Source: an uncultured Clostridia bacterium (GTDB taxonomy: Bacteria; CAYTYR01; UBA6262). Taken from it: a DNA stretch of 64,000 bases. The position numbers and the translations under genes are program-made. Positions 1-64,000 of this stretch are shown here, in pieces; positions within the stretch are counted from its first letter, which is position 1; the number at the start of each line of letters is the position of its first letter. The notes beneath the pieces were generated by a model. That model worked only from the letters and a program-made list of their open reading frames with translations, made no database searches and was not told where the DNA came from. Location: positions 62,001-126,000 of the forward strand of contig CAYTYR010000001.1 in NCBI GenBank assembly GCA_964441745.1, written 5' to 3'.

Positions 1-855
1 AATTATGGAACATAATACTATGTGCTGGTTACCAGCCAGTGTCTGGAGAGCCACTACTAAACTGAACCAGAGCAAGAATGAGCGGTTTCGGTCTTGGATA
101 TACCTTTCCAGGAAATAAAATCCCAACGGCAGCCAGGTAGCGGTAAAAATAATGCTAACATGCATTAAATTAGCAATTAAAAATCCGCCAAAAGTATAAA
201 CCAAACTGGCGACTAACCCAGCGCTTTCTTCCAAACCCAAAGCGCGGGCATAAAGATAGGTAAAAAACCCGGTCAGCAGAAAATGGGAAATAAGCAAGAA
301 CGTGAGAGCGTATTCCGGAGCGAAGAAAATATGGGCCAGGAAATTAAAAGGATAAAAAATACCCAATTGCCCTGAAGCAAAAAGCGGGAACCCGCAGTAA
401 ATCTGAGATGCCCACAGCGGCAAGTGTTTAAGCTGCCAGGCTTCGGCCATGATGGCATGCCCGGGAAGATAATAACGGGAAATCTCGCCAAAGACAAAAA
501 TATGATTGTTAACCAGATTATTAAAGAATACCATGAACCAAAAAAAACAGAGACTGAGTAATGTTATTAACGCCGGAGAAAAAAGGATCGATTTAAGAGA
601 AGCGCTCCGCACTTCCCCTGCTATTTTCTTTTTATGCTGCTCAAAATGCATATGCGCTTCCGGGTATCGTTTTTTTAGTTTATCAAACAGCTTCTTGGCC
701 CAGCTATTCTCCTTCGCCAACAAAAATAAACCAATCAGCAAAAAAAGGATCCCTTGCAAAACAGGCAAAAACAAACCTGTTATTCCCAGAAAAACAAAAA
801 TCCAGCCGGCAATATTAAATAAAAACTTGCGGTATTGTGTACTCATTATCGTCAT
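1..855 (-). CDS. Partial (runs off window) YfhO-like polytopic membrane protein, putative GT-C glycosyltransferase, with an extra N-terminal two-TM module
   Basis: Not in the ORF track. Hand translation from ATG 855 stays open to base 1: MTIMSTQYRKFLFNIAGWIFVFLGITGLFLPVLQGILFLLIGLFLLAKE...PLWASQIYCGFPLFASGQLGIFYPFN...LYARALG...YTFGGF...TWLPL, which are YfhO-like motifs. Confidence 0.7.
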   Translation of the reverse strand, partial: MTIMSTQYRKFLFNIAGWIFVFLGITGLFLPVLQGILFLLIGLFLLAKENSWAKKLFDKLKKRYPEAHMHFEQHKKKIAGEVRSASLKSILFSPALITLLSLCFFWFMVFFNNLVNNHIFVFGEISRYYLPGHAIMAEAWQLKHLPLWASQIYCGFPLFASGQLGIFYPFNFLAHIFFAPEYALTFLLISHFLLTGFFTYLYARALGLEESAGLVASLVYTFGGFLIANLMHVSIIFTATWLPLGFYFLERYIQDRNRSFLLWFSLVVALQTLAGNQHIVLCSII

Positions 856-863
856 AGTATATT

Positions 864-2234
864 TCAATCAAATTTGAAATTGCGTTTGGTAAATACAGTG
901 AGACAGGCCTCGACCACAGCAGGGTCATACAGCGTACCTGAATGTTGTTTTAACTCGTCTAAGGCCTTTTGGATACCCAATGAAGAGCGGTAGGGACGGT
1001 GCGAACACATCGCTTCGGTGACATCAGCAACAGCCATGATCCTGGCTTCTTTAATAATGCTTTCCCCATTCAATCCTTTGGGATAACCAGTACCATTCAG
1101 CCGTTCATGGTGCTGCAAGATCACCTGCGCCACCGGCCAGGGAAATTCCAGTTCTTTCATGATCTCGTATCCGACTTCCGGATGTGTTTTGACAATACTA
1201 TATTCAAATTCATTTAACCGGCTGGGTTTAGACAGGATCTCTGCCGGCACTACGATTTTGCCAATATCATGCAGGAAAGCGGTTACTCTGATCCCGGCGA
1301 CATCATTTTTCGACAAGCCCATTTCCTCAGCAATAGCGCAAGCCAGCTTGGCTACCCTTTTTTCATGGCCGGCAGTATACGGATCTCTCTTTTCTAAAGC
1401 TGCGGCCAAGGCATTGGCCGTACCCTCTAACGTACGCTGTAATTTACTATAACTTTCCAGCAGGTTCTCTTCAATAATTTTTTGCTGGGTGATATCCTGG
1501 ATAATGCCAACAATAAATTTTTCCCCTTTTTTATCCGTATATAATGTTTTTTTAGTCAGGATAATATGGACGGCGCCGGCAGCATCGGTAAACTGTTCTT
1601 CGTTGCTGTCTTCCTTAACTTCATTAAAGACTACCTCATCCCTGGCCCAAAACACTTGCGCCTGGTCTTTCGGGAAAAAATCAAAATCAGATTTACCAAT
1701 AAGGTCTTCCCTTTTATATCCCATAAAGCGGCAATAGGCATCATTAAGCAGGGTCCACTTATGATTACGGTCCTTGACAAAAATAGGATCAGCGACCGCA
1801 TTCATGACTTTACTCAGGTATTCCTGGTTTTCTTTCAGGGATTGCTCAGTAGAGAAATCAAGTGTCGTATCACGGATTATGACCATTACCTGATTATCCA
1901 GAAAAGGCAAAAGCCAGGCCTCAAAATAATGATTATTGCCGGAGATAGTCAGCAGATATTTGATCGGGACTTTTTGTTTAGTCCTATTTACTTGTTGCAG
2001 AGCGTCTACAAAAAGCTGGTTGACTGGAGCCGGAACTACTTCCTGCATTTTTTTACCTAAAAACTCTGGGGGAGACAAATACAACAATGTTTCCTCCCCG
2101 GCTTTATAATCCAGGATCGTGCCGTCTTCCTTTAAGATGAATAAAATATCCTGAAAGCCCTGAAATATGGCTTTCAGTTCAGCTTGCAACTGCCTTAAGG
2201 ACTCTTCTAATTTCTTCTTTTCTACATCTTCCAT
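864..2234 (-). CDS. PAS-PAS-HD-GYP cyclic dinucleotide phosphodiesterase
   Basis: Two PAS-like segments, then RDPYTAGHE, LHDIGK and HHERLNGTGYP. Start is ATG 2234 or GTG 2252. Confidence 0.9.
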   Translation of the reverse strand: MEDVEKKKLEESLRQLQAELKAIFQGFQDILFILKEDGTILDYKAGEETLLYLSPPEFLGKKMQEVVPAPVNQLFVDALQQVNRTKQKVPIKYLLTISGNNHYFEAWLLPFLDNQVMVIIRDTTLDFSTEQSLKENQEYLSKVMNAVADPIFVKDRNHKWTLLNDAYCRFMGYKREDLIGKSDFDFFPKDQAQVFWARDEVVFNEVKEDSNEEQFTDAAGAVHIILTKKTLYTDKKGEKFIVGIIQDITQQKIIEENLLESYSKLQRTLEGTANALAAALEKRDPYTAGHEKRVAKLACAIAEEMGLSKNDVAGIRVTAFLHDIGKIVVPAEILSKPSRLNEFEYSIVKTHPEVGYEIMKELEFPWPVAQVILQHHERLNGTGYPKGLNGESIIKEARIMAVADVTEAMCSHRPYRSSLGIQKALDELKQHSGTLYDPAVVEACLTVFTKRNFKFD

Positions 2235-2271
2235 GCAGCGCGTCCTGTCCACTTCAAATTATATCGTAGTC

Positions 2272-2300
2272 ATTGTATCCAATTTACGCCTAATTGTCAA
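2272..2300 (-). promoter_or_regulatory. Sigma70-type promoter for the HD-GYP gene
   Basis: TTGACA-N17-TACAAT on the minus strand. Confidence 0.7.
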
Positions 2301-2383
2301 ACGTTCCCCGTACACTTATTAATGAACATTCTGAAAAGCCTTATCCAGCAATTTTTGATCCAGCGGCCTGATAAAAATTCCGC

Positions 2384-2620
2384 TCAGCCTCTCTTTTGTT
2401 GTTTATAGGCCTCGATAATTTTATTCGCCCTTTCTTCCTGGATCGGGAATAGATCTATGGGCACATTTTCCCGGCCGCAGGCGATCAACACCCTATGCCT
2501 CGCGCAATGCGTATTATCGCCCTGGCAAAACTTGAGCTTAAAAAATGATGCCGTTCCTGGCATGCCTTTCATTTTATCATTAAAAAAAATACATGCTGGA
2601 AGAATCTCGCATACCGCCAT
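2384..2620 (-). CDS. Small Cys-rich hypothetical protein (78 aa)
   Basis: Strong RBS AAGGAGG; five Cys (CEILPAC...FC...CAR...C). Confidence 0.7.
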   Translation of the reverse strand: MAVCEILPACIFFNDKMKGMPGTASFFKLKFCQGDNTHCARHRVLIACGRENVPIDLFPIQEERANKIIEAYKQQKRG

Positions 2621-2639
2621 CTGTGTCCTCCTTATTTTG

Positions 2640-3917
2640 CTATATATATATTAAAGGATGCATTGCCGGCTTAGTATCTCTGATATTGACCGCAGCTAAA
2701 AATCTTTTTTTAAGTTCCCGCACAACTATGGCCCGGCTGTAATGCAGCGCCGCCAAGGTTTCTCCTGCTTGCACCGGATCACCTATTTTTTTAGACAGGA
2801 GGATTCCGGCGCTATAATCAATAGTATCTTCTTTCTTTTGCCGGCCAGCCCCAAGCATGGTCGCGACCATCCCTATTTCCCGGGTATTCATTTTATGAAC
2901 ATAGCCAGTAGCCGGCGCTTTTACCAGAAGCTGGTGTTTGGCTACAGGCAAACGGTTTATTTCTCCACCCTGGTTTTTTATCATCCGGTAAAATACTTCC
3001 AAGGCCTGGCCGTTGGCAATTAACGTTTGCAATATTTGCTTAGCTTCTTTAACTGTATCAGCTTTGCGGCCCATTACCAGCATCTCCGCGCCTAAGGCTA
3101 GGGTTAAGGTTACAAAGTCAACCGGGCCATTACCTTGTAGTACTTCAATCGCCTGCCTTATCTCCAGGCTATTGCCAATAGCCCGGCCTAATGGCTGGTT
3201 CATATCGGTGATCAAGGCTTGCACCGGCAAACCAATTTTTTTGCCGATCAGGGCCAAGGTATCAGCTAATTTTTTGGCGGCGGCAAAATTTGACATAAAA
3301 GCGCCATTGCCGCATTTTACATCTAAAACTAAACCGGCAATACCGGCCGCTATTTTTTTGCTCAGGATGCTGGCACAAATGAGGGAAAGACTCTCTACTG
3401 TCCCGGTTGCATCACGCAAAGCGTAAATCTTTTTATCTGCCGGGGCCAGCTCCGCAGTCTGTCCGATCATGGCAATCCCAATCTTACGAACTTGCCGCAA
3501 GGCCTGTTTACTGGTTAATTTAGATTTAAATCCAGGGATGCTGGCTAATTTATCCAAAGTACCGCCGGTATGACCTAATCCCCGGCCGCTCATCATCAGG
3601 ACCGGTGAGCCAGCCGCAGCTACCAACGGCGCTAAGACCAGGGAAATACCATCTCCGACGCCACCGGTTGAATGCTTGTCTATGACCAAGCCCTTTAACC
3701 CCGTCAGTTTTAAGGTCTTACCGGAATGAGCCATGGCTTCAGTCAAGAAAATGGTCTCCGGCAAACTCATTCCTTGGAAATATACCGCCATTAAAAAAGA
3801 AGCCATCTGGTAATCAGGAATATCACCCCTGGTATAACCATCTACTAACTGCCTTATTTCCACGGCCGACAATCTTTGGCCGTTTCTTTTCCTGATAATG
3901 CTCTCTAAAACGCTCAT
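2640..3917 (-). CDS. pdp: Pyrimidine-nucleoside / thymidine phosphorylase
   Basis: DKHSTGGVGD, SGRGLGHTGGTLDKL, YALRDATGTV, SILSKK. Confidence 0.95.
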   Translation of the reverse strand: MSVLESIIRKRNGQRLSAVEIRQLVDGYTRGDIPDYQMASFLMAVYFQGMSLPETIFLTEAMAHSGKTLKLTGLKGLVIDKHSTGGVGDGISLVLAPLVAAAGSPVLMMSGRGLGHTGGTLDKLASIPGFKSKLTSKQALRQVRKIGIAMIGQTAELAPADKKIYALRDATGTVESLSLICASILSKKIAAGIAGLVLDVKCGNGAFMSNFAAAKKLADTLALIGKKIGLPVQALITDMNQPLGRAIGNSLEIRQAIEVLQGNGPVDFVTLTLALGAEMLVMGRKADTVKEAKQILQTLIANGQALEVFYRMIKNQGGEINRLPVAKHQLLVKAPATGYVHKMNTREIGMVATMLGAGRQKKEDTIDYSAGILLSKKIGDPVQAGETLAALHYSRAIVVRELKKRFLAAVNIRDTKPAMHPLIYI

Positions 3918-4727
3918 TTATACTTTCCTGAGAAGCGCTTTTATTAATTTATTTAAACTAAAGCTGACCTTTTGGGCGATCTCCAGCGTTGTATGATGGC
4001 TATGTTTCATTTTGCCTATGCCGGCGGCCTTATTAGTAACACAAGCCAGGCCGAGTATTTCCAATCCTAAAGACCGGGCAATAATTGCTTCCGGTACTGT
4101 GGACATCCCGATGATATCAGCCCCTATTTTCTTGAACATTTTTATCTCCGCCGGAGTTTCATAGGTTGGCCCGGTCACCGCAGCATAGATGCCTTCCTGC
4201 AAGTTTAACTGCAGTTTCTCCGCTTCACTTTTAGCCAGTTTCCTTAGCTCCGGGGAATACACACTGGTCAAATTCAGGAAATTGATCGGCTCCCCTTTTT
4301 CTACCCGCAGGGGATTAAGACCCATGAAATTAATATGATCCTTGATCAGGATGAGATCGCCTGGCTGATATCCATTATTAATAGCGCCGCTGGCATTAGT
4401 CAGGAAAAGCTTGGTGACGCCCAGCGCTTTCATGACCTGGATCGGGAAAGTAATCTCTTCGATACTATATCCTTCATAGTAATGCAGCCGGCCGCGCATA
4501 ATAACCACATCTTTGCCTGCCAGCGTGCCCAACACCAGGACTCCTTCATGACCTTCGACCGTAGAAGAAACAAAATAAGGGATCTCCATAAAAGGAATAA
4601 CCACCTTATTTTCTACTTCCTCCGCTAGGACTCCTAATCCTGAACCAAGAATGATCCCGATTTCCGGCTGGATCATTTTTTTCATCTGGATCAATTTTAA
4701 AGCTTGTTCGATTTTTGTCCTCATCAT
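3918..4727 (-). CDS. punA: Purine-nucleoside phosphorylase (trimeric PNP/XapA type)
   Basis: ILGSGLG, GRLHYYEGY, GPTYETPAE, GMSTVPE. Confidence 0.93.
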   Translation of the reverse strand: MMRTKIEQALKLIQMKKMIQPEIGIILGSGLGVLAEEVENKVVIPFMEIPYFVSSTVEGHEGVLVLGTLAGKDVVIMRGRLHYYEGYSIEEITFPIQVMKALGVTKLFLTNASGAINNGYQPGDLILIKDHINFMGLNPLRVEKGEPINFLNLTSVYSPELRKLAKSEAEKLQLNLQEGIYAAVTGPTYETPAEIKMFKKIGADIIGMSTVPEAIIARSLGLEILGLACVTNKAAGIGKMKHSHHTTLEIAQKVSFSLNKLIKALLRKV

Positions 4728-5338
4728 GTCAGTTTCACCACTATGTCCCCGATAATATTACCGGCTTCATCAGCGCGGTCCGCGGCATTGGAAAGATGCC
4801 GGTAAATTTCCCTTAGTTTTAGAATGTAGATCGTATCTTTTTCTTTGAATAATTCAACCAGCGCTTCCTGGTATGTGCGTTCCATTTCGTTTTCCAGTTT
4901 CTTAGCTTTCTGCGCATGCTCCAAAGCCAGAGAAGGCTTGGCCTGCAGGTGAAAAATAGCCCGCGATATTTCCTCAGCTTGTCGGCGTAAAATATTAACC
5001 ATTTTCAATAAAGACGGGTTCGGATTCACTTTGAACAACGCCATCTCGCCTACCGTGCTCTTCGCATAGTCAACGACATCGTCCACAGTACGGGAAAGGG
5101 CAAAAATATCTTCCCGGTCAAAGGGAGTGATAAACGATTTATTCAATTCAGTGATCAGGATATGCCGCAAATCATCGGCGTCTTGTTCCATCCGTTTAAC
5201 CTTGTCACTGGCTTCCTGGTTAGGGTTTGAGATAAACTCTTCCAGGGCAATAATCCCATCCAGGCTTTTATCAGCCTGGTCCTGCAGCAGCTTATTAAAA
5301 TTCTTTTCTTGCGGAAAAAAAAATTCTTTTAAACCCAT
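4724..5338 (-). CDS. DUF47 / PhoU-like phosphate transport accessory protein
   Basis: EQDADD...FITPFDREDI...DDVVD motif; adjacent to a PiT transporter. Confidence 0.9.
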   Translation of the reverse strand: MGLKEFFFPQEKNFNKLLQDQADKSLDGIIALEEFISNPNQEASDKVKRMEQDADDLRHILITELNKSFITPFDREDIFALSRTVDDVVDYAKSTVGEMALFKVNPNPSLLKMVNILRRQAEEISRAIFHLQAKPSLALEHAQKAKKLENEMERTYQEALVELFKEKDTIYILKLREIYRHLSNAADRADEAGNIIGDIVVKLT

Positions 5339-6342
5339 AATCCTCCCTTTACTACCATTGAATATAAACTTAATAATTTCCAGATCATCATCGCTAGCAG
5401 CCCGGTTACCGGGATAGTCACCAGCCAGGCAATAAGAATATGACGCGCTACCCGCCAGCTGACTTTGTTAAATCTCTTCGCCACTCCTGCTCCTACTAAG
5501 CCGGAACTCATCACCTGACTGGTAGAAAATGTGCCGCCCCAAAGAGCAGAAACCAGGATCACGATACTGGCAGTAAGCTGGGCGGTTACCGAATCAAGCG
5601 GCCTGATCTTCAGCAATCTCCGGTTAAACGTTTTAGCAATACGCCAACCCCCAGCCAGAATACCAATAACGATCAGAAAAATCGAAATCCCTGCCACCCA
5701 CACAGGAATAGATAAGTCGCGCTGATACCCAAAAGCAACCAGGATCAATACTAAGACCGCCATCGTCTTTTGCGGCTCAGTTGCTCCATGCAAGGCGCTG
5801 GTGATAGCTACAGTTAAGAGCTGTAATTTACTTAATGATCTATTTACCTGCGGTGAAGCCCAGCGTAAACAGAATAATTCAAGATGCATTAAGGTATAGC
5901 TTAATAAAGCGCTAACCACCGGCGTAGCCAGTAAAATAATTATGATCTTGCCAAAAGTATTATAGGAAAGGCCCTGCCAGCCGTAAGCGGCAATGACCGC
6001 CCCGGATAGGCCGCCTACCAAAGCATGCGCGGAAGAAGTAGGGATACCCACGGATATGGTCATTATTTTCCAGAACACTGCCGCCCCCAGCGCGGCCAGT
6101 ATTATGGCTGGGGTGACGGTAAATAAGCTCAGGCTGGCAATACTCTGGGCTATCCGCATACCGACATAATAAATAATAATTATCCCGCATAATTCAAAAA
6201 AACAAACCAACATAACAATACGCACTGGAGCAAGAAAATGAGTAGAAACAAAAGTACCGATAATGCTGCCGCCGTCATTATAGCCATTTAAAATAGCATA
6301 GATGACAGTTAATATGATCGCGATCCAAAACATTAAAGCCAT
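5329..6342 (-). CDS. pit: PiT-family inorganic phosphate transporter
   Basis: NGYND, GIPTSSAHALVGG, HGATEPQK, STSQVMSSG and AWLVTIP motifs. Confidence 0.85.
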   Translation of the reverse strand: MALMFWIAIILTVIYAILNGYNDGGSIIGTFVSTHFLAPVRIVMLVCFFELCGIIIIYYVGMRIAQSIASLSLFTVTPAIILAALGAAVFWKIMTISVGIPTSSAHALVGGLSGAVIAAYGWQGLSYNTFGKIIIILLATPVVSALLSYTLMHLELFCLRWASPQVNRSLSKLQLLTVAITSALHGATEPQKTMAVLVLILVAFGYQRDLSIPVWVAGISIFLIVIGILAGGWRIAKTFNRRLLKIRPLDSVTAQLTASIVILVSALWGGTFSTSQVMSSGLVGAGVAKRFNKVSWRVARHILIAWLVTIPVTGLLAMMIWKLLSLYSMVVKGGLWV

Positions 6343-6365
6343 GTATACTCCAAGAACTGTCAGCT

Positions 6366-6429
6366 AGTCTATTGGAATCAGGTTGAAGGTTGTAGGACCT
6401 ACACCCTTTCACTGCTTTTCAACAAGACT
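6366..6429. repeat. 64-bp palindromic MITE-like element, copy 1
   Basis: AGTCTATTGGAA...GGTTGTAGG-A-CCTACACCC...TTTCAACAAGACT; a closely similar inverted copy lies at 8606-8669. Confidence 0.75.
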
Positions 6430-6439
6430 CGGAACTGTT

Positions 6440-7615
6440 TTAAGTTATTTCCGGTAAAAAGCTGGTCCCGTTGATCAAAGGTCCTATTTGGCAGTAGTCG
6501 GCAATAGTTTGACCGACATCAGCAAAAGTAGCCCTTGTTCCTAAGTTGACATTTTTTTTAAACGGTTTCCCGTAAACAAGTAATGGCACATATTCCCGGG
6601 AATGATCTGTGCTGGGAGTAGTTGGATCACAGCCATGATCAGCAGTTATCATCAGCAAATCTTCATCTGACATCTGCTGAATGATCAGCTTTAGCCCTTG
6701 ATCTGCTGTACTCAAGGCCTGAGCATAGCCGTTTATATCATTGCGATGCCCATACATCATATCAAAATCAACCAGATTGACAAAGATCAAGCCTGATCTT
6801 CCGGCGGTCCGGCGCATGGTCTCTCGCGTGGCCTCCAGTCCCATAGCATTATCCCGGGTATGAATGCTATCGGTTAATCCCTGCCCGGCAAAAATATCTT
6901 CTATTTTTCCTATCCCGAAGCTAAGGTGGCCATTTTGCTGTAATAAATCCAGCACTGTCGGCGCCGGCGGTTTCAGTGAATAATCTTTCCGATTAGCGGT
7001 CCGGCAGAAATCTGCGCTGTTCGTGCCACTAAATGGCCGGGCAATCACCCGGCCAACAGCATGATTTCCGGTCAGTAAGGCCCTGGCTTGGCCGCAAATA
7101 GAATATAACCTCTGCAAACCAAACTTTTGCTCATGACAGGCAATCTGAAAAACACTGTCTGCCGAGGTATAGACAATAGGATACCCGGTCCGCAGGTGTT
7201 CTGCGCCAAGTTGTTTGATAATCTCAGTGCCGCTGGCCGGGATATTGCCGATTGTTTTAGTCCCAATAATTTTTTCAAATTCGTTAATAATTTCCAGGGG
7301 AAAACCGTGCGGATATAAAGGGAAAGGTTCTTGCAGGATCAGGCCAGTCAATTCCCAATGGCCAGTGGTAGTATCTTTGCCAGGAGAAGATTCGGCCATC
7401 TGGCCATAACAACCAATGACCTCCTTGGCCTGGGGATGCCGCAGATCAACCAGTTCTCCTAACCCTAAACTTTCCAACATCGGCAAATCAATCCGGCCTA
7501 GAGCTTTGGCCAAATTACCCAGAGTATTAGAGCCCTGGTCCTGGTAAAGGCGGGCATCAGGCAACTCGCCAATGCCTAAACTGTCTAAAATGACAAGAAT
7601 AACCCGCCGGGCCAT
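6440..7615 (-). CDS. deoB: Phosphopentomutase
   Basis: [52 protein letters not shown]. Confidence 0.96.
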
Positions 7616-7617
7616 CT

Positions 7618-8556
7618 TTATCCTTTTCTGGCTAAGACTTTTTTAGCTGCCGCGACAATGTCTATATCTTTCAAATGGAAAAACCGCATCAACTCTTCAG
7701 GCGCGCCTGAGGTTCCAAAAGAATCATTCATCCCGATCATTTCCACCGGAACCGGATAATTTTTCACCACAACTTCACTCACGGCGCTGCCCAAGCCATA
7801 ATAAATCTGATGCTCTTCAGCCGTAACAATAGCTTTGGTTTCCTGAGCAGCTTTTATAATAATTTTTTCATCCAGGGGTTTTAAACTATGTATATTGATC
7901 ACCCGGGCCTTAATATTTTCTTTCTCGAGCAGCGCCGCGGCCTGCAGCGCTTCAGCCACCAGGCTGCCACACGCAAAAATCGTCACATCTTGCCCGTCTT
8001 TCATCAGTAATCCTGCGCCAGGGATAAAAGGGGTCTCCGGAGTAGTCAGCGCCGGTAAGGGTTCACGGCCCAATCTAATATAGACAGGTCCTTTCATTTC
8101 AGCGGCGGCAATTGTCGCTTTCTTAGCTTCTATAAAGTCGCAGGGCACAAAAACAGTTAAATTGGGCAAGACCCTGGTTAAGGCGAATTCCTCCAACGCC
8201 TGATGACTGGCGCCGTCCGGGCCGGTCAGTATCCCGCCATGTGAACCGCCGATCTTGACATTCAGATTACTATAACAAATAGTGGTACGCAGTTGTTCCC
8301 AAGCCCGGCCGCTGGCAAAAATAGAATAGGTGCTGGCAAAAGGGATCTTGCCCGTCAGGCTCAGTCCTGCGGCTAAACCCAGCAGGTTTTGTTCCGCTAC
8401 TCCGACATTAAAAAATCTTTCGGGAAACTTCTTTTTAAAAAGTTCACTGGATGTGGACCGGCTTAAATCAGCATCGAGCGCTACAATGTTTTTATTGGTT
8501 GCGCCCATTTCTACTAAAGCCTCTGAATAACCATGCCTGGTTGCCTTCTTCTCCAT
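7618..8556 (-). CDS. Transketolase, C-terminal (pyrimidine-binding) subunit
   Basis: [26 protein letters not shown]. The true start is ATG 8556 (RBS GAGGAG); the longer ORF reads through a repeat. Confidence 0.92.
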
Positions 8557-8605
8557 TTGTGCTCCTCTAAAAATAGTCCTCGAGTCTCCGAGTCTTCGAG
8601 TCGCG

Positions 8606-8669
8606 AATCTTATTGAAAAGCAGTTAAAGGGTGTAGGTTCTACAACCTTCAACCTGATTCTAATAGATC
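8606..8669. repeat. 64-bp palindromic MITE-like element, copy 2 (inverted)
   Basis: Reverse complement matches 6366-6429 with a few differences; lies between the two transketolase subunit genes. Confidence 0.75.
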
Positions 8670-8679
8670 CGCAGACTTG

Positions 8680-9489
8680 TTACTCCAGTTCCTTGAGCGC
8701 CTTTTCCGTTAATTCTTTATTGGGCGCTTTGCCATGCCACTCTTCCTGGTCTTCCATGAAACTCACGCCTTTCCCTTTGGTGGTCTTAGCAATTATTGCT
8801 GTTGGCTGCCCCTTGGTTTTAGCCGCCGCGGCGTAAGCATCAAGTATCTGTTTAAAATCGTGTCCCGCTATTTCGATAGTATGCCAGCCAAAAGCCCTAA
8901 ATTTATCGGCAATGGGATAGACATTCATTACGTCTTTGATCCGGCCGTCAATCTGCAAATCATTATTATCCACGATACAGCAAAGGTTATCCAGGCGGTA
9001 ATGGCCAGCGCTCATCGCCGCTTCCCAAATTTGTCCTTCCTGCAGTTCTCCGTCCCCGACCAGGCAAAAGGTCCGAACATCACTTTTATCGAGCTTTACC
9101 CCGAGAGCTATCCCTGTCGCTACGGACAAACCCATGCCTAATGATCCAGTGGATACTTCTACCCCGGCTAAATCCTGGCAACTGGGATGCCCTTGTAAAC
9201 AACTTCCCAGTTTACGCAAAGTCATGAGTTGTTCCTTGGGAAAATATCCTAATTCAGCCAGGCAAGCATATAATACCGGGGCACAATGTCCCTTGGAAAG
9301 AATAAAACGATCCCGGCCCGGCCAGTGTGGTTCTTTTGGTTTTTGCCGCAAGACACTAAAAAACAAAGCGGTCATCAAGTCGGTGGAAGAAAGTGACCCG
9401 CCAGGATGACCGCTGCCAGCTGCTCCCAGCATTTTTATTATATCCTGCCTTATTTTATTAGCTTGCTCCTTTAATTGTGCAATATCCAA
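8680..9489 (-). CDS. Transketolase, N-terminal TPP-binding subunit
   Basis: GSGHPGGSLS, DRFILSKGH, STGSLGMG, GDGELQEG. Probable TTG start at 9489 after GGGGGT. Confidence 0.93.
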   Translation of the reverse strand: MDIAQLKEQANKIRQDIIKMLGAAGSGHPGGSLSSTDLMTALFFSVLRQKPKEPHWPGRDRFILSKGHCAPVLYACLAELGYFPKEQLMTLRKLGSCLQGHPSCQDLAGVEVSTGSLGMGLSVATGIALGVKLDKSDVRTFCLVGDGELQEGQIWEAAMSAGHYRLDNLCCIVDNNDLQIDGRIKDVMNVYPIADKFRAFGWHTIEIAGHDFKQILDAYAAAAKTKGQPTAIIAKTTKGKGVSFMEDQEEWHGKAPNKELTEKALKELE

Positions 9490-9602
9490 AATAACCCCCA
9501 GATGAAACAAATTCTAAATTCTAAATTACAAATTCTAAATTAAGGTAAAAAACCTCTCTGCCAAAATTTATAATTTAGCATTTGGCATTCAAAATTTACA
9601 TT

Positions 9603-9968
9603 CTAGTCCAGGATTTTTTTTACCCGGTCCATCAGTTCCTGCGGATGGAAAGGTTTAACGATATAATCCATGGCTCCCAATTCCAGGCTTTTGGCTACAT
9701 CACCTTCCTGCCCGAGCGCGCTTAACATCACCACAGGTATTTGTTTGGTGCTTTCATTTTCTTTTAATCTCCTGGTGGCCTCATTGCCATCGATTACCGG
9801 CATCATGATATCCATCAGGATGAGATCTGGTTTTTCCTGAATCGCCAGTTTAACTCCTGCTTCTCCTTCGTTAGCGCTGACTACCGTAAAAGCGTTTTTC
9901 TCCAGCAAATACCGCACCATTTTTACCACTCCAGGCTCATCATCAACGATCAAAACCTTTTTACTCAT
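9603..9968 (-). CDS. Single-domain response regulator (REC)
   Basis: LIVDDE, DLILMDIMMP, MLSA, YIVKPF. Confidence 0.93.
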   Translation of the reverse strand: MSKKVLIVDDEPGVVKMVRYLLEKNAFTVVSANEGEAGVKLAIQEKPDLILMDIMMPVIDGNEATRRLKENESTKQIPVVMLSALGQEGDVAKSLELGAMDYIVKPFHPQELMDRVKKILD

Positions 9969-9986
9969 AACCTCACCCCTGTTTAT

Positions 9987-12002
9987 TTATTTTATTGGCA
10001 AAGTGAACACGAATTTTGCCCCATTTCTGTCCCTTTTATCCCAGCTAAAAATCTCTTTATCCATAACCGGACTCTCAACCCAGATCTTGCCCCCGTGCAG
10101 CTCAACCAATAGCTTGGAGATGGCTAACCCTAAGCCTGTCCCGCTCACATTTTCGGCCTTAGCTTTAGCTGACCGGTAAAAACGGCTAAACATCTGGGGC
10201 AGGTCTTTCTCTTCTATACCGTAGCCATTGTCGATTACCTGTACTTCGACAAATTTCCCGGTACTCTTAAAGCTGATGATCACTTCTCCCTGCGCAGGAG
10301 TATACTTAACAGCGTTGGTTAGCAAATTAAGCAGGATTTGGGTAATTTGATTCTCATCCGCCGGGATCTTGTCCAAAGATTCAGGCGGAGGCAGTACACG
10401 CACATTTAATTTTTTCTCTGTAATATCCAGCCGCAGATTATACAAAACCCCGTGAACAGTTCTTGCGAGGTCCAAAGGTGATTTTTTAAATTCCACTTTG
10501 CCGGCTTCTATTTTAGACAAGTTTAATAAATTATTTATTAAATCAACCAAGCGCCTGGTATTTAGATTAATGATTCCCATGAATTCTTTTTGGGTGTCAT
10601 TCAAAACACCAGGGTCACCCTGTACCAGTAACTCAGTAAATCCCATAATACTGGTCAACGGCGAGCGCATTTCATGGCTGACCATGGCAATGAAGTCGCT
10701 TTTTGCCTGGCTTAACTCTACCAATTTTTCATTGGCCAATTTTAAATGTTCATTGACCCGGGCCAGATCGCCAGTAGCAATATTGATCTTTTCTTCCAGG
10801 TTCTTGCTGAATTGCTGTGTCTGTTCATAAAGCTGCGCATTCTGTAGGACCACGGCTAACTGCCGGGCGAACGTCATTAACACTTCAATCCTTTCCGGAG
10901 GGAAAGCGTCCAGGTGGCGGGAGTTGATATTTAACACCCCTAGTTTACGGTCCCCGATTACTAGCGGGATATTGACCGTAACCGCAACTTCTTCCAGGGT
11001 TAAAAGAGCAGACAGGCCACCTTGGGCCTTATTAAAATCACGAATCACTACTGGTTCATTATAGAGCAAAGCTTTTTGCGCCATATCTTCCAGCAGGGCA
11101 ATACCGTTAGCATTGACAAAAGCAGTGGACAAGCCTTTGGCGCTGCGCATTTTCAAGAGCCCATTATCGCCAACCAGGAAAATACTGCAGGATGATCCTT
11201 GCAGCTTCTCTATGCTCATCCCCATGACCAGGTCAATGATCAAGGTAATATCCAGGGCCGCGGTCACGGCCCGGGACATTTCGAATAACAAAGTTAATTC
11301 TTGCTGGTTTTCTTCTACCGTAGTTACCATCTGGTTAAACTGTTCACCCAGATATCCTAGTTCATCATTACCTAATTTTTGCACCCGGGCAGACAATTCA
11401 CCTTTCTGTACCCGGCGTATCGCCTGCAATAGTTTGCCGATACGATTGAAGATCATTTGCTCAGAAACGATAAACATTACCAGTCCCAGCAGGATGATCC
11501 CCAGGATAACGACGATAAAGAGCACTTGTTTGACATTAGTCGTTAACTCATCAGCTACCCGGTTAAAAGAATACCAGATCCTGATCGTACCTGTACGCTC
11601 GCTCTTATAAAAAATCGGTATCTTTACTTCCAGGGCCCCTTTTAACTTTTCATCTTTCTTTTCGCTATGGATAACAGGTTTATTCTTAGTATCAGTGAGC
11701 AGGATGTAGAGCACATCTTTATCGCTGCTGATTTCTCGCACATACCGCTGCAATACAACAAGATCTGCTTCTTTAACCCCCTGCCGGCTGACCTTAGCCA
11801 GGAAACTGGCATAATTTTTACTTTTTCTGCTGATATCATCGGTGACTACTTGTTTCACCTGATTGATCAAAATAAACCCGATCATAAACATCAACGGAAC
11901 CAAAACAAGCATTAAAACAGTAACAAATTTAAATCCCAGCGTAAGCCTGATCGTTGGCCTAGCCTGTATATTCTTCTCATTAAACATGCTCACCTTGATC
12001 AT
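9987..12002 (-). CDS. Membrane sensor histidine kinase (HAMP-GAF-HisKA-HATPase)
   Basis: Two TM segments, DELGYLGEQFNQM (HAMP), SHEMRSPLT, NLLTNAVKY, DNGYGI, GTGLGL. Confidence 0.93.
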   Translation of the reverse strand: MIKVSMFNEKNIQARPTIRLTLGFKFVTVLMLVLVPLMFMIGFILINQVKQVVTDDISRKSKNYASFLAKVSRQGVKEADLVVLQRYVREISSDKDVLYILLTDTKNKPVIHSEKKDEKLKGALEVKIPIFYKSERTGTIRIWYSFNRVADELTTNVKQVLFIVVILGIILLGLVMFIVSEQMIFNRIGKLLQAIRRVQKGELSARVQKLGNDELGYLGEQFNQMVTTVEENQQELTLLFEMSRAVTAALDITLIIDLVMGMSIEKLQGSSCSIFLVGDNGLLKMRSAKGLSTAFVNANGIALLEDMAQKALLYNEPVVIRDFNKAQGGLSALLTLEEVAVTVNIPLVIGDRKLGVLNINSRHLDAFPPERIEVLMTFARQLAVVLQNAQLYEQTQQFSKNLEEKINIATGDLARVNEHLKLANEKLVELSQAKSDFIAMVSHEMRSPLTSIMGFTELLVQGDPGVLNDTQKEFMGIINLNTRRLVDLINNLLNLSKIEAGKVEFKKSPLDLARTVHGVLYNLRLDITEKKLNVRVLPPPESLDKIPADENQITQILLNLLTNAVKYTPAQGEVIISFKSTGKFVEVQVIDNGYGIEEKDLPQMFSRFYRSAKAKAENVSGTGLGLAISKLLVELHGGKIWVESPVMDKEIFSWDKRDRNGAKFVFTLPIK

Positions 12003-12786
12003 AACCCTGATAATTCCAGGATACCTGGGTATATTTTCCTGCCGCTAATTGCCGGGCCAGCTGTAGCTCTGCCGCAGTCAAGTTGCCTGGGACGAAGTTG
12101 AGATGTAGCTCACTGGCAAAACTCTGCTGAAAAGCTGTGCTGATGTCAGTCAAACTTATTTTTTGCCGCAGCGCTTCTTCCAGGCCGGCAGCTTGCCGCC
12201 AAAAAGCAGGATCTCCCGGAGTGCGCAAAATCAAAGATCCCTGCTGTAAAATAATATCACGATAACGACGCTGGGCGCTGCCGCAGACTTTTTTTCCTGC
12301 TACCAGAAGATCATACTTGGTTGGATTATTGAAACAAAAAAAGTGATTATCTTTACCGCTATAAACAGTTTCCGCAAGACTAACCTGGACACCCAGGGCT
12401 AATAATGCTTTTTGGATACAGGTAGCGATTACCCGAAAATATTCAACAGCCTGGCGCTGCTCCCTTAAATCCTGACGGCTGAAAATCAAGCTAAAGGTAA
12501 TTTCCTGATCGTGCAAGACAAACCCACCGCCAGTAGGCCGGCGGATCAGATCAATACTATCCTGACCGCATAAATCGGCCAGGGGCTGATCAATGCGCTG
12601 AAAATAGCCCAGACTGATGGTGCGTCTCTGCCAGGAATATATCCGGAGAGTAGAAAGACTAGCGCCGGTCCGGCGCTGGTGCAGGATAGCTTCATCTACA
12701 GCCATATTCCAAGCGCCATCCTGCGGGTCATCAACCAGTAATCGCCATACTTTTTTATTCGAGTCATTAGCTGGCATTAGAGTCAT
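11980..12786 (-). CDS. Lipoate-protein ligase / octanoyltransferase (LplA/LipM family)
   Basis: NMAVDEA, RRPTGGG, KVCGSAQ; downstream of the gcv genes. Confidence 0.88.
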   Translation of the reverse strand: MTLMPANDSNKKVWRLLVDDPQDGAWNMAVDEAILHQRRTGASLSTLRIYSWQRRTISLGYFQRIDQPLADLCGQDSIDLIRRPTGGGFVLHDQEITFSLIFSRQDLREQRQAVEYFRVIATCIQKALLALGVQVSLAETVYSGKDNHFFCFNNPTKYDLLVAGKKVCGSAQRRYRDIILQQGSLILRTPGDPAFWRQAAGLEEALRQKISLTDISTAFQQSFASELHLNFVPGNLTAAELQLARQLAAGKYTQVSWNYQGYDQGEHV

Positions 12787-12791
12787 TCGCG

Positions 12792-14612
12792 CTATTTCTT
12801 TAAGAAAGCAAAATCAAGTACCATGTTCAGATATTTATATTGTTTTGGCACGCTTTCAAAGGAGATATATTGCATGGGTATTTTTTCCTTATCAAACACG
12901 CTATGGATAGAACGGGCAAATTCTCCTTCGATCAAATTATTGGATGGCGGCGGCCCCATCCAGATAACCAGGTCAATTCCCTGACTACGGCACAAATCTA
13001 CCATTTCCCCAAAATTCAGGTTTGAACTAGGAGTATAAGTCTGGGCAAAAGTCTTATCCAGCTTGAATTTGATCTTATGTTTTTTAATAGTCTCGGCAAA
13101 ATTCTTAATCATCTGATCTAATTCTTTATCCTTGCCGGCAGGATAAATATATCCTGTCCGCAGGTTGTGAGACCCATCCCTGGCCACGGACTCAGGTGGC
13201 GGCTGAGAAGCAGCAGGAGCTGGTTCCAGGCCAGGAGCCGGTTCCGGGGCAGAGACTGGCTCTGACTCTGTGACCGGCGGTTCATATGCGGGTATTTCCG
13301 GCTCAATTATCTGTTCTGCTGACTGTTCAGGAGCAGCAGGTGTTGACTCATATTCGCTCACTATCTCTACCGGCTGGGCAGGCTCAAAAACAATCTCTGT
13401 TTTTTCTTCAATGACCTGGGTTAAGCTCTCTTCCAGCGGGGCCAGAGTATTCATTTCTATACCCGTAGTTTCTTCCGGCAATAGGTCCTGCAGTAATTCT
13501 TCGGCTAAAGATTTATTTATTTGCCGATTAGTCAAAGAAGAGTAGGCCACGATACGGATCAGGAATCCTTCCAATTCACGGATATTTGATTTTAACTGTT
13601 CCGCGATAAAATACATTACTTCATCTTCGATCTGTACCTTGGTGCTATCAGCTTTCGCTTTCAGGATCGCGACCCTGGTTTCCAGATTTGGGGATTGGAT
13701 ATCAGTGATCAAACCCCATTCAAACCGGGAACGCAGCCGTTCTTCCAGCACCGATATTTTTTTAGGCGGCTTATCGCTGGCAATAACTATCTGTTTATGG
13801 TCATCATAAAGCGCGTTGAACGTATGATAAAACTCTTCCTGGGCTGCTTCAGCTTCAGATAAAAATTGGACATCATCGATCAATAAGACGTCTATCTTCC
13901 GGTATTTATTCCTGAACTCGATAATTTTGCCGTAACGGATAGCATCTATTACTTCAGCCATAAACCGTTCGGCTGTAGTGTACAACACTTTTGCCGTAGG
14001 ATTATTTTCCAGCACAAAATGACCGATCGCTTGCATCAAATGAGTCTTCCCCAAGCCGACATCTCCATACATAAATAACGGATTATATACTTTGCCCGGC
14101 ATCTCCGCCACCGCCAAAGCGGCAGCCTTGGCAAAATGATTGCTTTTCCCTACGACAAAGGTATCAAAGGTATAGCGTGGATTTAAACCTATTTCCGCGA
14201 AAAGGGCTAGTTTCTGATCTTCTGTCAATACCGGTTTAGTCGCTGTTTCAGCAGTTAACGGAGCGGCAATGGGAGCCTCTCCGGTTATCTCCTGGTTGAT
14301 GTCTTCATCAACTAAATTATCTTCTTCGACTGGAGGCAAATATTTGGCAAAATCGAAATTGTCCGGATTTTCCTTAAAATCATGCACGATCTCATATATC
14401 TTCTCTTTATCGTTTTCTTCCAACTGGTAAACATAAAATGACCAGTTATAATCCTTCTCCCGCAAAGAAGTCGTCCGGCCGCAGCTGTAATTAAGCTTGG
14501 TCAGCACATTCGACAACCTGGCGCTATCATCCCTGTCGCCTTGTAAAACTACTTTCCAGCGGCTAGGATAATCTGCGGTAAAACTTTCGACAAGGTCCCA
14601 TTTTGTAATCAT
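12792..14612 (-). CDS. DnaA-family AAA+ ATPase lacking domain IV, with unrecognised N- and C-terminal domains
   Basis: [48 protein letters not shown] and NIRELEG are present. The RDHTTV helix-turn-helix is absent; a Pro/Glu linker and an alpha/beta domain follow instead. Confidence 0.85.
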
Positions 14613-14673
14613 TTTTACCCCGCCTTTTCCTGAAATTGAATTAAGCTTCTTGCGCTCAACATTCTCATGCTAA

Positions 14674-16125
14674 TTATGTATCCCTTCCTTTTTCATATTT
14701 CAAAATAAGCTGCCGGCCAGCCCGGGCTTCATCGATCCGTCCTACCGGACTGGTTTGCGGCGCTTTTTTAAGCAATTCCGGTTTTTGCGCCGCTTCTGCG
14801 GCAATTAGTTCCAGGGCCTTAACAAAAGCATCCATAGTTTCTTTGGTTTCGGTTTCCGTCGGTTCGATCATCATGGCTTCATGGACAATAAGCGGGAAAT
14901 AGATCGTCGGCGGATGAAATCCATAATCAATAATCCTTTTGGCGATATCCAGGGCGCTGACTGCCCAGTCAGGCTGAGGCGTCAGGACAAATTCGTGCAT
15001 ACAGGTCCGGGGATAGGGTACGGCATAAAATTTTTCCAATTTATGCATTAAATAATTGGCATTCAGAACAGCTTGCCGCCCAACTTTGGCTATCCCCTCA
15101 GCGCCCAGCGCCAGGAAATACGCATAAGCCCTGACCGCAATTAAGAAATTCCCATAAAAAGAACGGATTTTCCCGATACTATGTTCCTGTTGATAGTCCC
15201 AAAAATAATTTTCCCCTTTGGCTTTGACTTGAGGTACAGGCAAAAACGGAACAAGTTCCTTAATCGTGCCGACTGCGCCAGCGCCTGGCCCACCACCGCC
15301 ATGCGGGGTAGAAAAAGTTTTATGCAGGTTGAAATGCATTACGTCAAGGCCTAACTCGGCGGGTTTTACTAAGCCCAGCAAAGCGTTAAAATTAGCCCCG
15401 TCCCCATACAATAATGAATCGTTTTTATGAACTAATTCGCTGACTTCAAGAATATTTTTTTCAAACAATCCTAAAGTATTGGGGTTGGTCAGCATCAGAG
15501 CGGCGACATCGGGCCTTAGATTTTTCCGCAGGTCCTCCAGGTCTATATCACCCTGGCTATCACTCTTCACTTGCCTGACCTGATATCCAGCCAAAGCCGC
15601 GCTGGCTGGATTCGTGCCATGGGCTGTGTCTGGGACAAGAATAACTGTTCGCTTTTGTTCCGGATTTCGCTGCTGGTGATACGCTCTGATGAGCAAAATG
15701 CCTGTGATTTCCCCATGCGCCCCGGCGGCTGGCTGTAAAGTCATACCGGCGAAGCCACTTACTTCTTTTAGAAAAACTTCCAATTCATAGATTAGTTTCA
15801 AAGCGCCCTGTACCGATTCTTCAGGAGCATAAGGGTGGATCCCGGCCAGCCCATCAAGATCAGCGACCGCTTCATTCACTTTAGGATTATATTTCATAGT
15901 GCATGAGCCTAAAGGATAAAAACCGTTATCTACGCCAAAATTTAATTTGGAGAGAGCGGTAAAATGCCTGATCACATCCTGCTCGCTGGCTTGCGGCAGG
16001 GATAAATCTTCTTTTCCCAAAAATCCAGCGGGTATATATTTTTTCGCTGCTGCCGGATCTGCGGCAGGCACATAAGTTGTTGGCTGGGATTGGTACTCGA
16101 AAATTACTTTTTCCAAATTAAGCAA
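14674..16125 (-). CDS. gcvPB: Glycine dehydrogenase subunit 2
   Basis: YPLGSCTMKYNP, AHGTNPAS, NLHKTFSTPHGGGGPG, EPTETE. Confidence 0.96.
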   Translation of the reverse strand: MLNLEKVIFEYQSQPTTYVPAADPAAAKKYIPAGFLGKEDLSLPQASEQDVIRHFTALSKLNFGVDNGFYPLGSCTMKYNPKVNEAVADLDGLAGIHPYAPEESVQGALKLIYELEVFLKEVSGFAGMTLQPAAGAHGEITGILLIRAYHQQRNPEQKRTVILVPDTAHGTNPASAALAGYQVRQVKSDSQGDIDLEDLRKNLRPDVAALMLTNPNTLGLFEKNILEVSELVHKNDSLLYGDGANFNALLGLVKPAELGLDVMHFNLHKTFSTPHGGGGPGAGAVGTIKELVPFLPVPQVKAKGENYFWDYQQEHSIGKIRSFYGNFLIAVRAYAYFLALGAEGIAKVGRQAVLNANYLMHKLEKFYAVPYPRTCMHEFVLTPQPDWAVSALDIAKRIIDYGFHPPTIYFPLIVHEAMMIEPTETETKETMDAFVKALELIAAEAAQKPELLKKAPQTSPVGRIDEARAGRQLILKYEKGRDT

Positions 16126-16172
16126 CCTCTTTTAATAGCGTTAAGCGTATAGCGTGTAGCGTATAGAAAATG

Positions 16173-17513
16173 CTAAATATTTTCTTTTAAGATACGGGCC
16201 AGGGTGTCGATTTCGGCTTTGGTCCTTTTTTCAGTAACGCAGAATAATAACGAGTTTTTAAGTTCCGGATAAAAAGTTTTTAACGGTAACCCCCCGATTA
16301 TCCGGCGCTTTAATAATCTCTTATTCAAAGCATCAATATCTCCAGGGGCAGTGGCGACAAATTCATTAAAAAACGGGGCCGGGAAATTAATTTTCCACCC
16401 GGGAATAGAGGCGATCGCCTCAGCCAGGTAATGAGCTCCGGCCAAAGCGGCATTGGCCACATCCTTCAATCCGGCAGAGCCCATAGATGAAAGATAAATG
16501 CAAGCGCTCAAGGCGCACAAAGCTTCATTAGAACAAATATTACTGGTGGCTCTTTCCCGGCGGATATGCTGTTCCCGGGTTTGTAAGGTCAGCACATAGG
16601 CGCGTTGTCCCCGGTTATCAACACTTTCTCCTACTATCCGGCCAGGCATCTTGCGCATGAATTCCTGGCGGCAGGCAAAAATTCCCAGGTACGGCCCGCC
16701 AAAAGAAACCGGCATCCCCAATGATTGCCCTTCACCGGTAACAATATCTGCCCCGTATTCCACTGGCTTTTGCAAAACACCAAGACTAGCCGGATAAATA
16801 CTGGTGATCAATAAAGCTCCCTGCTCATGAGCTATGGCGCTAAGCTGTTGAACCTGTTCCAGACACCCAAAAAAATTAGGCTGCTGCACAACTATGGCCG
16901 CTATTTGATCATTAACCTGGGTTTTCAAGGCAGACAGATCAGTAATTCCCTCAGCAAAAGGAAGCTCCTTAATGATCACCGCTGAATTTTTCAGATAGGT
17001 CTTTACTACCTGACGGTATTCAGGATGAATAGTTTTGGCCACCAACACTGTATTCCTGTGGGTCTGCTCACAAGCCAGGTGAATGGCTTCATAAAGCGCG
17101 GTAGCGCCATCATAGAGACTGGCATTGGCTACATCCATACCGGTCAGATTGCAGATCATCGTCTGGTATTCAAAGATCGATTGCAAGGTCCCCTGGCTGA
17201 TCTCCGGTTGATAAGGCGTGTAGGCAGTATAGAATTCCCCCCGTTTAGTAATCACCGGGACTGTGCTGGGGATATAATGATCATAAGCGCCGGCGCCTAA
17301 GAAACAGGCAAAATCAGCGACAGAGACATTTTGGCTGGCTATTTCCCGCATCTTCTTTTTGACTTCAAACTCACTGGCCGCTGGCGGTAACCCTAGCCGC
17401 TGGCGAATAATCTTATTCTGCGGAAAATCTTTCAACAGCTCTTCAGTTGAAGCGATCTCTAATTCACGCAGCATCTCTTTATTATCAGCTTCACTACTAC
17501 CTATATAGTCCAT
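16173..17513 (-). CDS. gcvPA: Glycine dehydrogenase subunit 1
   Basis: TAYTPYQPEISQG, NASLYDG, QTREQHIRRERATSNIC. Confidence 0.96.
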   Translation of the reverse strand: MDYIGSSEADNKEMLRELEIASTEELLKDFPQNKIIRQRLGLPPAASEFEVKKKMREIASQNVSVADFACFLGAGAYDHYIPSTVPVITKRGEFYTAYTPYQPEISQGTLQSIFEYQTMICNLTGMDVANASLYDGATALYEAIHLACEQTHRNTVLVAKTIHPEYRQVVKTYLKNSAVIIKELPFAEGITDLSALKTQVNDQIAAIVVQQPNFFGCLEQVQQLSAIAHEQGALLITSIYPASLGVLQKPVEYGADIVTGEGQSLGMPVSFGGPYLGIFACRQEFMRKMPGRIVGESVDNRGQRAYVLTLQTREQHIRRERATSNICSNEALCALSACIYLSSMGSAGLKDVANAALAGAHYLAEAIASIPGWKINFPAPFFNEFVATAPGDIDALNKRLLKRRIIGGLPLKTFYPELKNSLLFCVTEKRTKAEIDTLARILKENI

Positions 17514-17515
17514 AG

Positions 17516-17905
17516 TTACTTAGATCCCTCGTTGATCAACTTTTCATATTCTTCCGCTGACAACAGGCCAGATAATTCCGCGGGAGCGGCCAAGACTATC
17601 TTGATCATCCAGCCGTTACCGTAAGGTTCCTTATTGACCAATTCAGGCTGCTTGCTTAAAGCCTCATTAACCGCGACGACCATGCCACTGACTGGGCTAA
17701 ATAGGTCACTGACCGCTTTTACGCTTTCAGCCACGCCGAAAGATTCTTGTTGTTTTAATTGTCGTTCTACTTTGGGCAATTCAACAAAAACAATGTCGCC
17801 CAATTCTTCCTGGGCATAATCAGTGATGCCGATGACCATGGTATTATTACCTACTGCTTTTACCCATTCATGGGATTTGCTGTATTTTAAGTCCTTTGGA
17901 ACCAT
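17516..17905 (-). CDS. gcvH: Glycine cleavage system H protein
   Basis: HEW, GITDYAQ, ESVKAVSD lipoyl lysine; ATG 17905 follows GGAGGT. Confidence 0.96.
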   Translation of the reverse strand: MVPKDLKYSKSHEWVKAVGNNTMVIGITDYAQEELGDIVFVELPKVERQLKQQESFGVAESVKAVSDLFSPVSGMVVAVNEALSKQPELVNKEPYGNGWMIKIVLAAPAELSGLLSAEEYEKLINEGSK

Positions 17906-18005
17906 TATTACCTCCAAGTTCGCTTATGGCTAATGGCTAATGGCAAAATCTTTTAACCCTTTTTTAGTTCTTGCCATATGCTATATGCCATACGCTATTT
18001 GCGTT

Positions 18006-19106
18006 TTAATCTCTAACATGGCTGGGGACAAAAGGTGTCTGCACAACCTTAGCTGGATATTTTTCTCCCCGGATCTCTATCTTTAGGATATTGTTCAAGG
18101 CAGACTCAGCTACCCGGACATAGCCCAAGGCAATACCTTTAGCTAAGGTTGGGGAAAAGGTCCCGCTGGTGACTTTTCCCACGGCCTTATCGTCTTGGTT
18201 AAAGATTGAAAAACCATGGCGGGCAATCTGCCGGCTTTGCATTTCCAGCCCGACCAGCTTACGGGAAAGTCCTTCTTTTTTTATTTGTTCCAGGCTGGCC
18301 TTGCCAATAAAATTGTCCTTCTCTAATTTCACCGCCCAACCGAGTCCGGCTTTCAGCGGATTAATGTCCTGGTCAAGATCATTACCATAGAGGGAGTATT
18401 TCATTTCCAGCCGCAAAATATCCCGGGCTCCCAAACCGCAGGGGATAACTCCCTGGTCAATTATGCTTTGCCAGATTTTTTCCGTCTCTTGCTCCGGCTC
18501 AGGCTGGGCAAAATAAAATATCTCGTAACCCAGCTCTCCGGTATATCCGGTACGGGAAATAGTCACCGGCGTGCCGGCAATCAGCCCCTTAGTGAAATGC
18601 AAATAATCCAGTTTAGCGATCTCTGGGCCGGCCAGTTTGGCCATGATCTCCCTGGCCTCAGGTCCCTGCAGCGAAATAAAGGACGTACTTTCGGAAATAT
18701 TATTTAGCATTACGTCATAATTTTCTTTTTGTTCAGTCAGGTACTGGTAATCTTTTTCCGTATTAGAAGCATTGACCACCAGCAGATAATTATGTTTGCT
18801 GAGCTTATAGATGAACAAGTCGTCAACTATGCCCCCGTCATCATAACACATGAGGCTGTAAAGACAATCCCCCGGGGCCATTACTGACACATCATTGGTC
18901 ATGGTGTACTGCAGAAATTTTTCCGCTTCATCACCGATAACGGTTATTTCTCCCATATGACAGATATCAAAGAGCCCGGCCTTTTTCCGTACCGCCCAGT
19001 ACTCGTCGATGATACTGCTGTATTGTACCGGCATCAGCCAACCGCCAAACTCTATTAAGCGGGCCTGATGCTGCTGGTGCCATTGATAAAGTTTAGTCTG
19101 TTTCAA
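18006..19106 (-). CDS. gcvT: Glycine cleavage system aminomethyltransferase T
   Basis: FGGWLMP, LFDICHMG, RTGYTGELGYE, GLGARDILRLE; its TTG start overlaps the upstream stop codon. Confidence 0.96.
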   Translation of the reverse strand: MKQTKLYQWHQQHQARLIEFGGWLMPVQYSSIIDEYWAVRKKAGLFDICHMGEITVIGDEAEKFLQYTMTNDVSVMAPGDCLYSLMCYDDGGIVDDLFIYKLSKHNYLLVVNASNTEKDYQYLTEQKENYDVMLNNISESTSFISLQGPEAREIMAKLAGPEIAKLDYLHFTKGLIAGTPVTISRTGYTGELGYEIFYFAQPEPEQETEKIWQSIIDQGVIPCGLGARDILRLEMKYSLYGNDLDQDINPLKAGLGWAVKLEKDNFIGKASLEQIKKEGLSRKLVGLEMQSRQIARHGFSIFNQDDKAVGKVTSGTFSPTLAKGIALGYVRVAESALNNILKIEIRGEKYPAKVVQTPFVPSHVRD

Positions 19107-20035
19107 TCTTGGAAATCCCCAATTCCCCGCCCTTTGAACAAGGCAATATCCACAACTACGCTGACAAAAGTAGTCCTTAAGGCCATTTTATTGAGCGCTA
19201 TCGCTTTGATCAGCACTTTCCGTTTCTTCGGCAATTTTTTAAGTAACGCGGCCAGATTCTTGGCTTCAGGGAAAACCTGATAATTTGGAATAAAAATCAA
19301 AAATGCTTCAATATTAAAGCCCTGGTAAATTTCTACGAGGTTGGCTAAATCCAGCTGGGCTCTAAGGGAATAGTTATCGTCAAAAACGTTTTCCAGGCTG
19401 AAAGGATGATGTTTTACTGTTCTTAAAACATCAGTTAACCCGGTGAGAAAAAGATGAGCATTGTCCTGTTCACCTTCAGGATACAAAATGCCAACTTTGA
19501 CTTCATTTTCATTGAGTACCATTAACTCTTCCGGGAGATCTATTTCCTTTTTCAGGTAGATGGGCTGAATCCGGCCGACTTCCAAAGGAATAGATTCCTC
19601 ATTCTCCTGGCCCGGCATCCTAATATCACCTGGTAATACAATATTTTTATGCTTGAGCGCTTCCTTGGCTTCAGCTTTACTGATCCCACGATCAGAAAAA
19701 TCCTTGATCACGCCGCCAATTTCCTTGGCCAGGTCGTCACCCTTTTCCGGCGCACCTGGTTTCTTTTTTTCCTCCGGCAATTCTCCAGCGGCACCAACGG
19801 AAAGACGCTTCATGAACTTCTCTACTTCCAGCCTGGTTTCTTTACTGGACGTATTCAGGTAAAAACCCCAATTATAATCACCACGAGCGGCTTTGAGCTG
19901 AAAGGGAGGCTGACAAACTTTCTCAAATTTTCCCACCACCCGGAGAACGTCTTCACGATCCCCATTGATAGATACCACATAGCGGTCTTGGTGCTTGTCG
20001 TCAAAATAAGATTCTATTTTCCAGCGGATAATCAT
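19103..20035 (-). CDS. Hypothetical protein; ATPase-less paralogue of the DnaA-like protein at 12792-14612
   Basis: N-terminal GDRED...DYNWGFY and C-terminal VGILYPEG...VVVDIALFK align by eye with both ends of the DnaA-like protein. Confidence 0.8.
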   Translation of the reverse strand: MIIRWKIESYFDDKHQDRYVVSINGDREDVLRVVGKFEKVCQPPFQLKAARGDYNWGFYLNTSSKETRLEVEKFMKRLSVGAAGELPEEKKKPGAPEKGDDLAKEIGGVIKDFSDRGISKAEAKEALKHKNIVLPGDIRMPGQENEESIPLEVGRIQPIYLKKEIDLPEELMVLNENEVKVGILYPEGEQDNAHLFLTGLTDVLRTVKHHPFSLENVFDDNYSLRAQLDLANLVEIYQGFNIEAFLIFIPNYQVFPEAKNLAALLKKLPKKRKVLIKAIALNKMALRTTFVSVVVDIALFKGRGIGDFQD

Positions 20036-21141
20036 TATTTATCCCTCTTGCCTTGGTTATTATTTTCGTCAACGCCAGTATAAATGCCCCGGACCAGCAG
20101 CATCAGTTCATCCGGATTAGTAGCATTATCCAGAGCTTCTTCCAGGGAAATTTTCCCTTCCTTGTATAAATTCAACAGCGACATGTCAAAAGATTGCATG
20201 CCGTAAAAAGTCCCCTGCTGCATAGCAGTATAAATACCGGCGTCTTTGCCTTCGGCGATCAACTTTCTGACAAACGGGGTAACCGTCAGGATCTCGATCG
20301 CCGGGATCCGGCCTTCCTGGTCAACCCGCGGGATCAGCCGCTGAGCAATAATACCCCGCAGGATCTGGCTGAGCGTCATTCTAATTTGACCTTGCTGGTG
20401 TGGAGAATACATATCGACAATACGGTTCACCGTATGGACAGCATCACTGGTATGAATCGTGGAAATAACCAGGTGTCCGGTCTCTCCACCCATAATAGCG
20501 GCATTGACTGTCTCAAAATCTCTCATTTCACCGATCACGATGACATCCGGGTCCTGGCGCAGGACATGTTTCAGCGCTTGCCCGAAAGACTTGGTATCAC
20601 TGCCTACTTCCCGCTGGCTGACCGTGCTCATTTTATCATTATGATAAAATTCAACCGGATCCTCAATCGTAATAATATTAGAACGGCGGGTAGAATTAAT
20701 AAAATCAATCATGGTGTTCAGGGTAGTAGTTTTACCGGCGCCGGTAATCCCGGCAATCAAAATAAGACCACGGTTATGGCTGGTTATTTTACGCATTGTT
20801 TCACTGGGCAGGTTTAATTCTTCAAAGGTTTTAGGCGAGGGAGGAATAACCCGCAAACTTAACGCGATCCCTCCTTTTTGCCGGTACAAATTGACCCGGA
20901 AACGAGACACTCCTTCTACTTCGTAACCAAGGTCAAGTTCATCATCTTTCTCGAATTTTTTTTGTTGTTTCTCATTCATCAGGCTATAAGCCAGCTGTTC
21001 AATGTTCTCGCTGGTCAAAGGACTGGATTCAGCGGCCATCAATTTACCATTAAACCGCAGCATCGGCGGACTGCCTGCTTTAAAGTGAATATCGGAAATG
21101 CTGCGTTTGACCATCAGCTGCAAAAGATCGTCAACATTCAT
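20035..21141 (-). CDS. pilT: PilT/PilU-family ATPase
   Basis: SDIHF, RFRVN, GITGAGKTTT, TIEDPVE, LRQDPDVIVIGEMRD, TGHLVISTIH, GMQSFD. Confidence 0.85.
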   Translation of the reverse strand: MNVDDLLQLMVKRSISDIHFKAGSPPMLRFNGKLMAAESSPLTSENIEQLAYSLMNEKQQKKFEKDDELDLGYEVEGVSRFRVNLYRQKGGIALSLRVIPPSPKTFEELNLPSETMRKITSHNRGLILIAGITGAGKTTTLNTMIDFINSTRRSNIITIEDPVEFYHNDKMSTVSQREVGSDTKSFGQALKHVLRQDPDVIVIGEMRDFETVNAAIMGGETGHLVISTIHTSDAVHTVNRIVDMYSPHQQGQIRMTLSQILRGIIAQRLIPRVDQEGRIPAIEILTVTPFVRKLIAEGKDAGIYTAMQQGTFYGMQSFDMSLLNLYKEGKISLEEALDNATNPDELMLLVRGIYTGVDENNNQGKRDK

Positions 21142-21152
21142 GGTAAACCCCT

Positions 21153-21830
21153 TTACCTTTTTTTATCTCCGGAAACAAGATCAACAGCATGACTGGTGCC
21201 GATACGGGTGGCGCCAGCTTCCATCAGGACATAAGCTTGCTCGGCAGTATTGATCCCGCCGCTGGCTTTGACACCCATTTCGATACCCACTATCTTGCGG
21301 ATCAGCTTGATATCCTCAACTGTAGCGCCGCTACCGTTATAACCAGTGGAAGTCTTAATAAAATTTACTCCCTGGAGACAGGCAATCTCACAAGCCTTGA
21401 TTTTTTCTTCTTTATTGAGCAGGCAGGTCTCCAGGATCACTTTTAACACATGCCCGCTGGTAGCGTTACGCACCATTTTAATTTCTTCATCCACAATCTC
21501 AGGTTCGTTTGATTTAAGAGCGCCGATATTCAGGACCATATCAATTTCATCGGCGCCGTTAAGCAAAGCGTTACGCGCTTCAATGCTTTTAACGGTAGAA
21601 GTGCTGGCTCCTAACGGGAACCCGATCACCGCCGTGACTTTAATACCGCTCCCATGCAGTAATTTGGCGGCTAGCGGCACATAGCTGGGATTAACGCAAA
21701 TAGCGGCAAAACGGTACTTTATCGCCTCTTGGCAGGCACGATCAATATCCGCACTCGTCGTATCAGGTTTCAATACAGCGTAGTCAATAATTTGGGCTAG
21801 TTTTTGGTCAAAATCCATAGCCAAGATCAA
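21153..21830 (-). CDS. deoC: Deoxyribose-phosphate aldolase
   Basis: VIGFPLG, GADEIDMV, LKVILET, FIKTSTG, VKASGG, RIGTS. Confidence 0.95.
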   Translation of the reverse strand: MILAMDFDQKLAQIIDYAVLKPDTTSADIDRACQEAIKYRFAAICVNPSYVPLAAKLLHGSGIKVTAVIGFPLGASTSTVKSIEARNALLNGADEIDMVLNIGALKSNEPEIVDEEIKMVRNATSGHVLKVILETCLLNKEEKIKACEIACLQGVNFIKTSTGYNGSGATVEDIKLIRKIVGIEMGVKASGGINTAEQAYVLMEAGATRIGTSHAVDLVSGDKKR

Positions 21831-21833
21831 TGG

Positions 21834-22283
21834 TTATTCCTTCATATATTTTTTTTCAATCTCAGTGATTTTATTGATCCGGCGCAAATGCCTTTCCGCG
21901 CTAAAAGGAGTCTCCAGCCAGGCTTTGATCATCTGCTCCATATTGGACTCACTGGTCAAGCCGCTTAAACAAAACACATTAGCCTGGTTATGTTCACTGG
22001 CTAGCTTGGCTTGTTCTGGCTGGCAGCAAAGAGCCGCCCGGACCCGGGGGACCTTATTGGCAGCAATACACATGCCAATTCCTGTTTTACACAGCAATAT
22101 TCCCCGGGCAGCTTTACCTTGCGATACCTCTTCAGCTACCTGCAAAGCAATATCAGGATAATCAACACTATCCTTGGTATTAGCGCCCATGTCTTTCACT
22201 TCATGGCCGAAACGGATTAAGAAATCCTTAATTTTCCCTTTCAGTTCTATGCCGCCATGATCACTGCCAATAGCTATGATCAC
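21834..22283 (-). CDS. rpiB: Ribose-5-phosphate isomerase B
   Basis: GSDHGG, DYPD, CKTGIG, ANKV, HNQANV, RHLRR. Confidence 0.95.
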   Translation of the reverse strand: MIIAIGSDHGGIELKGKIKDFLIRFGHEVKDMGANTKDSVDYPDIALQVAEEVSQGKAARGILLCKTGIGMCIAANKVPRVRAALCCQPEQAKLASEHNQANVFCLSGLTSESNMEQMIKAWLETPFSAERHLRRINKITEIEKKYMKE

Positions 22284-22412
22284 ACTATGCTCCTAAATAA
22301 AATGCTAAATTACAAATTCTATCACTTTGTTTATGCCAAATTATGGTAAGAATCTTACCTAAATTTAGCATAAGTTCCGCAGGAACGATGTAATTTGTCA
22401 TTTCAAATTTAT

Positions 22413-23162
22413 TTAATAGTTAACGATCTTACTAAATGTTTCGGCCTCTAAGCTGGCCCCGCCGACTAAAGCGCCGTCTATATCCGCTTGCCCCATAAGT
22501 TCCTTGCTGTTCTCTGGCTTCACACTGCCGCCGTACAAGATCCTGATCTCTTCGGCTATAGCCGGAGTGTATATTTCTGCTAATTTTTGGCGGATAAACT
22601 TGTGCGCTTCCTCAGCTTGCTGGGGAGATGCGGTTTTGCCTGTGCCAATCGCCCATACTGGTTCATAAGCTACCACTAATTTTTTTGCTTCTTCCTGGCT
22701 TAAGCCGCTAATACCTTCATGTATTTGGCGTTCCAATACCTGTAAGGTTTTATTGCTTTCCCTTTCAACTAGAGTTTCGCCGATACAAACAATCGGTAAT
22801 AATCCTGACTGGAAAGCTTTTTTCATTTTTTTATTAACGGCAGCGTCAGTTTCATTAAAATATTGCCGGCGTTCGGAGTGTCCAATGATCACATAAAGAC
22901 AGCCGATATCTTTAAGCATTCCTGGAGCAATCTCACCGGTAAACGCGCCTTTGTCTTCCCAGTACATATTTTGGGCGCCTAATTTCAAATTTGAGCCTTT
23001 AATTGATTCAGCGGCAATAGCTAAGCTGGTAAAGGGCGGACAGACGATCACTTCCCGGTCATTCAATTTTCCTACCCGGCTGGCTAAGCCTTCGATCAGT
23101 ACCTTGGCTTCCTGACTAGTTTTGTACATTTTCCAGTTACCTGCAAGAATCGGTTTACGCAA
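22413..23162 (-). CDS. tpiA: Triosephosphate isomerase
   Basis: AGNWKM, GHSERR, AYEPVWAIGTG, YGGSV, LVGGAS. Confidence 0.97.
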   Translation of the reverse strand: MRKPILAGNWKMYKTSQEAKVLIEGLASRVGKLNDREVIVCPPFTSLAIAAESIKGSNLKLGAQNMYWEDKGAFTGEIAPGMLKDIGCLYVIIGHSERRQYFNETDAAVNKKMKKAFQSGLLPIVCIGETLVERESNKTLQVLERQIHEGISGLSQEEAKKLVVAYEPVWAIGTGKTASPQQAEEAHKFIRQKLAEIYTPAIAEEIRILYGGSVKPENSKELMGQADIDGALVGGASLEAETFSKIVNY

Positions 23163-23277
23163 AGAAAATACCTCGCTTTCAGAATTATATTCCGTACTAG
23201 ATTATTGGTTTATGATAGCATATCATTTTTTTAATTTCAAGAGAAAAAAGAGGATTATCGGAGAGGCAGGAAAATAG

Positions 23278-23814
23278 CTAAAACCGCATTAATTTGGATG
23301 GCAATTTTATAGCTATATTGGAGGCTAAAACTATTTTGACCAGATCGCCAGGCAGAAAAACAACCATCCCGGCCCAGCAGGCTTGGGTCAGGGAAAGATG
23401 CGCCACAAAAATCAACTGTGCTAAGCCAAAAACATAGATCGCTATAGTCCCTGAGACCATCGCCAGGACCAACCGCCAAAAGCTTCTTTGGCCTTTGGCC
23501 ATAAGGCCAATAATACCGCTGGCGGCCAGGAAACCCCATAAATATCCGCCGGTTGGTCCGAATAGTGTCCCCAAGCCGGCTGTCCCTCCGGCAAAAACAG
23601 GCAGATTCAGGCACCCCAGCAAGATATAGATCAATTGACTCAGCGGACCTAACAGCGGACCCAGGATTATTCCGGATAAATAGGTAAAAAAAGTTTGCAG
23701 GGTAATAGGCACAGGATTGAAAGGCAGGGGAAGATAGACAAAACTGCCAGCAGCGGTCAAGCTGGCAAAAAGGCTGACTTTAACCATATCATGAGCGGTT
23801 AGGAGCATATTCAT
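23278..23814 (-). CDS. bioY: Biotin transporter BioY
   Basis: PVPITLQT, LPVFAGG, GPTGGYLWGF, FLPGDLVK. Start is ATG 23814 or 23808. Confidence 0.92.
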   Translation of the reverse strand: MNMLLTAHDMVKVSLFASLTAAGSFVYLPLPFNPVPITLQTFFTYLSGIILGPLLGPLSQLIYILLGCLNLPVFAGGTAGLGTLFGPTGGYLWGFLAASGIIGLMAKGQRSFWRLVLAMVSGTIAIYVFGLAQLIFVAHLSLTQACWAGMVVFLPGDLVKIVLASNIAIKLPSKLMRF

Positions 23815-23823
23815 ACCATCTAC

Positions 23824-23852
23824 TGTTAACTTATTATATATACTAGTTAACT
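23824..23852. promoter_or_regulatory. BirA-type operator upstream of bioY
   Basis: TGTTAAC-N15-GTTAACT palindrome enclosing a minus-strand TATAAT; matches the known BirA box architecture. Confidence 0.75.
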
Positions 23853-23895
23853 TTAAAGACAAAAAAAATAAAAGTTTAGACACACCACACTAAGC

Positions 23896-23934
23896 CAAAA
23901 ACGAGCCCCCATTAGTTAAACTGAATGGGAGCTC
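23896..23934 (-). terminator. Intrinsic terminator after the 43-aa ORF
   Basis: GAGCTCCCATT-loop-AATGGGGGCTC followed by GTTTTT on the minus strand. Confidence 0.75.
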
Positions 23935-23963
23935 AAAAACTGTTTGTTTAAAAAACCGTTTAG

Positions 23964-24095
23964 CTATCTTTTTTTCTTTTTTTTCTTCTCACCGCCACGA
24001 GCCATTTTCGCCCTGGAGATATCACCCTGCTTGTCGATGAAATAAAGATACCCAGCCTGTTTCTTAACGCCGCATTTCATTACCTTCTCTGCCAT
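23964..24095 (-). CDS. Small basic protein, 43 aa (MAEKVMKCGVKKQAGYLYFIDKQGDISRAKMARGGEKKKKKKR)
   Basis: Below the ORF-track cutoff. Strong RBS GGGGGGTGA, upstream TTGACA at 24169-24174, own terminator. Confidence 0.8.
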   Translation of the reverse strand: MAEKVMKCGVKKQAGYLYFIDKQGDISRAKMARGGEKKKKKKR

Positions 24096-24218
24096 TTCTG
24101 TTCACCCCCCCTCGACTTAAAAAATGAGAAAAATGTTCTAGTTATCTTATACACTATCGTCTAAGGCTTGTCAAGAAAAATTATTCTTTTTTTAAGACGA
24201 GCCTTCTGACGATGAAAT

Positions 24219-24333
24219 CCCTTCGATTCCACTCAGGGTAAATACCGAGCGTAGTAGTGAGCACCGTCGAACTACATAGTCGAAGTAAAGTACTGAGCGT
24301 AGTCGAAGTAAAGTACTGAGCGTAGTCGAAGTA
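24219..24333. repeat. REP-like cluster (CTGAGCGTAGTCGAAG type) with a nested GTAG...CTAC unit
   Basis: Two exact 23-bp tandem units at 24288-24333, plus a unit interrupted by GTAGTGAGCACCGTCGAACTAC. Confidence 0.8.
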
Positions 24334-25551
24334 TTACACTGTCAAGGCCATAAAGACTTCTTTCGCCTGATTGATGATCTCTCCGTCGAATTGACTGCCT
24401 TTTTGCTGTTCCAATTCGGCTAGAGCCTCATGAATACTTTTCATCTTTTGGTAAGGACGAGGGCTGGTCATAGCATCAAAAGCATCAGCCACAGTTATGA
24501 TCCTGGATAAATACGGTATCTGTTGGCTTTCCAGATGATCTGGATATCCCCGTCCGTTAAAATGCTCATGGTGGTGGCGCACCGTCGGCACCAGGTTTTT
24601 GAAAACATCTATATATTTTATTATCTCCGCGGTTATTTCCGGATGCCTTTTAACTAACACAAGCTCTTCCTCGCTCAAGGGGCCTGGCTTATTCAAGATC
24701 GCTTGTGGTATGGCCACTTTACCGGCATCATGTAACAGGCTGGCCCATTTTATCCGGCTGATCTCGTCATGATCAAGATGCAGGGCTTCAGCCAGCAACA
24801 TGGCATATTGCGAAACTCGCTGCGAATGCCCGCTGGTATAGATATGTTTAGCATCAATTACCCTGGCAAAGACCCGTAAAGTGATACCTATAACATCGCT
24901 CTTGTCCGGGCATTGCAACCGAGGCAGGCTCTGCTGCAATTCAATAAACGACTCTTCCAGACATTCATCCCGGTTAATTTCCCGGCAGTATTCATTATGT
25001 GCCAATATTTCTCCAAAAACCTCGTATACTGAAGAGCAAAATTCCTTATTCTTCTGTCCCTCTAACAGCTTCATGCTTTGTTCATAATCAAGCTGCGGGT
25101 TATCCTGCAGAAAAAAATCGTAGCTATCAGCAATTCTCAGGCATTGCGCCCCAATATTTATATCCTCACTCTGTTTCTGATGCGGATAACCTTCCCCATC
25201 CCAACGTTCATGATGGTCCATAATAATCTCCGCGGCCGGTTCCAGTCCGGGGATTTCCTGCACAATTTTAGCGCCTTTAACCGGATGGGCAAAAATCACC
25301 GGATGAGCCCGCTCCTGATCCAGGGATAAATGTTTCCTAATACCATTATCAATACTGACTGTCCCTACGTCATGCAGTAAGCTGGCATAAAATACCTGGT
25401 TAATATCTTCCGGGGTTATTTTCCGGGCAACTTCCGTAGCCAGTATCGTCACCCGCCAGGCATGAAAGATACGCTGATGATTCTCCAAAGCAATAATCTG
25501 CGATAGGGCGTTGATAATCTGACTGAAAGAACTTCCCAAATTGAATTCCAC
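24334..25551 (-). CDS. Tandem HD-GYP domain phosphodiesterase
   Basis: LLHDVG...HHERWDGEGYP and LLHDAG...HHEHFNGRGYP; GTG start after GGAGGGG. Confidence 0.88.
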   Translation of the reverse strand: MEFNLGSSFSQIINALSQIIALENHQRIFHAWRVTILATEVARKITPEDINQVFYASLLHDVGTVSIDNGIRKHLSLDQERAHPVIFAHPVKGAKIVQEIPGLEPAAEIIMDHHERWDGEGYPHQKQSEDINIGAQCLRIADSYDFFLQDNPQLDYEQSMKLLEGQKNKEFCSSVYEVFGEILAHNEYCREINRDECLEESFIELQQSLPRLQCPDKSDVIGITLRVFARVIDAKHIYTSGHSQRVSQYAMLLAEALHLDHDEISRIKWASLLHDAGKVAIPQAILNKPGPLSEEELVLVKRHPEITAEIIKYIDVFKNLVPTVRHHHEHFNGRGYPDHLESQQIPYLSRIITVADAFDAMTSPRPYQKMKSIHEALAELEQQKGSQFDGEIINQAKEVFMALTV

Positions 25552-25640
25552 GATCCCCTCCCTTTTTAGCTGCTCCTAAAAAGTCCATTCTGGCTGCAAT
25601 TTTAACTCTTTCAGGAGCAACTACTTAATTATTTTTTCTT

Positions 25641-25678
25641 ATAAATAAAAATCCCGGGATATGATTAATCCCAGGATT
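25641..25678 (-). terminator. Intrinsic terminator downstream of tRNA-Glu and its repeats
   Basis: AATCCTGGGAT-N7-ATCCCGGGATT then TTTATTT on the minus strand. Confidence 0.65.
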
Positions 25679-25796
25679 GTTTTAATTTATTTTTATCGTC
25701 ATTATTAATTAGGCATATTTTTTTATGCCTGGTATCTTCTATGTACAACTCACACTTTTTAAACATGATCGCACTCCTGAAAGTTGTGCTAAATCA

Positions 25797-25960
25797 TCTC
25801 GTCCCGTTCTAAATGGTGGCGCCAACGGGACTTCCGCCTTCAAGCCTGGCGGACCTTGCTTCTCGTCCCGTTCTAAATGGTGGCGCCAACGGGACTTCCG
25901 CCTTCAAGCCTGGCGGACCTTGCTTCTCGTCCCGTTCTAAATGGTGGCGCCAACGGGACT
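25797..25960 (-). repeat. tRNA-linked 64-bp tandem repeat (about 2.5 units) containing the last 19 nt of tRNA-Glu
   Basis: Identical units start at 25797, 25861 and 25925. Confidence 0.92.
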
Positions 25961-26018
25961 CGAACCCGTAAGCTCTGCCTTGAGAGGGCAGCGTCCTAAC
26001 CAATTAGACGATGGCGCC
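25942..26018 (-). tRNA. tRNA-Glu(CUC), CCA encoded
   Basis: GGCGCCA acceptor stem, CTGCC-CT-CTC-AA-GGCAG anticodon arm, GGTTCGAGTCC T arm, ends ACCA. Confidence 0.95.
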
Positions 26019-26042
26019 GTTTATTTTATGGCTGTAAGCTAT

Positions 26043-26387
26043 TTATTTCGGAGAAGCAATAAAAACGCTTAACAAGGTGCTGATAACACTAAGGATGAAA
26101 GCCCCGATAATAGCCCACAAAAAACCATCAATAATAAAGCCAGGAATAGCCCAGGCTACAAAACTTAATAATATCCCGTTGATAATAAAAGTCAATAATC
26201 CTAAGGTCAATATATTTATCGGCAGCGTTAACAAGATCAGGACCGGTTTAATAAACGCGTTAACCAATCCCAATAACAGTGCCGCCATTAAGGCCGCCCC
26301 AGGGCTGGAAATGTAAATTCCGGTGATCAGATAATCAGTCAAGATTAACGCAACTGTATTGATGCCCCAGCGTATTAAGAAATGCAT
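26043..26387 (-). CDS. YvlD/DUF360 4-TM 'holin-like' membrane protein
   Basis: LVNAFIKPVLILLTLPINILTLGL motif. Start is ATG 26387; the longer ORF runs through REP sequence. Confidence 0.85.
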   Translation of the reverse strand: MHFLIRWGINTVALILTDYLITGIYISSPGAALMAALLLGLVNAFIKPVLILLTLPINILTLGLLTFIINGILLSFVAWAIPGFIIDGFLWAIIGAFILSVISTLLSVFIASPK

Positions 26388-26409
26388 AGTATACCCCACA
26401 AATACCAAT

Positions 26410-26527
26410 CCTTCGACTCGTAGTTCGACTACGCTCACTACTGTGCTCAGGATAGTTCGACGCTTATAAAAAACGCTAGTAGTGAGCACGGCAGATGACT
26501 AAATAGTCATCTGACGCGTCGAACTAC
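26410..26527. repeat. Nested REP-like cluster abutting the tRNA-Gln 3' end
   Basis: CTTCGACTC[GTAGTTCGACTACGCTCACTAC]TGTGCTCAGG and GTAGTGAGC[hairpin]GTCGAACTAC. Confidence 0.75.
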
Positions 26528-26599
26528 TGCCCGGCCTGGACTCGAACCAGGAGACTTCTGCTCCAGAGGCAGACGTGTTACCAATTACACCACCGGGCA
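26527..26599 (-). tRNA. tRNA-Gln(CUG), CCA not encoded
   Basis: TGCCCGG/CCGGGCA acceptor stem (U1-A72), TCTGC-CT-CTG-GA-GCAGA anticodon arm, CCTGG-TTCGAGT-CCAGG T arm. Confidence 0.95.
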
Positions 26600-26666
26600 A
26601 TCATCACTTCGTGAGCTCGTAGCTCGTAGTTCTTAGCTCGTAAGGATATTTCCTATGAGCTACCAG

Positions 26667-26969
26667 CTATGAACTATGAGCTGCTTTACTACATTCTTCG
26701 ACGTAATTTAGTTCCAGGTCAGCCAAGACCCCTTCAATCATTTGCTGTTCTTTAGGATTCAGGTTTCCCTGGGTTTTCTTCCGCAGCATGCGCAGCATAT
26801 CGATCATCGACTTAGCTTGCTTTAAATCTATTTGGATCTGGTTACTAACCGGATGGGCTTGCTTCCCCAGCCAGGACCAAGCGGCCTGACTTAGCGAATA
26901 TACTAAACTTAGGAAACTAAGTTCTTCTTCATTTATTTTGGCTTGTTCTTTTTCTAAATCTTCACCCAT
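26667..26969 (-). CDS. DUF1844 family protein
   Basis: F..LV.SL...A...LG...P...DL.QAK..ID.L.ML..KT.GNL...E motif. Confidence 0.8.
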   Translation of the reverse strand: MGEDLEKEQAKINEEELSFLSLVYSLSQAAWSWLGKQAHPVSNQIQIDLKQAKSMIDMLRMLRKKTQGNLNPKEQQMIEGVLADLELNYVEECSKAAHSS

Positions 26970-26977
26970 TACACCCT

Positions 26978-28402
26978 CTACATATTTGCTATGGTTTGCT
27001 TGATCCGGGCCAGTACCCGCTCCCGTCCCAAGACTGAAAGCATCTCAAAAAGGCCAGGGCCAGTAGTCCGGCCGCTAACGGCTACGCGGAGCGGATGAAA
27101 CACTTCTCCGGTTTTATAACCATTAGCTTCGCAGAATTGCCGTATCGCCTGCTCTAACCCGGCCACCGAAAAATCCGGAGCGTGAGATAATTCTGTTTCC
27201 GCTTTAGCTAAGATCTCTGGCACATTCGGTTTAGCCAGTGTTTTCCTGGCTTTATCATCAGCCAGCGCTACCTTTTCCATAAAAAAGAAATCCACCAGCC
27301 CAGGTAACTCGCCAAAGGTCCTGATCCGTTCCCGTTCCAGGGAAATAACTTTGTTAATATACCCTAAATCCGTATTTTCGTCTATTAATTTATTTGCGGC
27401 CAGGAACTTTTTTCCTAACTGCGCCAATTCTTCCGGACTAATTTTATTCCTGATATATTCGCCATTGAGCCATTTTAATTTTTCCGGGTCAAAAATAGCC
27501 GCGTTCTTGGCGCAACGATCAAGTGAAAACTTTTCGATCATTTCGGTTATGGAAAATATTTGCTGGCTGTCTTCAGTGGCCCACCCCAGCAACACCAAGT
27601 AATTAATAATAGCCGCCGGCAGATAACCTTCCTGGATATATTCATCCAGGGCGGCGGCGCCATGCCGTTTACTGAGCCGGGCGCCATCAGGGCCCAGGAT
27701 CATCGGGATATGGGCAAATTCAGGAAGAGCCCAATCAAAAGCCTGGTACAGCATGATCTGCCTGGGAGTATTGGAAATATGGTCATCGCCGCGAATAACA
27801 TGAGTGATCCCCATATCATGGTCATCACAAACCACCGCAAAATTATAAACCGGTACCCCGGAAGATTTCAGGATCACAAAATCATCCAGTAAAGCGTTAT
27901 CAAATTGAATAGGACCCTTAACCAGGTCATTGATCTTGGTCACACCGGAATCAGGCATCTTGAAACGGATGACCGGTTTACGGCCTTCCTGCTCAAATTT
28001 CTTTTTCTGTTCTGCCGAGAGAGCCCGGCATTGGCCGTTATATTTAGGCGGCAGCTTTTTGGCCATCATGTCTTTGCGCCGAATTTCCAGTTCTTCCGGT
28101 GAACAATAGCATTGATACGCCTGGCCTTTTTGCACTAACTGAGCGGCATATTGCTGGTGTTTGGCTTTGTGGTCGCTTTGTAAAAATGGACCTTCATCCC
28201 AGTTCAATCCCAGCCATTCCATGCTGCGCAGGATCTGAGCAGTAGATTCCTCAGTAGAACGAGCTTCATCTGTATCTTCTATGCGCAAGACAAAAACGCC
28301 CTTTTTATTCCTGGCAAAAAGCCAATTAAACAAGGCTGTCCTGGCTCCCCCGATGTGCAAATAACCGGTGGGAGAAGGAGCAAACCGCACGCGAATAGTC
28401 AA
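26978..28402 (-). CDS. gltX: Glutamate--tRNA ligase
   Basis: RFAPSPTGYLHIGG, LRIEDTD, HVIRGDDH, LSKR. Confidence 0.97.
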   Translation of the reverse strand: MTIRVRFAPSPTGYLHIGGARTALFNWLFARNKKGVFVLRIEDTDEARSTEESTAQILRSMEWLGLNWDEGPFLQSDHKAKHQQYAAQLVQKGQAYQCYCSPEELEIRRKDMMAKKLPPKYNGQCRALSAEQKKKFEQEGRKPVIRFKMPDSGVTKINDLVKGPIQFDNALLDDFVILKSSGVPVYNFAVVCDDHDMGITHVIRGDDHISNTPRQIMLYQAFDWALPEFAHIPMILGPDGARLSKRHGAAALDEYIQEGYLPAAIINYLVLLGWATEDSQQIFSITEMIEKFSLDRCAKNAAIFDPEKLKWLNGEYIRNKISPEELAQLGKKFLAANKLIDENTDLGYINKVISLERERIRTFGELPGLVDFFFMEKVALADDKARKTLAKPNVPEILAKAETELSHAPDFSVAGLEQAIRQFCEANGYKTGEVFHPLRVAVSGRTTGPGLFEMLSVLGRERVLARIKQTIANM

Positions 28403-28521
28403 TGGGAAAATCCTCCTGGAAAAACTCTGGATTACGCGGATTTTAAATACAGATTACGCTGATTAATTCTTTAAGCATGAATCCGCGGAATCCGCTTCTT
28501 CTAATCCGCGAAATCGTTTTA

Positions 28522-29394
28522 CTAATAAATTACTTTATTCAACGGGTATTCAATAATACCCTGGGCTCCGGCACGTTTTAGTTCCGGGATGAGGCGTTTG
28601 ACAATTTTTTCTTCCATGATCACTTCCAACGCCACCCAGCCTTTTTTCGTCAAACCGGACACAGTTGGATTTTTTAGCGCCGGCAGTACTGCCAGTACTT
28701 TCCGCAGGTTCGCATCAGCTACATTCATTTTTAGTCCTACCATACCTTCGGCCGCCAGGGCTCCCTTTAGTAAAATGGACAGATTCTCAATTTTTCTTTT
28801 TTTCCAAGGATCCTGTAAAGCCGCGGCATTAGTAATCAACCGGGTAGTTGATTGTAATATAGTATCGATGATCCGCAGCTTGTTGGCCCGTAAGCTGGAA
28901 CCTGTTTCAGTTAGTTCGACGATCGCATCAACTAAATCGGGGACCTTGGCTTCGGTCGCACCCCAGGAAAACTCTACCTCTGCTTTAACTTTATTCTGCT
29001 GCAGGTATTTTTTAACGATATTCACTACCTCTGTGGCAATACGCTTATTTTTAAGGTCTGCTACTTTGTTAAAAGAGGAGTTTTCACTGACAGCCAGAAC
29101 CCATTTTACCGGGCGGTAACCGCTCTTGGCATAGATCAACTCCGTGACTTCCTTTACTTTGGCCCCAGATTCCACGATCCAGTCGTAACCAGCCAGCCCT
29201 ACGTCAAAAACCCCGTCTTCAACATATTTCGGGATCTCCTGGGTCCGGACCAGCATTATTTCCAGTTCCTCATCATCGCAGGAAGGAAAATAACTGCGGT
29301 CATTCACATATATGTTCACCCCGGCTTTTTTAAATAAGGCCAGCGTTGATTCTTGCAAGCTTCCTTTCGGAAATCCTAATTTTAATTTTTTCAT
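28522..29394 (-). CDS. hisG: ATP phosphoribosyltransferase (long form)
   Basis: [27 protein letters not shown], and a C-terminal regulatory domain (PTVS...GAQGII). Confidence 0.93.
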
Positions 29395-29456
29395 TTTAAT
29401 TTTCCTCATAGTTTGTTTTTTTACCAGCGGCTAGTTACTAGAAACTAGCGGCTGTT

Positions 29457-30890
29457 TTATCCCTGCCAGATACAGATCCGGTTTTTCCCTTCTCTTTTTG
29501 CCTGATACATGGCTTCATCGGTTTTTTGGATAAAATCTTCCTTTAAATATTTCTTTTCAAACTGGGCGATACCGCCGCTGATAGTAACTTGCCCGATATT
29601 CTTAAAATATTCTTCCTGCCGGGTACTGGCTTCTACCGCTTCTCGCACTTTATCCGCGATGGACATCCCGCCAACAGCGTCTGTTTCCGGCAGGATCATG
29701 ACAAATTCCTCGCCGCCATAGCGGCAGACAATATCTACTTCCCTGGCATTACTTTTAATAGTCGCGCTAATATGTTTTAAAATAGCATCCCCGGTCAAAT
29801 GCCCAAAGCGGTCATTGTAGGTTTTAAAATTATCAATATCAAACATCACCAAAGAGAGCGGGCGCCCATAGCGCTTGGCCCGGTTGATTTCTTTGGCCAG
29901 CTGTTCTTGGAAATACCGGTGGTTAAACAGAGAGGTCAAGGCATCGGTAATGGCTAAGTTCCTGACTTCTTCATATAACCGCGCATTTTCAATAGCTACC
30001 GCCGCATAGTTGATGATAATAGAAAGGTAATTCAGGTCATCCTCAGTAAAGACAGCCAGCCCGTCATCTTTTTTATCAGTAACACTTAAAACCCCGTGCA
30101 CTTTATCTTTATGAACCAGGGGGACGCTGATAAATGACTTGCCCAGATAATGGGGCCGGCTTTCCCGTTTAGTGCGCTCGTCGCTTTCAATATCCTCAAC
30201 CAGCATCGCCTCCCCATATTTAATGACAAAACCAGCTACTTTATCGCCGATTTTCATTTTGGTTTTATTGATAATTTCATCGGATAACCCGATCGCCCCC
30301 CTGATAATCAACTGCCCGGTAGTCTCATCCAGGAGCATTAAAGAGCCTTTTTCTGCTTTCAAGACCTCGGTTGATTTTCGGACGATAAAATCGATCAGTT
30401 CCCTCAGGTCCAGGATCGAAGACATCATTTTACCTATTTCCAGCACTGATTCGAGCTTATCTTTTTCTATTTTCAGGCTGGACAGCAGCTCTTTATTTTC
30501 CAGGGTTAGCCGCTGCTCTTCCAAACCCCGCTTGATGATCATTTTAATGCGGTTGATATCAAACGGCTTGATGATATAGTCATACACTCCGGCTTCTAAG
30601 GCCTTAATCGCTGTTTCGGTAGTGGCAAAGGCAGTCACCATCAAGACCACGGTTTCACGATGAGCTTCCCTGATCTGTTTCATCACTTCCATGCCGCTCA
30701 TATCCGTTAGCTTAATATCAACGATAGCTATATTAAAAAATTTCTTCTGTATTTGATCTATGCCCGCAGCCCCGTTTTCCGCTGTCGTGACATTATAACC
30801 TTCTCGTTCCAAAAGCGCTTCCAGCATTTCCCGGATCACTTTTTCATCATCAACAATAAGTAATTCCGGTTTGTCCGGTTTTTTAAGCAT
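29457..30890 (-). CDS. REC-GAF-GGDEF diguanylate cyclase response regulator
   Basis: LIVDDE/KPF receiver, GAF domain, DALTSLFN, REVD I-site, RYGGEEF. Confidence 0.92.
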   Translation of the reverse strand: MLKKPDKPELLIVDDEKVIREMLEALLEREGYNVTTAENGAAGIDQIQKKFFNIAIVDIKLTDMSGMEVMKQIREAHRETVVLMVTAFATTETAIKALEAGVYDYIIKPFDINRIKMIIKRGLEEQRLTLENKELLSSLKIEKDKLESVLEIGKMMSSILDLRELIDFIVRKSTEVLKAEKGSLMLLDETTGQLIIRGAIGLSDEIINKTKMKIGDKVAGFVIKYGEAMLVEDIESDERTKRESRPHYLGKSFISVPLVHKDKVHGVLSVTDKKDDGLAVFTEDDLNYLSIIINYAAVAIENARLYEEVRNLAITDALTSLFNHRYFQEQLAKEINRAKRYGRPLSLVMFDIDNFKTYNDRFGHLTGDAILKHISATIKSNAREVDIVCRYGGEEFVMILPETDAVGGMSIADKVREAVEASTRQEEYFKNIGQVTISGGIAQFEKKYLKEDFIQKTDEAMYQAKREGKNRICIWQG

Positions 30891-30919
30891 CGCTCACGCC
30901 CACCCCTTGACTGGTCTTA

Positions 30920-32719
30920 TTACTGGTTAACAAATTTGGGAAAGCTGACAATAAAGGTAGTACCCTGGCCCAATCTGCTTTCAACTGAAATTGTCCCCTG
31001 GTGCTTCTTGACGATCTCGTTCACGATGGATAATCCCAAACCGATACCCTTGTCTTTGGTGGTAAAAAACGGCTGGAAAATACTTTTTAAATTTTCTTCG
31101 GGTATGCCGACGCCGGTATCCTTGATCTTAACTGTAATCAAATCCTTTTCTTCCATACTCATGATCGTTAATTCACCGCCGGCGCCCATCGCCTGCATGG
31201 CGTTATTGATCAGGTTGTCAAATATTTGTTTTAGCTGGTCCCGGTCGGCTTTAACCACATTTTTAATTTCCTGGAGTTTTTTAGTCACCTTGATATCATG
31301 GAGTTCAGCCTGGTATTCTTGTACCGGGAGGATTTCCCCCAGCAATTCATTGATATTGACGGTATTAAAGATCGGGCTGATCGGCTGCGAAAAAGTCAAT
31401 ATTTCCATAACGATCTTATTGGCGCGGTCAACTTCAGATTCAATATCAGCAATACTCTTATTGGCTTCTGCGTCTGCGCTGTTCACTTTTTCGCGCAGGA
31501 AATAGGCCGACATTTTGATGCCGGTCAGCGGATTTTTCAATTCATGGCTCACGGCTGCGGCAATCTGGCCGAGCGCGGCCATTTTTTCCGACTGTAACAG
31601 CTTTTTCTGCGCTTCCTTTAATTCTTCCGTCATCGCATTGAACGAGTCGGCTAATTCTTTCAGTTCGTCATCAGTATCGACCTTGATCTTATGGTCAAAA
31701 TCGCTATTAGCAACAGCGAGCGCTCCCTGGCGCAGGCTTTCAATAGACTTGGTCAAAGGCCGGCCCACGTAAAACCCGATAGCTAAGGCCAGTAAAACAC
31801 TAAATCCAGCCATAAAGATAATAGAGGAGGTGACTTTCCTCTTGATATTCAGGAATCCCTCTTCGCTGGCCCGGATATACAGGCTGCCAATCACCTGGTT
31901 ATTGGCATTGCGTAAAGGGATATAGCCATTAATATAACCTGTACCAAAAACATCGTCTTCACCGACATATTGTTTGCCGCTTTGCAATACCGTTTCGGCA
32001 ATTTTCTTATTGGTTTTAGCGCCCATGACCCTGGCGCCGGTGTGGTCACGCAGGCTGCTGGCGATGATCGTTTCCCGCTGGAAAATAGCGGCCTGGGCCC
32101 CGATCAGATCAGTGATTAAATCGACAATACTGTGATCATTATTAAGGAGATACCCGGCAATTATTACTGCCCGGACGGCACCACCAGCCTCTTTTACCGG
32201 CATGACCACCCTGATCATTAATGATTCGGCAGAATCGCTCTTAATCCCCTCTGCCTGCATTTCATTGAGATCGATCAGTTCTGTAGAAACTATATCTTCA
32301 CCGTCAACTGCCCTTTTGAAGTAAGCCCGTTCAAACAGATTATCATCTTCGAGCAGGGGCTGGTTCCCCCGGGCAATCACTTTTCCTCGCCGGTCAGCTA
32401 CCAAAAGTAGATCCAGGTTATTCTGTTCAGCTATAGCCTTCAAAAAAGCCGGCAGGTCATCCAGGGTGTCTGTATCAAAATAATATTTAACGCGGTTGCT
32501 TTGGTCACGGATCGTATAACGCAGCTGGTGCTTGATCTTGTCATAAATAGCGACAGCGACGTTCAAGTCGCTGACAATGCGTTGCTGGATCTCCCGCTGG
32601 ATCCCTTTCAGGATCAGGTTAACGCTCATAAAAGACATTATAGCAATAGGGATAAAAACAACAATAAGTAATACCACCCCTAATTTCAATTCAATTCTTT
32701 GCCGAATGAAATTGAACAT
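30920..32719 (-). CDS. Cache-HAMP sensor histidine kinase
   Basis: Two TM segments with a large extracytoplasmic domain, SHELKNPL, NLINNA, DTGVGI, FFTTK, GIGLGL. Confidence 0.92.
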   Translation of the reverse strand: MFNFIRQRIELKLGVVLLIVVFIPIAIMSFMSVNLILKGIQREIQQRIVSDLNVAVAIYDKIKHQLRYTIRDQSNRVKYYFDTDTLDDLPAFLKAIAEQNNLDLLLVADRRGKVIARGNQPLLEDDNLFERAYFKRAVDGEDIVSTELIDLNEMQAEGIKSDSAESLMIRVVMPVKEAGGAVRAVIIAGYLLNNDHSIVDLITDLIGAQAAIFQRETIIASSLRDHTGARVMGAKTNKKIAETVLQSGKQYVGEDDVFGTGYINGYIPLRNANNQVIGSLYIRASEEGFLNIKRKVTSSIIFMAGFSVLLALAIGFYVGRPLTKSIESLRQGALAVANSDFDHKIKVDTDDELKELADSFNAMTEELKEAQKKLLQSEKMAALGQIAAAVSHELKNPLTGIKMSAYFLREKVNSADAEANKSIADIESEVDRANKIVMEILTFSQPISPIFNTVNINELLGEILPVQEYQAELHDIKVTKKLQEIKNVVKADRDQLKQIFDNLINNAMQAMGAGGELTIMSMEEKDLITVKIKDTGVGIPEENLKSIFQPFFTTKDKGIGLGLSIVNEIVKKHQGTISVESRLGQGTTFIVSFPKFVNQ

Positions 32720-32822
32720 TAAGTCTCCATCATACGGGTTCCGATCGTATTAATAAATATACCATAAAAACCTATATCTGTAAAGGTGATTTTTGGGATT
32801 AAACTAAAGGTTAATCCCTGGA

Positions 32823-33284
32823 CTAACTGAAGAAACTCAGATTGTAATGCCACATAATAATGGCATCTTCCAGGTTGTCAGAGTAGTAATGCTTGCGGCA
32901 GGCAATATTCTTAAAACCAAGCTGCTCGTACAATCTTTGCGCAGCCAGATTAGAGGCTCGTACTTCTAAAGTAGCTTTTTTTAAACCTAATCTTTTACCG
33001 TCACATAAGATATAGAATAACAGGTGTTTGCCCAAACCTTGCCGCCGGTATTCAGGATGAACAGCGATATTGATCAAATGAAGCTCGTCTACTACCTGCC
33101 AATACCCGGCATAGCCTATTATTTCCTTGGCGGGCACAGTCTTAGCGACGAAAAAGTGGCTAGTGGGGATATGCAATTCCTGTTCAAACATGCCCCTGGT
33201 CCAAGGGAGGGGGAAACTGGCCTGTTCTATCTTCAGGATTGCTTCCAGGTCCTCTTCTTTTAAATGTTCATAAGCAATATCCAT
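32823..33284 (-). CDS. rimI: Ribosomal protein N-acetyltransferase
   Basis: NIAVHPEYRRQGLG, LEVRASN, R..YY...EDA; in the tsaE-tsaB-rimI context. Confidence 0.9.
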   Translation of the reverse strand: MDIAYEHLKEEDLEAILKIEQASFPLPWTRGMFEQELHIPTSHFFVAKTVPAKEIIGYAGYWQVVDELHLINIAVHPEYRRQGLGKHLLFYILCDGKRLGLKKATLEVRASNLAAQRLYEQLGFKNIACRKHYYSDNLEDAIIMWHYNLSFFS

Positions 33285-33285
33285 A

Positions 33286-33972
33286 TTATTTCTTCTTCCA
33301 CTTCAATTCAGCTTCAGACAGCCGGATATAATAGGGTACGATCTTACCCCAAGGCTCAGGGTAGCACTTCGTACCAAGTAAACTGATCCAGGAAGCGGTT
33401 GGACGCCAGAAATTTTGTGTGGTAAAGCTGGCTTTTTTAGGAAAAAACTGTTGCAGCTTTTCCTGAAGAGAAAATAACGCTTCTCCAGTAAAAATTATTT
33501 CCAGTGGGTATTTTTTTAGATCCTGCGCCAGTTTTTCCAGAGGCACTAAGCGGTAATCCGTGATCTTTTTACATTTTTGTCCGTCTGGACACTGATATAA
33601 AGCATAATAGACTTGACCTTGTATAGCCGGTATCAGTGGGCAGACCAGTGACCCGCTGAACGGCACCATGGCGGCCAGGCAGTCCAGAGTGGGAATACTA
33701 GTCACTTCTTTATGCAGCATTTGGGCCATCGTCCGGGCTACCGTTATCCCGATCCGTAGTCCGGTAAATGAGCCTGGCCCGGTAGATACAGCAATACGGT
33801 TAAGGTCAGTAAAACTAATTTTTTTTGCCAGCATGATCTTTTCTATCTGCGGTAACAGTTTTTCAGAATGGTTCATCTCCCCGGACAAGTCAGCCGCAGC
33901 CAGTATTTTACCGTTCCTGGATAAGGCCACACTGCCGATCTTGGTAGAAGTTTCTATCCCCAATACGATCAT
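33286..33972 (-). CDS. tsaB: t6A biosynthesis protein TsaB
   Basis: LGIETS, HSEKL, GPGSFTGLRIG; ATGA overlap with tsaE. Confidence 0.93.
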   Translation of the reverse strand: MIVLGIETSTKIGSVALSRNGKILAAADLSGEMNHSEKLLPQIEKIMLAKKISFTDLNRIAVSTGPGSFTGLRIGITVARTMAQMLHKEVTSIPTLDCLAAMVPFSGSLVCPLIPAIQGQVYYALYQCPDGQKCKKITDYRLVPLEKLAQDLKKYPLEIIFTGEALFSLQEKLQQFFPKKASFTTQNFWRPTASWISLLGTKCYPEPWGKIVPYYIRLSEAELKWKKK

Positions 33973-34415
33973 TTCTTCTTTCTCCAATCAGTCAGGATGA
34001 TCTTCCGGATGTTTTCATCAATACTAAGCAGTTCAATGTGTAAATACTGTTTGGTCAGGAAAGGAGTGATCTTTTCCGCCCACTCCACCAGGGAAACGCC
34101 CTGGCCATAAAAATATTCTTCGCAGCCCAGCCCCAGTAGATCAGTAAGGCCCTCCAGCCGATATAAGTCAAAATGATATACTGGCATTAGACCTGAGTAT
34201 TCATTAATGATCTTGAAGGTAGGACTATTGACATAGTCTTTTACCTTTAATCCCCTGGCGACACCCTGGATCAAGCAGGTTTTCCCAGCACCCAAATCCC
34301 CGGTGAGACAGACGAGGTCACCGGGTCTTAATTGCCGGGCCAATTTCCGGCCGAATCGCTGCGTCTCAGCGGCAGACCTGGTAATAATAATTTTATGCTT
34401 CTTTGAAATGCTCAT
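33969..34415 (-). CDS. tsaE: t6A biosynthesis ATPase TsaE
   Basis: GDLGAGKT, SPTF, HFDLYRL, VEW. Confidence 0.95.
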   Translation of the reverse strand: MSISKKHKIIITRSAAETQRFGRKLARQLRPGDLVCLTGDLGAGKTCLIQGVARGLKVKDYVNSPTFKIINEYSGLMPVYHFDLYRLEGLTDLLGLGCEEYFYGQGVSLVEWAEKITPFLTKQYLHIELLSIDENIRKIILTDWRKKK

Positions 34416-35406
34416 AACCTGTATTCCTTATCATCACTTCCCGGCCAGTCTGGTCCAATACCTTGATCTTCTTATCCTTGGTTATTTCACCGATCCAGCC
34501 GTGAGGAAATAGCTCCAGCGCTTTCTGGATCTTTTTTTTGGGCACAGTAAATAATAGTTCGTAATCTTCACCGCCGGATAAGGCCCATTGGAGAGCTTGT
34601 TGCGGGTTGCGAGTTGCGAGTTGAGAGTTTAGTGGAATCTTGTCTAGATATATCTTGGCGCCAACTTTTGATTGGGCGCAGAGTAATTTTACGGAAAGAT
34701 GCAGGCCATCGCTGATATCGATCATACTGGAAGCAAGCTTATATTTTACAATCAATCTGGATTCTTTGACTCTCGGCTCCGGCCTTAGATATCGATGTAT
34801 CAAATGCTTTCTGTTCTGCTGACCGCTGACCGCTGACCGCTGACTTTTTCTTAGTATTTCCAGGCCTGCGGCCGCCTCTCCGACACAGTTAGTCACAAAC
34901 AGGGCATCCCCTGGACTAGCCCCGTGCCGATAGATGATCTCCTTAGCCGGGGCTTCCCCTAAAAGAGCTATGTTAACCACCAGCCGGTCAGGTGACTTAA
35001 CCGTATCCCCTCCGATGATCCCCACCCTGTATTTACGGGCCAAGCTGGCCACCCCTTGTGCCAGTTTGTCCACATTATCCACAGGGATACCCACAGGGAC
35101 TCCCACAGAGATCAGGCCCCAGGTCGGGGTGGCGCCCATACTGGCTATATCACTGATGTTAACCGCCAGGGCTTTCCAGCCAATATCAAAAAAACCCTCA
35201 TATTTCAATGAAAAATGAACATCTTCTATCAGCATATCAGTGGTGTAGAGCAAGGCTTTATTGTGGCCAATTTTAACCACAGCAGTGTCATCTCCTATAC
35301 CCTGCACTAATCCTGGCCTGGCTGGCCGGTCAAAGATACGTTTAGCCCGCTGGATCAGGCCAAATTCCCCGACTTGCCCCAATGTTAACCGTTGGAAATG
35401 AGGCAT
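34393..35406 (-). CDS. thiL: Thiamine-monophosphate kinase
   Basis: GEFGLI, GIGDD, NISDIASMG, GGDT, DISDGL, GGEDYEL; carries two heptamer-repeat tracts. Confidence 0.95.
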   Translation of the reverse strand: MPHFQRLTLGQVGEFGLIQRAKRIFDRPARPGLVQGIGDDTAVVKIGHNKALLYTTDMLIEDVHFSLKYEGFFDIGWKALAVNISDIASMGATPTWGLISVGVPVGIPVDNVDKLAQGVASLARKYRVGIIGGDTVKSPDRLVVNIALLGEAPAKEIIYRHGASPGDALFVTNCVGEAAAGLEILRKSQRSAVSGQQNRKHLIHRYLRPEPRVKESRLIVKYKLASSMIDISDGLHLSVKLLCAQSKVGAKIYLDKIPLNSQLATRNPQQALQWALSGGEDYELLFTVPKKKIQKALELFPHGWIGEITKDKKIKVLDQTGREVMIRNTGYEHFKEA

Positions 35407-35407
35407 G

Positions 35408-36580
35408 TTAACCCTTCTTCGTGGCTAATTTAAGTATCAACGACTTCTTAATAGTCATCGCTTTAGTCGGACATAATTCGATACAGCAAAAGCACTCTAT
35501 ACATTGGCGATAATTCACTTTAATCTTTCCTTTGGCCTTAGTAATTGCCTGGACTGGACAGCTTTTAACACAGATCTGGCATCTGGTACATAGCTCATGA
35601 TTAACGACTGGATCTGTTAACCTGACCAGCCTGGCGATGTAGCTTACTAAAGGCACTAAAAAGCCTGGTATTTTTTCAGTTAAAGAACTACCCGGTGGCA
35701 AAATAAATTTTGCCGGTCTTAGCTCTTTTATTAAAGCCCCCTTCAGCTCTATCTCGGACAGGTTTTTGGGTCCAAGGTTTTCTTTTACGGCCGCGGCAAT
35801 GATCGGGACATTAGCCGTGGGGATATTCATAATCTCGGCCTGGATCATATCCATAGCCAAAGCATTATCCGCCGCCAGTAAAAATCCGGTAGCCACCGGC
35901 GTGCCGCTGGATCCTGGGCCTTCACCTTCCATTCCCAGAATGCCATCCATAATATTGAGCTGGGGCGCCACTTTGGAAAATAACGCTACCAGCAGGGCGC
36001 TAAAGTCTTCTTTTTTCGGCGCTAATTTGTGTAACTGAACTTTGGTCAAGCCAGGCATCACGCCAAACATATTCTTGATGGCGCCAGTAGTGATAGTCAG
36101 GTCATGGGTTTTGAATTTGGGCACATTAATCACTACCTCAAAGTCCTCCAGGACACAGGCAGCAATAGGAATTTTAATTTTCTTTTTGCCAAGAGCTAAT
36201 TCGAATTCTTTAAATCGGCTTTTTTCAAAATTAACCAGAGTGGCGCCACTGGCAGCCGCCGCCTGTTTCATGCCGGTAATTTCCCAAAGCTGTTCAATCC
36301 GTTCCAGGATGCCAAACCCGCCGGGGCTATCACCAATAAAGGGCAAAGCTCCCAGTTTTTTAATACCCTCGGCAATAGCGATGATCAGCGCAGGATGGGT
36401 GGTTACTGCTGTTTCCGGAGGGCGTGGAGCCAGGAGATTGGGTTTGATCAGCACTTTCTGGCCAGGCTGGACATAGGCGCCAAGGCCACCGATAGGTTCA
36501 AGCAGAGCGGTTAAGGCTTTGGCCACCTCACTTGTCTCATACGTTTTGCATTTAACGGCAGCAACCTTAAACATACCCAT
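35408..36580 (-). CDS. DUF362 protein with C-terminal 2x[4Fe-4S] ferredoxin domain
   Basis: VLIKPN, TTHP, PKFKTH, KNMFG, MEGEGP, CxxCxxCxxxCP twice. Start uncertain (36574-36598). Confidence 0.88.
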   Translation of the reverse strand: MGMFKVAAVKCKTYETSEVAKALTALLEPIGGLGAYVQPGQKVLIKPNLLAPRPPETAVTTHPALIIAIAEGIKKLGALPFIGDSPGGFGILERIEQLWEITGMKQAAAASGATLVNFEKSRFKEFELALGKKKIKIPIAACVLEDFEVVINVPKFKTHDLTITTGAIKNMFGVMPGLTKVQLHKLAPKKEDFSALLVALFSKVAPQLNIMDGILGMEGEGPGSSGTPVATGFLLAADNALAMDMIQAEIMNIPTANVPIIAAAVKENLGPKNLSEIELKGALIKELRPAKFILPPGSSLTEKIPGFLVPLVSYIARLVRLTDPVVNHELCTRCQICVKSCPVQAITKAKGKIKVNYRQCIECFCCIELCPTKAMTIKKSLILKLATKKG

Positions 36581-36582
36581 GG

Positions 36583-37767
36583 TTATTGCCAGGACCAAAC
36601 AGTTTGCGCCAGGACAGCAGCGCCGACTGGCAAAGCCTCTTCGTCCAGATCAAAGCAGGCATGGTGCCAGGGATGAGTGATACCCTTGGCTTTGTTGCCC
36701 ACACCCAGATACACAAAAGCTCCTGGTACCTGCTGTAAATAACTGGCAAAATCTTCTCCGCCCATGGAAGCGCGGTTAACCGTAATTATATTATTTGTTC
36801 CTAAGATGCCGGCGGCAGCAGCCTTAATAGTATCAACTATCTGGTCGGTGTTAACTAAAGCTATCCCCAGCATTTTATATTCCAATTGGTACCTGGCGCC
36901 AAAAGCAGCAGTAATGCCGCGCACTATTTTTTCTATTTTATTTGGCATTTCCTGATGGGTTTGCTCATTCAAAGTCCGCACGGTGCCAGTCATGACCACC
37001 TGATCCGCTAAAATATTATACTGGCTGCCGCCATTGATCGTCCCAATGGTCAGGACTACCGGGTCGGCTGGATCGGTCTGGCGGGAAACCACCTGCTGGA
37101 GCGCGGTAATTACTTCCGCTGCTATCGCTACGGCATCTACGCCTTTATGCGGCGCTGCCCCATGGCCGCCTTCACCGGTAATAGTCAGGGTAAATTCATC
37201 TACATTAGCCATCATTTGCCCGTATTTTAAGCCGATCTTACCTACCGGCAGTAACGTGTAAACATGCATCCCAATGATCGCTTCGACCAAAGGATCTTTT
37301 AGGACACCAGCCTTGATCATTCGCTCCGCGCCATTGGAAATTTCTTCTGCCGGCTGGAAAATAAATTTCACTGGTTTGGTAAGTTCCTTCCGGTGTGCCG
37401 CCAGTAATTTGGCAGCTCCCAGGGCGCAGGTCATATTGCCATCATGGCCGCAGGCATGCATAATTCCTTTTACGCGGGAAGAATAACTCTTGTTTGTGGC
37501 TTCCTGAATAGGTAAGGCATCCATGTCGGCGCGGATGGCGATGGAGCTGGTTCGCGGATGGCGGATGGCAGATGGCGGTTCAAGCAAACCGATGACACCG
37601 GTGCCGCCAACGCCTGTTTTGACTTTGAGACCCCACTTTTTCAGCAGGGAGGCAATATAGGCGCTGGTTTTATATTCCTTATTGCTTAATTCCGGATATT
37701 GGTGCAGATGCCTTCGTATCTTGATCAATTCTGTTTTTATTTTATCCGCTTCTTTCAAGAAATTCAT
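36583..37767 (-). CDS. M20D amidohydrolase
   Basis: RRHLHQYPEL, RADMDALP, MHACGHD, FQPAEE, GGEDF. Confidence 0.92.
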   Translation of the reverse strand: MNFLKEADKIKTELIKIRRHLHQYPELSNKEYKTSAYIASLLKKWGLKVKTGVGGTGVIGLLEPPSAIRHPRTSSIAIRADMDALPIQEATNKSYSSRVKGIMHACGHDGNMTCALGAAKLLAAHRKELTKPVKFIFQPAEEISNGAERMIKAGVLKDPLVEAIIGMHVYTLLPVGKIGLKYGQMMANVDEFTLTITGEGGHGAAPHKGVDAVAIAAEVITALQQVVSRQTDPADPVVLTIGTINGGSQYNILADQVVMTGTVRTLNEQTHQEMPNKIEKIVRGITAAFGARYQLEYKMLGIALVNTDQIVDTIKAAAAGILGTNNIITVNRASMGGEDFASYLQQVPGAFVYLGVGNKAKGITHPWHHACFDLDEEALPVGAAVLAQTVWSWQ

Positions 37768-37816
37768 GATTTTCACCCATTTTCATTTTTTACGCCTAAC
37801 GACGAACGACGAACGA

Positions 37817-38698
37817 TCAACCGAGAACAGTTTTCAATGCTTTCGGTATCGCTTTAATAATATCGCTGGCCACCAGGCCCATTTCTGTAGTTTCTTTTAT
37901 CGCTAAATCCCCGGCCAGGCCATGGATATATACTGCTGCTTTAGCCGCATCCATCATATCCAAACCTTGGGCTATCAAACCGCCCAATATTCCGCTTAAC
38001 ACATCACCGCTGCCGGCTGTAGCCATCCCAGGGTTACCGGTATTATTTACCACTGTTTTTTGCCCATCAGTGATAATCGTCTGATAACCTTTGAGCACAC
38101 ACATTACTCCCGTATCCTTGCTAAACTGAAGCGGGTATTTCCCACGGGCTTTTTTAATTTCAGTGGCATGGGTATTGATCAGCTTACCTAGTTCTCCGGC
38201 ATGGGGCGTAATCACGATTGGCCCGCGGGCAGATTTAAATATATCCAATTTCCCGACCAGGGCATTAATAGCATCGGCATCAATCACCAGTGGTATCTTG
38301 CTATTAGCGACAAAACTGCGCACCAGCTCAACGGTTTCCGGATGAGTGGAGAGTCCCGGCCCGATCACGGCCGCGTTAATATTGCGTAACTGGATCAGGT
38401 TGTTGATCCCGTCAAGCGCTTTCAGGCTGAGCGTCTGCTCATCTGTTTCAGCCAGCGGCTTGGTCATCACTTCAGTAAGTTTAACTGCTACTATCTGGTT
38501 TAAGCTCTTGGGGATCCCTAAGGTTACTAATCCAGCGCCAATACGGATGGCTGCTTCACTGGTCAATGCTGCCGCGCCGGTCATGCCGGCGGAACCAGCT
38601 AATACCAGTACATGGCCAAAAACATTTTTGTAAGCGTCCTTGGGACGTTTTGGCAGCAGCTTTTTTATTTCTTCTTTAGTAATGAATTTTTCCGGCAT
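37817..38698 (-). CDS. nnrD: ADP-dependent NAD(P)HX dehydratase (dehydratase domain only)
   Basis: GSAGMTGAA, GAGLV, GPGL, VIDADA, TPHAGE, GMATAGSGDVLSG. Confidence 0.92.
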   Translation of the reverse strand: MPEKFITKEEIKKLLPKRPKDAYKNVFGHVLVLAGSAGMTGAAALTSEAAIRIGAGLVTLGIPKSLNQIVAVKLTEVMTKPLAETDEQTLSLKALDGINNLIQLRNINAAVIGPGLSTHPETVELVRSFVANSKIPLVIDADAINALVGKLDIFKSARGPIVITPHAGELGKLINTHATEIKKARGKYPLQFSKDTGVMCVLKGYQTIITDGQKTVVNNTGNPGMATAGSGDVLSGILGGLIAQGLDMMDAAKAAVYIHGLAGDLAIKETTEMGLVASDIIKAIPKALKTVLG

Positions 38699-38710
38699 AA
38701 TAACCTCACA

Positions 38711-41425
38711 CTAAGATTGTTTTATCTCATAATTCTCTATCAATTCTCTAAAATTCCTTGGCTTATATTTCTCAAACTCATCCTGCCTAACATACAAACA
38801 ATAGCATCTGACTTCGCTCTGTGATTTATTAATATCTTCACACCACTGTTTTAGACGCGCGATCTTAAGTGGATCATCCAAATCCTCCCGGCCTTTCGTT
38901 TCAACGATGTAAGTTTCTTTTTCAGAGACCTTTACGAAGAAATCTGGATAATAATCTCTAATCTCGCCAGTAGCATTACGGTAGTCTATCTTAAAATGCA
39001 CTGCGAAATAATTCTTTGCATATGATATGAGATCCTCACATTTTTCCAGGAAACTCGCTATCTCCAGCTCAAAATGACTGTCTCCGACGATTTTATTAAA
39101 TACACTCTTCTGAGGAATAAGATATCCTTGTTCTTTAACCACAAAAGGCCGGCATTTACTAATCTTAATATAATCCCGTATTTCAGCTTCGCCCTGATCA
39201 AGAATGGTCAAATCGTTTATTTTCTTTTTGAACGTCTCAATGATTGTTTTTGTGACTTCGAGTTCTGATAGATTACGCAATATATTTAAATCCTCTAAAT
39301 TAACAACTGTCACAAAAAGGTGTTCTTGTATAAATTCTTTTACCTTCCCATAAAGCGCATCGTACCCGCTAACAAGCCTCAGTTCTTTCATGATGACTTG
39401 AGCAAAATAGCCAACTACGCTTTGATAATTTGCTGCGGAATCGGAATCCAATTCGGTTTTGTGTGATATCTCGCCAGTCGCAATATCCTTAAAAACGATC
39501 TCCCGTTTCTGTTCTTCCGTGAATTGCCTGACCGCAATCCTTGTCTGTCCAAAGTTGCGGACATCAAGATCTGATAGATTTTTATATTCCCGGTAAAGGC
39601 GCGGCGTTAATATTGGTAACTGAATATCCAACTTATCAATATCTTTTTTGACGTTCTCTTTGTCAACTTCTACGACAATAGGCATATTAGGAGCAGCGCC
39701 TTCACCCATCTTGCGTCTTTCAAGCTCAACTCCTTCACTCTGAATAGATTCAACAAAATCCATGAAAGCATCAGTGCCGACAACGCTCACCATTTCCTGA
39801 AGATTAGCGTCACGATACATCCGGCGTAAGCCGCGGCCCATGGTCTGCTCAGGCAAAATATTACTCGCGGAAGAATACGGCCTAAGGCCCACAATCGTAG
39901 TAACATTACGAACATCCCAGCCTTCTTTTAACATCAAAACTGAAACAATCACCTTATAAGGATTATCCAGCTTATCTATCTTATTGGCAGCCTCGCGCAA
40001 TTCGTCCAATTCCTCTTTCTTTTTCCCGGTCACCCTCTCGGCAATGTCGCCATTATTCTTGGTATGAATAATCAAAACAGCATCTTTTCCGCCAGAGGCG
40101 GATCCGCCTGCTGCGGAAAATTCCTGATACCTGTTCCTGAGATATTCCGCCACCTCGTCACAATTGCGAGTATCATCGGTCATAATAAACAGGACTGCCT
40201 TCTTTCCAAGCTTGGCATGCTCTTCATATACCTTTTTCCATTCAAGATAGCCAAGGTGGATATAATCCTCATATTTTTCGGTATATTTTGAGCTTTTCTT
40301 TTCAACCAATTTAGCCCGGCTGGCTGAATCGGGAAGCACCGGATGCTTGACCACATCCTGATGAATTGCTTCAACGAGAGGATAATCGCAGACCGTCTGG
40401 ACGAAAATTGCTCCGTTATTGTGGCGGGGTGTTGCCGTCACATCTATCTGAAGCGATAACTCCGCGCCTTTCATCTTAAGACGGTTATGAATATCTTCGA
40501 TAGATTTAAACCAGGCAAGTTTCTCATCGTGGATATGATGCGCTTCGTCATTCAAGATAACCAATTCATCGATATTGCGAACAATCTCTGACACGTCAAC
40601 CTTAGACTCGTTCGTAGCGCCGGCAGGCTTGTTCCCCAGGAAATAATCCGAGGTATCTTCATCCTCAAAAGACGGATTTATGTCACTGCTCTCGTACACT
40701 CGGTGGATGTTGGTCAAGAATATATTGCCGGTTTTCCGTAACGCGCCTATCTCATCTTGAATATGCAAAGTTACCTGAAAATCATCCTTCCAATTCTGTC
40801 CGCCGATACCATTTTCAGGGATAACCGGATCTATAAAAAATATTTTAAGTCCGTCAAAGTCTGCCCGAATACGGTCCAGAACGATAATATTCGGCGTTAT
40901 TATAAGGAAATTGCGCGCTAAAGCCGATCCCGCTTCATACATTTTATGGAAATAACTCCACGCCAGGATAAGACTCAAAACCTTGGTCTTGCCGCTGCCC
41001 GTCGCCATCTTGATTACGAAACGCCGCCATGTTTCAGCAAACATGCCCGGGGTCAATATCCCGGAGCTATCAAAACGCAAGAGATCGTATTTATCCTTAA
41101 TCTTTACAATCTCATAAAGATAAACAATTGTTTCAACCGACTCCCGCTGAGCAAAATAGTACTGAAAAAGATATTCCTCCCCATCAGCATTATACATCGG
41201 ATGATCAGTCTTAAACCACCAACGAAGAAGCGCTTTGCTCGTGGCGCAGGCGCCTTCATAATCAGAGTTCCGCCACTCTTCCACCAACTTGCGCAGCTTT
41301 GCCACCAGCGGAGGCAAGAGCTTTTCGTAGCCTTTTTCGCGCAATGTCTCATCCGCTGGAAACCAGCGTAACTCCGGTTTGATGATCTCATATGGGGATT
41401 TTGGAAATTCAGGATGTATAGCCAT
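38711..41425 (-). CDS. res: Type III restriction-modification Res subunit (SF2 helicase plus PD-(D/E)xK nuclease)
   Basis: MATGSGKT, DEAHH, TATP, LKEGWD, QTMGRGLR, YYPDF...IVETKG. Confidence 0.9.
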   Translation of the reverse strand: MAIHPEFPKSPYEIIKPELRWFPADETLREKGYEKLLPPLVAKLRKLVEEWRNSDYEGACATSKALLRWWFKTDHPMYNADGEEYLFQYYFAQRESVETIVYLYEIVKIKDKYDLLRFDSSGILTPGMFAETWRRFVIKMATGSGKTKVLSLILAWSYFHKMYEAGSALARNFLIITPNIIVLDRIRADFDGLKIFFIDPVIPENGIGGQNWKDDFQVTLHIQDEIGALRKTGNIFLTNIHRVYESSDINPSFEDEDTSDYFLGNKPAGATNESKVDVSEIVRNIDELVILNDEAHHIHDEKLAWFKSIEDIHNRLKMKGAELSLQIDVTATPRHNNGAIFVQTVCDYPLVEAIHQDVVKHPVLPDSASRAKLVEKKSSKYTEKYEDYIHLGYLEWKKVYEEHAKLGKKAVLFIMTDDTRNCDEVAEYLRNRYQEFSAAGGSASGGKDAVLIIHTKNNGDIAERVTGKKKEELDELREAANKIDKLDNPYKVIVSVLMLKEGWDVRNVTTIVGLRPYSSASNILPEQTMGRGLRRMYRDANLQEMVSVVGTDAFMDFVESIQSEGVELERRKMGEGAAPNMPIVVEVDKENVKKDIDKLDIQLPILTPRLYREYKNLSDLDVRNFGQTRIAVRQFTEEQKREIVFKDIATGEISHKTELDSDSAANYQSVVGYFAQVIMKELRLVSGYDALYGKVKEFIQEHLFVTVVNLEDLNILRNLSELEVTKTIIETFKKKINDLTILDQGEAEIRDYIKISKCRPFVVKEQGYLIPQKSVFNKIVGDSHFELEIASFLEKCEDLISYAKNYFAVHFKIDYRNATGEIRDYYPDFFVKVSEKETYIVETKGREDLDDPLKIARLKQWCEDINKSQSEVRCYCLYVRQDEFEKYKPRNFRELIENYEIKQS

Positions 41426-41445
41426 AATTTATCTTAAAACTCCTA

Positions 41446-41474
41446 TTGACAATATTATAATATTGTGTTATATT
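41446..41474 (+). promoter_or_regulatory. Near-consensus sigma70 promoter for a small RNA
   Basis: TTGACA (41446-41451), 17-bp spacer ending in TGn, TATATT (41469-41474); predicted TSS near 41481. Confidence 0.8.
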
Positions 41475-41480
41475 AATTAT

Positions 41481-41580
41481 GGAGTTACTGGATCACGTAT
41501 CCTGTGACTAATGTCACACGGGGCATTGACCCAGGACCCAGGACTCCAAAAATCCTCTTAAAATATTAAGAGGATTTTTT
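41481..41580 (+). ncRNA. Candidate structured ncRNA associated with a DUF3800 gene
   Basis: Nested stems GGAGUU/GACUCC, CUGG/CCAG and UCCU/AGGA enclose the hairpins GUGAC-UAAU-GUCAC and GGG-loop-CCC; bounded by a promoter and a terminator; no ORF. Confidence 0.7.
41548..41580. terminator. Bidirectional intrinsic terminator shared by the ncRNA and the DUF3800 gene
   Basis: Perfect 14-bp stem AAAAATCCTCTTAA-AATA-TTAAGAGGATTTTT with a T-run on each strand; overlaps the DUF3800 stop codon. Confidence 0.8.
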
Positions 41581-42366
41581 GTTTGGCCTGAACAACCATA
41601 TATTAAACTTCGTTGACCGCGCGACATAGTATTTCTTTCCTTTCACCTGTATAGCGCCTGATAGAGTTATTTTATCGAAAATATATTTCATTAATTCAAC
41701 TTTAGCTTTTTTTGCCGCGGGATTTCGGAATAAACCGTTTTGTAAGTACCCAATCGCGCCCATAATCACATCAGCGATCTGAATAAACGGTGTCTGCTTT
41801 GAATCAATTGGTAATATATTTTTCACAAAAGAGACCGACTCTTGAGTCTCCGCAGGATTCAGAAGCGGTAGAAACCTATTGCGCAGGGCCACTTCCAGAC
41901 ACTGGTGTAATTTATCAAGACTAACGCGCGCTTGAGCCGGGTTAGTGATACTGTCAGGATAGATTTTATACAGAGCTGGAGTTTTTGAATTATGGTAATA
42001 AAGTTGATAAAGAAGCTTAAAGTACCCCTCCTCCTTAATGTTTCCGAACGCCGTAACAGCTGCATCCTGAGTGTCAACAAGAATCACATTAAAACGAGCT
42101 ATATCTTCTGCAATCCATTTAAACGCTATATCAGCCAATTCTTTATAGACCGGCAAATAGCGCTGTGAAACCTTTGTCCACTTAAACTCACCAAGAAAAT
42201 CGACATGCTGTCCTTGAGAATTAACAAAACCGTGTCTTTTGCGGAAAGCAGCAATTTCATTCTCCGCCGCTTTGATTTTTGGCTCCTCGATCCATAAGCC
42301 CGCCAGGAGCAAAAATCGTTCATTTCTATGCCGGCTTTCATCTGAGTAAATATGGATACACTTCAT
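41566..42366 (-). CDS. DUF3800 family protein (predicted RNase H-like fold)
   Basis: N-terminal IYSDES, EFKW, YPD and C-terminal DSK...IQIADVIMGA pattern. Confidence 0.8.
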   Translation of the reverse strand: MKCIHIYSDESRHRNERFLLLAGLWIEEPKIKAAENEIAAFRKRHGFVNSQGQHVDFLGEFKWTKVSQRYLPVYKELADIAFKWIAEDIARFNVILVDTQDAAVTAFGNIKEEGYFKLLYQLYYHNSKTPALYKIYPDSITNPAQARVSLDKLHQCLEVALRNRFLPLLNPAETQESVSFVKNILPIDSKQTPFIQIADVIMGAIGYLQNGLFRNPAAKKAKVELMKYIFDKITLSGAIQVKGKKYYVARSTKFNIWLFRPNKKSS

Positions 42367-42475
42367 CTAAATATTAACCTTAAACACACCCTTAATTCTA
42401 CTCATATATCACCCCTAGTTTTCCATATATCAGCTATATCTAAAGCGGATTCTTTATATCTTCCCCGTAGAAACC

Positions 42476-44755
42476 TTAAATATTCACCTCAATCACTTTC
42501 ATCGTATCATTGCCGAATATATCCACTACCTTGACCGCGATTTTACGGCGGCCTTTGGGGCATTCGCGGAACACGCTCTTTAACTCAATCGTTCGATCCT
42601 TCTTGGTGCGGAATGACTGCCACTCGTTCTCAAAGACATAGTCGCCAGTCCAAACCTCTTCAATCGCGCCATCGTCTTTTTTGACCCGGATGATCTCTTT
42701 TTTGCTTTCAAAATCAAAGTCAATCGCCCAATAGTCAATCCAGTCTGTCCATTTCTTAGTCAAAACCTCGCGCTTGATGATATCTTTATCGTCTTTGGTG
42801 ACTTTGATAATCTTGCCATTCTCAACGTAAATCTTGCTTCCGCCGTTTTTAAGTGACGATTCAACATTAGCAATCGTATCCTGATTGTAATAAACACTGA
42901 AATCTACAAGCTCGATAGCCACGCCTTTTTTCTGAACAATCGGCTTCACCTCAATATACGAAACATCGTGAAAAACAACCTGATTTTTCTCAACAGCCCG
43001 TTTGTCAAACACATCTTTGGGGATATATTTCAAAGCCAGATCAATCCCTTTTGACTTAGCTTCTTCTTGAATATTCGGGAAAAGCCCCATTTCAAATTCA
43101 AAGGCGAGAATATCAACCTTGACGAGCTTTTTCTCCAGGCATTCTTTGATAATCTCCTCAACAAATCGGCGGGTGACAGGAAGATTAATGGGGCCGACCG
43201 CAACTAACCGCGCGGCTTTCTTACCATGAAGTGTTTTGAAACTGTCAACTTTCTCAGCCCGATAGGCCCGTAGGATAAGCTCAAGAAAGTCTTTTTCACG
43301 ATTGGCAAGTTGCTTTTCTTTTTCTTGATCTCTCAGGTTCGGATTAACTCCAATATAATGCTGGCGTTCGTACTTTCCAAGATTCAAAATTTCAAATGCC
43401 CGGTAATCCTTGCCTGCTTCTTTTAATTCACGTTGAACCGAGATCATACGCTTGCGGGTTGTATGAATGGCAAACTTGCCAAGATCAGCCCCGATCCACT
43501 TCCGGCCAAGTTTTTCAGCAACAGCCATTGTTGTCCCAGAGCCGCAGAAGAAATCTGCAACAATATCGCCTTCGTTGGAAGAAGACAAAACTATTCTTTC
43601 AAGTAATTTTTCTGGTTTTTGAGTTGGATATTCACCTTTTTCAAGTCCTATGTCTTGCCAAATATTCTGCAACTCAACACCTGAAAGTTCATCAAGATAT
43701 TGCTTAATGTTCGGCATCCCATTTTTTGACCAAGCAATTCTGCCTATGGCGTCCAATTCTTCCAGTGCCTTAATGGTGTCACTCTTTGCTTCGTCACTCA
43801 ATTCATTGAGAACATAACCAGGAATTGCCCAATGTCGTCCTTTTCCTATTCGACATGGTTCAATGTTTCGCCATGCCATTCCTGACTTACCTGCTGTTTT
43901 TCCCGGTGCTGTAAGAGGACTTTCTCGGTATTTTCGACCATTCTTATCTGTTCTTCTAAACATTGCCTCAATATAATCTTCATTGTATTGACTATATTGT
44001 TGATTCCAAATTGCATCTTTAGACTTTGTGTAGAAAAATATACTATCGGTAACATTGTTATAGAAAGAGCTTCCTGCTCTCGCAGTCGTCCGCTTCCATG
44101 ATACCTCTGATTGATATGCATTCTTACCAAAAATTTCCTCAAGTACTATTCTGAGATAACTATTTAATCGCCAATCACAATGCACATAAATACTACCATC
44201 AGGAGCCAATAGATCCCGCATTAACGAAAGCCGTTCGTAGATCATCGCAATGAAACTATCAGCGCCTTTGCCCCAGGTGTCGCGATACGCAAGCTCTTCC
44301 AAAACCGACGGCGCTTTCGTGAATTGGTCATCGCCGATTTCAATATTCATTGAAAAGTCCGCGCCAACATCAAAAGGCGGGTCAATGTAAATCAGTTTAA
44401 TCCCGCCCTCTTTCTCAATTTCTTCCCTGATTGGCCCGTTTTTCAGACTGCTTAAAATGAGTTTATTGTCACCCCAAATAAGCTTATTCGTCCAGCCTTT
44501 GATCTGCCTGCCACGGTTATCAAGATCAAAAAGATCCATTTGCAGTTTTGTTTCTTTTTCAGAACGCGGCTCATCTACTTGCTCTATGATTTGAAAAGGC
44601 AGCGCCACATTGCATATTTCATTTGTCTTGCCATTCCAAACCAGCTCAACTTCTCGCTTTTCTTCAAAAAGCAAAAAGCGGTACATATCCGGCAGAGGTT
44701 TCCCGGCTTCCAGATATTTTACAATATCTCTGATCTCATTATCCGTTAGTTTCAT
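42476..44755 (-). CDS. mod: Type III R-M Mod subunit (beta-class amino-methyltransferase)
   Basis: IYIDPPF (motif IV) precedes YPTQKP and DFFCGSGTT (motif I); long C-terminal extension. Confidence 0.9.
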   Translation of the reverse strand: MKLTDNEIRDIVKYLEAGKPLPDMYRFLLFEEKREVELVWNGKTNEICNVALPFQIIEQVDEPRSEKETKLQMDLFDLDNRGRQIKGWTNKLIWGDNKLILSSLKNGPIREEIEKEGGIKLIYIDPPFDVGADFSMNIEIGDDQFTKAPSVLEELAYRDTWGKGADSFIAMIYERLSLMRDLLAPDGSIYVHCDWRLNSYLRIVLEEIFGKNAYQSEVSWKRTTARAGSSFYNNVTDSIFFYTKSKDAIWNQQYSQYNEDYIEAMFRRTDKNGRKYRESPLTAPGKTAGKSGMAWRNIEPCRIGKGRHWAIPGYVLNELSDEAKSDTIKALEELDAIGRIAWSKNGMPNIKQYLDELSGVELQNIWQDIGLEKGEYPTQKPEKLLERIVLSSSNEGDIVADFFCGSGTTMAVAEKLGRKWIGADLGKFAIHTTRKRMISVQRELKEAGKDYRAFEILNLGKYERQHYIGVNPNLRDQEKEKQLANREKDFLELILRAYRAEKVDSFKTLHGKKAARLVAVGPINLPVTRRFVEEIIKECLEKKLVKVDILAFEFEMGLFPNIQEEAKSKGIDLALKYIPKDVFDKRAVEKNQVVFHDVSYIEVKPIVQKKGVAIELVDFSVYYNQDTIANVESSLKNGGSKIYVENGKIIKVTKDDKDIIKREVLTKKWTDWIDYWAIDFDFESKKEIIRVKKDDGAIEEVWTGDYVFENEWQSFRTKKDRTIELKSVFRECPKGRRKIAVKVVDIFGNDTMKVIEVNI

Positions 44756-44761
44756 ACTCTA

Positions 44762-45214
44762 TCACCTATATTTATCATCAATTATTAGATGTCCAATTCC
44801 ATGATCATTTATTTCCTTTTCGTATTTTTTACCGCAGGTCTCCTGTTTAACAAATCTTTCTTCCCGGCTCATCTTTTTTATCTGCTCTTTAGTATATGTC
44901 TTGTAGAAATCACGCGCGGCTAATCTTTCTATCAAGCCTTCCCAAAAATTATCTTCTTCATAATCATCAATATACTGCTGTAATTCAGGATTGTCTTCAA
45001 ATTTCCGAGTGGGGAAATGTCCTTTGAAAGCCTGGTCATATATAGCCATCTCTCCCAATCCAGCTTTATGAGCAAAGGAAAATACATAGCTCTCTAAATC
45101 CTCATATTTTCGAACTACATCATCTATTCTAATCGCGTTAATCATCCAATTGCCAAGATAAATCAATTTAAGTAAATCTTCATACTGTTCCTTGGTTAAT
45201 TTCAACTCTATCAT
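44762..45214 (-). CDS. Hypothetical acidic protein at the R-M island edge
   Basis: 150-aa ORF with RBS GGAG; no motif recognised. Confidence 0.7.
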   Translation of the reverse strand: MIELKLTKEQYEDLLKLIYLGNWMINAIRIDDVVRKYEDLESYVFSFAHKAGLGEMAIYDQAFKGHFPTRKFEDNPELQQYIDDYEEDNFWEGLIERLAARDFYKTYTKEQIKKMSREERFVKQETCGKKYEKEINDHGIGHLIIDDKYR

Positions 45215-45224
45215 TTTCTCCGCC

Positions 45225-45578
45225 TTATTTAAAATATATTGCCTGTGCTATAGCATAATTGTTACAATGTGATAAAGAGACGGCGATGTTCTTTTCCAAT
45301 TTCTTTAACTTCCCGCTTAATACTGCTTCGGGCTTGCCATTATCCTGGTTCCTAATGCTAATATCGATCAGAGCAACGCCTTTGGAGCCAAGAGCTTTCA
45401 GGATCGCTTCTTTAGCGGCAAAACGCACCGCATAATGCTGATATTTATTAGCCTTTCCCTCACAATACGCTATTTCCCGTGCGGTAAAAACCCTTTTCCG
45501 GAAAGCCTTGCTTCCGGCGATCACTTTCTTTATTCTTTTTGTCTCAATAATATCAATGCCAGTTCCTATTATCTTCAT
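45225..45578 (-). CDS. acpS: Holo-ACP synthase
   Basis: GTGIDI, RFAAKEA, GKP, VSLSH. Confidence 0.95.
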   Translation of the reverse strand: MKIIGTGIDIIETKRIKKVIAGSKAFRKRVFTAREIAYCEGKANKYQHYAVRFAAKEAILKALGSKGVALIDISIRNQDNGKPEAVLSGKLKKLEKNIAVSLSHCNNYAIAQAIYFK

Positions 45579-45594
45579 TTTCTCTTCCCTCTTT

Positions 45595-45680
45595 TTACCC
45601 CTCTACCACTTACCACCTTACCACCTTACCACTGTTTAACTTACTCCCCTACCCCTCTACCACTTACCACTTTATTACTA
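45595..45680. repeat. Degenerate 7-8-mer tandem repeat (TTACCAC/CTACCCC)
   Basis: ctctaccacttaccaccttaccaccttaccact...; a related tract lies at 50681-50708. Confidence 0.7.
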
Positions 45681-45681
45681 T

Positions 45682-47079
45682 TTATTCAAATATCTTCCCT
45701 GGATTCAGAATATTGTTCGGGTCAAAAGTTTTCTTGATTTGCTTCATAATATTTATCTCGGCTGCAGACAGCACCCGGGGCACATACTTTTTCTTAGTCA
45801 CGCCGATCCCATGCTCGCCGCTAATAGTGCCTCCAGCGGCCACGGTAATATCAAATACGCCGTTGATAGCTTCCGGCAATATTTTATTCCATACTTCATC
45901 CGCCAAGTTCTTTTTCAGTATATTCACATGTATATTGCCGTCGCCTAAATGCCCGAAACAAACTATTTGCACGGCCAGTTTTTTACTCAATTCCTGGAGC
46001 TGGCTCAGCACATGCGGCATTTGGTTAATCGGCACAACGATATCTTCACTTACTTTCAACCCACCGGTAAGCTTCAGCGATTCACTGATCTTACGGCGCA
46101 CTTCCCAGAGTTTTTCCTGGTTAGCTTTGGTATCTGCCACCAGTACGTCTTTGGCGCCCTTATGCAAACATAACTCTCCCACCATCTCTGCCTGTTTTTC
46201 CAGGTATTCTTTATCGTCACCATCCAATTCTATTAATATTTGCGCTTCTGCTTCCCGGAAAGGTAACTGCCGCTGTAAGCATTCTTCACACGCGAGGATA
46301 CTATCCTTATCCATAAATTCTATGGCGGCCGGGATCACTTTGCTTTTAATTATTTCCACGATAGTCTGGGAGGCGGCAGCATAGTTATCAAATGGCACTA
46401 GTAAATCGATTTTCACTTTGGGTAAGGGCACTAATTTCAGGATGATCTTGGTAATAATAGCCAGGGTCCCTTCACAGCCAATGATCAAACTGATCAGGTC
46501 ATAACCAACTACATTTTTTAGCAGTTTACCGCCAAGTTTAATAATTTCCCCGGTGGGCAGCACTGCTTCAAAGCCAACTACATAATCTTTAGTTACCCCA
46601 TATTTTACTGCCCTGGCGCCGCCGGCACATTCAGCCAGGTTCCCGCCGATATGGCAGGAATCCAGGCTGGCTGGATCAGGGGGATAAAACAAACCTCTCT
46701 TTTCCACTTCCGACTGTAATACCCCGGTAATGACTCCCGGCTCAGTGACGATCATCATATTTTCTTCGTCGATCTCCAGGATCTTGTTCATCTTTTCCAG
46801 GGAGAGGACGATCCCACCCAGAGTCGGGACAGCCCCGCCGCTTAAACCTGTCCCAGCGCCACGAGGGACAACAGGCACCATATATTTATTGGCCAATTTC
46901 ATGATCTCGGAAATCTGGGCAGCCGTTTCGGCCTTTACCACCAGGTCGGGAATTGACTGCAAGCCCATGGTTTCATCATGGCTATAATCCTGCAGAGCTG
47001 TTTTATCGGATAATATATTCTCAGAACCGACAATGGCAGCCAAGCTTGTTTTAATCTCGTTGCTATTGGATATGGTCAT
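45682..47079 (-). CDS. GlcD-like FAD-linked oxidase / D-2-hydroxyacid dehydrogenase
   Basis: PRGAGTGLSGG, YPPDPAS, KYGVT, GHLGDGNIH, SGEHGIG, LNPGKI. Confidence 0.9.
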   Translation of the reverse strand: MTISNSNEIKTSLAAIVGSENILSDKTALQDYSHDETMGLQSIPDLVVKAETAAQISEIMKLANKYMVPVVPRGAGTGLSGGAVPTLGGIVLSLEKMNKILEIDEENMMIVTEPGVITGVLQSEVEKRGLFYPPDPASLDSCHIGGNLAECAGGARAVKYGVTKDYVVGFEAVLPTGEIIKLGGKLLKNVVGYDLISLIIGCEGTLAIITKIILKLVPLPKVKIDLLVPFDNYAAASQTIVEIIKSKVIPAAIEFMDKDSILACEECLQRQLPFREAEAQILIELDGDDKEYLEKQAEMVGELCLHKGAKDVLVADTKANQEKLWEVRRKISESLKLTGGLKVSEDIVVPINQMPHVLSQLQELSKKLAVQIVCFGHLGDGNIHVNILKKNLADEVWNKILPEAINGVFDITVAAGGTISGEHGIGVTKKKYVPRVLSAAEINIMKQIKKTFDPNNILNPGKIFE

Positions 47080-47245
47080 CTTGGGGTTATTTTACCTCAT
47101 TTCCGCCCTTTATTCAATTTATTTCTTGCCCGCATCTTCAGGTTATGTTAGGATATAAATAATTAAATCCCACCAGAGTTATGCCAGGCCTTTCGCCGCT
47201 CCAGGGTAAGCCATCCAGACTCGGGAGACTAAAGTTCCCAAGAGG

Positions 47246-49003
47246 ATGGCTTTTATGGCTTATGTCTTACTGGATACTGCTTTGGAAGACTCGGAAAACA
47301 AAACTTCCTTTCTCTTCATAAAACCACAAACCATTATTACCTGTTACTCTAGCGATCAGCTTGAGGCCTGCTTGAATCAGCTCACCACAGCAGTCAAGAA
47401 AGGCTTATATGCTGCTGGTTTTATATCTTATGAGGCCGGCTGGCGGCTGCAAGGCTTGGATAAAACTAAGCGCTCCTCTTCCTTTCCTTTGCTCTGGTTT
47501 GGCTTATTCAGCAAACCGATCAGGATCAAGAACTTCCGTGAAGCACAGCCTTATCTTTCTCTTCCTGACACCACCAATTACTCAACCCTGACCAAACTGC
47601 ACCTTAATACCACTAAAAATGAATACTGCCAAAATATTATGCGCATCAGGGAATTGATTGCCCAGGGGCAAACCTACCAGGTAAATTACACCATTAAATA
47701 TAAATTCAATTTTAATGGCTCGCCAGTTAATCTTTACCGCAGGCTGCGGGCGATCCAGCCGATAAGCTATGGCGCTTTAATTGACACTGGAGAACAGCAG
47801 ATACTTTCTTTCTCGCCAGAATTATTCTTCCGAAAAAATAAAAATATTATTATGGTCCAGCCAATGAAAGGGACTGCTGCCCCAGAACACGGCGCAAAAC
47901 TGTCCGCAGACCCAAAGAACCAGGCTGAAAATATCATGATCACTGATCTCCTGCGTAATGATCTTGGAAAAATCTCCAGGATTGGCAGCGTTGAGACCTA
48001 TGATCTATTTAAAACACATCAATACAGTACTTTACGGCAGATGACTTCTTCTGTCCGCAGCCAGCTGCCGCCAAAAATATCCTGGCGGGAAATATTCGGC
48101 AGCCTTTTCCCGTGCGGCTCAGTTACCGGAGCGCCAAAGATAAGCACCATGAACATTATTAGCTCCCTGGAAAAAGAGGACCGGAACATATATACCGGTG
48201 CCATCGGATATCTTAGCCCGGATGATCAGGCAGTTTTTAATGTCGCGATCAGGACAATTTTATTGAACGGTAAACAAGGGGAAATGGGCGTTGGCGGCGG
48301 CATTACGTATAGCTCGCTTCCTAGAGAAGAATGGGAAGAATGCAGGCTGAAAGCTTCATTTTTGCTGAAAAGCAATTTCCAATTGATAGAGACAATGGCC
48401 TGGTCATATCCGGCAGGGATATCTTTATTGCCGTTACATTTAAAAAGGTTAAAAAAGTCTGCCGAATTATTTGGTTACCCTTATAATCAGTATCGGATCA
48501 ATACCGCCCTGGCTGAATTTGTCTGTAAACTGGATAAAAAGAAAACCTGGAAAATAAGGCTTCTGTTAAAAAACAGCGGGATAGTTTCTCTATCGGCCGC
48601 AGAAATAGTTAAGCCTAGGACAGAAAGACCAGTGGTAGCAATTTCTACGGTTCAGACTGATCCTGATGACCTTTTTCTCCGGCATAAAACCACAGAACGG
48701 AAAATCTATGACCAGGAACTGCGGCGTTATCAGAAACTTGGTTATCATGATGTTCTTTTTACCAATACCCGGGGCGAGATTACCGAGGGCGCCAGATCCA
48801 ACATCTTCATTAAAAATGGTTCCAGGTTTTACACACCCCCTGTGCGGTGCGGATTATTACCCGGAGTATACCGTGAATATTTTATGCGGCGGCAGAAGAG
48901 TTCAGTAAAAGAAAAAATACTCTACTTAGAAGACCTGTATTCCGCCAACGCGATCTTTCTTACTAATGCCGTTCGTGGTCTGGTACAAGTAACAATTGAC
49001 TGA
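47246..49003 (+). CDS. pabB: Bifunctional aminodeoxychorismate synthase component I / ADC lyase (PabB-PabC fusion)
   Basis: YQVNYT, SFSPELF, PMKGT, AENIMITDLLRND, FPCGSVTGAPK, then class IV aminotransferase motifs HKTT, EGARSN, GLLPG. Confidence 0.88.
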   Translation: MAFMAYVLLDTALEDSENKTSFLFIKPQTIITCYSSDQLEACLNQLTTAVKKGLYAAGFISYEAGWRLQGLDKTKRSSSFPLLWFGLFSKPIRIKNFREAQPYLSLPDTTNYSTLTKLHLNTTKNEYCQNIMRIRELIAQGQTYQVNYTIKYKFNFNGSPVNLYRRLRAIQPISYGALIDTGEQQILSFSPELFFRKNKNIIMVQPMKGTAAPEHGAKLSADPKNQAENIMITDLLRNDLGKISRIGSVETYDLFKTHQYSTLRQMTSSVRSQLPPKISWREIFGSLFPCGSVTGAPKISTMNIISSLEKEDRNIYTGAIGYLSPDDQAVFNVAIRTILLNGKQGEMGVGGGITYSSLPREEWEECRLKASFLLKSNFQLIETMAWSYPAGISLLPLHLKRLKKSAELFGYPYNQYRINTALAEFVCKLDKKKTWKIRLLLKNSGIVSLSAAEIVKPRTERPVVAISTVQTDPDDLFLRHKTTERKIYDQELRRYQKLGYHDVLFTNTRGEITEGARSNIFIKNGSRFYTPPVRCGLLPGVYREYFMRRQKSSVKEKILYLEDLYSANAIFLTNAVRGLVQVTID

Positions 49004-49054
49004 TATATGCCTCTGATCTTATTTTAACTTCATACATTTATAATGCCTCAGTAA

Positions 49055-49270
49055 ACACCGCAGATAAAAAATGACTGGATCGCGATGTACCGCAAACCCA
49101 GTCAGCTCTCATCTTATATCTTATTTGACTTAAAAATAACTCGGCAGTTCAGTCCAAATTGGACAGCTTACTTTTCTGGCACAAACTTGCTGAATACCTG
49201 CTATGAAGAAATTCCCGGCCTTCCCCGCCCCGGCCGCTGGCTCCTCGCCGGAGTGCAATATGAGCTTTAA
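49055..49270 (+). pseudogene. C-terminal remnant of a TonB-dependent receptor
   Basis: YILFDLKITRQF...YFSGTNLLN..YEE..GLPRPGRWLLAGVQYEL is a typical TBDR C-terminus; in-frame stop at 49052 and no upstream barrel. Confidence 0.65.
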
Positions 49271-49330
49271 ATCAATATGTTTTGTTTTTAATCGGTGTAA
49301 TCTTTCTTGTAATCTGTGTAATCGTACTTA

Positions 49331-50491
49331 TTAAAAGCTTGGCTCTATACAGAAGATCCGATATTTGAACTTGCTCATTCCCTGCCAGACGCCTCTCATG
49401 AAATGCCAATTGGATAAATATTTAATCTTGAACCAGTATAATAACTTGCTTTTGGGCTCCCAAAAGAAGCACCAGTAGAAGAACCGGTAAGCAAAAAATA
49501 CAAATAATAGTAATAGGATCATCAACCAGCCGCCACCGGCCCAAGTCGCTGTTCCAGCAAATAATTTCACGATCAAACTGATCAAGGCAATGATCGTGGC
49601 CAGGCCGGCAATATGCATCATCTGGAAATTGCCAAAATAAACGAATCCTTTAATGGGAAAAGGTATCTTGATCCGCGGACAGGATTTTAGGAATTGGAAT
49701 ACCAGTTCAAAATGATTGGTAGCGTATTTATCCAGCAGGGCTAAATGCCCCTTGGAATAACTGGCCCAAACTTTATACAGGGCCGCATCTGTGGCCCGGT
49801 GCATATGATCCACGCTGGCTTTTGGCGCAAAGAAAGCTTTCCAGCCGTCTTTTTTGATCTTTAAGCCGAATTCTATATCTTCGCCAGTCGGCAGATCCCA
49901 AAAGCGAGCTTTGGCGCGTTCTACAGCTACCCGGCGGAAGGCCACGTTGGCCGTAACCATGAAGTAAGCCCGGTGGCCGCATATTTCGGTGGGAGACCTA
50001 TCTGACATCGGCGGGAAATAACTTTCCCCGATGCCGCCATAACGCCAACTGACATTGTTAAAACCAAAATATTCACAAAAAGCTTCTACTAAATTATCTT
50101 TTTCTACCCGGATCGTCTTGATTTCCCCGCCGACAATGCCTATTTCCGGATCCTCGCGGAAATGCTTAAGCATTTCATGGATCCAATTTTTGGTCGGCGC
50201 ACAGTCCCCGTCAGTGAAGAACAGGTATTCGCCCTGCGCCACATCCAGGGCTTTATTGCGGGCATATCCAGGAGAAGGGCAATTCGGGACATCCACTAAT
50301 TTAATAAAGGGATATTTTTTTTGCCAGGTCTTAATGATCTCCACGGTTTTATCAGTACTGCCGCCGTCGGCAATAACTATCTCCATCCGCTCCCGGGGAT
50401 AGTCCACGCCAAAAAGATATTCGAAAGTCTTTTCCAGTGTTCTTTCCGCGTTCTTCACCGGAATAATGATGGAAATCATCGGATCTTTCAT
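49331..50491 (-). CDS. GT2 glycosyltransferase with C-terminal TM helices
   Basis: ISIIIP, DGGSTD, ARNKAL, FTDGDC, GEDIE. Confidence 0.88.
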   Translation of the reverse strand: MKDPMISIIIPVKNAERTLEKTFEYLFGVDYPRERMEIVIADGGSTDKTVEIIKTWQKKYPFIKLVDVPNCPSPGYARNKALDVAQGEYLFFTDGDCAPTKNWIHEMLKHFREDPEIGIVGGEIKTIRVEKDNLVEAFCEYFGFNNVSWRYGGIGESYFPPMSDRSPTEICGHRAYFMVTANVAFRRVAVERAKARFWDLPTGEDIEFGLKIKKDGWKAFFAPKASVDHMHRATDAALYKVWASYSKGHLALLDKYATNHFELVFQFLKSCPRIKIPFPIKGFVYFGNFQMMHIAGLATIIALISLIVKLFAGTATWAGGGWLMILLLLFVFFAYRFFYWCFFWEPKSKLLYWFKIKYLSNWHFMRGVWQGMSKFKYRIFCIEPSF

Positions 50492-50614
50492 TACTACCTC
50501 CTCTAAAATGACTGCCAGGATTTTAAAAGAAGATTACACAGAGGGAACCAAGCTTATATTATCAAAATAGGCCTCAGTAGTCAACCAATTTAGTACTGAC
50601 AACAACTAACCGGG

Positions 50615-50667
50615 AAAACAAAACCGGGTACAAAATTACATTTATATTGTAACTTTTGTACCCGGTT
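50615..50667 (-). terminator. Long hairpin terminator after the rrf2-SOR operon
   Basis: AACCGGGTACAAAA...TTTTGTACCCGGTT followed by TTGTTTT on the minus strand. Confidence 0.7.
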
Positions 50668-50712
50668 AATATTAGTTTGTTCTCTACCACTTTATCACTC
50701 TATCACTAGTGC

Positions 50713-51150
50713 CTATAACTGTACTTCGGCCATCCATTTCCCATGGACATTGCAATTTTCAATAGCCGTGACCTGGCCAGCGCCTGATTTAAAATGAATA
50801 CTGACGACAGGATTAATCTTTTCTGCCGCCAGATGGTACCTGGCCACCCATTTATAATCCTGGTAAACATCGATCCACATGATCCAGTGTTTGGCCTCCA
50901 TCACATGCAGGATTTCTCCTATTTTAATGTTAACATCCACACACCCCGGCGCCAAGCTGCATTGTTTATTTACGGTAAATACCGGGACATGTTTCTTATC
51001 CCCTTCAGTCAAATTCTTCGGGTCAGCTGGTTTTTTCAACGCATTGGCATCTTCTGTAAAAGCTTTTTTAGGCGCTCCGCAGACCGGGCATTTTTCCGGC
51101 GCCTCGCCAAATTCTATATGCCCGCACATCCCACAGACAAACATCTTCAT
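50713..51150 (-). CDS. Superoxide reductase with N-terminal rubredoxin-like domain
   Basis: CGMCG...CPVCG, KKHVP, HVMEAKHWI, NCNVHG. Confidence 0.85.
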   Translation of the reverse strand: MKMFVCGMCGHIEFGEAPEKCPVCGAPKKAFTEDANALKKPADPKNLTEGDKKHVPVFTVNKQCSLAPGCVDVNIKIGEILHVMEAKHWIMWIDVYQDYKWVARYHLAAEKINPVVSIHFKSGAGQVTAIENCNVHGKWMAEVQL

Positions 51151-51162
51151 ACCATCCCCCTC

Positions 51163-51483
51163 TTATTTAACCGCGTAATCACCTTTACGCCGGTCGTCAA
51201 GTTCTCCCAGTTTGGATTTATTCCAATTGCTGGTTTTGCTGTAGTATCCGACGATCCTGGTAATATGGTCTATGACCCTGGCTTCTCCGCCATCTAAGAC
51301 CCGCTTCAAATTAAGCCAGTCATAATTCAAAATACTATCAACGGCAATCTTATACTTTTGGCTATCCTTGGTATTGAGTACCACCACATAGTCATCTTTG
51401 CTGGCCCCGCTGTGATCCTCGGCTACGAGTTGTAAATATCCGCTCTTCTCGATTTCATCGACAAAGTTCTGGATATCCTGCAT
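51163..51483 (-). CDS. Small protein carrying the NrdD (class III RNR) glycyl-radical C-terminal motif
   Basis: ITRIVGYYSKTSNWNKSKLGELDDR; 106 aa; strong RBS GGGGGTG. Confidence 0.8.
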   Translation of the reverse strand: MQDIQNFVDEIEKSGYLQLVAEDHSGASKDDYVVVLNTKDSQKYKIAVDSILNYDWLNLKRVLDGGEARVIDHITRIVGYYSKTSNWNKSKLGELDDRRKGDYAVK

Positions 51484-51513
51484 GTTTTCACCCCCTTTTA
51501 AATTTTATTTAAA

Positions 51514-51939
51514 TTATTCTTCTGCCTGGACCCGGGCTTTAACTAATGCCGCCAGAGTCACCTTATGAAGAGCCTGATCGATATTCTTTTGTACCTGGCG
51601 CAACTGCTTATGGATCGGGCACTGCCTAATCCGGGAACAGCGTCCATGTTCGATAAAACAACGGTTAACCGCAAACCCGCCCTGGGCTATTTCCATTATT
51701 TCCCCTAAAGATAATTTATTCATTTCCCGGTGCAGTGAATACCCGCCGCCAAAACGGCCGCGGTGTGATTTAATTATATCCCGGCGCTGCAGCTTCTGCA
51801 GGATCTTATGTAAATAAACTAAAGGCACATCTTCACTAGCCGCCAAATCCTTGGCGAAAATTATATGGCCCTTTTTATACTGGCCCATTAAGGTCAGGAC
51901 CCGCAGGGCATAATCCGTATTTCTCCTGATCAGTTCCAT
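51514..51939 (-). CDS. Rrf2-family regulator with Fe-S cysteine triad
   Basis: TDYALR, YLHKILQKL, S.RG..GGY.L, C-x6-C-x5-C. Confidence 0.9.
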   Translation of the reverse strand: MELIRRNTDYALRVLTLMGQYKKGHIIFAKDLAASEDVPLVYLHKILQKLQRRDIIKSHRGRFGGGYSLHREMNKLSLGEIMEIAQGGFAVNRCFIEHGRCSRIRQCPIHKQLRQVQKNIDQALHKVTLAALVKARVQAEE

Positions 51940-51960
51940 TTATTCCTTTCTGCCTTGTCT

Positions 51961-52000
51961 TATACAGGACTATAATAATCTTATATAAAAAAATTGTCAA
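51961..52000 (-). promoter_or_regulatory. Promoter with overlapping imperfect palindrome (candidate Rrf2 operator)
   Basis: TTGACA-N17-TATTAT; TATACAGGACT-N5-AATCTTATATA centred on the -10 box. Confidence 0.6.
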
Positions 52001-52008
52001 GTAAAATC

Positions 52009-53196
52009 TTATTTATTCTTAAAATACTTCTCCAGAACCCTGCTTAATTTCTGGTTTTTAACAAAGTTCTCTGTTTGCCAGGAAACAGCCATCTCTTTTT
52101 TCCGTTTGGGCCATTCTGTGGCAAATGTTTCCACTCCCGTGGTCTTACTCCAACGGTTGATCCACGACGGATTATCCAAGTATTGGTAAATACCATCAGG
52201 GAAAAGTCCCCCGGCCACCGCCTTATAGGTCCAATAGGTATAATGGATCCCGTATTTTTTGAAGATCTCAAGCACATCCCTGACCCAGGCCAGTTCCGTG
52301 CCGCAATCAGGACAGCGTGAATTAACCCCGAATTCACCGCAGTATATCGGGATCCGATATTTTTGCTGAAATTTAACATAACGCCGCAAGATATTTTCCA
52401 TTTTATTACGGTTCCAGAGTTCACCGTTTATTTTTCCCGGATAACGCAAATTACGGACACAATTAAAGGTAAAATCGCCGGGCAGGTAATAATGAAAACT
52501 AAAACCCATTTGACTGTCCCAGGGCTGTCCCAGGAAATCAAATTCCTGCGACCAGTTATGGCCTTCGACCAAGATAATATGCTGGTCCCCGGCCGCCCTG
52601 ATGGCTTGAGTGATCTTGACATATGTTTCTTTAATCATCGGCAAGTCAGCGCCAACAGCTTCGTTTAAGATATCATAAGCGGCAATGACCGGCTCATGCT
52701 TATACCGTTGAGCGATCTGGGACCAGAGCTGATAGGTCTGTTCCCGATATTTTCTCTTTTCCCAAAGGAGAGCTTTACCTTTAGAATCGCTGTGCCAGTC
52801 GCCATTCTGCGATCCCGGGGCAGCATGCAGATCCAGAATAATATAGATTTTATGCTCTTTGGCCCAAAACAGCGCTTGGTCCAGGAAATGCCACTGTTTT
52901 TCTTTTACGATCTTATAATGAAACGGCAGCCTGATACAAGTAGCGCCAAGGTTATGAATATGATCAAAATCCTCTTCCTGGATAAAACTACCGCGAAAGG
53001 CTTTTTCAAACTGGTCCAGAGCTTTCTTGCCGCTGGCTTTGGCTATCGCCGCTTTAAAAATATGCTCGGATATATGACGGCCCCCTAAAATATATCCTTC
53101 CATCATGAGCCAGCCGCCAAGGTTCACCCCGCGCAGGTTAACCGGCTGGTTTGCGCGATCAATTATTTTGCCATCCTTAATGCTTAAAAAATCCAT
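52009..53196 (-). CDS. Glycoside hydrolase family 5
   Basis: GVNLGGW, IRLPF, LDLHAAPG, YDILNE, FHYY, CGEFG. Start is ATG 53196; no signal peptide seen. Confidence 0.88.
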   Translation of the reverse strand: MDFLSIKDGKIIDRANQPVNLRGVNLGGWLMMEGYILGGRHISEHIFKAAIAKASGKKALDQFEKAFRGSFIQEEDFDHIHNLGATCIRLPFHYKIVKEKQWHFLDQALFWAKEHKIYIILDLHAAPGSQNGDWHSDSKGKALLWEKRKYREQTYQLWSQIAQRYKHEPVIAAYDILNEAVGADLPMIKETYVKITQAIRAAGDQHIILVEGHNWSQEFDFLGQPWDSQMGFSFHYYLPGDFTFNCVRNLRYPGKINGELWNRNKMENILRRYVKFQQKYRIPIYCGEFGVNSRCPDCGTELAWVRDVLEIFKKYGIHYTYWTYKAVAGGLFPDGIYQYLDNPSWINRWSKTTGVETFATEWPKRKKEMAVSWQTENFVKNQKLSRVLEKYFKNK

Positions 53197-53262
53197 AGCT
53201 GCTCCAGAGGTAATTAGTATGATCATCATTATATTGTATTGCTTTGCTTTGCTTCTTGTCAA

Positions 53263-53307
53263 CAAAAGAAAGACCCATCTAGCTATTTTCATAGCTTAAT
53301 GGGTCTT
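53263..53307 (-). terminator. Intrinsic terminator after the 55-aa ORF
   Basis: AAGACCCAT..AGCTAT-loop-ATAGCT..ATGGGTCTT then CTTTTGTT. Confidence 0.7.
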
Positions 53308-53328
53308 GAAAGAGAACATTAATACTTA

Positions 53329-53496
53329 TTATTTCTTTCTTCTGGCAATGGGCAAACCGGTCTTTTGATTTTCAATTACTTCGAATTCAGCCGGGATCTC
53401 TATTGCGCCGTTAGCATCCTTACTAAAATATTGCAAATGCCCTTTCTTGTGAAAGTAATACGTCACCCCTTTTGAATTGGTGTGAGAATTAGCCAT
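53329..53496 (-). CDS. Small basic protein, 55 aa (MANSHTNSKGVTYYFHKKGHLQYFSKDANGAIEIPAEFEVIENQKTGLPIARRKK)
   Basis: Below the ORF-track cutoff. RBS GAGGTGA, promoter TTGACA-N17-TATGAT at 53543-53571, own terminator. Confidence 0.82.
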   Translation of the reverse strand: MANSHTNSKGVTYYFHKKGHLQYFSKDANGAIEIPAEFEVIENQKTGLPIARRKK

Positions 53497-53579
53497 TGAT
53501 TTCACCTCTTTTCCCAGTTTTTTTAATATTTACAGCGTTTTTATCATACTCTTATGAGGTCTTATTGTCAAGAATTAAG

Positions 53580-54773
53580 TTAGTCCCGCCAGCCGCGGGA
53601 AAATACAGCGCTGGCCAATAGGCAAACGCCCCCTCCCAAACCAACGGCTATGGGCACGCCGAACCATTCAGCTAAAAGGCCAGCCAGGAAGCTTCCCACA
53701 GGGACCATACCCAGGAACATCAGGGTGTAAAATCCCATGACCCGGCCGCGTAATTCATCAGGAGTATCTTTTTGCAACAGGTTGTTGATAGTAGCGGTTT
53801 GTGTGATCAACCCCCAACCTACACCTACCAGCGCCAATAAAGAGAGCGGAACATACTTGGAAAACGCAAAAATTAGCAAGCTGCCACCCAGCGCCATACC
53901 GCCCAGTGAAACAAAGCGGCTGCTTTTCGGAGAGTGACTGACGGAGGTCAGGGAAAGCGCGGCCAGCAATGCTCCACAACCTATCGCCGCTAAAAGCATG
54001 CCCAGTCCCTTGGGCCCAATCCGCAGCACATCCCTGGCAAACACAGGCATTAATACCATATAACTCATGCCAAACAAACTGGATACGGCAATAAGAACGA
54101 TCAGGTTCCTTATCTCTTTATTCCGCCAGACATAGCGCGCGCCAGCTAAGGTGCTTTCTTTGAGTGAATCATGATGTTGGTTCTTTGAAGAAAAATCGCC
54201 GCGCATCAGCCATAATCCAGCGATAACTGCCAAAAAGCTGATTCCGTTTAAATAAAAACAGGCGGCTACTCCCAGCGCTCCCACAATAAATCCCGCTATT
54301 ATCGGGCCCACGATCCTGGCGGAATTAAAAATAAGAGAATTCAAGGCTATGGCATTGCTCAGATCATCTTTACCTACCATTTCAATGATAAAAGACTGCC
54401 TGGCTGGCGAGTCTAAAGCATTAGTTAAACCTGCGGCTCCCGCAATAATAATGATCTGCCATAAAGCGACCATTTTTGTGGAAATAAGCACACCCATGGT
54501 GAAAGCCAATAACATTTGCACAGTTTGGGTTAAGATTATAAGATTGCGTTTATTCAGGCGGTCAGAAATAACTCCGCCAATTAGGGAGAAGAGCAGGATT
54601 GGCAAGGAAGCAACCGCATTGACAATACCCATGATAAATGGAGAGTTGGTGATTTGCAGTACTAGCCAGCCCTGGGCAATATTTTGCATCCAGGTGCCGG
54701 TCAGTGAGACCATTTGTCCAGAAAAGAATAACCGGTAATTATAATGCTTGAGAGACGAAAAGTATTTCCTCAT
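53580..54773 (-). CDS. MFS transporter (MFS_3/DHA3-like)
   Basis: GQMVSLTGTWMQ, GGVISDR, PARQS, LRGRV. Confidence 0.9.
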   Translation of the reverse strand: MRKYFSSLKHYNYRLFFSGQMVSLTGTWMQNIAQGWLVLQITNSPFIMGIVNAVASLPILLFSLIGGVISDRLNKRNLIILTQTVQMLLAFTMGVLISTKMVALWQIIIIAGAAGLTNALDSPARQSFIIEMVGKDDLSNAIALNSLIFNSARIVGPIIAGFIVGALGVAACFYLNGISFLAVIAGLWLMRGDFSSKNQHHDSLKESTLAGARYVWRNKEIRNLIVLIAVSSLFGMSYMVLMPVFARDVLRIGPKGLGMLLAAIGCGALLAALSLTSVSHSPKSSRFVSLGGMALGGSLLIFAFSKYVPLSLLALVGVGWGLITQTATINNLLQKDTPDELRGRVMGFYTLMFLGMVPVGSFLAGLLAEWFGVPIAVGLGGGVCLLASAVFSRGWRD

Positions 54774-54866
54774 TAAAATGATTACACAGATTTTAAAGAA
54801 GATTACACAGATTTTTTAAAGGATTATAATCGGTGTAATCTCTTTCGTAATCGGTGTAATCTGCTC

Positions 54867-57800
54867 CTAACAATAGATATCGATCTGTTTGGCTTCCTGG
54901 GACCTGATCCTGATAGCCGCATTATGGCCGATAATACTGCCTGTGATCACTTCTTTAGTACCATCGAGCCAGATGATGGCCATGTTTGCTATCTTAAAGT
55001 CACTGGCAAAAGTATCAATATGCTTACTATTGTGATACACCAACTGAGTAGTACCCAGGAACTTACAGCTGAATATACCCTCCCTGGTAAAATAACTTTT
55101 TGGCAGCGCGGGTTTAAATTCCAGGGTCAGTTCACCCTGGTTATTTAACTTAAATGGTTTCCCGCCCACAGTCATCAGTATCCACATCTCCAGAAATTCA
55201 GCAGTAGAACCGCTCAAACGTGCTACGCAGCCGCGGCCCCACATCCGGCTGTCCGGGAAAGCGCTGGAAACGATAAAAGACGAGTTTTCCAGTATGCTCC
55301 GCCCATAAATCGAAGCTTTTTGGAAACAGACACCGGCTTTTTCAAATTCAGCAAAAAATTCTTCATATAAACCGCCATTGAGCAGTTCTAATAAGTATTT
55401 ATATTCCATATGCAGCCAGATCGATTCGTTTTCCAGCCAGCCGGGAGAAAAAACCGTGCACCGGCCAAAATCCGCCGGTTCTTTGGCCAAGGAAGCGTTG
55501 ACCTTATACATTCCTAATTCCTGGTCATATAATGGGCTTCTCTTCATAGCTTCATATAGCTGCTTAACCTTATTATGGCTTTTTTCTGTTTTCAAGTAAT
55601 GAACTTCTGCTTCCAGGAATAAAGGTAATGGCCGCTTGCTGAATTTCTTGATTTCAACACAAGGCCAGCCTTTATGATTGTGTTTTTTACCTTTTTTATC
55701 CTTGATATAACTGAATTTTTCCGCTTTATGGGTATAATAGGTATAGTACAATCCAGAATTAGGATCAAGAGCTTTGGCCAGGCCAGCATCAATTTTCTGC
55801 AAACATAATTCCAGAAATTTCATATAGGCAGGCCCAAGGACTGGCTTTTCCTTGCCGCTGATACCAAACTTAGTTTCTTCGCGGTATTTTTCCTTCAGGC
55901 TGGTAGCTTTATCCCAAAAAGAATAAGCAGAAATTTTATCTGCGGAGGCCACTAAAGCCTGTAACCCCAGGAAAAACCGCTGCATTTCTTCAGGCAGGTT
56001 GATCTTGTAACCATTCTGGACACCAATTTTACCTAAATGGCTTTGCAGGAACTGGATCATTCTCTTTAATTCAAAGGTTTCCGGGACAGAGGAACCGAAT
56101 ACTCCTGACAAACCATTGAGCGCGTCATACCAGCTAGGCTTATCCGCTTCCATTTCCATGCCAATGCCATCAGGATCCAGGGTGGCTAATTTATTGAGCA
56201 AGAGGCAAGTCATCTTAACCAGTAGATTGGTTCTGTAAATATCGCCTTTCCCTTTTTTATCCCTGACAATATGGGCTTGACTGGCACGGTCCTTAAGCAG
56301 CTCTACTTTCTCCGGGCTGATGATGACTGCGCCGAATTGCCGGATCAGGCCGTTAGCGTCAACATATTTTTCATGCCGTGGCAGGACGATGTGGGCATTA
56401 TCGTAAAAAGTAAACTCTTTTTTCTCGAGCAATATCTCCTGTTCTTTTTCCGGATAAACAGCCAGATATGTTTCTAACAAATCTAAATTATAGGTCCAAT
56501 GGTCGGTCCAGAAACCTTCGCCATGCTCAGCTTCCCTGAGCCGCTGGGCTCGTCCGAAAATCTCCCGGAGCAGCTGTTCTTCGGAAACTTTCAGGGTAAT
56601 CTTATTCTGTTCGATAAAAAGAAGCAAACTGCCAGGTTCAAATTGCTTGGCAAAAAACCGGGCCAGCAGTTCCTGGCCTTTTTTGTCCGTGATCCTGGCC
56701 AGCGCTTTCTTGTTTCCCGCGCTCCCGGCCTTAAAAATAAAATAGGTCCCCTTAACCAATAATGGGTTATAACCATCCAATTGGACCAGGTTATAAAAAG
56801 TCACGACATTAGTATCAACCGTTTTCGGATCAAAGAAAATATCACAGCGTTTGTTCTGGTTAATATCGCGGAAATTACCATCGCCCTGCGAATAATAAGT
56901 CGGAGAGATCAGATAATTATTATAGTCACGCTCCAGGTCACCATGCTTGCGGGCAAAAACAAAAAAGGGGATACTGCTCTCCCCGGCTGGCAGCTTAACC
57001 GGCATGCCCCCGCGCAAAACATTATCCAGGTAAGTCTGCCGGCAATATAAATTGAATTCCCGTCGGCTGGATTGGGTCTGGATCGGCTCGGAAATATCCT
57101 GGATAATCTGTTTATTCTCATCCCGTTTACGGTTGAAATAGCCGACATCCCTGGCTTTCTCGAAATGATCATTCAGTTGTTGTTCACTGTCCACATGCCC
57201 GGTCATCGAGTAGATGGTCTGAGCCTGCCCGGCAGCCAAGGCGCATTTAAAGAAACTCATCGCCGCCGGATATTTATTGTCACCAAATTGTTTCACTGGC
57301 AGGATAAAATCCTGTTGCTTAATAAAGGCCGCTGGATAATTATAATCAGTGACTTCGCCAAAGATCAATTCCGGGTCAATGATCATCTGTGTTGGGTGTA
57401 ATTCCCCGTTAAGATTTTCCAGGGTAAAATAGAAGTTTCCCTCTTTCAGCGCATGTACTTCTGGCCGGTCACTGATTTCAACCTTTAATTGGTAAAAAGG
57501 CAGGCCGGTCTTTTCAAAATTAGTTACTTTGGCCCAAGCTTGGGCCGTGTGGCTCATATATTTCAGCACATCATTGCTTGTCCAATAGGGAATTATTTTT
57601 GGCAAGCCATCAATTACTTCCAGCTCAAGTTCATTATTACCGGTATTGATTACTTCGACGATACGCACTAGCGCTGCTATTGGCTCCTGCGGCAGGGTAA
57701 AGTACTTGACGATGATCTTGAGGCCAATAGTTTCATTAGTCTCTTCTAATATCAATTCGGCCGGATGAATGAACATTTTCTGAGTGGTTTTATAAGCATT

Positions 57801-58139
57801 ATTAGCGTTATTGTTCTGGAAAGGTTCATAAAACCGAACCTGATCTTGGTGTTTTATCTTAATAAAGGTGCGGAAGCCAATATTAGGAGTGAGTCCATAC
57901 GACCGGTTGGCTGGCTGGTACTCCATAATGGAATAATTCTTGCCTTTAATGCCAAAAGAGGCGATGCTTTGTCCCCGGTTGACGTAAAACAGCCACATCG
58001 GAATACCTTTAAGGCCGGCAATCCCCGGGAAAAAACTGGAAAAGGTCCTGGCCAGGTTGTAATTATCTATTTCAAAGGTACCATCGTCATGTAACTGGTA
58101 TTTTACTTCATCTTCTTCTTTCACATACGCGCTAACCAT
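54867..58139 (-). CDS. Large glycoside phosphorylase, GH161-like (beta-1,3-glucan phosphorylase)
   Basis: FPGIAG..GIPMW.FYVNRGQ, RKHGDLERDYN, GFWTDHWTY, MEADKPSWYDALNG, GWLENESIWLHM.YKY, RLSGSTAEF. Confidence 0.75.
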   Translation of the reverse strand: MVSAYVKEEDEVKYQLHDDGTFEIDNYNLARTFSSFFPGIAGLKGIPMWLFYVNRGQSIASFGIKGKNYSIMEYQPANRSYGLTPNIGFRTFIKIKHQDQVRFYEPFQNNNANNAYKTTQKMFIHPAELILEETNETIGLKIIVKYFTLPQEPIAALVRIVEVINTGNNELELEVIDGLPKIIPYWTSNDVLKYMSHTAQAWAKVTNFEKTGLPFYQLKVEISDRPEVHALKEGNFYFTLENLNGELHPTQMIIDPELIFGEVTDYNYPAAFIKQQDFILPVKQFGDNKYPAAMSFFKCALAAGQAQTIYSMTGHVDSEQQLNDHFEKARDVGYFNRKRDENKQIIQDISEPIQTQSSRREFNLYCRQTYLDNVLRGGMPVKLPAGESSIPFFVFARKHGDLERDYNNYLISPTYYSQGDGNFRDINQNKRCDIFFDPKTVDTNVVTFYNLVQLDGYNPLLVKGTYFIFKAGSAGNKKALARITDKKGQELLARFFAKQFEPGSLLLFIEQNKITLKVSEEQLLREIFGRAQRLREAEHGEGFWTDHWTYNLDLLETYLAVYPEKEQEILLEKKEFTFYDNAHIVLPRHEKYVDANGLIRQFGAVIISPEKVELLKDRASQAHIVRDKKGKGDIYRTNLLVKMTCLLLNKLATLDPDGIGMEMEADKPSWYDALNGLSGVFGSSVPETFELKRMIQFLQSHLGKIGVQNGYKINLPEEMQRFFLGLQALVASADKISAYSFWDKATSLKEKYREETKFGISGKEKPVLGPAYMKFLELCLQKIDAGLAKALDPNSGLYYTYYTHKAEKFSYIKDKKGKKHNHKGWPCVEIKKFSKRPLPLFLEAEVHYLKTEKSHNKVKQLYEAMKRSPLYDQELGMYKVNASLAKEPADFGRCTVFSPGWLENESIWLHMEYKYLLELLNGGLYEEFFAEFEKAGVCFQKASIYGRSILENSSFIVSSAFPDSRMWGRGCVARLSGSTAEFLEMWILMTVGGKPFKLNNQGELTLEFKPALPKSYFTREGIFSCKFLGTTQLVYHNSKHIDTFASDFKIANMAIIWLDGTKEVITGSIIGHNAAIRIRSQEAKQIDIYC

Positions 58140-58252
58140 TTCATTCTCTCCTTAGTTCAATAAAAATAAAAAAAAGACTCTCTCCGAGTCCTTATATATA
58201 TACCCCAAAAGGGGGGTACAAATCAAGCAAATTATTGGCGCATGTCAATCCC

Positions 58253-59374
58253 CTATAATAATGGTTTTACCAAGCCAGCCACGATCCTGGCTATAGCTAA
58301 AGAGCCGGTTAGCCCGGGAGATTCTATCCCGATCAGGTTAATTAATCCCGGACAACCCCTGTTTTCTTCATGCCTGATCACAAAATCCCTGAATTCTTCA
58401 CCAGGACCTTGCAGTTTAGGCCTGATCCCTGAGGTATCAGGAGTGATTTCTTCTCTGCTCACGCCGGGGAAAAAATTGTTAATACTGGCGCAAAACGCCG
58501 CGGCCTTGGCTGGATCAACATTATAATCGATCTTCTGCACGTATTCATCATCCGGGCCAAGCCGGACAGAACCACCCAAGTCCGGAGTAAGATGGATGCC
58601 CAATCCGCCACTACTGGGTTTCGGTACCGGGTAAACCAAATGATTGATCAGGGCAGATGTGGCCGGAGCTAGCCGGAAATAATCCCCTTTGCAGAACTTG
58701 AGCCGGTATTCCTCCAAGCTTAGGCCAGCCATCGCCGCTACCTTATCTGAATGCAGTCCGGCACAGTTGATAATTATTTTTGTGTCAAAAGTAAAACTTT
58801 CCTGACTATCATCAGTAACTGTAAGTTCATACCCGCTGTTTATTTTAGTTATTTTTGTCAATTCGGTATTATAGGCAATCTCGCCACCGTCTTTTTTAAA
58901 AGAAGCGGCTAATTGTTTCATATAACTGTGGGTATCAAAGATGCCAGTGGACGGTGAAAATAATCCTGCTACCGCCAGAAGATGAGGTTCCAATGACTGC
59001 AACCTGGCTTTAGTTAACTGCTCCAGGTCTTCTACCCCATTTTCCCGGCCACGCTGGAAAAGCCTATCCAGGTCTTCTTCCTCATCCTGATTAGCGGCAA
59101 TAATTAATTTACCTAAACGCTTAAAGGGAATATTATGGCTTTGGCAAAAATCATATAAAAGCCTATTTCCTTCCAGACAGGTTTTTAATTTCAGCGTATC
59201 TAAAGGGTAATAAATACCGGCGTGAATGACTTCACTGTTCCGGGAGCTTGTTTCCTGGCCAAAAGAGGGATATTTTTCCACAACAAAAATATCTTGCTGC
59301 TGGCGGGCCAGTTCCGCGGCCACGCTTAATCCTATCACCCCTGCCCCGATTATCGTGATCTTTACTTTTTCCAT
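58253..59374 (-). CDS. FAD-dependent oxidoreductase (L-2-hydroxyglutarate oxidase-like)
   Basis: IIGAGVIG, SSRNSEVIHAGIYY, GLGIH, GIRPK, GIESPGLT. Confidence 0.88.
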   Translation of the reverse strand: MEKVKITIIGAGVIGLSVAAELARQQQDIFVVEKYPSFGQETSSRNSEVIHAGIYYPLDTLKLKTCLEGNRLLYDFCQSHNIPFKRLGKLIIAANQDEEEDLDRLFQRGRENGVEDLEQLTKARLQSLEPHLLAVAGLFSPSTGIFDTHSYMKQLAASFKKDGGEIAYNTELTKITKINSGYELTVTDDSQESFTFDTKIIINCAGLHSDKVAAMAGLSLEEYRLKFCKGDYFRLAPATSALINHLVYPVPKPSSGGLGIHLTPDLGGSVRLGPDDEYVQKIDYNVDPAKAAAFCASINNFFPGVSREEITPDTSGIRPKLQGPGEEFRDFVIRHEENRGCPGLINLIGIESPGLTGSLAIARIVAGLVKPLL

Positions 59375-59446
59375 TGTTTATTGTTTCTGCCTTTATTTAT
59401 TTTAGTTTGCCTCCGGTGTATTATAACATAGTCCTGGCTCTTTTTT

Positions 59447-60505
59447 CTACTGTTTCACTTGCGGAAACCAGTGGCGGGTTTTATTGGAAAATTTAACCAA
59501 ACTGAGCATGATCGGTACTTCCGTGAGTACACCGACCACAGTTGCCAGCGCCGCTCCGCTCTTTAAGCCAAAAAGAGAAATTGCTACTGCCACTGATAAT
59601 TCAAAAAAATTGCTTGCTCCGATCAGGGCGGCAGGAGACGCAATATCATGGGGCAAATGCCATTTTTTAGACCACCAATAGCCGATAAAGAAAATGAAAT
59701 AGGTCTGGATAGTCAGGGGGACAGCAATGAGCAGGATATGCAAAGGATTCCCGAGTATAATATTCCCCTGGAACGCAAAAAGGATAATCAGGGTCAATAA
59801 TAACCCTATCACGGTAATTGGTTTAAGAGCCTTTAAAAACACCTGTTCAAACCACTCGGCTCCTTTTCTCTTCAATAAATATACCCTGGAAAGATAACCC
59901 CCGGTCAAAGGCACAACTACAAAAAGAATAGTAGAATAGATCAAGGTATCATACGGCACGGTTATCTGGTTCACGCCTAATAAAAACTTAACGATCGGAA
60001 CAAAGGCTATTAAGATCACCAGGTCGTTAACCGCTACCTGCACCAGAGTATGGGCTGGATTGCCTTTAGTTAAATAGCTCCAGACAAAGACCATAGCTGT
60101 ACAAGGCGCGGCTCCCAATAGTATAGCGCCGGCTATATACTCTTTCGCTAAGGCCGGATCAATAAAGGCCGCAAACAAATACTTTAAGAAGATCACGGCA
60201 AAAACAGCCATGGTAAATGGCTTGATCAGCCAGTTAACCACCAGGGTGACAGCCAATCCTTTTGGTTTTTTCCCGACTTTAACAATACTGGAAAAATCGA
60301 TCTGCACCATCATCGGATAGATCATCAGCCAGATCAGGACCGCTACCGGTATATTCACCTGGGAAATTTCCAAAGTACTTAAGAAATTCACTCCCGCGGG
60401 AAATATCTTACCGATAATTATCCCGGCCATGATACAAAAAATAACCCAGAGCGAAAGATATCTCTCAAAAAAGGGCAGCTTAACAACGCTGTCAGCTTCT
60501 GTCAT
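59447..60505 (-). CDS. acr3: Acr3 arsenite efflux transporter
   Basis: FERYLSLWV, MIYPMM, NWLIKPF, APCTAMVFVW, GASNFFELSVAVAI, EVP. Confidence 0.93.
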   Translation of the reverse strand: MTEADSVVKLPFFERYLSLWVIFCIMAGIIIGKIFPAGVNFLSTLEISQVNIPVAVLIWLMIYPMMVQIDFSSIVKVGKKPKGLAVTLVVNWLIKPFTMAVFAVIFLKYLFAAFIDPALAKEYIAGAILLGAAPCTAMVFVWSYLTKGNPAHTLVQVAVNDLVILIAFVPIVKFLLGVNQITVPYDTLIYSTILFVVVPLTGGYLSRVYLLKRKGAEWFEQVFLKALKPITVIGLLLTLIILFAFQGNIILGNPLHILLIAVPLTIQTYFIFFIGYWWSKKWHLPHDIASPAALIGASNFFELSVAVAISLFGLKSGAALATVVGVLTEVPIMLSLVKFSNKTRHWFPQVKQ

Positions 60506-60518
60506 GAATAAAGTCTCC

Positions 60519-60821
60519 TTATTTTTCCACTAAGTATTTTTCAAACAATTCTTTATCCCAATTAAGCTGGGTCCCGGCAGCCTGCAATGAGGAAAGAAGA
60601 ATAGCTTCTGCTACTTCCTGCTTGGTGGCTCCTGCGGCCAAGGCATCTTTAATATGATGCTCAGTGCAATGCGGGCACCTAAAGACTGAAGCCACTGCCA
60701 GCCGGATCAATTCCTTGGTTTTTGCATCAAGCACGGTCCCTTGTTTTGCCGCGTTCGAAAAATGCTGATACGCTGCTCCCAGTTGGGATTGTTTCAAATA
60801 CCACGGTGTTTCATTTGCCAT
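60519..60821 (-). CDS. CMD/AhpD-like protein
   Basis: LDAKTKELI, CPHCTEHH, GAT..EVAE. Confidence 0.85.
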   Translation of the reverse strand: MANETPWYLKQSQLGAAYQHFSNAAKQGTVLDAKTKELIRLAVASVFRCPHCTEHHIKDALAAGATKQEVAEAILLSSLQAAGTQLNWDKELFEKYLVEK

Positions 60822-60849
60822 ATTGCGCCTCCTTTAATAATATTTGTGC

Positions 60850-61560
60850 CTACATTTGCTTAGCCGTATATATAAGGTAAATACCTCCTAATAAGACCAA
60901 CACCCCGCAGATTTTCTTCACTATGACCGCGTCTTTTGATCTTTCAGTCCAGTTAAGATATCCCTGTACTACCTCAGTGAAGGTGCCAGCCAGTACGATC
61001 ACCGAGATATGCCCAAGAGCATAAGACAGGACCAGGATTACTGCCAGCAAGAGGTTACTAGCTCCTACGGTAAACGCTACTCCCAGCATTGGCGCCATAT
61101 AAGCGAAGGTACAAGGGCCAAGAGCGATACCGAAAATTAATCCCAGTATGAATGCTGCTGCTAATCCCTTTTTCTGGTATGCCGGCTGGCCAGATTTCCC
61201 TAAAAAAGGCAAGGGGATTATACCGAGCAGGTGCAAACCGACCACCAAGAATATTATCGCGACAAAATAATTACCCCAGGATCCGACATCACCCATGATC
61301 CGGCCCAGCAGGCCGGTAATTACTCCTATAAGTGCAATCGTGATCAGGATACCGGATGAAAATAAGGTAGAGAGTAAAAACGCGTGTTTTGTAGAAATAC
61401 GCCCCTGTTCATCAATAAAGCCAATGATTAAGGGGATGCTGGCCAAATGGCATGGGCTCAAAATAATACTTAGCACACCCCAAATAAAAGAAGCAGTTAT
61501 GGCTATGAACGGATTGGCATAAAGAGCATTACTAAGCCAGGTGAAGAGACTAACCAGCAT
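60850..61560 (-). CDS. CcdA-like thiol:disulfide membrane electron transporter
   Basis: SPCHL and GPCT motifs in a 6-7 TM protein. Confidence 0.85.
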   Translation of the reverse strand: MLVSLFTWLSNALYANPFIAITASFIWGVLSIILSPCHLASIPLIIGFIDEQGRISTKHAFLLSTLFSSGILITIALIGVITGLLGRIMGDVGSWGNYFVAIIFLVVGLHLLGIIPLPFLGKSGQPAYQKKGLAAAFILGLIFGIALGPCTFAYMAPMLGVAFTVGASNLLLAVILVLSYALGHISVIVLAGTFTEVVQGYLNWTERSKDAVIVKKICGVLVLLGGIYLIYTAKQM

Positions 61561-61949
61561 TATTTAACTCCCTGCTGTTTTAGTACTTTCACTACTTCCT
61601 CTTTAGGGAAAAAACCCAGATGACGGAAGTATTCCTTACCATCCTTGTCCAAAAAAACCTGGGTAGGAATAGCGCGTATTTGGTATTTCTCACCATATGG
61701 CCGGCCAGCCGCAGTCCACACATCATAAAAAACTACTTCTACCTGTCCTTGGTATTCTTTTTTAATGTCTTCTATAATGGGCTGCATCATCTTGCAAGGA
61801 ACACATTTAACCGAACCTAATTCAATAAACGTCACTTTTATAGTTTTTTGTTTTTTCTGGTGGTTGGTTTCCTTTGATGCGCCATAGATATCAATCAGGC
61901 TCATGATCAATACCGCGCTTACCAGGACCACATATTTTAAATACTTCAT
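61560..61949 (-). CDS. Exported thioredoxin-family protein
   Basis: Signal peptide, CVPC, IPTQVF. Confidence 0.85.
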   Translation of the reverse strand: MKYLKYVVLVSAVLIMSLIDIYGASKETNHQKKQKTIKVTFIELGSVKCVPCKMMQPIIEDIKKEYQGQVEVVFYDVWTAAGRPYGEKYQIRAIPTQVFLDKDGKEYFRHLGFFPKEEVVKVLKQQGVK

Positions 61950-61967
61950 TCATTGACTCTCCTGTAG

Positions 61968-62768
61968 TTATTTTAAAGCAGGTTTTATTCCCGATACGCG
62001 AATACTGGTAACTATCTTAGTCAAATCGCTGGCCGCCCCAACCACATTTTCTACGGCCAAAGCAGGCTCAGCGGCTGTTTTAACCTCACGGAAGCCGACA
62101 GCTTTAATCAGGTTGAGATATTCTTCTTTCAGTATTGCCCCGGCAATACAGGCGACATAGGCTTCAAATGAACGCTTCAGCTCAGCAGACAATTCTTTAA
62201 GCAATACCATGTCTGACACCATGATCCGGCCGCCTGGTTTCAATACCCGAAAAACTTCCTGGAATACTTTCTTTTTATCCGGGGAAAGATTAATAACACA
62301 ATTGGAGATGACCACATCAACTGAATTATCCGCTACCGGCAGGTTTTCAATCTCGCCTAACTTGAACTCTACATTTCGGTAATTTCCTTTTTCCGCATTT
62401 TGACGTGCTTTCTTGATCATTTCCGGGGTCATATCAACGCCAATGACCTGGCCTTTTTCTCCTACTTTGCGCGCGGACATAAAACAATCTATGCCCGCGC
62501 CAGAGCCCAGGTCAAGAACAGTTTCGCCTTCCCGCAAAGAAGCAAACGCAGTGGGATTACCGCAGCCAAGTCCAAGATTAGCATCTTTGGGTATATTAGC
62601 CAGGTCTTCAGCATTATAGCCTAGTTTCTGGCTGGCCTCAGCCGCGGAACGCGTCCCGCCACAGCATGAGCTTGAAGAGCCGCAGCAGCATGACCCATTA
62701 GTCTCGGCAATTTTCCCATAACTGTCCTGCACTATCTTTTTAATATCCTTTGGCTTTTCCATTTTCAT
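61968..62768 (-). CDS. arsM: Arsenite methyltransferase
   Basis: [30 protein letters not shown]; Cys-rich N-terminus. Confidence 0.92.
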
Positions 62769-62771
62769 CTC

Positions 62772-63017
62772 CTATTTTGTCTGCTTTTCTAAGATCCACT
62801 TTTTTATCTCTTCTTTAGATGGGATCCTGCCGGCTACCACCACTTTGGCATCAATAACCAAAGCCGGAGTGATCATCACTCCATAATTCATAATGTCGCT
62901 GATTTGATCTACCTTTACTATTTCCGCAGGGATTCCAAGTTCCTTCACAGTTTCAGTAACTATTCCCGTTAGTTTTTTGCATTTCGGGCAACCCATACCC
63001 AAAATCTCAATTTTCAT
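62772..63017 (-). CDS. Small redox-active disulfide protein (thioredoxin-like)
   Basis: ILGMGCPKC, YGVMITPALVI. Confidence 0.88.
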   Translation of the reverse strand: MKIEILGMGCPKCKKLTGIVTETVKELGIPAEIVKVDQISDIMNYGVMITPALVIDAKVVVAGRIPSKEEIKKWILEKQTK

Positions 63018-63025
63018 CGTTCCCC

Positions 63026-63979
63026 CTATTTCATTATTATATTAAACAAGTATCCGGTAAACATAATTCCTAAGCCAACGATCCCGGCAAAAATCAGTAT
63101 TAGTTTAACTTTCATTACCTTCTTCAAGATCAAGAATTCTGGCAAGGAAAGACCGGTGACTGCCATCATGAACGCCAGGGCCGTACCCAGCCCTACTCCT
63201 TTTTCTACCAAGGCTTTAACCATCGGGATAACACCTGCGGCATTGGAATAAAGGGGTATGCCGATCAAAGTGGCTAAGGGGACAGCGAACCATTTGTCTT
63301 TACCGGCATATTGTGCCAGGAAATCAGCTGGGACATACCCATGGATCCAAGCTCCCAAACCAATACCTATTAATACATAAAGGCCTATTCTTTTTAAAAT
63401 ATCCCGGGTATAGCTTTTAGCAAACTCCACTCTCTCACGGAAGCTGGTTTTCCCGGGGACTGCGGAACAACAGGTCTGCGTCTTATGAACAATAGTTTCT
63501 ACCAAGTTTTCTACTTTTAACATGCCAATGATTAATCCTGAAATTATGGCGATCACCAAGCCGCTAAAAATATAGATTACCGCTATTTTCCAGCCAAACA
63601 TACCCCAGAGCATAACTAAAGCTACTTCATTGATCATGGGAGATGATACCAGGAAAGAAAAAGTCACACCCAAGGGGACTCCGGCTTCAACAAAACCCAG
63701 GAACAAAGGTATAGCGCTGCAAGTACAAAATGGGGTAACAATACCCAGTAAGGCAGCTAAAATATTACCGATATAGGTGTGTTTATGGCTTAAAATAGCC
63801 CTGGTTCTTTCTGGCGGAAAGAAAGTGCGGATAAAAGAAACCATAAAGATGATGGTGACCAGCAAAAAGAAGATCTTGATCGTATCATAGACAAAAAAGT
63901 GGACGGCCGAGCCAAACAGGGTGCTGGCGGACAAGCCTAGTATCTTAAATACCAGCCAATCAGCGAATGTAATGATCAT
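63026..63979 (-). CDS. ArsP/DUF318-type permease
   Basis: TPFCTCSAIP, SSPMINE, GIPLYSN, LSLPE. Confidence 0.88.
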   Translation of the reverse strand: MIITFADWLVFKILGLSASTLFGSAVHFFVYDTIKIFFLLVTIIFMVSFIRTFFPPERTRAILSHKHTYIGNILAALLGIVTPFCTCSAIPLFLGFVEAGVPLGVTFSFLVSSPMINEVALVMLWGMFGWKIAVIYIFSGLVIAIISGLIIGMLKVENLVETIVHKTQTCCSAVPGKTSFRERVEFAKSYTRDILKRIGLYVLIGIGLGAWIHGYVPADFLAQYAGKDKWFAVPLATLIGIPLYSNAAGVIPMVKALVEKGVGLGTALAFMMAVTGLSLPEFLILKKVMKVKLILIFAGIVGLGIMFTGYLFNIIMK

Positions 63980-64000
63980 TTACCTCTCCCCTTTCCGGGA

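What the first reader, a model, noticed from the sequence alone, without database searches (positions are those of the whole stretch)
50713..52000. Stand-alone NrdD glycyl-radical domain in an Rrf2/superoxide-reductase operon: a possible 'spare part' for class III RNR
Seen: a compact operon with a promoter overlapped by a palindrome, a Cys-triad Rrf2 regulator, a 106-aa protein, a rubredoxin-SOR fusion and a terminator. The 106-aa protein ends in ITRIVGYYSKTSNWNKSKLGELDDR. It has no catalytic barrel and no cysteines, so no Zn ribbon. Established: R-x-x-G-Y followed by W-N-x-x-K-x-x-E-x-x-D-R is the glycyl-radical C-terminus of anaerobic RNR NrdD; O2 cleaves glycyl-radical enzymes at this Gly; GrcA/YfiD rescues cleaved pyruvate formate-lyase as an autonomous radical domain. 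Inference: this is the RNR analogue of GrcA, induced together with superoxide defence, or alternatively a decoy or regulator of the NrdG activase.
Basis: partly seen in the sequence, partly recalled or inferred. Interest (0 to 1): 0.78.

Follow-up and report, generated by a model that had tools for sequence, protein, structure and literature searches.

The report
Stand-alone radical module for anaerobic RNR
A 106-residue protein carries only the radical-bearing tip of the anaerobic DNA-precursor enzyme NrdD and most likely plugs into that enzyme as a replaceable part, a repair trick so far shown for just one other enzyme.

Summary
On the minus strand lie a near-consensus promoter, a three-Cys Rrf2 regulator, a Cys-free 106-aa ORF, a rubredoxin-SOR fusion and a terminator hairpin. 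Only the promoter "palindrome" is weak.

The 106-aa protein is a folded N-domain of unassigned fold plus a canonical NrdD glycyl-radical loop (TRIVG79YYS...NWNKSKLGEL.DR).

It belongs to an undescribed family of about 100-145 aa proteins: 585 representative clusters at E<=1e-10. Members occur in Elusimicrobiota, Planctomycetota (anammox), other phyla and phages.

Comparative genomics supplies the key evidence:
- I could read the NrdD C-terminus in 67 of the 79 genomes that carry the small gene.
- In 26 of those 67, NrdD lacks the radical Gly (6 truncated at the Gly position, 20 with a degenerate tail).
- In 15 of those 26, no other RNR was found, so the small protein must supply the radical in trans.
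- In 41 genomes, as in the window's own, NrdD is intact and the small gene is an extra copy.
- All seven near-complete phage genomes searched carry the small gene and no NrdD.

In the window genome NrdD is the only RNR and the only glycyl-radical enzyme found. The small gene is under strong purifying selection (dN/dS 0.02-0.08). A complex model docks it into Gly-cleaved NrdD (ipSAE 0.89; best control 0.08).

Best reading: an RNR analogue of GrcA. No experiment supports this yet.

The parts
51972..52000 (-). Sigma-70-type promoter TTGACA-17 nt-TATTAT upstream of the Rrf2 gene
   Evidence: 11 of 12 consensus positions match. The overlapping AT-rich 13-nt palindrome is weak, 77% self-complementary.
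51514..51939 (-). Rrf2-family regulator, 141 aa, with three Cys (94, 101, 107) of the kind that bind an Fe-S cluster in IscR and NsrR-type sensors
   Evidence: PF02082, E 4.9e-29. TIGR00738, 94.3 bits against a cut-off of 73.3. Cys positions. Fe-S binding is inferred from the family and was not tested.
51163..51483 (-). 106-aa autonomous NrdD-type glycyl-radical protein, the focus of this report
   Evidence: dN/dS is 0.017-0.081 against orthologues.
51295..51483 (-). N-terminal domain, residues 1-63: a folded alpha-beta3-alpha2 domain specific to the family. It stands where NrdD has its Zn ribbon, and it has no Cys.
   Evidence: block pLDDT 75-91 (five of the six 10-residue blocks 83-91). Secondary structure H4-14, E17-23, E32-37, E42-47, H48-53, H56-63; no confident fold match (best Z 5.5); residues 34, 42-50 and 54-63 touch NrdD in the model.
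51166..51285 (-). Glycyl-radical hairpin and following helix, residues 67-106, homologous to the NrdD C-terminus
   Evidence: NRDD profile positions 532-561; aligns to residues 704-735 of the solved Prevotella NrdD 8P23; residues 67-84 and 87-106 form the interface with NrdD, including the finger-loop residues 482-483.
51247..51249 (-). Codon of Gly79, the predicted radical site (GGA)
   Evidence: Read. Gly79 is invariant in 72 of 72 aligned family members.
50713..51150 (-). Superoxide reductase of 145 aa with an N-terminal rubrerythrin-type rubredoxin domain
   Evidence: PF21349, E 4.8e-10, and PF01880, E 1.3e-18.
50622..50667 (-). Intrinsic-terminator hairpin: perfect 14-nt arms, 18-nt loop, T-rich tail on the minus strand
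   Evidence: The consensus scan missed it because the loop is longer than 8 nt.

Best explanation
The 106-aa ORF encodes a stand-alone glycyl-radical module for the class III ribonucleotide reductase NrdD.

Proposed mechanism (inferred):
1. An NrdG-type radical-SAM activase abstracts a hydrogen atom from Gly79, which sits in the conserved R-I-V-G-Y hairpin.
2. The activated hairpin and its following helix insert into the NrdD barrel next to the Cys-Cys finger loop.
3. The family-specific N-domain docks on the NrdD surface near the Zn ribbon.
4. The radical is then available to generate the catalytic thiyl radical in trans.

In several other lineages this is the only way NrdD can obtain a radical, because those NrdDs lack the Gly. 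In the window's genome NrdD has its own loop, so the module is an accessory copy.

NrdD is this organism's only RNR. The gene is co-transcribed with a superoxide reductase, behind a putative Fe-S Rrf2 sensor. The most likely role is therefore to re-arm NrdD whose own glycyl-radical loop was destroyed by O2. That would make it a class III RNR counterpart of GrcA/YfiD.

Shown: gene structure, family, comparative patterns and the predicted interface. Inferred: activation by NrdG, insertion into NrdD, induction by stress, and rescue.
For: 1. Motif. The canonical NrdD Gly loop is invariant across 72 family members, including positions well beyond the short stretch around the Gly: N86, W87, N88, S90, K91, E94, L95, R98, G101, Y103. 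That an activase needs only the short stretch is from recall. The loop aligns to the Gly-loop region of the solved NrdD 8P23.

2. Natural split enzymes. 79 genomes lie behind the 80 best loci.
- In 6 genomes NrdD stops 2 residues before to 3 residues after the position of the radical Gly. In 5 loci the small gene lies directly downstream of nrdG-nrdD.
- In 20 genomes NrdD has a degenerate tail with D, S or E where the Gly should be.
- The catalytic residues, including C481-C482-R483, stay invariant across 21 NrdDs of all three states.
- 15 of these 26 genomes show no class I or class II RNR.

3. Phages. 25 of 26 viral records searched have only the small gene. All 7 of the 7 records that are at least 90% complete lack NrdD. 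Phage hallmark genes lie beside the small gene.

4. Window genome.
- NrdD is intact and two NrdG2 activases are present.
- No PF02867, PF02901 or PF01228 match was found in a genome that is 98.3% complete.

5. Selection. dN/dS is 0.017-0.081 in the 11 orthologue pairs with a defined dS.

6. Complex model. Window NrdD residues 115-779 plus the small protein gave ipSAE 0.89 (runs 0.83, 0.89, 0.90) against a best control of 0.08.
- This mark was reached by 116 of 157 solved complexes and by 2 of 215 mismatched pairs.
- The runs agree in at least 93% of contacts, and the partner's pLDDT is at least 83.
- The interface includes NrdD residues 482-483, 742-752 and 768-779.
- The pass may reflect likeness to the intramolecular packing seen in solved NrdD structures.

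7. Operon. The small gene is tightly spaced with the Rrf2 and SOR genes. Small-SOR adjacency holds in 6 of 6 family genomes that carry the gene.
Against: No experiment exists for any member of the family. Radical formation, binding and rescue are all inferred.

The link to oxidative stress is phylogenetically shallow:
- The Rrf2-small-SOR operon is found in one genus, and small-SOR adjacency in one family.
- In about 31 Brocadiaceae genomes with an intact NrdD the neighbours are different.

How a resident intact loop, or a resident degenerate tail, would be displaced is unknown.

The complex model used NrdD already cut before Gly780, and such models can pass from memory of solved NrdD structures.

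Two of the 20 'degenerate' NrdDs keep a Gly at the aligned position, in a non-canonical R-[TL]-D-G-Y context (L130, L132).

Most genomes are MAGs of untold completeness, so 'no other RNR' is provisional.

The Rrf2 effector and operator are unknown. The promoter palindrome is weak.
Confidence: 0.6

Rival explanations
1. It is a routine alternative radical subunit and not a repair part. The small protein is used constitutively alongside NrdD's own loop. It might raise radical occupancy, or allow activation by the second NrdG paralogue under other conditions. On this view the SOR neighbourhood is incidental.
For: - In 26 of the 67 genomes where the NrdD C-terminus could be read, the family is the regular radical subunit.
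- Intact-NrdD genomes outside the window's family show no SOR or Rrf2 link.
- The window genome has a second bona fide NrdG2 paralogue (193 bits, 53% identical to the first) that is unlinked to nrdD.
Against: - The gene sits 12 nt upstream of the SOR gene and 30 nt downstream of the Rrf2 gene, with a single promoter and a single terminator.
- Small-SOR adjacency is kept in 6 of 6 family genomes.
- A redundant constitutive copy has no obvious advantage when NrdD carries its own loop.
Confidence: 0.2
2. It is a decoy or regulator of the NrdG activase. The free Gly loop competes with NrdD for NrdG, or stores a radical. This would limit futile activation of NrdD while O2 is present.
For: - It keeps the full Gly-loop recognition motif.
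- It is co-expressed with an oxidative-stress enzyme.
- Nothing here directly tests which protein it binds in vivo.
Against: - A decoy cannot explain genomes whose only NrdD lacks the Gly and which have no other RNR, 15 genomes.
- It also does not explain conservation of the post-Gly helix and the G101-x-Y103 tail, which contact NrdD in the model.
- Phages without NrdD would gain little by blocking host dNTP supply.
Confidence: 0.1
3. It is an evolutionary leftover of a formerly split nrdD, or a phage-derived gene, with no present function in this genome.
For: - The family occurs in phages.
- The NrdD-state label changes at least 5 times on the small-protein tree, so gain and loss are frequent.
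Against: - dN/dS is 0.017-0.081, with dS 0.69-3.25, among the window's orthologues, all of which sit in genomes with an intact NrdD.
- The ribosome-binding site and operon position are intact.
- The gene is found in 6 of the 7 genomes of the window's family f1, the window's own included.
Confidence: 0.04
4. It serves a glycyl-radical enzyme other than NrdD.
For: One relative, L045, lies two genes upstream of a PFL-like enzyme.
Against: - The window genome has no PFL-like domain and no Gly_radical domain.
- The loop is of NrdD type and matches no PF01228 model.
Confidence: 0.02

Closest known systems
GrcA/YfiD of E. coli and Y06I of phage T4, the autonomous glycyl-radical cofactors that act as spare parts for pyruvate formate-lyase
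   Same: - It is a small protein (106 aa against about 127 aa) consisting of a non-catalytic N-terminal part plus a copy of the parent enzyme's C-terminal Gly-radical loop.
- The parent enzyme keeps its own loop.
- Phage-encoded versions exist.
- The proposed steps are the same: activation by the parent's activase, then replacement of the O2-cleaved loop. That mechanism was read in passages of PMC13450708 and PMC8683613.
   Different: - The parent enzyme is different: class III RNR, not PFL.
- It has no match to PF01228.
- Its N-terminal part is predicted to be folded, whereas YfiD's is described as disordered.
- The same family also serves as the obligatory radical subunit where NrdD lacks the Gly. 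I did not find this described for PFL and GrcA.
- It has not been tested experimentally.
The C-terminal glycyl-radical domain of NrdD (PF13597 / TIGR02487; solved examples include 8P23)
   Same: The R-I-V-G-Y hairpin and the N-W-N-x-S-K-x-G-E-L-x-D-R helix are homologous. Residues 71-100 are 67% identical to the window's own NrdD.
   Different: - It has no catalytic barrel and no ATP cone.
- It has no Cys4 Zn ribbon. An unrelated 63-residue domain stands in that place.
The split class II RNR NrdJa/NrdJb of Pseudomonas aeruginosa
   Same: It is a precedent for an RNR catalytic chain whose C-terminal part is encoded by a separate gene. This was read in a passage of PMC9669993.
   Different: - It is class II, which uses adenosylcobalamin.
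- The split-off part carries IscU-like and Zn-finger domains and is not the radical site.
- No accessory 'extra copy' arrangement is described for it.
The class I RNR beta subunit (NrdB/NrdF)
   Same: By function only: a separate small subunit harbours the stable radical that is passed to the catalytic subunit (general knowledge, from recall).
   Different: - The fold is unrelated (ferritin-like).
- It carries a tyrosyl or metal-centred radical.
- Radical formation depends on O2.

Membership tests
GrcA/YfiD autonomous glycyl radical cofactor (Pfam PF01228 Gly_radical) | Sequence match to the PFL-type Gly_radical domain | tested here: not met
   at E<=1 only PF13597 matched and PF01228 gave no hit; no PF01228 match anywhere in the genome.
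GrcA/YfiD autonomous glycyl radical cofactor (Pfam PF01228 Gly_radical) | A small stand-alone protein that ends in the parent enzyme's radical-Gly loop, while the parent keeps its own loop | tested here: met
   a 106-aa ORF carrying the loop, and an NrdD of 841 aa with its own G780 loop.
GrcA/YfiD autonomous glycyl radical cofactor (Pfam PF01228 Gly_radical) | The radical is installed by the parent's activase, and the protein rescues the O2-cleaved enzyme | not testable with these tools
   This needs EPR and activity assays. One search gives only a supportive docking model.
NrdD, anaerobic ribonucleoside-triphosphate reductase (PF13597, TIGR02487) | Ten-stranded catalytic barrel with the finger-loop Cys | tested here: not met
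   only profile positions 532-561 of 562 (Pfam) and 550-580 of 581 (TIGR02487) are matched. TIGR02487 scores 22.6 bits against a cut-off of 326.
NrdD, anaerobic ribonucleoside-triphosphate reductase (PF13597, TIGR02487) | Cys4 Zn ribbon preceding the Gly loop | tested here: not met
   the 106 residues contain no Cys.
NrdD, anaerobic ribonucleoside-triphosphate reductase (PF13597, TIGR02487) | C-terminal radical-Gly motif R-x-x-G-Y ... N-W-N ... E-L-x-D-R | tested here: met
Small NrdD-type glycyl-radical proteins (a family delineated here, with no curated model found) | Length about 95-150 aa, a variable alpha/beta N-domain with a conserved Phe near residue 7, then the invariant T-R-I-V-G-Y-[YF]-S ... 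N-W-N-K-S-K-[LI]-G-E-L-x-D-R-x-x-G-x-Y | tested here: met
   the best 150 representatives all match near-full-length. No dedicated model exists in Pfam, NCBIfam or PHROGs.
Rrf2 family Fe-S transcription regulators | Rrf2 winged-helix domain plus three C-terminal Cys ligands | tested here: met
   PF02082, 101.6 bits. Cys94, Cys101 and Cys107. Cluster binding itself is not testable here.
Superoxide reductase (desulfoferrodoxin ferrous-iron domain) | PF01880 / TIGR00332 domain | tested here: met
   PF01880 scores 67.8 bits against a cut-off of 22.2. TIGR00332 scores 54.2 bits, below its cut-off of 61.9.

The most novel reading that the evidence does not exclude
Class III RNR exists in nature as a two-component enzyme. 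Its radical-bearing tip is a separately encoded, exchangeable cartridge, the protein family described here.

Three uses follow:
- In some lineages the cartridge is the only radical source for NrdD.
- Strict anaerobes such as the window organism keep it as a spare, under oxidative-stress control, to re-arm their only RNR without resynthesising an 841-aa enzyme.
- Phages carry it alone, to load host NrdD with a fresh radical site and sustain dNTP supply during infection.

If true, this would be the first spare-part system for a glycyl-radical enzyme other than PFL, and the first split class III RNR.
Probability: 0.5. Interest if true: 0.9.

Novelty: new variant of a known kind. Interest (0 to 1): 0.82.

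Why it matters
A June 2026 review of glycyl-radical enzymes addresses this directly. [quoted passage not shown] A 2021 paper raises the same possibility (PMC8683613, passage read).

This locus and its family make that question directly testable for the class III RNR, the enzyme on which DNA synthesis depends in many strict anaerobes.

The naturally split enzymes provide a ready positive control for biochemistry. They also suggest how an O2-sensitive essential enzyme can be kept working in organisms that meet transient oxygen, including anammox bacteria.

The phage-borne copies point to an auxiliary gene class I found described in none of five literature searches. It would act on host nucleotide metabolism.

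Tried and rejected
- **Fold of the N-domain.** Foldseek against the PDB gave no hit at E<=1e-3. VIA-align over 48,161 chains gave a best Z of 5.5 (HicA and dsRBD-like small alpha/beta proteins), which the tool says can reflect only a common arrangement (Z under 8), so no fold was assigned.
- **Fused forms of the N-domain.** A 'longer' search with residues 1-68 found 7 candidates, and none scored E<=0.001. This is weak evidence. The only long protein among the best 150 representatives is P0166, 802 aa, in which the module precedes a family A DNA polymerase. That may be a phage fusion or a gene-calling merge.
- **PHROGs.** No family matched the window protein or 4 phage versions.
- **Expression.** No RNA holder was listed for window 50600-52010, so no reads were laid.
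- **PF27822.** This accession is pre-computed on relative P0093 but is not in the local Pfam copy, so I could not see what it is.
- **Second NrdG paralogue as a general partner.** Rejected. Brocadia pituitae (intact NrdD plus the small gene) has a single NrdG2.
- **Pfam end coordinate as a proxy for an intact Gly loop.** Rejected. G052 matched profile positions 1-560 yet lacks the Gly. States were therefore read from the sequences.
- **Literature.** Five full-text searches found no paper describing an NrdD spare part, a stand-alone NrdD Gly-loop protein or a split NrdD. Subscription-only papers are not covered by these searches.
Full report
**1. What is in the window**

Between 52000 and 50620 on the minus strand lies a compact three-gene unit.

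- **Promoter.** TTGACA-17-TATTAT, matching 11 of 12 consensus positions.
- **Rrf2 regulator.** 141 aa, PF02082 at E 4.9e-29, with Cys94, Cys101 and Cys107.
- **106-aa ORF.** It starts 30 nt after the Rrf2 stop codon.
- **Superoxide reductase.** 145 aa, starting 12 nt after the 106-aa ORF. It has an N-terminal rubrerythrin-type rubredoxin domain.
- **Terminator.** A hairpin with perfect 14-nt arms and a T-rich tail.

The 106-aa protein has no cysteine. Pfam NRDD matches only residues 69-100, which correspond to profile positions 532-561 of 562. TIGR02487 likewise matches only the last 31 positions.

**2.

The window is part of contig C1 of a 2.07-Mb genome in 39 contigs, 98.3% complete.

Contig C17 encodes a full-length NrdD of 841 aa. 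It has a Zn ribbon and its own loop, GITRIVG780YYSRTDNWNLSKIGELRDR. Next to it lies a 233-aa activase that scores 195 bits on TIGR02495 (NrdG2) against a cut-off of 131.

A second NrdG2 paralogue, 53% identical and scoring 193 bits, lies on C1 about 18 kb beyond the window's end.

The genome shows no class I or II RNR (PF02867), no PFL-like enzyme (PF02901) and no PFL-type Gly_radical domain (PF01228). NrdD is therefore the only RNR and the only glycyl-radical enzyme detected, and it is the only plausible partner of the small protein.

**3. A real and widespread family**

- A word-indexed search found 260 proteins of 58-186 aa at E<=1e-3. All that carry a source name are called 'hypothetical'.
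- A profile of 72 members, searched against 1.84 billion representatives, found 944 proteins at E<=1e-3 and 585 at E<=1e-10. The best 150 match nearly end to end and are 74-209 aa long, apart from one 802-aa fusion to a family A DNA polymerase.
- R76, I77, V78, G79, Y80, N86, W87, N88, S90, K91, E94, L95, R98, G101 and Y103 are invariant.
- The N-terminal ~65 residues can be aligned but are variable.
- AlphaFold2 gives mean pLDDT 78. It predicts a folded alpha-beta3-alpha2 N-domain (block pLDDT 75-91), a beta-hairpin with Gly79 at its tip, and a helix at 84-100 with lower confidence.
- No confident fold match was found for the N-domain.
- No dedicated model exists in Pfam, NCBIfam or PHROGs.
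- The profile aligns to residues 704-735 of the solved Prevotella NrdD 8P23.

**4. The decisive comparative result**

A scan of one genome per GTDB species matched 580 stretches, of which 545 encode a relative. These 545 include ordinary NrdD C-termini. The best 80 loci, almost all covering most or all of the query's length, come mostly from Elusimicrobiota and Planctomycetota (Brocadiales). Single loci come from Omnitrophota, Auribacterota, Clostridia, Oscillospiraceae, Ignavibacteriaceae, Armatimonadota and a Methanobacteriota archaeon.

I searched the 79 genomes behind these loci for NrdD. I then read the NrdD C-termini from the DNA.

| NrdD state | Genomes | Notes |
|---|---|---|
| Intact Gly loop | 41 | |
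| Truncated | 6 | Ends 2 residues before to 3 residues after the position of the radical Gly, for example ...GVMRVE-stop |
| Degenerate tail | 20 | Recognisable tail without the canonical Gly, for example GLERVDDYNERLSNW or GIVRVDETEGLDGAW |
| Undetermined | 12 | Contig ends, no NrdD found, or the anchor motif was not matched |

Two of the 20 degenerate NrdDs keep a Gly in a non-canonical R-[TL]-D-G-Y context.

In five truncated or degenerate cases the small gene lies directly downstream of nrdG-nrdD (L014, L016, L017, L018, L086). In L016 and L018 the operon begins with an 89-aa CxxC redoxin.

An alignment of 21 NrdDs of all three states keeps the catalytic residues invariant, including C481-C482-R483.

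Of the 26 genomes whose NrdD lacks the radical Gly, 15 show no class I or II RNR (5 of the 6 truncated, 10 of the 20 degenerate). MAG completeness is not known. Unless those genomes hide another RNR, the small protein must deliver the glycyl radical in trans.

The truncated NrdDs look like the product of O2 cleavage at the Gly. NrdD ending at the Gly position plus the small protein therefore appears to be a working enzyme in nature.

**5. Accessory copies and phages**

In the 41 intact-NrdD genomes the small gene is an extra copy unlinked to nrdD. These are:

- the window's own lineage (in the window's own family, 6 of 7 genomes including the window's have both genes);
- about 31 Brocadiaceae;
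- single Planctomycetia, Omnitrophota, Clostridia and Oscillospiraceae genomes.

On a tree of 67 small proteins the 'intact' label needs at least 5 changes. The alignment is short and many forks are unresolved.

In viral contigs, 65 loci encode a relative. Of these, 49 have a small ORF with the motif and no Zn-ribbon anchor.

I searched 26 viral records whole:

- 25 hold only the small-type match.
- One (G090) holds an NrdD broken into three profile pieces within one 1630-aa open frame, probably by inteins. It ends at profile position 534, and a small gene lies a few kb away.
- All 7 of the 7 records that are at least 90% complete have the small gene and no NrdD.

A primase/helicase, a DNA polymerase and a portal protein lie beside the small gene in three of the four terminal-repeat (complete) records examined; the fourth gave only function-unknown matches. 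The nearest ESM Atlas clusters are 96-102 aa long and 67-70% viral.

This mirrors phage T4's Y06I, the GrcA homologue (title and passage seen). It argues that the module works on a host NrdD.

**6. The window's copy is functional and linked to SOR**

Among the window and five orthologues (L008-L012), dN/dS is 0.017-0.081 in the 11 pairs with a defined dS. In the other four pairs, all involving L012, dS was saturated. All of these genomes have an intact NrdD.

The small gene is followed by the SOR gene in all six genomes. The Rrf2 gene precedes it in five. L012, from another genus, lacks the Rrf2 gene.

An Rrf2 gene appears again two genes upstream of the small gene in an Omnitrophota locus, L081, beside a ferredoxin-like protein and a Rex-type repressor.

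Other neighbourhoods:

- Brocadiaceae: a Usp gene and an AmmeMemoRadiSam radical-SAM gene on the opposite strand, plus nitroreductase and HAD genes.
- L064: a hybrid-cluster protein.
- Elsewhere: unrelated genes.

The stress link is real in the window's family but is not a property of the whole family.

**7. Docking model**

I submitted window NrdD residues 115-779, cut before Gly780 and without the ATP cone, as an alignment of 21 rows. The partner was the small protein as an alignment of 72 rows.

- ipSAE was 0.83, 0.89 and 0.90 in the three runs (median 0.89), against a best control of 0.08.
- This mark was reached by 116 of 157 solved complexes and by 2 of 215 mismatched pairs.
- The runs agree in at least 93% of contacts, and the partner's pLDDT is at least 83.
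- The interface joins small-protein residues 67-84 and 87-106 to NrdD 482-483 (the Cys-Cys finger loop), 742-752 (the strand before the Zn ribbon) and the stub 768-779.
- N-domain residues 34, 42-50 and 54-63 also touch NrdD.

Because solved NrdD structures contain the same packing within one chain, this pass may show likeness and not independent evidence. The model supports binding and does not show it.

**8. Interpretation**

The best reading (confidence 0.6) is that the protein is an autonomous, NrdG-activated glycyl-radical module that plugs into NrdD. In this organism it acts as a spare part for its only RNR, expressed together with SOR under a putative Fe-S Rrf2 sensor.

The rivals are:

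- a routine second radical subunit with no repair role (0.2);
- an NrdG decoy or regulator (0.1);
- a relic with no present function (0.04);
- a partner of another glycyl-radical enzyme (0.02).

The degenerate-tail NrdDs suggest that the module can work even where a resident tail occupies the site. This parallels a paper I saw only as a title in reference lists (Kammel and Sawers 2022), which reports that GrcA restores inactive full-length PflB.

**9. Known or new**

It is not a member of the GrcA family (no PF01228 match). It is not an NrdD in the sense of the catalytic enzyme. It works like GrcA and shares homology only with the NrdD C-terminus.

- A June 2026 review says spare parts are known only for formate lyases and that their existence for other glycyl-radical enzymes is undetermined (PMC13450708, passage).
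- A 2022 analysis of RNR extensions mentions only split class II RNRs (PMC9669993, passages).
- Five full-text searches found no description of this family or of a split NrdD. Subscription-only literature was not searched.

I rate it a new variant of a known kind, with interest 0.82.

**10. Limits**

- Everything here is computational.
- Gene calls in related loci came from a simple longest-ORF rule. That rule once picked an antisense ORF over the SOR gene in L012, which I corrected.
- NrdD states were assigned by motif patterns.
- 14 of the 80 loci had no small ORF recognised by my pattern. They were left out of the neighbourhood table but not out of the NrdD tally.
- MAG incompleteness limits every statement of absence.

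Noticed in passing
G000:C1:144065-144634, about 18 kb beyond the window's end (locus L005 1075-1770, minus strand): A second bona fide NrdG2 activase (231 aa, 193 bits, 53% identical to the one beside nrdD) is unlinked to nrdD. It sits next to a CoA-binding protein, an Fe-S P-loop NTPase and a pyridine-nucleotide-disulfide oxidoreductase. It could be the activase dedicated to the small protein. Brocadia pituitae has only one NrdG2, so this is not general.
   Followed up: partly
About 27 Brocadiaceae loci, for example L021 6385-7395 (minus strand) and L074 6471-6929 (minus strand): The small gene is convergent with a universal stress protein gene and an AmmeMemoRadiSam radical-SAM enzyme (TIGR04337, 346 bits). 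That enzyme is related to glycyl-radical activases. In other Brocadiales the neighbours are Memo (TIGR04336) and a TIGR00725/SLOG protein. I did not test whether this is synteny or a functional link.
   Followed up: partly
Viral record G090 (locus L144), C1:45804-50297 and 55391-55489: One open frame of 1630 aa contains an NrdD in three profile pieces, probably interrupted by inteins. It ends at profile position 534, so it has no Gly loop. A 97-aa small Gly-loop gene lies about 5 kb away. This would be a phage-borne split class III RNR.
   Followed up: no
Protein P0166 (802 aa): A full small-protein module occupies residues 1-101 and is fused to a 3'-5' exonuclease and a family A DNA polymerase. 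In phage locus L143 a DNA polymerase gene lies close to the small gene. It may be a true fusion or a merged gene call.
   Followed up: partly
L016 685-954 and L018 2360-2629: An 89-aa CxxC redoxin (NrdH or glutaredoxin-like by eye, with no Pfam hit at 1e-5) opens the operon redoxin-nrdG-truncated nrdD-small gene. dUTPase and IMPDH/GMP-reductase genes follow in L016.
   Followed up: no
L071 5161-5958 and L081 2490-3329: A 265-279-aa protein lies directly upstream of the small gene in two distant lineages. It has an N-terminal 2x[4Fe-4S] ferredoxin domain and a Cys-rich C-terminal part. In L081 it is flanked by Rrf2 and a Rex-type repressor.
   Followed up: no
window 50713-51150 (minus strand): The superoxide reductase carries a rubrerythrin-type rubredoxin domain (PF21349) at its N-terminus. 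As I recall, classical desulfoferrodoxin carries a desulforedoxin domain there. The TIGR00320 dfx_rbo score is far below its cut-off (39.6 against 146.9 bits).
   Followed up: no
Protein P0093 (147 aa): This relative carries a pre-computed Pfam accession, PF27822.1, that is absent from the local Pfam copy. A newer Pfam release may already hold a model touching this family or its hydrophobic N-terminal extension.
   Followed up: partly
Marine-type viral loci L171, L176-L188, L192-L194, L197-L199: This is a phage subgroup of 138-148 aa. It has a longer N-domain and a conserved C-terminal extension ending in ...NSL or ...NGLS. Only residues 70-105 of the query align by tblastn.
   Followed up: no
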